DNA from: a virus
Taxonomy: Duplodnaviria > Caudoviricetes
Direction: 5' to 3' (one strand)
Virus record (IMG/VR): IMGVR_UViG_3300043775_003512
Coordinates: 1-27,050 of that record
DNA length: 27,050 nt
Shown here one piece after another: positions 1 to 27,050 of the stretch. The notes under the pieces were generated by a model that was given only the letters and a program-made list of their open reading frames with translations, was not told the origin of the DNA and did not search any database. Position 1 is the first letter of the stretch. Every line of letters begins with the position of its first letter. The position numbers were made by a program, and so were the translations under genes.

Positions 1-318
1 TTAATACTAAAAGAAGTTAAGGGAGAATTTTCTACAGAGGATGACACAATCTTTAGAGCTTTGTCTTTTTGTCAAAAGATGTATGAAACACCAACCTCAA
101 GAGCATATAAAGGTATTGCAACTATGTTGGATAGATTAGGTAGATATATGGAAATTACACCAATAACCCATGGTCGAGATGGTAATTTCAATTCTCTTAT
201 TGCAGCTGCTAAGAATTATGAAGGAATAAGACAATCTTTTAAAGGAGCTTATAAAGATCTTCAGGAAGAACAATCAAGTAAAGTAAGAGGTGGTCAAGGA
301 TTAGCATATGACATGTAA
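1..318 (+). CDS. Conserved protein upstream of terminase, putative terminase small subunit (5'-truncated)
   Basis: Frame 1 is open from base 1 (LILKEVKGEFSTEDD...), so the track's start at 61 is an artefact. Helical protein ending KVRGGQGLAYDM; TAATG stop/start overlap with the terminase large subunit. Confidence 0.5.
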   Translation, partial: LILKEVKGEFSTEDDTIFRALSFCQKMYETPTSRAYKGIATMLDRLGRYMEITPITHGRDGNFNSLIAAAKNYEGIRQSFKGAYKDLQEEQSSKVRGGQGLAYDM

Positions 319-2513
319 TGAGTGAATTTTATAAAGACATACCAACTTATGAAAATGGAAACTGGTCAACTACAAGTTTTGAATCCAGAGAAGACTTCAA
401 GCACTTTATTCTCAATAATGTGTTTAAAGAACCTGGAAAATATTGTTTCAATGACACTACCAATGAAGTATTCATATCTGAATCAATGCGGTTCAAAAAA
501 GATGGGATATACTGTGCGCATCCTTTAAAATCAAAGGATTTCATAGCTTATTGGGATGATCAGAAAGATAAATGCCGAAAAGGAATAATTGTTAAGGACA
601 AAGATTTAACTTGGTTTGTAGCAAGAGAGTACTACATGTGGTTAAACTTCTTACCAATCTTTGATAAAGAACAACAGAAGTTTGACTTTGCTAAAATCCG
701 AGATGCTCAGTATCATATGGCTCTTTATGAACTATTAGCTGAGCTTTCTTACAAGCATGTTGCCATTCTTAAAAAACGTCAGATAGCTTCTTCATACTAT
801 CATATGGGTAAGCTTTTAAATCAACAATGGTTTGAACCAGGGGTTACTTTAAAAATTGGTGCCAGCCTTAAAGATTACATTAATGAAAAAGGATCTTGGA
901 AATTCTTAGAAGAATATGCTGCATTCTTAAATGAGCATACTGCATGGTACCGGCCAATGAATCCTGACAAGGTTATGATGTGGCAACAAAAGATTGAGGT
1001 AAGAAAAGGAGACAGAAAAAATGAAGTAGGTTTAAAAGGTACCATACAAGGAATGTCATTTGAAAAAGATCCTACAAATGGTGTAGGGGGTCCTGTAAAA
1101 TACTTCTTTCATGAGGAAGCAGGTATTGCTCCAAAAATGGATCAAACATATGAATATATGCGGCCGGCCATGAGATCAGGAATGATTACTACAGGTATGT
1201 TTATAGCTGCAGGTTCTGTGGGAGATTTAGGACAGTGTCTTCCGTTAAAGGATATGATTCTGAATCCAACAGCTAAAGATATTTATGCAGTAGAAACAGA
1301 TCTTATAGATGGCAAAGGTACAACAGGTCTGTCAGGTTTATTTATTCCCGAACAATGGTCAATGCCTCCGTACATTGATAACTATGGTAACTCACTTGTA
1401 GAAAAAGCATTAGAAGCATTAAATGACCAATTTAAACAATGGAAAGATGAGTTGGCTCCAGAAGAGTATCAATTAAGAATTTCCCAGCACCCCAGAAATA
1501 TACATGAGGCTTTTGCAAACAGAAGTGTTTCTGTATTCCCAACACATCTCCTTGCTGCACAACAAAGAAGAATTGAAGAAAAAGAATATCCTTGTGAATA
1601 TCTAGATATTTCTACAGATGAGACCGGAAAACCTGTTGTAAAAACAAGTAACAAAAGACCAATAAGCCAATTCCCGATAAGTAAAAAAACTGAAGATAAG
1701 ACAGGCTGTCTTGTAGTTTGGGAAAGACCTGTTCCTAATCCACAGTTTCAAATGTATTATGCATCTATTGACCCTGTTGGAGAAGGAAAGACAACTACTT
1801 CTGAATCATTATGTTCTATTTATATAATGAAAGCTCCTGTACAAATTACTAAAGAGTCTAGCGGTGAAACAGATACCTATATAGAACAAGGTACCATAGT
1901 AGCTGCATGGTGTGGAAGATTTGATGACATAAATAGAACTCATCAAATGCTAGAGCTAATTATTGAATGGTACAATGCATGGACACTTGTAGAAAATAAT
2001 ATTTCTCATTTTATTCAGTACATGATATCAAGAAGAAAACAAAAATATTTAGTTCCTAAAAATCAGATTCTATTTTTAAAAGATCTTAGTGCTAACAATA
2101 ATGTATATCAAGAATATGGTTGGAAAAACACGGGTATATTATTTAAATCTCATATGTTAAGTTATGCTATTGAGTTTACTAAAGAAGAATTAGATATTGA
2201 AACAAAACCCGATGGTACTATTGTAAAAACTAAATATGGAATAGAAAGAATTCCTGATCCTATGTTGATTAAAGAAATGCAAGAATACACTCCCGGTTTA
2301 AACGTGGATAGACTTGTTTCTTTTGCAGCTTTAGTAGCATTCATGAAAATACAAGAATCTAACAGAGGTTTTTTAAAAAGGTATATTACTGACGATACAG
2401 TTAAAAACTTGCAAAAGTCAGATAATTTGTTTAAATTAAATAAGAGTCCGTTTCGTAATATGGGGAAAAATTCTCAAGGTATTAGAAGATCGGCATTTAA
2501 AAATATTAAATAG
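318..2513 (+). CDS. terL: Terminase large subunit
   Basis: 731 aa; Walker A-like LKKRQIASSY, Walker B YFFHEEAG, RNase H-like nuclease motifs YASIDP, VENN, NVDRLVS; directly upstream of portal. Confidence 0.93.
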   Translation: MSEFYKDIPTYENGNWSTTSFESREDFKHFILNNVFKEPGKYCFNDTTNEVFISESMRFKKDGIYCAHPLKSKDFIAYWDDQKDKCRKGIIVKDKDLTWFVAREYYMWLNFLPIFDKEQQKFDFAKIRDAQYHMALYELLAELSYKHVAILKKRQIASSYYHMGKLLNQQWFEPGVTLKIGASLKDYINEKGSWKFLEEYAAFLNEHTAWYRPMNPDKVMMWQQKIEVRKGDRKNEVGLKGTIQGMSFEKDPTNGVGGPVKYFFHEEAGIAPKMDQTYEYMRPAMRSGMITTGMFIAAGSVGDLGQCLPLKDMILNPTAKDIYAVETDLIDGKGTTGLSGLFIPEQWSMPPYIDNYGNSLVEKALEALNDQFKQWKDELAPEEYQLRISQHPRNIHEAFANRSVSVFPTHLLAAQQRRIEEKEYPCEYLDISTDETGKPVVKTSNKRPISQFPISKKTEDKTGCLVVWERPVPNPQFQMYYASIDPVGEGKTTTSESLCSIYIMKAPVQITKESSGETDTYIEQGTIVAAWCGRFDDINRTHQMLELIIEWYNAWTLVENNISHFIQYMISRRKQKYLVPKNQILFLKDLSANNNVYQEYGWKNTGILFKSHMLSYAIEFTKEELDIETKPDGTIVKTKYGIERIPDPMLIKEMQEYTPGLNVDRLVSFAALVAFMKIQESNRGFLKRYITDDTVKNLQKSDNLFKLNKSPFRNMGKNSQGIRRSAFKNIK

Positions 2514-2518
2514 AAGCT

Positions 2519-5269
2519 ATGCAAGTATATAACGCAATGCAGTTAAAAAAGGGAGCTAAAGCAGAGCATAACCGACTAGGTAGTATTACACAGCCTTTGC
2601 AGTTTCTTAGTAAGAGTGAAAAAGATGAACAATGGGCAGCATGGAACCTTGATTGGTTAGAATGGAATGGTCTAAGACAGCTTCGTAGAAATGCTCGGAG
2701 ATTGATGAAAAACTATAAGCTGGCTAAAGGTATTATTGATAGAAGTGATTATATTGTTGAAGAAGATAATGAGTATAGAGATATTGTTGAATTGCTCACT
2801 AAAGAAGATGACTCTGCACTAGAGCTTAGGTTTTATCCTATTATTCCTAATGTGATTAATGTTTTAGTAGCTGAGTTTGCTAAGAGATCTACTAAATTAA
2901 CATATAGAGCTGTTGATGAATATTCATACAATGAAATGCTTGAGCAAAAAAGAACAATGATAGAGGATACTCTAATGGCAGATGCTCAAACTAAAATTAT
3001 AGCAGCTATGTTAGAGCAAGGATTGGATCCTGAATCAGAAGAAGCTCAACAACAACTGTCTCCAAATAATATAAAGTCTTTACCTGAGATTGAAAAATTC
3101 TTTCAAAAAGATTATAGATCTATGGTAGAACAATGGGCTACTCATCAACATAAAGTAGATACTGAAAGATTTAGAATAGAAGAGTTAGAAGAAAGAGCTT
3201 TTCGAGATATGCTTATTACAGATAGAGAGTTTTGGCATTTCAGAATGATGGAGGATGATTATGATGTAGAATTATGGAATCCGGTGCTTACATTTTATCA
3301 TAAATCTCCTGATTCAAGATACATATCTCAGGCCAATTGGGTAGGTAAAACAGATATGCTTACACCATCTGATGTTATTGACAAGTATGGTTATTTAATG
3401 ACTGAAGAACAATTAGCTTCTTTAGAATCTGTTTATCCTATCAGATCTGCGGCATATAATATTGGAGGATTACAAAATGATGGTAGTTTGTATGATGCTA
3501 CTAAATCTCATGAGTGGAATACTCAGATGCCTTCTTTAGCATATAGACAATATACGTCTTTTATGGCAGGAAATGTTACAGATGGTTCAGATGTTATAAC
3601 TCAGATACTTTCTGAAGGAGAAGACTACTATGATGAAGGAACTGCTTATCTCCTTAGAGTAACTACTGCTTATTGGAAATCTCAGAAAAAGGTTGGTCAT
3701 TTAACTAAAATTTCAGAAATAGGGGAAGTCTTTACAGAGATAGTAAGTGAAGATTACACTATAACTGATAAACCTTTATATGACAACCGTCTCTTTAAAA
3801 ACAAAACAAAAGACAATTTATTATTTGGTGAGCATATAGATTGGATTTGGATTAATGAAGTATGGGGAGGTGTAAAAATAGGACCTAATATTCCATCGTT
3901 TTGGGGAATGAATAATCCTGGGGGATTTACACCTGTTTACATAGGTATAGATAAACATAAAATTGGAACTTTAAGATTTCAATTTAAGGGAGACAGTTCT
4001 TTGTATGGATGCAAGCTTCCTGTTGAAGGAAGTATTTTTTCAGATAGAAATACAAGATCTACAGCTCTTATTGATTTAATGAAGCCATACCAGATTGGTT
4101 TTAATATTGTAAACAATCAAATTGCTGACATACTTGTAGATGAATTAGGCACCATTATAATGTTGGATCAAAACAGTTTACCTCGTCATTCTATGAATGA
4201 GGATTGGGGTAAAGGAAATTTAGCCAAAGCTTATGTGGCAATGAAAAACTTTCAAATGCTTCCTTTAGATACTTCTATCACAAACACAGAGAATGCATTA
4301 AATTTTGCTCATTTTCAAAAGCTAGATTTATCTCAGACAGAAAGATTAATGTCCAGAGTTCAACTGGCTAATCATTTTAAACAACAAGCTTATGAAGTAA
4401 TTGGTGTTAACCCACAAAGAATGGGTCAGCAGTTATCTCAAATGACAGCAACAGGTGTAGAACAAGCAGCAGCCGCATCATATGCACAAACAGAAGTGTA
4501 CTTTATTCAGCATTGTGATTATTTAATGCCTAGAGTGCATCAGATGCGTACTGATCTTGCACAATATTATCATTCTACAAAGCCTTCTGCAAGACTTACT
4601 TATTTAACAGAAGCTGATGAAAAGGTAATGTTTCAAATTAACGGCACTGATCTTTTAATGAAAGATCTTAATATTTTCTGTACAACTACTGCAAATAACA
4701 GAGCTGTATTAGAACAACTTAAACAGTTTGCTATTAATAATAATACTACAGGAGCTTCTATATATGATTTAGGTAAAATCATTCAATCTGATTCTATTGC
4801 TGATGTAAACAATGTTCTTAAACTTTCTGAACAAAAACAACAACAGCAGAAACAACAAGAAATGGAAATGCAGCAAAAAATGCAACAAGAGCAAATCCAA
4901 GCTGCTGAAAAACAGAAACAAATGGAGATCCAAGCTGCTGCTGAAAGAGATGATAAGATTATTCAGAAAGATATTACAGTTGCTGAGATCAGAGCGGCCG
5001 GTTATGGGTCAACCGTTGACATAAATCAAAATCAACAATCTGACTTTAAAGATGCTATGAAAGAAATTAGAGAAACCGAACAATATCAAGAACAGACATC
5101 TATTCAAAGAGAAAAGCAAAGTGATGATATGGTAAAGCATTCTCAGAAGATGAACATTGAGCAACAGAAGTTGGCAACTCAAAAAGAGATAGCAGATATG
5201 CAGTTACAGATTGCTAAGACAAACAAGAATAAATATGATTTTCAAAAACCGACAAAAGATAAAAAATAA
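2519..5269 (+). CDS. Portal protein (crAss-like)
   Basis: 916 aa; FYPIIPNVINVLVAE, LIDLMKPYQIGFNIVNNQI and IGVNPQRMGQ segments typical of crAss-like portals; Gln/Glu-rich C-terminal coiled coil; follows terL. Confidence 0.88.
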   Translation: MQVYNAMQLKKGAKAEHNRLGSITQPLQFLSKSEKDEQWAAWNLDWLEWNGLRQLRRNARRLMKNYKLAKGIIDRSDYIVEEDNEYRDIVELLTKEDDSALELRFYPIIPNVINVLVAEFAKRSTKLTYRAVDEYSYNEMLEQKRTMIEDTLMADAQTKIIAAMLEQGLDPESEEAQQQLSPNNIKSLPEIEKFFQKDYRSMVEQWATHQHKVDTERFRIEELEERAFRDMLITDREFWHFRMMEDDYDVELWNPVLTFYHKSPDSRYISQANWVGKTDMLTPSDVIDKYGYLMTEEQLASLESVYPIRSAAYNIGGLQNDGSLYDATKSHEWNTQMPSLAYRQYTSFMAGNVTDGSDVITQILSEGEDYYDEGTAYLLRVTTAYWKSQKKVGHLTKISEIGEVFTEIVSEDYTITDKPLYDNRLFKNKTKDNLLFGEHIDWIWINEVWGGVKIGPNIPSFWGMNNPGGFTPVYIGIDKHKIGTLRFQFKGDSSLYGCKLPVEGSIFSDRNTRSTALIDLMKPYQIGFNIVNNQIADILVDELGTIIMLDQNSLPRHSMNEDWGKGNLAKAYVAMKNFQMLPLDTSITNTENALNFAHFQKLDLSQTERLMSRVQLANHFKQQAYEVIGVNPQRMGQQLSQMTATGVEQAAAASYAQTEVYFIQHCDYLMPRVHQMRTDLAQYYHSTKPSARLTYLTEADEKVMFQINGTDLLMKDLNIFCTTTANNRAVLEQLKQFAINNNTTGASIYDLGKIIQSDSIADVNNVLKLSEQKQQQQKQQEMEMQQKMQQEQIQAAEKQKQMEIQAAAERDDKIIQKDITVAEIRAAGYGSTVDINQNQQSDFKDAMKEIRETEQYQEQTSIQREKQSDDMVKHSQKMNIEQQKLATQKEIADMQLQIAKTNKNKYDFQKPTKDKK

Positions 5270-5324
5270 CTTTAGCTATATAGTGCAAAAAAGTTTTATT
5301 AAATTTTAAATTTTCCAAGTTTAT

Positions 5325-5335
5325 TTTGTATATTA
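5325..5335 (+). promoter_or_regulatory. Putative phage promoter motif TTTGTATATTA
   Basis: Identical 11-mer at 17117-17127; variants at 13081-13091 and 19834-19844; all intergenic and upstream of gene starts. Confidence 0.45.
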
Positions 5336-5345
5336 AAGTATAACA

Positions 5346-5358
5346 TAAAAAACCAACA
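5346..5358 (+). promoter_or_regulatory. Leader motif TAAAAAACCAACA, copy 1
   Basis: Ends 2 nt before ATG 5361; identical at 8335-8347 and 15071-15083. Confidence 0.65.
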
Positions 5359-5360
5359 GT

Positions 5361-6620
5361 ATGAAATATGAAAATAAACCAGATGATCTGGTTCAAGAGA
5401 CTACAACGGTAGGCCAAGTTGATATTGATATAGATGCTATTTTTGGAACACCAGGTGCAGAAAATGTAATGCTTCCTGATAACCAAGAAGAGCCAGAAAA
5501 AAAATCTGTTTTTACGGCTGAAAAAACAGATATGACGTTCTTTGACAATCCTTCTTCAAAAACTGCTGATGAAAAAAGAGTTGATGAAGAAAAACAAGTA
5601 GAAGTTGAAGAGACTATTGCTGAACTAGATAGTTTGATTAGTCAAGAAGAGGATGCTGGTAATAAAGGCAGACCTAAACTTGATAAATCCGGACTTTATG
5701 ATCTAGCTACCAAAATGATTGAGGAAGGTAGTTTAATTCCTTTTGATGATGATAAATCATTAGAAGAATATACTACTAAAGACTTTAGAGAATTATTTGA
5801 AGCCAACTTTCAAGAGAGAGAGGCTAAAATAAGAGAGAACACACCCAAAGAGTTTTTTCAATCTCTTCCTCCAGAACTTCAATATGCAGCAAAATATGTA
5901 GCTGACGGAGGCCAAGACTTAAAAGGTCTTTTCAGAACATTAGCACATGTAGAAGAAATCAGACAGTTAGATCCCTCTAATGAGTATGACCAAGCCGCAA
6001 TTGCAAGACAATATCTCTATGCTACTCAGTTTGGTACACCTGAAGAAATTGAAGCAGAAATTCAAGATTGGTCAGAGCTTGGAAGACTATCTCAAAAAGC
6101 AAATCAGTTTAAACCTAAACTTGATAGAATGCAAGAAGATATTGTTGCTAGACAACTCGCAGAGCAAGAATATAAAAAGCAACAACAAGCAGAACAAGCT
6201 AAAGCTTATCAAGATAATGTTTATAATACTCTTGTAACAGGTGAGGTAGGTGGAATTAAGTTAGATAGAAAAACACAAAGTCAACTTTATTCAGGATTAG
6301 TTCAACCTAATTATCCATCTATTTCGGGAAGAAATACAAACTTGCTAGGACACTTGTTAGAGAAATATCAGTTTGTAGAACCTAGACATGATTTGATTGC
6401 AGAAGCTCTATGGTTACTTTCAGATCCTGACGGCTATAGAAGCAAAGTAAAAGATCAAGGTAGTAAACAAGCTGTAGAAAAAACAGTAAGGCAACTTAAA
6501 ACAGAAGAAGCAAGAAAAAATCCTTCTTCAACAGGTGTAGATAACGAACCTCAACAGAGAGGAGTTTCAAAACCTGGTAAAACAATATCACGTTCAAACA
6601 ATATGTTTAAACGTTTTTAA
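5361..6620 (+). CDS. Putative capsid scaffolding/assembly protein
   Basis: 419 aa; acidic low-complexity N-terminus, helical coiled-coil core, basic C-terminus; lies between portal and major capsid protein. Confidence 0.65.
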   Translation: MKYENKPDDLVQETTTVGQVDIDIDAIFGTPGAENVMLPDNQEEPEKKSVFTAEKTDMTFFDNPSSKTADEKRVDEEKQVEVEETIAELDSLISQEEDAGNKGRPKLDKSGLYDLATKMIEEGSLIPFDDDKSLEEYTTKDFRELFEANFQEREAKIRENTPKEFFQSLPPELQYAAKYVADGGQDLKGLFRTLAHVEEIRQLDPSNEYDQAAIARQYLYATQFGTPEEIEAEIQDWSELGRLSQKANQFKPKLDRMQEDIVARQLAEQEYKKQQQAEQAKAYQDNVYNTLVTGEVGGIKLDRKTQSQLYSGLVQPNYPSISGRNTNLLGHLLEKYQFVEPRHDLIAEALWLLSDPDGYRSKVKDQGSKQAVEKTVRQLKTEEARKNPSSTGVDNEPQQRGVSKPGKTISRSNNMFKRF

Positions 6621-6648
6621 TTAGTAACAATTTAAATTTATATAACAA

Positions 6649-8268
6649 ATGGCAACTCCAGTTTTAAACAATGGTATATTCCTCAGAGATACCGCTTACA
6701 ATGCAAGTTCCCATGTGGATTCATACCACCTGGTGAATATGCTTAAAGATGCTGAGCCAATGGACTTAGGTCCTGTAGACCTTTGGGCTATGGCACAGAA
6801 AGTAGAAATGCCTCTTTACCAAATGTCAAGTTTTGGTGGGAAGAATGTGATCAATGTGGACAACCACAGAGGTGAATACAGATGGCAAACACCTGTAGCA
6901 ATTGATCTTCCTTACATTATTGAAGACATTGAGGATCCTGTTAAAATCCTTGGTACAGATGGTTCTACCTTTAAAATTAAACTTAACAGACGTGAATTTG
7001 GACATGGTGATATCATCACTTATGACAAATATAACGGAGTTGAGATGTACATTACTGATGAAGATATTCTTCCACTTGGTGATGGTTTTGTTTACACAGT
7101 ACAATTGGTAAACAATGACAATTTTAAATTTTTAGATCACAAGTATCTTGCAAACGGAACTAAGTTTTTCCGTAAAGGTTCTGCTCGTGGTGAATATGGA
7201 GAAAGATTCTCTGATATTACTACTAGAACTTCATTCCGTGAATTCTACAACTTTGTAGGAGGAGCAGAAGCTCACGTTCACTATTCAGTATCTTCTCGTG
7301 CTGACTTGATGATCAAAGGTGGTATGAATGCAGACGGTACTATTCCTGTAACTGAAATCTGGAGAACTTTTGATAAGTCTATCCAAGATCCATCAATCTC
7401 TAATCTTGAAGATATGATCAAGATTATGGGTAAAGATAAAGTGAAAAAAGCTTTTGATAATGGTGATCTTTCTAGAACTTTCTTGACTTCTATGGAAGCT
7501 GCACACCTTTCTAAAATTGCAACTGACATCGAGACTTACTTGATGTGGGGACAAGGTGGTAGAGTTCGTCAAGATGGTCCAGATGATATTAGATTGTCTG
7601 TAGGTCTTTGGAAGCAGTTGGATAACTCTTTCAAGAGAGTATACAACAAAAATAACTTTACTCTTGACTTGTTCCGTGGAGAAATCTATAACTTCTTCAA
7701 TGGTAAGGTTGAATTCCAAGGGCCGGATCCAAAACGTTCTCTAATAGTTCAAACTGGTATGGGGGGTATGAGAATGGTTAATGAAGCCATTAAGCGTGAA
7801 GCTGTAGCATCAGGTCTTGTTATTCAGGCTGCTGATATCGGAGCAATCACTGGTAAAGGTATGGACTTGAACTTTGGTTTTGCTTATACTTCATATGTAA
7901 TTCCATTCCTTGCTAATGTTAAGTTTGTTCTTAACCCAGCATTTGATAATATTCATACTAATGACATTGAAAACCCAATCATTGATGGTTTCCCATTGTC
8001 TTCTTATTCATTCATTATTTTTGATATCACTGATAATACTAATGACAATATTTTCTTATTGAAGTTGTCTTGGGATAATCAATTGAAGTGGTGGTATCAA
8101 AATGGTACTATGGACTACATGGGACGTAGCCAAGGCTTCCAGTCTTCTGGTCAGTTCAACGGTTACCGTGTAATGATGACACAAACAATGCCTGCAGTAT
8201 GGGTAAAAGACCCAACTAAAGTATTAAAAATTGTTATGCGTAATCCTGTTACAGGAGGTTCATTCTAA
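6649..8268 (+). CDS. Major capsid protein (crAss-like, HK97 fold)
   Basis: 539 aa; position after portal/scaffold; IETYLMWG, GLWKQL and IVQTGMGG segments; frequent CGT/AAC/TTC codons suggest high expression; followed by a strong terminator. Confidence 0.88.
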   Translation: MATPVLNNGIFLRDTAYNASSHVDSYHLVNMLKDAEPMDLGPVDLWAMAQKVEMPLYQMSSFGGKNVINVDNHRGEYRWQTPVAIDLPYIIEDIEDPVKILGTDGSTFKIKLNRREFGHGDIITYDKYNGVEMYITDEDILPLGDGFVYTVQLVNNDNFKFLDHKYLANGTKFFRKGSARGEYGERFSDITTRTSFREFYNFVGGAEAHVHYSVSSRADLMIKGGMNADGTIPVTEIWRTFDKSIQDPSISNLEDMIKIMGKDKVKKAFDNGDLSRTFLTSMEAAHLSKIATDIETYLMWGQGGRVRQDGPDDIRLSVGLWKQLDNSFKRVYNKNNFTLDLFRGEIYNFFNGKVEFQGPDPKRSLIVQTGMGGMRMVNEAIKREAVASGLVIQAADIGAITGKGMDLNFGFAYTSYVIPFLANVKFVLNPAFDNIHTNDIENPIIDGFPLSSYSFIIFDITDNTNDNIFLLKLSWDNQLKWWYQNGTMDYMGRSQGFQSSGQFNGYRVMMTQTMPAVWVKDPTKVLKIVMRNPVTGGSF

Positions 8269-8280
8269 ATTTATAATTAC

Positions 8281-8309
8281 AAGGGAGGGGGAAACTCCTC
8301 CCTTTTTTT
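8281..8309 (+). terminator. Rho-independent terminator after major capsid gene
   Basis: AAGGGAGGGG-GAAA-CTCCTCCCTT stem-loop (GNRA loop, one G:U) followed by a T run. Confidence 0.9.
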
Positions 8310-8324
8310 AACTTTGTATTTAAT

Positions 8325-8347
8325 AACCAACAAATAAAAAACCAACA
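8325..8347 (+). promoter_or_regulatory. Tandem leader motif AACCAACAAA + TAAAAAACCAACA, copy 2
   Basis: Two AACCAACA cores at 8325-8332 and 8340-8347; the last A of the second is the A of ATG 8347. Confidence 0.65.
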
Positions 8348-9360
8348 TGGAAACAAAATTTACAATGGTAGAAACTACCAGCAGAAAAAAAACTAAGTTA
8401 GCAATTAGACCTTTTATAGATACTAATTCAGGTAACATGGGTCTTGAAGAATATGGTCTAGCTTTATATGACGGTGTTAAACATCATGAACAATTAGCAT
8501 GTCTTGAAGCTAATGGTGTAATGAGATATTTAACAGGCCTTAATGAATTTGCTCCAGAAATCAAGCTTCTTCCTACAGAAGAAAGAGAAGCTAGAGTAAG
8601 ACAAATTAGAGAAACAGTTTCAGAATTAGAAAAAGAACTAGCAGCAAATGTATTAGATCCTGAAGATAAAGATTTTTGGAACCAGGTAAAAATGTTAAAA
8701 CCTGATAATTCAGAGTTTTGGAATAAGATTGAGATTAAGTGTGGTAATGAACCGGTATTCTTAGATCTTACTCAACCTTTTGATAGAATTAAGTATTTAG
8801 CTATTGAAGCAGGAGGATTTTCAATTGTAGCAAAAAGCTATGAAGATGCTAGATCAAGACCTGTACCACCTAAATTCTATCTAGATAAAGAAGAAGAAAC
8901 TTCAATGATTAGAACTGAATACAAGAAGATGCGTAACAAAGCTCTTGCTGAACTTCAGAAATTATATGATAAGAACAGCACTAAACTATTTTACATTGCA
9001 AAAATTGTAGATGGTAATAGTGCCCAATATAGAAAAGCAACTCCGTTGGATGTGATATATGAAAATATGGATAGACACATTAATGGAGAAGGTTCCGAAC
9101 CAAACAAAGAAAGATCAGCTAAATCATTTATAGATGCCGCTAATCTTGACATGGAAACTTTAAAAATTAAATCAATTGTTAGAGATTCCAGTTTTTTTAA
9201 GTATATTATTAATAAGGCAGATGGATATATTTATCATGCTAAGACAGTCACACTGCTTGGTCGAAATGTATCTGATGTAGTTGAGTATTTAAAAAACCCT
9301 TTACATGAAGATATTTTAAATGATCTGAACTCTGCTGTAGAAAAAGTTTGGCAATCTTAA
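8347..9360 (+). CDS. Conserved hypothetical protein downstream of major capsid gene
   Basis: 337 aa ORF with normal codon usage; position typical of a conserved post-capsid gene in crAss-like phages; function not recognisable. Confidence 0.75.
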   Translation: METKFTMVETTSRKKTKLAIRPFIDTNSGNMGLEEYGLALYDGVKHHEQLACLEANGVMRYLTGLNEFAPEIKLLPTEEREARVRQIRETVSELEKELAANVLDPEDKDFWNQVKMLKPDNSEFWNKIEIKCGNEPVFLDLTQPFDRIKYLAIEAGGFSIVAKSYEDARSRPVPPKFYLDKEEETSMIRTEYKKMRNKALAELQKLYDKNSTKLFYIAKIVDGNSAQYRKATPLDVIYENMDRHINGEGSEPNKERSAKSFIDAANLDMETLKIKSIVRDSSFFKYIINKADGYIYHAKTVTLLGRNVSDVVEYLKNPLHEDILNDLNSAVEKVWQS

Positions 9361-9372
9361 ATTAATATAAAA

Positions 9373-9729
9373 ATGAAAACTGTTAAAAAGTATCAAGCTG
9401 GTGGTGAACCATTGATGGGTACTCAACCTCCCATGAAATCTAATAATGGAGCTATTAGAAAATCTAATAAAGGAGCTGTTTCTGAAGCTTCAAAAAAGTT
9501 TAAAAACTCTATGAAAGAACAGTCAAGACCTCCTTATCAACTTAATCCAGATTCTCGTCCAAAAAAATTTATGCAAAAAAGCGGTACTACAGGTGTAGGT
9601 AAAAGCATTACTACTAAAAAAGGTTCTATGGCAACAATGTCTAAAAAACCTCTTACACCTAAAGCTGCATACGGAATGGCTGTAAAACCAGGTATGATGA
9701 AAAAAGGTGGAAAAATGAAATCTAAATAA
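9373..9729 (+). CDS. Small Lys/Met-rich basic protein with xxGG motifs
   Basis: 118 aa; KKYQAGG at N-terminus, MMKKGG near C-terminus; tightly packed in the operon. Confidence 0.75.
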   Translation: MKTVKKYQAGGEPLMGTQPPMKSNNGAIRKSNKGAVSEASKKFKNSMKEQSRPPYQLNPDSRPKKFMQKSGTTGVGKSITTKKGSMATMSKKPLTPKAAYGMAVKPGMMKKGGKMKSK

Positions 9730-9737
9730 TCATTAAG

Positions 9738-9935
9738 ATGAGAAGTCCTAAAGGTAAAGTTGCCCGATTAGAAAAAAAAGAAAACAAACTTGTTTATAAA
9801 GGGAACAAGGCTGTTGATGAAGGTAGAGAAAGAAAAGCAGATAGACTTTTAAAAAGAGCTGCTAGAACTGAAAACCGTGTAATCAAAGCAACTGAAAAAA
9901 TGAAAAAAGGTGGATCAGTTAAAAAGAAAATGTAA
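9738..9935 (+). CDS. Small basic protein with MKKGG motif
   Basis: 65 aa, K/R-rich; TAATG overlap with next gene. Confidence 0.7.
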   Translation: MRSPKGKVARLEKKENKLVYKGNKAVDEGRERKADRLLKRAARTENRVIKATEKMKKGGSVKKKM

Positions 9936-10273
9936 TGCCTAAAGATTCTTGCTATCATAGTGTAAAGGCAAGGTACGATGTATTTCCTTCAGCAAGAGCT
10001 TCTCAAGCTATTGCTAAATGCCGTAAAGGTAAAGGTCAAGTAAGAAAGACTGAGAAGGGTACTGAGCTTAAAAGATGGCAAGCAGAAAAATGGCAAGATA
10101 CAAAATCTGGAAAAGCTTGTGGGGCCGGTGGTAAAAATGAATACTGCCGGCCTACCAAAAGAGTTTCAAGTAAAACACCTAAAACTAAAAGTGAAATTTC
10201 TCCTTCTAAACTAGCTGCTAAGAAAGCTGAGAAGTCTAGAGTAGGTATGGGGAGAAGAGTTAAAAAAGTATAG
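9935..10273 (+). CDS. Small basic protein with four Cys (aquatic virus hypothetical family)
   Basis: 112 aa; LKRWQAEKWQD...CG...YCRPTKRVSSKTPKT pattern resembles small basic proteins recurring in aquatic viral genomes (from memory, not searched). Confidence 0.75.
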   Translation: MPKDSCYHSVKARYDVFPSARASQAIAKCRKGKGQVRKTEKGTELKRWQAEKWQDTKSGKACGAGGKNEYCRPTKRVSSKTPKTKSEISPSKLAAKKAEKSRVGMGRRVKKV

Positions 10274-10275
10274 TT

Positions 10276-10518
10276 ATGGCAATAAGAAAAACAACTGCTA
10301 AAAAAGCACCAGCTAAAAAATCAAATACAGCAAGTATTTCAATTGGTCTTGGTACTAATAAAGCTGAGATGAGAAAGTGGGAAATTGAATCTGCTATGTC
10401 TACATTAAAGAGAGCAGCAGAAATTCAAAATGATTCCAAGCTTATGTCGGATGTAAAAAAGATGGCAATGGAACAAGCTAAGATGTTTAATAATCTTGCT
10501 AATGGTAAAATGAAATAG
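10276..10518 (+). CDS. Small basic protein
   Basis: 80 aa; histone H1-like N-terminus (KTTAKKAPAKK), helical C-terminus; 2-nt gaps to both neighbours. Confidence 0.7.
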   Translation: MAIRKTTAKKAPAKKSNTASISIGLGTNKAEMRKWEIESAMSTLKRAAEIQNDSKLMSDVKKMAMEQAKMFNNLANGKMK

Positions 10519-10520
10519 TC

Positions 10521-10802
10521 ATGGCAAAAAAGAAAACAGCTGCATGGACTCGTAAAGAGGGTAAAGATCCTAAAGGAGGTCTTAATGCAAAAGGAGTAGC
10601 TAGCTATAGAGCAGCTAATCCAGGTAGTAAGTTACAAACTGCTGTTACCAAAAAACCATCGCAGCTTGATCCTGATAGCAAAGATGCTAAAAGAAGAAAG
10701 TCTTTTTGTAGTAGATCTGCAGGGCAAATGGCTAATTTTCCAAAAGCTGCTAAAGATCCAAATAGTAGATTAAGATTAGCAAGGAAAAAATGGAATTGTT
10801 GA
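10521..10802 (+). CDS. Small basic protein (WTRKEGKDPKGGLNAKG...RRKSFC...KWNC family)
   Basis: 93 aa; motif set recurs in aquatic phage hypothetical proteins; ends ARKKWNC-TGA. Confidence 0.8.
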   Translation: MAKKKTAAWTRKEGKDPKGGLNAKGVASYRAANPGSKLQTAVTKKPSQLDPDSKDAKRRKSFCSRSAGQMANFPKAAKDPNSRLRLARKKWNC

Positions 10803-11374
10803 TATGCCATCAAAGAAGATAGAATATAATTGTACACATTGTGATAATTCTTTTATAAGAGGTAAATCAGATATTGAAAGAACATTAAAAAAGAATAATA
10901 CTGTTTTTTGTACTATAACTTGTTCAAAAGATTATAACAATAAAATACAATTAGAAAAAGGTTTTTCAGAAAACAAAACATGTAAGAAATGTAACATAGA
11001 AAAACCAAGAACAAATGAATATTTTACAGCACATAAAAGAACCTTAGATGGTTTTGACAGTTGGTGTAAAACATGTAGAGCTTCTTATAGAAGTGAAATA
11101 AGAAGAGGTCAATATAGATCAATGATTAGTGATGAAGAATTAAAAGAATTAATCAAAACTGAAGGTTGTATTATATGTGGATCTGAAGAAAACCTTGTAG
11201 TTGATCACTGTCATACTACAAATATAGTAAGGGGAATGCTTTGCAATAATTGTAATATGGGATTAGGTCATTTTAAAGATGATCCTTTTTTATTAGAGTT
11301 TGCACGGATTTATTTACTATATTATAATAAAGAGTCTTCTGAAGCAAAAGAGTATTTAAGAAAATGGAATTGTT
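10787..11374 (+). mobile_element. Putative homing-endonuclease cassette bounded by 14-bp direct repeats
   Basis: AAAATGGAATTGTT at 10787-10800 and 11361-11374 flanks the endonuclease VII ORF. Confidence 0.6.
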
Positions 11375-11376
11375 AA
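10804..11376 (+). CDS. Endonuclease VII-family (His-Me finger) nuclease, probable free-standing homing endonuclease
   Basis: 190 aa; CIICG...LVVDHCH...VRGMLCNNCNMGLGHFKDD is the endonuclease VII signature; N-terminal CxxC zinc-binding modules (CTHC/FCTITC; CKKC/WCKTC). Confidence 0.88.
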   Translation: MPSKKIEYNCTHCDNSFIRGKSDIERTLKKNNTVFCTITCSKDYNNKIQLEKGFSENKTCKKCNIEKPRTNEYFTAHKRTLDGFDSWCKTCRASYRSEIRRGQYRSMISDEELKELIKTEGCIICGSEENLVVDHCHTTNIVRGMLCNNCNMGLGHFKDDPFLLEFARIYLLYYNKESSEAKEYLRKWNC

Positions 11377-11388
11377 AATATATTTATT

Positions 11389-11643
11389 ATGAAAAAAGTA
11401 ATGTGTGCTAAATGCGGAGGCTCTATGAAAAAAATGTCAAAAGGTGGTCAACCTAATATGACCAAAACAATGCCTGGTTACAATGCAACTACCAGCCCAA
11501 TCACTATGAAAAAAGGTGGTGCCAAAAAAAGCAATCCTTTTGGTATGCTTTCAGTAATAGCAGGAATTGATAAAAATCCAAAACCTACAGCTGCTGATAG
11601 AATTGCTGGAGCAACTAAAAGAAAAACAGCTAAGAAGAAATAA
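11389..11643 (+). CDS. Small basic protein with three xxGG motifs
   Basis: 84 aa; CAKCGG, MSKGG, MKKGG; C-terminal DKNPKPTAADRIAGA. Confidence 0.7.
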   Translation: MKKVMCAKCGGSMKKMSKGGQPNMTKTMPGYNATTSPITMKKGGAKKSNPFGMLSVIAGIDKNPKPTAADRIAGATKRKTAKKK

Positions 11644-11645
11644 CT

Positions 11646-11837
11646 ATGGCAACTAAGAAAAAACCTTCTGCCGGCCTGACTAAAAAGCAAAAGTCATCCG
11701 TTACTAAGAAAGCCAGAGCAGGTAAAGATATTGGTAAAAAAGGTAAAAACTTTGACGAAGTAGCTAAAGAAGCAGGGGGTGGTGAAAAAGGAAAAAGAAT
11801 TGCTGCAGCCGCAATGTGGAAAAATATTAAAAGATAA
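11646..11837 (+). CDS. Small Lys/Ala/Gly-rich basic protein
   Basis: 63 aa; KKARAGKDIGKKGKNF...IAAAAMWKN; TAATG overlap with next gene. Confidence 0.7.
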   Translation: MATKKKPSAGLTKKQKSSVTKKARAGKDIGKKGKNFDEVAKEAGGGEKGKRIAAAAMWKNIKR

Positions 11838-12535
11838 TGCTTAATACTACTATAACCATAAAGATTAAACAAAGGCTTAACAAGCTTGATAGTCAAGATT
11901 ATGATAATATAACTTGCTGGAATATTGTTGAGGCTTTTAATAAAGCTCAGGTAGAATGGGCTAGAAGACAACTTCATGGTGTAAATCTTACTCGAGAGGG
12001 AGATGAAGGTTCAACAAGAAGAAAAGATGACTTACAAGTTCTCTTAGAAACTTTAGAATTAAACATTGCTAATAAACAATATTATTATGATGGAGATATT
12101 CCTGCAGATTATCTTCAATGGAAGAGAGTGGATGTCTCTGCAAAGAAAGATTGTTGTGGTAATAGGACGATGATGGTATATCTTGCAGAAGAAGGTAATC
12201 TACGAGAACTTTTAAGAGATAAAGCTAAGCAACCAAGCTTTGAATGGGGAGAAACTTTAGCAACTTTAAAAGGTGGTAAGGTAAATATTTATACAAATGA
12301 AGACTTTGATATTGAACAAGCAGAGCTTACTTATTACAGACAACCTGTTAGAATTCAAATAGAAGGTTGTGTAGATCCTTATACTAATATAGCTTCTACA
12401 ACTAACATAGAATCTGAGTTTAAAGATGATATTATAGAATTAATAATTGATGAAGCAGTAAGTATTTTAGCTGGAGATATTGAATCAATAAACCAATTCT
12501 CTAGAGGTACAGAAACTGCAGAAAGAAATAACTAA
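11837..12535 (+). CDS. Putative head-tail ring/adaptor protein
   Basis: 232 aa; N-terminal RLNKLDSQDYDNI...AFNKAQ and C-terminal LTYYRQP...ELIIDEAVSIL match the pattern of crAss-like ring proteins. Confidence 0.65.
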   Translation: MLNTTITIKIKQRLNKLDSQDYDNITCWNIVEAFNKAQVEWARRQLHGVNLTREGDEGSTRRKDDLQVLLETLELNIANKQYYYDGDIPADYLQWKRVDVSAKKDCCGNRTMMVYLAEEGNLRELLRDKAKQPSFEWGETLATLKGGKVNIYTNEDFDIEQAELTYYRQPVRIQIEGCVDPYTNIASTTNIESEFKDDIIELIIDEAVSILAGDIESINQFSRGTETAERNN

Positions 12536-12538
12536 AAG

Positions 12539-13060
12539 ATGCAAACACCGTCAAGACTTTTAAAAAGAAATCCTGAGCCAGTTAAAACAATTACTAGACC
12601 TCAAACTCCTGCACCAGAACCTACTAAACCAGAACCTGTTAAACCAGAACCTGTTAAAGACACTGGGGTAGGGGGAAGTTCTCTAGATAATATGGTAGCA
12701 GCATGTGCTGTAGAACTAATGAATGCTAGAAATAGTTTTCATAAACTGCATCTTAAAGTAACAGGTCCTGGATCTTATGCCGCACATAAAGCACTTAATG
12801 AGCTTTATGATCAAATTCCTGACTTTGTAGATACTCTTATGGAAGGCTATCAAGGAGTATCAGAAAAAATTCTTACGTGTAAAGATTTAGCACCCAGAAC
12901 TCTTGAAGATGTTTCTGATGGAATTTCTTACTTAAGAGATTTATATGCTATAATAAATAAACTTCAAGGTATGATGCCTTATTCAGAAATAGTAAATAAC
13001 TTAGATCTTGTAAAAGATGCTATTAATTCTACTAAATATAAATTACTTTTTCTAAAATAA
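12539..13060 (+). CDS. Ferritin/Dps-like four-helix-bundle protein with Pro-rich N-terminal extension
   Basis: FHKLHLKVTGPGSYAAHKALNELYD...DTLMEGYQG...NNLDLVKDAINSTKYKLLFL; His/Asp/Glu spacing characteristic of Dps-like proteins. Confidence 0.8.
   Translation: MQTPSRLLKRNPEPVKTITRPQTPAPEPTKPEPVKPEPVKDTGVGGSSLDNMVAACAVELMNARNSFHKLHLKVTGPGSYAAHKALNELYDQIPDFVDTLMEGYQGVSEKILTCKDLAPRTLEDVSDGISYLRDLYAIINKLQGMMPYSEIVNNLDLVKDAINSTKYKLLFLK
12614..12658 (+). repeat. 3 x 15-bp in-frame tandem repeat (PEPTK-PEPVK-PEPVK)
   Basis: CCAGAACCTACTAAA CCAGAACCTGTTAAA CCAGAACCTGTTAAA read directly. Confidence 0.92.
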
Positions 13061-13080
13061 TTTGGATATCAAAAAAACTT

Positions 13081-13091
13081 TCACTATATTA
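13081..13091 (+). promoter_or_regulatory. Putative phage promoter variant TCACTATATTA
   Basis: TATATTA core in the intergenic gap ~30 nt upstream of ATG 13122. Confidence 0.35.
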
Positions 13092-13121
13092 TATTATATT
13101 TATTAACTAAAACAAAAAAAT

Positions 13122-14450
13122 ATGTCTCATTTTAATCATGCTTTTAGAAAAGTCTTTGTAGCTACAAATGGCATTTCAACATTGAACAATGTTCAATTAG
13201 GTACTTCAGTTGCAAATACATTGGCTGCAGGTGAAATTACTTTTATTAACCCTAACACTTTTCGAGTTAGAAATACAACAGCTCCTTTAACTGATTGTTG
13301 TGAAATGATTTTAGCTTCTGGATCATTAATGCAAAATGACAAAATTGGTCCTTTTGCTGGTGGTTATTTAGAGTCTAACAAATCTAAAACAATCAAAGCT
13401 AAGTATGTAAACAAGTTATATTATGCTCCTGCTAATCCAGCTCAGCGTTATGTAACACATGTTGGTTTAACTCCTTGGACAGATGTTAATCCTCCAAATA
13501 GCTCTAACCCAGGTGAAACAGCAGGTAACTGTTGTAAGTCATTTTTATGTGGTGAAACATACTATCTACGTTTAGATATCAAAGGTTCTCCTGCAATGAG
13601 ATTGCTAAATCACAATGCATATCTTACTCTTGAAGCTTATACCGGATGTTGTCCAGATGATGCAATTGCACCTATAGCAACTGATCCAGTATTAGTTTAT
13701 ATTCAGTGGGCTAATCAAATTTTGAATTCACCTTTGATAAACCCTTTTGTTTATCCTGTAGTTATTGATAGCGCTTTGGCTGCTTGGTATCCTCCAGGAA
13801 CACCTGCTGCAGTAGTACTTGCTTTAGGCGGGGTTGGTACTTGGGATAACTATGTTTCTCCAGCAGGTCCTTTTGAAGGAGAATGTGGAGGTCTTGTACT
13901 TAATGGTGCTTACTATGAAACAAGATTTGGCAACTGTACATTCCAAGTTTCTGACTTCTATGAAATTGAACCTGTAAGAGTGTATGCTTCTGAAGTAGAT
14001 TATACAGGAGCTCCATGTGAATTTGAAACTCTTTGTGTTGGAGTAGAATGTTATGGTCGTCAAGTAAATGGTCTTGGTGAAACTGTAGTAAGAGATGTGA
14101 TTCTTTCTGAATCTTACAGACAAAATCATTTTGCTACTGATGAACGTATCAGAGAAATTACTCAAGGATATGATATTCTTAATGCAGCTGGTATATCTAG
14201 AGATGGTCTTTATGACAGAATCTATTTACAGCATAATGTACCTAGAATGTACAATCCAACAGGAACCTTTGATAATGATCAATATATGTTAGAAATTATC
14301 GTTCCTCAAGGAGATCCTGATAACATTTTTACTCAACTTGAAACATGGTTAGAGACATGTGGTTCAGGTTGTCAACCTGTTATTCGAGAAGGAGTACCAT
14401 GTACAGATTATGTGGTTCCGATTCCTGGTGACAGTGTCGGTGAAGGTTAA
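13122..14450 (+). CDS. Virion structural protein, putative auxiliary capsid protein
   Basis: 442 aa, beta-rich and Cys-rich; own upstream intergenic region and downstream terminator like the major capsid gene; syntenic position in crAss-like modules. Confidence 0.5.
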   Translation: MSHFNHAFRKVFVATNGISTLNNVQLGTSVANTLAAGEITFINPNTFRVRNTTAPLTDCCEMILASGSLMQNDKIGPFAGGYLESNKSKTIKAKYVNKLYYAPANPAQRYVTHVGLTPWTDVNPPNSSNPGETAGNCCKSFLCGETYYLRLDIKGSPAMRLLNHNAYLTLEAYTGCCPDDAIAPIATDPVLVYIQWANQILNSPLINPFVYPVVIDSALAAWYPPGTPAAVVLALGGVGTWDNYVSPAGPFEGECGGLVLNGAYYETRFGNCTFQVSDFYEIEPVRVYASEVDYTGAPCEFETLCVGVECYGRQVNGLGETVVRDVILSESYRQNHFATDERIREITQGYDILNAAGISRDGLYDRIYLQHNVPRMYNPTGTFDNDQYMLEIIVPQGDPDNIFTQLETWLETCGSGCQPVIREGVPCTDYVVPIPGDSVGEG

Positions 14451-14475
14451 TCTTTTGATGCATTAATAGTAACTT

Positions 14476-14510
14476 AAGGAGAGTGAAAGGTAACCTTTCC
14501 TCTCCTTTTT
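14476..14510 (+). terminator. Rho-independent terminator
   Basis: AAGGAGAG-T-GAAAGG-TAA-CCTTTC-CTCTCCTT hairpin followed by a T run. Confidence 0.85.
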
Positions 14511-14522
14511 ATTTTAAAAATT

Positions 14523-15065
14523 ATGGCAAATCATGTATTAAGTTTAGAGATACCTACAGTAACAAACTCTTGTGTTTTTAAGATTTTTGATACAAGTGTT
14601 TATTCACCACTTGTTGGTATATTTCAACCAAGAATTAATGTAACAGTTCCTGGTTTTAAATCTTGTGTTGAACTATCTTTTGAGCCAGGATCAACTCCTA
14701 CATATACAGCATGTGATTTTGAATTACAACATGAAAATTGTGGTACATCATATGTTGCTTTACCTGATGGTATCTATGTAGTAAAATATTCAGTAGATCC
14801 TGAGTGTAAAGTTTATGTTGAGTATAATCACTTAAGAATGACTTGTGCATTAAATCAGTATGAAAAAATATTGTGTGATATTGATGTTGCTGATTGTGAT
14901 CCCCCAGCTAAAGTAAAGGAGAGGCTTCGGGAGTTAAGACTTATAAAAATGTATTTAGAAGCAGCTAAAGCTAAAGTTGAAATATGTCATAAAAGTCAAG
15001 AAGGAATGACACTTTTTAACTATGCAGTGAAGCTCTTAAATAAAATAGATTGTAAAAATTGTTAA
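14523..15065 (+). CDS. Structural protein, putative tail hub component
   Basis: 180 aa; Ig-like N-terminal part (IFDTSVY...INVTVPGF...LPDGIYVVKYSV) plus helical C-terminus; syntenic with crAss-like tail hub genes. Confidence 0.5.
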   Translation: MANHVLSLEIPTVTNSCVFKIFDTSVYSPLVGIFQPRINVTVPGFKSCVELSFEPGSTPTYTACDFELQHENCGTSYVALPDGIYVVKYSVDPECKVYVEYNHLRMTCALNQYEKILCDIDVADCDPPAKVKERLRELRLIKMYLEAAKAKVEICHKSQEGMTLFNYAVKLLNKIDCKNC

Positions 15066-15070
15066 ACTTA

Positions 15071-15083
15071 TAAAAAACCAACA
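15071..15083 (+). promoter_or_regulatory. Leader motif TAAAAAACCAACA, copy 3
   Basis: Ends 3 nt before ATG 15087. Confidence 0.65.
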
Positions 15084-15086
15084 ACT

Positions 15087-15227
15087 ATGAGTACATGTCC
15101 TAATTGCTTAAAAAAATTATCCTGTGGGTGCCAAAGAAGAACAGCATCTAATGGAAAAGTTGTTTGTAGCAATTGTTTAAAAAATTATGAAAATACTTTA
15201 AAAACGGATTCTGAAATAAAAAGCTAA
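15087..15227 (+). CDS. 46-aa Cys-rich microprotein (not in ORF track)
   Basis: Manual translation MSTCPNCLKKLSCGCQRRTASNGKVVCSNCLKNYENTLKTDSEIKS; CxxC-CxC-CxxC; fills the intergenic gap and carries the shared leader motif. Confidence 0.75.
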   Translation: MSTCPNCLKKLSCGCQRRTASNGKVVCSNCLKNYENTLKTDSEIKS

Positions 15228-15268
15228 GTAATTAAGTATTTATACAAATTCTAAAAAGTTTATTAAAA

Positions 15269-17116
15269 ATGGCAGCAACTTTGATCCCAGATCCAACTCC
15301 TATAGCAAATCTTATAAAATTTGTTAACTGTTGTACTGGCCAAGAAATATTTTTCAGAGGATCTTTGCCTTTTGTAAATGGTGATGTTGTAACTTATATA
15401 GGTACTACACCATTTCCGGGGGCAGGAGGATCATTAGAGCCAACTACTGGTGAATTTGGAATATGTTATATTTTTTATTCTGGATATGTGGACGGCATAC
15501 CTCCATATCCAGCCATTGATCCTGTAGCATCTTTATTTAGTCTAATACCTGATGGTTGTGAAGATGCTAAATGTTCTTGTGATGTTGAAATACCACAATG
15601 TTATATGATAATACCTTGTGATGGAACTGAACCAATCATAAGTAATAATTCCGCATTTGAAACTTATCTTAATTCATTTATTACAGTGGATAGCGAAGTT
15701 TATGCAGGATGTGCTTATATAACAGCACTGAGGTACACTGATTGCTCAGAAGCTATTGCAATAGAACCAATTGATACACCATGTGAATGTGACTTAATTT
15801 GTTATTATGTAGCAAATACAAATGGGTTCTTTTATGTAGACAGTGATAACGTTTTGCAAAATGTTTCTTTAGCAAATGCTCAACCTTATTTAAAAGTTTG
15901 TTCAAAAATACCACCTATAGCAGAAGATGGATCAATATCACCGCAGATTATTGATCTCGGTTCCTGTGTTGAAGGTCTTTGTCTTGTACAATGCTTTAAA
16001 TTAACAAACTGTAAAAATTCAGATTTGGTAATTTATACAACTTCAAACAGTGTAATTCCTAATGTATATGGAACTAATAATGTTGTTAATATACTCGGTA
16101 GAGAAGGTTGTTGGATAGCTTCTGAACTTGATGATGAAGAAGAATGTGATTGTCCAATTGATGTTACAGTAACTGCAAGTTTTAAAGATTGTGAGGAATG
16201 TATTGGTGTAGTAGCTTATAAATTAACATCTTGTACAGATGGGAGCACCATACATACTTATTCAGATTTAGAAGTTTATATAGGTCAAGTAGTAAAAAAT
16301 GATTGTGATTGTTATTTAGTTGAAAAAGTAAATTATAATCCTGTAAGTCCGCAAGTAATTGAAATTGATAATAGTTATCCTAATTGTGTAACTTGTTTAA
16401 GAACTTATTATAAACTAACTGATTGTGAGAATGCTGAAAATATTGTTATTACTTATTCAGATCTTGCTCAATATGTAGGTGGAGTTATTAAAGTTGAAGG
16501 TTGTACAGAATGTTGGTCAGTAGAAAATACAGAAGACTATCTTAATGCAATTGAAGTAACTGTAACTACCGATTATATAAGCTGCAGTGATTGTAAAGTT
16601 CTTACATGTAATTGTACAAAAGTTACTAATTTAAATGCAGTAGTTACAGTTTATTCATATTTTGATTGTGATAACATTCTTCATGAAATATCATTAGTTC
16701 CCGGACAAAGTAGTGATAAAGTTTGTGCAACAGAATGGTTTTTAGGAGATATAGAAAACCCTATAGAATTTACAGTATATGATTATTTTGAAACATTTGG
16801 AGAATGTAAATTTGGTAATTGCCCGCCTCCAGTATTCAAAAATAATAGAACTGTAAAACCTGGATATAATACACCTAACTGCAATCCTGACGAATATGAT
16901 AAGATAACATGTCGCTTTGCAGATGTTGTATATAAACAGGTTCTTGAAAAAAGATATGGTATTAGCAATTGTTGTCCTGATGAAGATGAGAAGTGGTTAA
17001 TGAAAAAAGAACTAATTGACTTACAATCTTTGAAGGATCCTAATTACAAATGCCCATCATGTCCCTGCTCTTGTAATTCCGGAAAATCATGCTTAACTTG
17101 CAAATGTGGAAATTAA
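15269..17116 (+). CDS. Cys-rich modular repeat protein, probable virion/tail-associated
   Basis: 615 aa, about 50 Cys by hand count; three [YF]KLTxC...CxxC repeats; C-terminal tail CPSCPCSCNSGKSCLTCKC. Confidence 0.7.
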   Translation: MAATLIPDPTPIANLIKFVNCCTGQEIFFRGSLPFVNGDVVTYIGTTPFPGAGGSLEPTTGEFGICYIFYSGYVDGIPPYPAIDPVASLFSLIPDGCEDAKCSCDVEIPQCYMIIPCDGTEPIISNNSAFETYLNSFITVDSEVYAGCAYITALRYTDCSEAIAIEPIDTPCECDLICYYVANTNGFFYVDSDNVLQNVSLANAQPYLKVCSKIPPIAEDGSISPQIIDLGSCVEGLCLVQCFKLTNCKNSDLVIYTTSNSVIPNVYGTNNVVNILGREGCWIASELDDEEECDCPIDVTVTASFKDCEECIGVVAYKLTSCTDGSTIHTYSDLEVYIGQVVKNDCDCYLVEKVNYNPVSPQVIEIDNSYPNCVTCLRTYYKLTDCENAENIVITYSDLAQYVGGVIKVEGCTECWSVENTEDYLNAIEVTVTTDYISCSDCKVLTCNCTKVTNLNAVVTVYSYFDCDNILHEISLVPGQSSDKVCATEWFLGDIENPIEFTVYDYFETFGECKFGNCPPPVFKNNRTVKPGYNTPNCNPDEYDKITCRFADVVYKQVLEKRYGISNCCPDEDEKWLMKKELIDLQSLKDPNYKCPSCPCSCNSGKSCLTCKCGN

Positions 17117-17127
17117 TTTGTATATTA
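17117..17127 (+). promoter_or_regulatory. Putative phage promoter motif TTTGTATATTA
   Basis: Identical to 5325-5335; ends 16 nt upstream of ATG 17144. Confidence 0.45.
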
Positions 17128-17143
17128 TAAATAGATAAAGAAT

Positions 17144-18535
17144 ATGAAGCCATTAAATTTAGATAATAGACCATGTAGTCCGGTGTCCTCAAACTGTATA
17201 GTTTGGCAAGGTCCTGACATTGAATGCATCAATCTCTGTAAAGGAGATACTATTTCCGATGTAGTGGCTGCTATGGCTACGGAACTTTGTACAATTTTAG
17301 ATCAGTTAAATGTTTCTAACTACGACTTAGCTTGTTTGGGAATAACTGCCTGTGGACCAAATGATTTTCAAGCTTTAATTCAATTGCTTATTGATAAAGT
17401 TTGTGAAGATCATAATGCTATTGAATCAGATACTAGAACATCTACTACTAGAACATCCGGAAATTGTCCAGATTGTGTTGTAACTGTTGCCTCTTGTTTC
17501 AGAACAGGTAATCAAACTACTATGCAATTATTAGACTATGTTCAAATGATTGCTGATAAAGTTTGCGCTCTTATTTCTAGTATTACTATTATTAATCAAC
17601 AAATTGATCAGTTAACCATAAGAGTTGAAACTCTAGAAAATACTCCAATTCCTGAACCGGTGATCCCATCCTTTACTTTAGGATGCCAAATAGGAATACT
17701 ACCTCAAGGAAGTCAACAGTTCATAAATGTAGCATTACAAGAATTTATCAATAATGTGTGGTGTCCATTTCAAGCTGTTACAGGTACTACTACAAGTTTA
17801 ATAAGTGCTATAAGTGAAATCTGTATAACTGACATTGATTTACAATTAGCTACGGGAACACCATTTTCAACAAATCCTAATTGGGTTCAATCAGCTTCTT
17901 ATAATACAGTAGCAGATGCCATAACTAATTTGTGGGTAGCTTTGTGTGATGTAAGAACCGCAGTTGAAAACTCTTCAGTCATTGTTGCTGGAAGTACTTG
18001 GATAGATGTTAGTTTATCTACAGTTGGGTTAGTTGAAACTTATACTGTAAGTGAGATTGAAAAACCCGGGTTATCTGTTGAATTATCAGCACCAGCAAAT
18101 CTGTTAAAAACAGCTCCTGGATTAAATACAGGTAGAATATGTGATGGTTCTATTCAAATAATGAATACCATAAATTATAATGATTTTGGTTTAGCTTATG
18201 ATTCAACAACAGGGATATTTACATTTCCTACAGATGGTGTTTATATAATATCTTTTGCAACACTGTATACAAAAGATTCTGCTGATGGTTGGCACGATGC
18301 TTTAGTACCAGGAATGTTTATAGCAGGTATTACTTCTCCAATAGGATGTCGTATTTACTGTGTAAATAATGATACTCCAGTAGTTACACAAAAACATGCT
18401 TCAATCAATGGATCACTTATTCAAAAATTTACTGCAGGTACTCAAATATGTTTAAAAGTAATTAATCTTACAACCTTTGACTATCTTTCTGAAACAGATG
18501 ACTATGTAAGATTTAGTATACAAAGAGTAAAATAA
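17144..18535 (+). CDS. Putative tail fibre/spike with C-terminal C1q-like domain
   Basis: 463 aa; Cys-rich N-terminal module (NCIVWQGPDIEC), coiled coil (IINQQIDQLTIRVETLEN), C1q-type motif AYDSTTGIFTFPTDGVYIISF. Confidence 0.7.
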   Translation: MKPLNLDNRPCSPVSSNCIVWQGPDIECINLCKGDTISDVVAAMATELCTILDQLNVSNYDLACLGITACGPNDFQALIQLLIDKVCEDHNAIESDTRTSTTRTSGNCPDCVVTVASCFRTGNQTTMQLLDYVQMIADKVCALISSITIINQQIDQLTIRVETLENTPIPEPVIPSFTLGCQIGILPQGSQQFINVALQEFINNVWCPFQAVTGTTTSLISAISEICITDIDLQLATGTPFSTNPNWVQSASYNTVADAITNLWVALCDVRTAVENSSVIVAGSTWIDVSLSTVGLVETYTVSEIEKPGLSVELSAPANLLKTAPGLNTGRICDGSIQIMNTINYNDFGLAYDSTTGIFTFPTDGVYIISFATLYTKDSADGWHDALVPGMFIAGITSPIGCRIYCVNNDTPVVTQKHASINGSLIQKFTAGTQICLKVINLTTFDYLSETDDYVRFSIQRVK

Positions 18536-18586
18536 AATTAGAATGATGAACCGAATTATATATATGTTTAATTAAATAAAATAAAA

Positions 18587-19735
18587 ATGGCAACTTCTCA
18601 CAATTGTACTAAAAATTGCGGATGTACTGATACATACGTTGTTACACCACCTTGTCCTCCTTCATGTCCCGAAGTGTTTAATGCTTCTTGTATTGTTTAT
18701 ACAGGTACTGATATTACATGTAATGGGGATGTTGTAATCAGTCGATATGATTATATGGACACTGTTATTACTAAATTAGTAAACTATATCTGTAATACAG
18801 TAGGTCCTGTAACCACGGTTGTAGGTTCTACTTATGTTGACGTTGTACCAGCAACCGTAGGTAATGTAACAACATATACAGTATCAGTTGATATTCCGGC
18901 TTTACAAGCTTACTTTGATATTATTATTGCACAAACTATTGCATCATCATTTTTTGCTGGTCCTGGTATTAATGTAGCTGTTAATCCTATCACAAGTGCT
19001 GTTACTGTATCTCATCAAGATACATCATCTGTAGCAAATTTAAATAGTGATAACAGTGGTAATTCATTTATACAAGATATATTCTTTACATTTGATACTT
19101 TTGGACACGTTACTGGAGCATCAGTAGTACCGGGAAGTGTAATTCAACCAAATGATTTTGATAGAGCTCAGATTAATCCTGATTCAGGTTTTGTGTGGGG
19201 TCCGGATAATGATCCTACAAATATTCAGATTGCTGAAGCTCCTGGAGATACTTTAAATTTTGTAGCTGGTACTGGAATTACTCTTAATGCTAGTACTGTT
19301 CCTGGTACAGATGCTATTAGAATCACTAACTCATCACCTGCTTCAGCTGTATCTTTAACTTCCGCAGGAGGTTTGGGAACAGAATCCTTAGTTAATGATG
19401 GAGCAGGACCTACTTTAGCAAATAAAGGTTTGGCCGCAGGTTCAGGTATTACATTGACTTCAACAGCTACAGATGTTACTATTTCAGCAGATGTTCAAAA
19501 ATACAGAGAAGTTTTAATAGTACCTTTGGCTCCAGGGGGTACTGCTGTAATAACTCATAATTTAAATACTTTTGGGATTGTGGTTTCAGCAATTAATGAA
19601 GCTTTACCAGCACCTTTTGTAGTGTATACTTCACCCGCTGATTATACATATGTAATTAATAGTGCTAATCAAATTACTGTGACTAACACATCTTTAGTAG
19701 CTTTAAATAACTTTAGTATCACTGTCATAGGATAA
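18587..19735 (+). CDS. Putative tail fibre protein
   Basis: 382 aa; N-terminal module related to previous gene (SCIVYTGTDITC); repeated AGxGI[TN] beta units; FDTFGHVTG and ITHNLNT motifs typical of phage fibres. Confidence 0.7.
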   Translation: MATSHNCTKNCGCTDTYVVTPPCPPSCPEVFNASCIVYTGTDITCNGDVVISRYDYMDTVITKLVNYICNTVGPVTTVVGSTYVDVVPATVGNVTTYTVSVDIPALQAYFDIIIAQTIASSFFAGPGINVAVNPITSAVTVSHQDTSSVANLNSDNSGNSFIQDIFFTFDTFGHVTGASVVPGSVIQPNDFDRAQINPDSGFVWGPDNDPTNIQIAEAPGDTLNFVAGTGITLNASTVPGTDAIRITNSSPASAVSLTSAGGLGTESLVNDGAGPTLANKGLAAGSGITLTSTATDVTISADVQKYREVLIVPLAPGGTAVITHNLNTFGIVVSAINEALPAPFVVYTSPADYTYVINSANQITVTNTSLVALNNFSITVIG

Positions 19736-19737
19736 TA

Positions 19738-19804
19738 TTGTTACAGGTTTGTTGGTTTCTGTGACAAACAGACAAAGCCCTTGCACTTGTGAGGGCTTTG
19801 TTTT
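19738..19804 (+). ncRNA. Candidate structured small RNA: hairpin with GUUUGUUGGUUU loop followed by terminator hairpin
   Basis: Stem TTGTTACAG (19738-19746) / CTGTGACAA (19759-19767) with one G:U; 12-nt loop complementary to the AAACCAACA leader motif core. Confidence 0.45.
19772..19804 (+). terminator. Rho-independent terminator after fibre genes
   Basis: ACAAAGCCCTTGC-ACTT-GTGAGGGCTTTGT 13-bp stem (two G:U) running into T-rich sequence. Confidence 0.8.
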
Positions 19805-19817
19805 ATATGTATATTTG
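19787..19817 (+). promoter_or_regulatory. Bacteroidota primary-sigma type promoter (-33 TTG, -7 TATATTTG)
   Basis: TATATTTG at 19810-19817 matches the TAnnTTTG -7 consensus; TTG at 19787-19789 with a 20-nt spacer; upstream of the IHF-like gene. Confidence 0.5.
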
Positions 19818-19846
19818 CAGATATCATTAATTTTTAGTATATTATT

Positions 19847-20428
19847 ATGAAGACATTTAAAAAGCCTGATTTAAAAGCACCTAGGTTTAGACCAGAAACA
19901 CACAGTGTTTTAGATAAAAAATTTTTTGATGACTTTAGAAAAAAACATGCTAAGTATAAAGATTATACAAATGCTGAGTTGAGAGAGATAATAAAAGCAT
20001 TCAATAAAATGGTTTATACAACAGTGATAGAAAAAAGAGATGGTGTTCAATTACCAGAGAATGTTGGATGGCTTTTTATTGGTACTTGTCAAAAAAGTAA
20101 AAAGACAAATGTAGATTATGCAAAGTCTAACAAGTATGGAGTAACTGTTACAAATAGCAATTTTGATACTGATGGTAAACTAGCAAAAATCTTTTTTACA
20201 AACTATGCACCAAAGCACAAAATGAAAAACAGAGAATTTTGGAATTTTGTAGCATGTCGAGACTTTAAAAGATCTGTTTCTAAAAGTTATCCTGAGAATT
20301 GGAATATGTATGTAGCTGTAGATTCAACCATTAAACTAAGGAAAACCTATGAAAAAGCTGTATATAAAAGTATGGTTGTGAATAAAGAAAAACAAGCTTT
20401 AAAAAGCTATAATGAATTTGAATTATGA
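19847..20428 (+). CDS. IHF/HU-like DNA-binding protein
   Basis: 193 aa, basic; helix-helix then GVQLPENVGWLFI beta motif as in the HU/IHF fold; crAss-like phages carry such a gene next to tail ring genes. Confidence 0.6.
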   Translation: MKTFKKPDLKAPRFRPETHSVLDKKFFDDFRKKHAKYKDYTNAELREIIKAFNKMVYTTVIEKRDGVQLPENVGWLFIGTCQKSKKTNVDYAKSNKYGVTVTNSNFDTDGKLAKIFFTNYAPKHKMKNREFWNFVACRDFKRSVSKSYPENWNMYVAVDSTIKLRKTYEKAVYKSMVVNKEKQALKSYNEFEL

Positions 20429-21087
20429 CAAGTGTTGGTGAAGCAATATCTAGAGTTAGAAATGCAATAAAAGCAGTAAAAGAAGATGCATTTTTTACTG
20501 ATAGGCAAATATATTTTGTCATTAGTAAATATGCTAAAACTTTTATCAAACGAGAAGATAACCAAATGAGACTTATGAGAATGAGCTCTCTTTTTAAAGC
20601 GCTTCCTTATGTTGAACTTATTGACGTAGATAAAGTAGAAGCGGGTTGTATTGGAGTGTACTCTGGTTGTTATTTTAAAAGAAGTAAGGAAAAAATTCCT
20701 GCAATTTTAAATGGTATGTTTGGTCCTCTTATTAGAACACTATCTTCTATAGATGGTAGTATTGAACTAAGTAGAACAGAGCCGGGGATATGGGTTGCAA
20801 TGACAAAGTCAACTACTTTTAGATATAATAAAAATCCTTATTTTTGGTATCTAGATGGTTACATTTATATACCTAATGTTGATTGGGAAGCTATTAGAGT
20901 AGAAGCTATTTTTGAAAATGATGTTCCTAATTGTGACAGTGACCCTTGTCAATTAATTCAGGATCAACCTTTAAATGTTCCTGAATACTTGTATTCAGAG
21001 ATTGAACAGTATGCATTAAAAGAACTAATCATGATTGCTCAGGTGCCTGTAGATACTACAGATGACAGTCAAAATATCTTAAGATAA
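20425..21087 (+). CDS. Putative tail ring protein
   Basis: 220 aa; ISRVRNAIK...FTDRQIYF and PYFWYLDGYIYIPN...VEAIFE; ATGA and TAATG overlaps with neighbours. Confidence 0.6.
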   Translation: MTSVGEAISRVRNAIKAVKEDAFFTDRQIYFVISKYAKTFIKREDNQMRLMRMSSLFKALPYVELIDVDKVEAGCIGVYSGCYFKRSKEKIPAILNGMFGPLIRTLSSIDGSIELSRTEPGIWVAMTKSTTFRYNKNPYFWYLDGYIYIPNVDWEAIRVEAIFENDVPNCDSDPCQLIQDQPLNVPEYLYSEIEQYALKELIMIAQVPVDTTDDSQNILR

Positions 21088-22082
21088 TGGATTTTAACTA
21101 CACCCTCAAGTATAGAACTTTTGATCAACTTTTAGAAGATGTAAGAGTTGACTTGCATACTTTTGCTTTAGAAAATATGATTGAACCTCAGCAGTTGATT
21201 AAACTTGCTAGAAAGATAAACTATGATCTAGGTTTAAGAATTACTCAGCAAAAAGAAGCCCTACTAGAAGTAAGTCACGGAAAGGTAAAATTACCTGATG
21301 ACTTTTATGCTTTTAATTTTGCATTGGTTTGCGGAAGTTACATTCATTATTCAGGTTATTCAATAGGTGGAACTCATATTGAAGAAGTACCTTATAGAGA
21401 GTATCCTGCTAAAACTATTTTGAATTGTTGTGAAGCTCCTGTTGAACAACCTTGTTGTTTCAACGGAAAGGAGGGGGTTTGTGTAACTCATAATCCTGAT
21501 CAACCATATGGAGATACTTGCATTAAACCTAGAGTTTTTGTAAATAAAAAAGGTGAAGCTTATGAGTTAGTTCAGGTAGTAAATGAAGCTACTACTAGAA
21601 TTTATAGAAACACTCAACCTTTAAGAATGAAGTCTAGTCAAGAAATTGATTGTGATTGTCCAAATCTTTATTACAATACTCATAATGAAGGTTGGATAAA
21701 GTTTGGATTTTTGTATACATCTTTTCAAGAAGGTACGGTGTATATTAATTATCAAGGTCATATGGAAGATGAACATGGAAACTTAATGGTTCCTGATCAT
21801 GAGCTTCTTAATGAATATTATGAGTATGCATTAAAAGAAAGAATACTAGAGAATCTTTATATGAACGGGGAAGATGTAGCTCAAAGATTACAGCTAATAA
21901 TGCCAAAACTTAGAGCTGCTAGAAATCAAGCATTAGGTTTGGTAAATACTCCAAACTTTAAAGAAATGGAAAAACTTTGGAAAGCAAATAGAAAAGCTAT
22001 GAATGGTATGTTCTATGATATGTTCCGAAGTTATAGTCCTAATATTGGGTATAGAAATAACCATAACTCAAGAGTACTATAG
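21087..22082 (+). CDS. Putative tail tubular/ring protein (P22 gp4-like position)
   Basis: 331 aa; KVKLPDDFY and YTSFQEGTVYINYQG...DEHGNLMVPD motifs typical of crAss-like tail tubular proteins; central Cys-rich segment; precedes muzzle gene. Confidence 0.65.
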   Translation: MDFNYTLKYRTFDQLLEDVRVDLHTFALENMIEPQQLIKLARKINYDLGLRITQQKEALLEVSHGKVKLPDDFYAFNFALVCGSYIHYSGYSIGGTHIEEVPYREYPAKTILNCCEAPVEQPCCFNGKEGVCVTHNPDQPYGDTCIKPRVFVNKKGEAYELVQVVNEATTRIYRNTQPLRMKSSQEIDCDCPNLYYNTHNEGWIKFGFLYTSFQEGTVYINYQGHMEDEHGNLMVPDHELLNEYYEYALKERILENLYMNGEDVAQRLQLIMPKLRAARNQALGLVNTPNFKEMEKLWKANRKAMNGMFYDMFRSYSPNIGYRNNHNSRVL

Positions 22083-22083
22083 T

Positions 22084-25000
22084 ATGGCCAAGAAGAATCA
22101 AAATCAAAATACTAATAGTCAACAGACTAATTCTTTTATCAAAGGGTTAAATAAAGATGCTGATCCACTATTTGTACAAGAAGGTATGTGGACACATGCT
22201 CGAAATGCTGTAAATAATACAGTTGAGGGGGATCTAGGCACTATCTCTAATGAGGAGTCTAATTTTTTATGTGCAAAAGTAGGAACAACAATGGGTTCTT
22301 CTTTTGTTTACATAATAGGTAAAATCCATTTGTATAGTGATAAATGGATAGTATACAGTGTAGCTTATGATCAGTTAAATACTACACCCATTAATTCTGA
22401 AATAGGTTTATTTGAAGCAGACCAATGTATATACAGACCTATAGTTCAAGATGTGTGTCTTAACTTTAGTAAGCTTAATATAATTACAGGAGCATCAAGA
22501 TTAAAAGATGATTGTACATGGCAAGTATATTGGGCTGATGGATTAAATCCAGATAGATATTTAAATGTAGGAGATCCTCAAACTTGGCCAGCTGATGATT
22601 ACGTTTGGTTAAGCACTGGGCCTAATTCATCAAATGTAAATTACTATGGTAATGGTTCTGGTACAAATATTCTTTGGCCAGGTGTTTTTTGGATTCAAAA
22701 TTGTGAAGACCAAGGTCCTGGTTTAACATGTCAAATATGTAAAGATATTAATGAATTAGATTGTGATAAACTTAGAATAGCAAGCTTAGTAAAGACACCT
22801 TGTTTAGATATAAATTTATCATTACAACAAGGTGTAATTGAGAATGGTTCTTATGCTGTAACTGTTGCTTATGTTATTAATAGACAAAGAGTTACAAACT
22901 ATTTTTCTCCTAGTTATATACAACCGATTAAGAGTGATATTAATGAAAGAGGTTCTTTTGAAATTACGGTAGATGCTGACTCAGAACACTTTGATGAATT
23001 TGAACTTGTTGTTGTAAGATTTATAAATCAGAATCTTAGTGCTAAAAGAGTTGGTTTTTATTCAACAAGAACTAAAAAGATTGTATTAGATCAGATTCCT
23101 GAAACTGCAGCTACTGTATCTGTAGAAACTTTAATACTTCAGAATCCTGTTTTTGAAAAGTCTAATCAAATGTCTGAAGTAAATAATTATTTATTAAGAA
23201 TAGGACCTACTGGTAAATTCGATTTTAATTATCAGCCTTTAGCTAATTTAATTCAAGCAGAGTGGGTTTCAATTGAATACCCAGAAACTTATTATTTTAA
23301 TGGTGGAAAAAATGCTGGTTATCTTAGAGATGAAGTATATTCTTTCTTTATTAGATGGGTTTATAATACAGGTGACAAATCTGCATCATATCATATTCCG
23401 GGAAGACCTGCTGGGTTTTATAATTATAACGGAAACTCTGTGTTTGAATTAGCACCTTTTATTAATCAAGTAGGTGTTACTTTACCGGGAGATGAGTTGT
23501 TTTTTCAAAGTATAAATACAGCTACTATAACACAAATAAACATAAATGAACTTTTACCTGACGGAGGTAAAATTCTTTCACGAGGTAATATGGGTTATTG
23601 GGAATCAGCAGAAATATATCCAGATTTTCAACCCGATGTTTGGAATTCAAGTTCTCAATGCTGGACTCAAACTACAGATCCAAATTATGATCTTTGTGGG
23701 AAACCTATTAGACACCATAGATTTCCTGATAATGCTTTACATCCATCAACATACCATTTTGATAAAAAACCTGACGGTGAGTTTGATATAAGAATTATGG
23801 GTGTACAGTTTAAAAATATAATCTTTCCAAAAGATAATGATGGTAATGATATTCCTGGAATTGTCGGATATGAAATACTTAGAGGATCTAGACATGGTAA
23901 CAAGAGTATTCTAGCTAAAGGGATGATTAACAACTTCCGGGATTATAATCCAAGAGGTGGGGCTGCAGATTCCGATATAGTTGGTCTATATGCTAATTAT
24001 CCATTTAATACTATTGTTCCTCAACAAAACAACCTTGCAAATCCTTCGGCAGCTAATTACTTGTATAATGATCCTTTTATCACTAAAACAGATAATGATG
24101 GTGATATAGAAAATCAAAATATTCCTCTGGATATTATATCTTTCCATTCACCGGATACTAGTTTCATTAATCCATTTCTTTCCACTACTGAGTTAAAAAT
24201 ATATGGAAGTGTTCAGGGGGAAGCTATACAAGCTTTTATTGAACCTAGCAAACACCCTAAGTTTAAGCTTATATCAAATGGTATGATACCTTTTGCACTA
24301 GCAACAGGTGTTATCAATGCTTTACTGAAAGGGTTAGGTGAAGTAAAAATAAATTATCCAGCTGGAAATTATACTCGTCCTGTTTTTCCCTTAACAGCTA
24401 ATGGTTCAACTACACCTCCAACAGGACTACCAACTGTCGTAACACCTGCAGCTGGTGGAGACTATGATATTGGAGCTACTACAACAGCTGGTATACAAGC
24501 CGGTATAACTACAACAGCTTTAAATAATTATTTTAGTACCGGTGCCCCAGTACTAGATTTTCTTACAGGAGGTGCTGCTCTTGATGCAATTTTTATAGGA
24601 TCCAATAGTGTAATGCAAAATACGGGACAAATTCAACAAGCTGTTTATGAAAAAACATATACTGGTAATCAATTGCTTGGTCCTACAATCAGTGGATTTT
24701 TATCAGCAATAACAAACGGTGGTCAGCTTTTTTATTATTTCTTAGAAGGTATGCAACTTGCTGTTGATACACTTTACGCTATAATTAGAAAAAGACAATA
24801 TGCTCTTGAGATGATTGCTCATGGTGATTACTTTACTTTTGTCCCACCAAATGACTTACTAGACCGTAGATTTATTCTTGAAGAAGGTCAGTACATATTT
24901 GATCAACTTCAGGCTTTACCAGATTATATCGATAGTGGAGGAACAGTTAGAAAATACAGAATTAACAATCTTAAAAGACCTAAGTTAGCTGTACTAAGAA

Positions 25001-27050
25001 CTAAAAGGAGTAATAATACAACTTCTGGTCCACACTTTTTATTAAACTCCGATAATACAAGTATAGATCAATCTTCTATGACTTTAGGTCATGCTATTAG
25101 AACATTTAATGTACCTTTTGGTATGATTCCCGGGTCTTCTCTTTTTACACCTAATATAGTAAATTGGTCAGACTCAGGTAAAAATAAAAACTTCATAAAT
25201 AAAATAGCTAGTCACTATGTTGGTTTAAAATATAGAATTGAAAATCAATATGGGCAGGTAGATACAATTCAACAAGTAGTTGCAACACCTTGTGAACAAA
25301 AGATTGATTTTGAAGGTACTATTGGACCTAATACACTTTCAGAAACTATATTTGGAAATATTTGTAATATTCAAAACTTTTCTCAAAGAAAATTAGAAAC
25401 ACCTGCTTTTTTTGGAGGGGATACCTATGTAAATAGATTTGCAGAAAAAAACATAATGCATTTCTTTTACAACTGGCTTTATGATGTTCCAGATAATATA
25501 GAATACAACTACTTTTTAAATCAAATGGTTCCTGAACCTAAATTTCAAGTTAACAGCGTTCCTTGGGATATAAGTCAGTTTAGTCTTGCAAATATTGCAG
25601 GTCTGTTTCAATCAACACCTGACTATGGAGAAGGTTTATTACCTAACAGTTTTTATGATCTAGATAATGTTTATTACAATCTTTTTACAAACCTAAGTCT
25701 TATATATCCTGGATTTGTAGGAGTTAAAGATTCTTATTTCTATACATCAGCTAACGGAGTCAGAGACTTCTTTGTAGAGTCTGAGGTACTTGTAGACTTT
25801 AGAGAAGTTGGTACTTTCCCTTGGCAAACACCTTACAACAAGTTTAAATATACAGATTTAGAATCTCTTTTTGATTCTAATCCTGATATTTTAGCTAAGG
25901 GTAATTATTATGCTTATGATTATAGTCTAAGTGCTGCTAGGTTTTTATTTAATCAGTACTTTACGGCCGGGTTTTTACAAGGCACAACTTATAATCCAAA
26001 TGTTGCTGAGTTATGTTATGTAAGTTATCCAAACAGAATTAACTACTCTTTACAGCAACAAGAATCAGATAGTGATATAGATTCTTGGTTGATGTTTTTA
26101 CCTTTAAATAAAGTTGATTTCAAAAGCAAATTAAGCTCTGTAAAAAGTTTTGCAAAAACAGGTATGTTTATCACTTTTGAAAATGATAGCCCTCTTATAT
26201 ACCAAGGAGTAGATACACTACAATTAGACGATAGTGGTACCAAAGTTACTGTTGGTGATGCTGGTTTATTTGCACAAGCTCCACAGAATGTTGTAGTTGC
26301 AGAAAGAGCATATGAATACGGCTCTTCTCAAAATAGATTTGGGGTAATATCTACTCCGGCAGGCCTTTACTATTTATCTCAAAATCAAGGTAAGGTGCTT
26401 TCCTTTAGAGAGGGTATTCAAGAAATTTCTCAAAACGGTATGAAATGGTGGTTTAATGAATTCTTGCCTTATAAACTATTAGAAGATTTCCCTAACTATC
26501 CTCATACAGATAATCCGGTAGCTGGAATATGTTGTACTGCTAGTTATAATAATGATGACAGTGTTCTTTATTTTTCTAAGAGGGACTTTAAACTTAAAGA
26601 TGAGTTCCGAGGTTTAGTTGCATATGATTCTGAAAGAGATAACTTTACAATTCCGGCTAGTCCAGGATCTGCAAGATTGATTAATTTTAAATTGGGAGAT
26701 CTGAGATATTTTGACGATGCTTCTTGGACTACAAGTTATGATCCAAAACTTCAGTTCTGGGTAAGTTTCCATGACTGGCATCCAAGTTTCTATATGCCAA
26801 GTAAAGGTAATTTCTTAACTACCAAAGGAGATTCAATATGGAAACATGGTCCCTTCTGTAATGATTATTGTAATTTTTACGGAACTCAATATCCATTTGA
26901 GATAGAACTTCCGGTGCCTACAGGTCAAGTAATTAACACAGTAAAAAGTATTGAATATTATTTAGAATGTTACAGAAGAGATAGAAACTTATGTGTAGAT
27001 CAATTTCATGTACTAGATTATAACTTTGATTATTTAGTAGTGCATAATTC
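22084..27050 (+). CDS. Tail stabilisation/muzzle protein (3'-truncated; absent from ORF track)
   Basis: ATG 22084, MAKKNQNQNTNSQQTNSFIKGLNKDAD...ARNAVN...GTISNE; later VYWADGLNPDRYLN, YLRDEVYSFFIRW, IRHHRFP, GGDTYVNRF, WVSFHDWHP; frame still open at the window end (...QFHVLDYNFDYLVVHN), >1650 codons. Confidence 0.8.
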   Translation, partial: MAKKNQNQNTNSQQTNSFIKGLNKDADPLFVQEGMWTHARNAVNNTVEGDLGTISNEESNFLCAKVGTTMGSSFVYIIGKIHLYSDKWIVYSVAYDQLNTTPINSEIGLFEADQCIYRPIVQDVCLNFSKLNIITGASRLKDDCTWQVYWADGLNPDRYLNVGDPQTWPADDYVWLSTGPNSSNVNYYGNGSGTNILWPGVFWIQNCEDQGPGLTCQICKDINELDCDKLRIASLVKTPCLDINLSLQQGVIENGSYAVTVAYVINRQRVTNYFSPSYIQPIKSDINERGSFEITVDADSEHFDEFELVVVRFINQNLSAKRVGFYSTRTKKIVLDQIPETAATVSVETLILQNPVFEKSNQMSEVNNYLLRIGPTGKFDFNYQPLANLIQAEWVSIEYPETYYFNGGKNAGYLRDEVYSFFIRWVYNTGDKSASYHIPGRPAGFYNYNGNSVFELAPFINQVGVTLPGDELFFQSINTATITQININELLPDGGKILSRGNMGYWESAEIYPDFQPDVWNSSSQCWTQTTDPNYDLCGKPIRHHRFPDNALHPSTYHFDKKPDGEFDIRIMGVQFKNIIFPKDNDGNDIPGIVGYEILRGSRHGNKSILAKGMINNFRDYNPRGGAADSDIVGLYANYPFNTIVPQQNNLANPSAANYLYNDPFITKTDNDGDIENQNIPLDIISFHSPDTSFINPFLSTTELKIYGSVQGEAIQAFIEPSKHPKFKLISNGMIPFALATGVINALLKGLGEVKINYPAGNYTRPVFPLTANGSTTPPTGLPTVVTPAAGGDYDIGATTTAGIQAGITTTALNNYFSTGAPVLDFLTGGAALDAIFIGSNSVMQNTGQIQQAVYEKTYTGNQLLGPTISGFLSAITNGGQLFYYFLEGMQLAVDTLYAIIRKRQYALEMIAHGDYFTFVPPNDLLDRRFILEEGQYIFDQLQALPDYIDSGGTVRKYRINNLKRPKLAVLRTKRSNNTTSGPHFLLNSDNTSIDQSSMTLGHAIRTFNVPFGMIPGSSLFTPNIVNWSDSGKNKNFINKIASHYVGLKYRIENQYGQVDTIQQVVATPCEQKIDFEGTIGPNTLSETIFGNICNIQNFSQRKLETPAFFGGDTYVNRFAEKNIMHFFYNWLYDVPDNIEYNYFLNQMVPEPKFQVNSVPWDISQFSLANIAGLFQSTPDYGEGLLPNSFYDLDNVYYNLFTNLSLIYPGFVGVKDSYFYTSANGVRDFFVESEVLVDFREVGTFPWQTPYNKFKYTDLESLFDSNPDILAKGNYYAYDYSLSAARFLFNQYFTAGFLQGTTYNPNVAELCYVSYPNRINYSLQQQESDSDIDSWLMFLPLNKVDFKSKLSSVKSFAKTGMFITFENDSPLIYQGVDTLQLDDSGTKVTVGDAGLFAQAPQNVVVAERAYEYGSSQNRFGVISTPAGLYYLSQNQGKVLSFREGIQEISQNGMKWWFNEFLPYKLLEDFPNYPHTDNPVAGICCTASYNNDDSVLYFSKRDFKLKDEFRGLVAYDSERDNFTIPASPGSARLINFKLGDLRYFDDASWTTSYDPKLQFWVSFHDWHPSFYMPSKGNFLTTKGDSIWKHGPFCNDYCNFYGTQYPFEIELPVPTGQVINTVKSIEYYLECYRRDRNLCVDQFHVLDYNFDYLVVHN

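Follow-up and report, generated by a model that had tools for sequence, protein, structure and literature searches.

The window, by which we mean the whole 27,050-nucleotide stretch analysed (positions 1 to 27,050 of IMG/VR record IMGVR_UViG_3300043775_003512), comes from a crAss-like phage and covers its morphogenesis block, encoded on a single strand. The capsid, ring and muzzle proteins of crAss phages are encoded here in the order usual for Crassvirales-type morphogenesis blocks, and terminase and portal genes were also identified. The features considered here are the following.

5350 to 5358, plus strand: tag AAACCAACA before the pre-capsid gene
5361 to 6620, plus strand: 419-aa pre-capsid gene, scaffold-like by its position
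6649, plus strand: Crass_capsid (Pfam)
8325 to 8334 (AACCAACAAA) and 8339 to 8347, plus strand: two tags before the post-capsid gene
8347 to 9360, plus strand: 337-aa post-capsid gene
15075 to 15084, plus strand: tag before the Cys-rich ORF
15087 to 15227, plus strand: 46-aa Cys-rich ORF (CxxC...CxC...CxxC), unannotated, present in nearly all relatives
18587 to 19735, plus strand: 382-aa gene upstream of the hairpin, varying between relatives
19738 to 19767, plus strand: seed hairpin with a 9–10 bp stem and a G/U-rich loop, from folding and conservation
19738 to 19746 and 19759 to 19767, plus strand: stem arms TTGTTACAG and CTGTGACAA
19747 to 19758, plus strand: loop GTTTGTTGGTTT (as RNA, GUUUGUUGGUUU), with the core seed GUUGGUU at 19751 to 19757
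19770 to 19806, plus strand: intrinsic-terminator-like hairpin (arm from 19772) and U tract, the predicted RNA 3′ end
19810 to 19817, plus strand: TAnnTTTG, matching the Bacteroidota −7 promoter element
19847 to 20428, plus strand: 193-aa HU/IHF-like gene, used as search anchor
20425 and 21087, plus strand: CrAss_Ring_1 and CrAss_Ring_2 (Pfam)
22003, plus strand: crAss_MUZ, muzzle (Pfam)

The seed hairpin lies directly after the stop codon of the 382-aa gene and is separated by 4 nt from the arm of the second hairpin. An earlier sequence-only reading had described the hairpin, its loop and the terminator, and all of these were confirmed, together with their coordinates. That reading had also called the 382-aa gene a fibre gene; the hairpin does follow its stop codon, but the gene has no Pfam or PHROG match and the fibre label comes from its position. 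Folding of positions 19730–19815 gave −31.9 kcal/mol on the plus strand (z −4.9; equalled by 0 of 200 shuffled sequences) and −19.8 kcal/mol on the minus strand. Every non-Watson–Crick pair is G:U when the hairpin is read on the plus strand, and the U tract is likewise on this strand, as expected from the claim that the RNA is made from it. Only the second hairpin has the form of a plain intrinsic terminator, with a G+C-rich stem followed by a U tract. A plain terminator is therefore insufficient to explain the locus, since it leaves the fixed loop of the first hairpin unaccounted for. No Rfam family reached its gathering score; MicC alone was reported, at 32.9 bits against 90 (E 0.24), and this match was driven by the terminator. 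The possibility that the motif here simply marks the leader of a minus-strand gene, raised in the sequence-only reading against its own proposal, was ruled out, as no ORF of at least 50 aa starts there.

The surroundings of the hairpin show several further features. A TATATT-like motif, often TTGTATATT or TAGTATATT, is found upstream of late genes at 5327, 8316, 13084, 17119 and 19836, and is a candidate phage late promoter. The TAnnTTTG at 19810–19817 probably serves the next gene downstream, which may be nearly leaderless. The ACUN of the terminator loop (19785–19788 in the window) is kept in homologues within the close clade, and the TTG of this loop, about 20 nt before TAnnTTTG, may double as a −33 promoter element. 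The model of the 193-aa protein (pLDDT 90.5) gave weak matches to HU/IHF folds, the best with E 0.06. On its 5′ side the hairpin adjoins a hypervariable slot, and some of the genes ending there (L037, L038, L069, L070 and L029) have a VRAVR-like terminus, an ending that we take to be that of C-type lectin targets of diversity-generating retroelements. Elsewhere in the window, the post-capsid gene is followed at 9373–11837 by a series of short ORFs very rich in Lys/Arg, one of which matches DUF5872 and among which lies an endonuclease VII-like gene (10804–11376), and a DUF5856/Dps-ferritin-like gene (PHROG 858) is located inside the morphogenesis block at 12539–13060.

A 19-nt pattern representing the element gave 15 matches in GTDB genomes. 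Fourteen were without the second hairpin and the remaining one was phage-like, which rules out a host repeat; this sole true copy is on a phage-like contig of 118 kb that had been assigned to a Chitinophagaceae MAG. Because of this location, and because TAnnTTTG matches the Bacteroidota promoter consensus (given as a −7 element in passages of PMC7366714), we infer that the phage host belongs to the Bacteroidota.

Of 195 distinct related loci that have 2.2 kb or more of upstream sequence, 189 contain the element, consisting of hairpin and terminator, according to a script that also allows a changed seed. An earlier set, which included distant loci, gave 168 of 173; in both counts the identity of the anchor protein reaches down to about 37%. 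Two of the five loci outside the 168 show the hairpin by eye (L072, L311), one is truncated, one (L349) carries a single G>C change in the seed and one has lost the element. The hairpin is also visible by eye at L581, which the script missed. A stricter hairpin script, which gave 123 of 173, had passed over elements visible by eye and is superseded by these counts. The 168 elements contain 90 different stems around a nearly fixed loop (UUGUUGGUUU, almost always UUGUUGGUU(U)), the pattern of variable stem and invariant loop that had been proposed as a check; the search demanded a GUUGGU core, a choice that leaves the number of loci having the core unaffected. Mean hairpin energy was −8.1 kcal/mol, compared with −2.4 kcal/mol at 1448 control GTTGGT sites, 44 of which passed both filters. 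The plus strand folds better in 149 of the 168 elements and the minus strand in 18, and G:U pairs, which make up 164 of 1474 stem pairs, also favour the plus strand, so that the predicted strand preference extends beyond the window.

In the terminator of 54 close relatives, five of eight core pairs have changed on both sides and 100% of cells are paired. When the stem of the seed hairpin was counted directly, 95.5% of cells were paired and changes were one-sided only. An RNAalifold/MAFFT fold in which the seed pairs with the 3′ arm was put down to gap placement on the strength of this direct count. There may be a conformational switch between the seed hairpin and seed/3′-arm pairing.

The position of the element is that of an mRNA 3′ end with a shared intrinsic terminator, as in 3′-UTR-derived sRNAs: the seed lies 10–29 nt past the upstream stop codon in 147 of 168 elements. 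Wherever the script found a true element there was one copy per whole genome. All of the 80 closest loci of the downstream 193-aa gene have the hairpin, with a different upstream gene, and since the upstream gene varies no conserved upstream promoter is apparent. Adjacency to the HU/IHF-like gene is not obligate; in other clades the element is 1.35–2.0 kb upstream of it, with two genes between. It therefore belongs to the end of the tail block, and a cis-regulator of the HU/IHF-like gene is ruled out by the intervening genes in several clades. In cr106_1, Fpv3 and csAssE-Sib the gaps examined contained no such hairpin, and leaders at the target positions were without AACCAAC.

The loop is complementary to a tag, AAACCAACA, that occurs six times in the window against 0.49 expected. 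Three occurrences are on the plus strand at starts (5350, 8339 and 15075), and one on the minus strand is the hairpin loop itself. The remaining two minus-strand matches (13460 and 25218; TGTTGGTTT on the plus strand), absent from the sequence-only reading, lie inside coding sequence; the four leader matches that it had claimed are all present in the sequence as listed above. Enrichment at starts was measured in two sets, 12 close relatives with near-complete genomes (1529 ORFs, called by a simple procedure) and 12 more distant records. AACCAAC was enriched 19.6-fold in the close set and 26-fold in the distant set, compared with 1.2–5.6-fold overall for near-variant control motifs (2.7–5.6 in the 12 distant records), so that the suggested test for enrichment at start codons came out positive. 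AACCAACA was present in 48 copies at most 25 nt from a start in the 12 close relatives, 35-fold over coding sequence, and AAAACCAACAA tiles were the top four family-conserved 8-mers of 9873 seen at starts. In the conserved gene families the start of the tag peaks at −13 to −10, and at least two copies are present in 18 of 68 core leaders. In 200 kb of the Chitinophagaceae MAG, a small sample from what is only a possible host relative, AACCAAC was found at 0 of 162 starts, where about 6 would be expected at the phage rate.

The tag marks a defined set of genes. In 24 genomes (G005 adds duplicated copies, and G033 is covered to 80 of 82.6 kb), AACCAA[CT] was found between −30 and +18 of the pre-capsid gene in 23/23 cases, the post-capsid gene in 21/24, the Cys-rich ORF in 20/21, a 97-aa gene in 12/16 and a 118-aa gene in 10/22. 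In the 97-aa gene the tag is often within codons 2–5 (ATG GAA AAC CAA CA; 8 of 12 close genomes, for example G003 at 15726). The capsid and portal genes are outside the families with at least three tagged members. A conserved seed is thus complementary to the start regions of unlinked genes, as with 3′-UTR sRNAs, and one of these genes is on the opposite strand, as the 118-aa gene sits in the oppositely oriented replication block. The sequence-only reading had named selected late genes as targets; this holds for the structural-module genes, but the tagged 118-aa gene shows that they are not the only ones.

The products of the tagged genes look like assembly helpers rather than bulk virion parts. 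A putative scaffold function for the pre-capsid protein comes from its position and a sub-threshold Atlas lead; in csAssE-Sib the corresponding protein carries the annotation 'putative structural protein'. For the post-capsid family there is a match to cr106_1 gp034 (E 3.6e-8), whose annotation includes a double-stranded DNA-binding domain. Modelling of the post-capsid protein (pLDDT 79.9, pTM 0.47) gave only matches of about 60 residues to RecA (rmsd 1.5–2 Å, E 0.3 or worse); this RecA-like part of the model would be in line with the DNA-binding annotation of the gut crAss homologue. The Cys-rich ORF possibly encodes a zinc-binding protein. No PDB sequence match was found for the target proteins, and Atlas searches named no family. 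In the cultured Cellulophaga phage φ4:1, gp061, gp062, gp064 and gp066 have a virion-proteomics note, and gp063 and gp065, the positional counterparts of the targets, are without one.

When the loop of the window was used as query, the three tagged leaders ranked 1–3 of 24 starts (−13.0, −11.4 and −11.0; next −7.7), which is the outcome anticipated for this check; the Cys-rich start was placed 2 nt off in this ranking, with the tag still inside the region tested. Predicted net binding is modest, at −5.4, −4.9 and −1.4 kcal/mol compared with −2.7 kcal/mol for the capsid leader, in a model without kissing loops. The tagged leaders themselves are nearly unstructured (0 to −3.2 kcal/mol).

Loop and tag have also been lost together. 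G044 has lost both hairpin and terminator; in its post-capsid leader, AGTCAAT takes the place of the AACCAAC found in three sisters (90–91% identity) that carry the hairpin, and its Cys-rich leader is untagged. In these sisters the pre-capsid tag is already AACTAAC. The seed hairpin is absent from L561, L563, L564 and L566, and the tag was found in none of the three Cys-rich leaders available. L564 and L566 retain a plain terminator, and the Cys-rich leader of L564 is untagged. On a tree of 58 selected anchor proteins, two changes are the minimum required; the hairpin was lost in at least two lineages, and the tested leaders of both are without the tag. Over all loci, AACCAA was present in 99 of 105 Cys-rich leaders from hairpin-bearing loci and in one of five from loci without it (Fisher p 1.7e-4, kinship ignored), the single tagged leader of the latter group being that of L581, the script miss. 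The possibility that relatives keep the leader motif without the hairpin, which would have spoken against the proposal, was not borne out in the leaders tested. The correspondence is looser in some genomes. G052 and G053 keep the hairpin with imperfect post-capsid tags. The Leptolyngbya phage Lbo-JY46 (PP438436.1; L290) has the hairpin at about 91630 on the minus strand; its leaders for these genes are without AACCAAC, and the post-capsid gene is preceded only by AAACAACAACAAAA. This phage is recorded as a cyanophage, but has crAss-like genes and TAnnTTTG before genes, and its true host may be a Bacteroidota member of the culture.

φ4:1 (NC_021788.1; L632) has the same hairpin-plus-terminator layout in the gp046–gp045 gap (50914–51026, minus strand). 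Its element follows the tail fibre gene gp046 and has a different stem and the loop UUUUUGGUUUUU (lineage loop UUUUUGGUUUU), followed by the terminator. A pattern scan for this loop identified G054, which has an identical loop, another stem and a tandem AAAAACCAAAAACCAAAC leader. In both phages a G-to-U change in the loop is matched by a C-to-A change in the post-capsid leader (AAAACCAAA), which in φ4:1 reads AAAACCAAAAA; AAAACCAAA leaders at φ4:1 gp063 and gp046 match its loop. The post-capsid site ranks first of 184 φ4:1 starts for its own loop and 12th for the window loop, and the pre-capsid leader ranks 14th of 184. Each loop pairs best with leaders of its own lineage: the window loop scores −13.0 with the window leader but −8.8 or −9.7 with those of φ4:1 and G054, and the φ4:1 loop reaches −9.8 or −10.4 within its lineage, against −8.0 with the window leader. 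This compensatory change is known from one lineage only, AAAACCAAAA-like A-rich leaders are frequent in unrelated AT-rich phages, and the profile matches of gp063 and gp065 to the target families are weak (E 0.06 and 0.12), which makes these two genes counterparts by position. At the base flanking the seed there was no covariation: T follows AACCAAC at 4 of 27 sites in genomes with an A-GUUGG loop and at 6 of 37 sites in the others. A wobble comparison gave 16 C>T and 18 C>A changes in core leaders, and 65 and 103 elsewhere. What was seen of the covariation of loop and leader that had been looked for is co-loss in at least two lineages and one change in the φ4:1 lineage, with none at the flanking base. 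The sRNA reading as a whole is supported in part, by its comparative predictions for stems, strand, tag enrichment, co-loss and compensatory change, though not by any at this base.

The hairpin and its complementary tag are real and conserved, and the comparisons above suggest that they are likely to constitute a regulatory antisense RNA and its targets. The joint loss or alteration of loop and tag in some relatives makes pairing of the hairpin with the tagged messages likely. Our preferred reading, to which we give a probability of roughly 0.58, is that a 3′-end antisense RNA pairs in trans with the tagged messages and represses their translation, as GcvB does; RNA–RNA pairing of either sign seems to us distinctly probable. 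On this reading the tail-gene message probably has the hairpin and terminator as its 3′ end; the element would be transcribed within this message and act as the mRNA end or as a stable decay fragment. The GUUGGUU seed would pair with AACCAAC just before the start codons of a fixed gene set, beginning as a contact between the loop and single-stranded, unstructured A/C-rich leaders, and the duplex would block ribosome loading. Repression is the expected sign because the duplex would cover A-rich positions that Bacteroidetes use instead of a Shine–Dalgarno sequence; translation in this group benefits from adenines at −3, −6 and −11 to −15 (PMC7366714). Such a late feedback might damp the pre-capsid, post-capsid and Cys-rich assembly helpers while the untagged capsid and portal messages stay open.

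The same pairing might instead activate, by aiding ribosome loading (for example as a Shine–Dalgarno substitute in trans) or by protecting the mRNA 5′ end. All of the pairing evidence fits this equally, the tag is at a Shine–Dalgarno-like distance, and Bacteroidota ribosomes, which reportedly sequester their anti-Shine–Dalgarno sequence, do not use this contact. We nevertheless regard activation as unlikely: the leaders are nearly unstructured, so there is nothing to unmask, the virion genes most needed carry no tag, and in the 97-aa gene a duplex within codons 2–5 would hinder translation.

It is also unlikely that the tag is a protein-binding site in RNA or DNA, with the hairpin locus as a decoy or opposite-strand site and no RNA–RNA pairing. 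Tandem tags, as in the core leaders, are typical of dimeric RNA-binding proteins, a shared protein would also give co-loss and co-change, and an HU/IHF-like gene is nearby. However, the G:U pairs, the folding energy and the U tract all favour the plus strand, on which the complement of the tag is read rather than the tag itself, and a double-stranded DNA site would require no stem, yet 90 stems are kept.

It is quite improbable that the tag enhances translation, that the first hairpin serves only in a tandem terminator or in stabilising the 3′ end, and that the two are complementary by chance. A/C-rich leaders are common in these phages and the element always precedes a terminator, but a stabiliser could do without a fixed loop. 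The highest-ranking of the conserved start motifs is the one that this loop matches, the deep G>U/C>A change links it to its leader, and in L564 and L566 the terminator was kept when the seed hairpin was lost, in L564 with an untagged Cys-rich leader. A main target in host RNA or in the leaders of a competing phage, with the phage's own tags incidental or acting as sponges, would account for a seed that barely changes over a very wide clade, as a slowly evolving external target would predict, and for the lack of flank covariation, but is highly improbable given that the tags decay once the hairpin is lost and that the small host-relative sample had none at its starts.

If the repression reading is correct, a conserved multi-target regulatory RNA operates over a broad, mostly uncultured phage group and acts on Bacteroidota leaders without a Shine–Dalgarno sequence. 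We know of little work on how lytic phages set the ratio of helpers to virion parts post-transcriptionally. A broader and doubtful extension is that a large group of lytic crAss-like phages has an RNA address system of its own. The loop at the 3′ end of the tail message would read a phage-specific leader tag, and transcription of the tail genes would in this way directly determine how far the head-assembly helpers are translated. The intact mRNA end might suffice for this without a distinct sRNA, and the system might replace Shine–Dalgarno pairing in trans in hosts that lack it. The seed and tag would offer a compact pair for gene control in Bacteroidota, and φ4:1 with Cellulophaga baltica is a cultured system with a co-varied pair, in which a direct test is possible.

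The literature searches brought up no description of the element. The close-clade motif had no match in seven supplementary files of a catalogue of phage structured RNAs (PMC10690425), whose large files 1 and 2 were outside the comparison and may list it as an unnamed candidate. The co-loss cases and the φ4:1/G054 variant were tested in the present analysis. The element would work like GcvB, GibS and CisR-type 3′-UTR sRNAs, but is treated as a candidate rather than filed as a member of these. According to PMC3879156, GcvB silences ACA translation enhancers, and like the element it is one RNA directed at A/C-rich sites upstream of several starts, where the target site may itself enhance translation. 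GcvB, however, is an enteric host sRNA acting beside a Shine–Dalgarno sequence, whereas the element has a 10–14 nt hairpin-loop seed at the end of a phage mRNA, belongs to phages of hosts without use of that sequence and would target the phage's own genes; Rfam gave no sequence relation between the two. CisR of Vibrio cholerae is described in PMC13250501 as a 3′-UTR-derived sRNA that pairs with and represses a phage structural mRNA. It shares with the element a seed followed by the terminator of an mRNA, but is host-encoded and Hfq-assisted, where the element is phage-encoded. GibS of Bacteroides thetaiotaomicron, a member of the Bacteroidota, pairs in trans over start regions and represses (PMC7366714), as is proposed for the element; GibS is intergenic, with an extended single-stranded 5′ seed of 30–50 nt, in contrast to the looped seed of 7–11 nt considered here. 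The review PMC12197685, in which 'crass' and 'bacteroid' have 0 occurrences, describes in some of its passages phage sRNAs mostly from temperate phages of Proteobacteria, among them the antisense RNAs OOP and aQ of λ and sas of P22, which control phage genes by pairing. Each of these examples belongs to a temperate phage and has a single target gene, whereas the element is a candidate multi-target trans seed in crAss-like morphogenesis.
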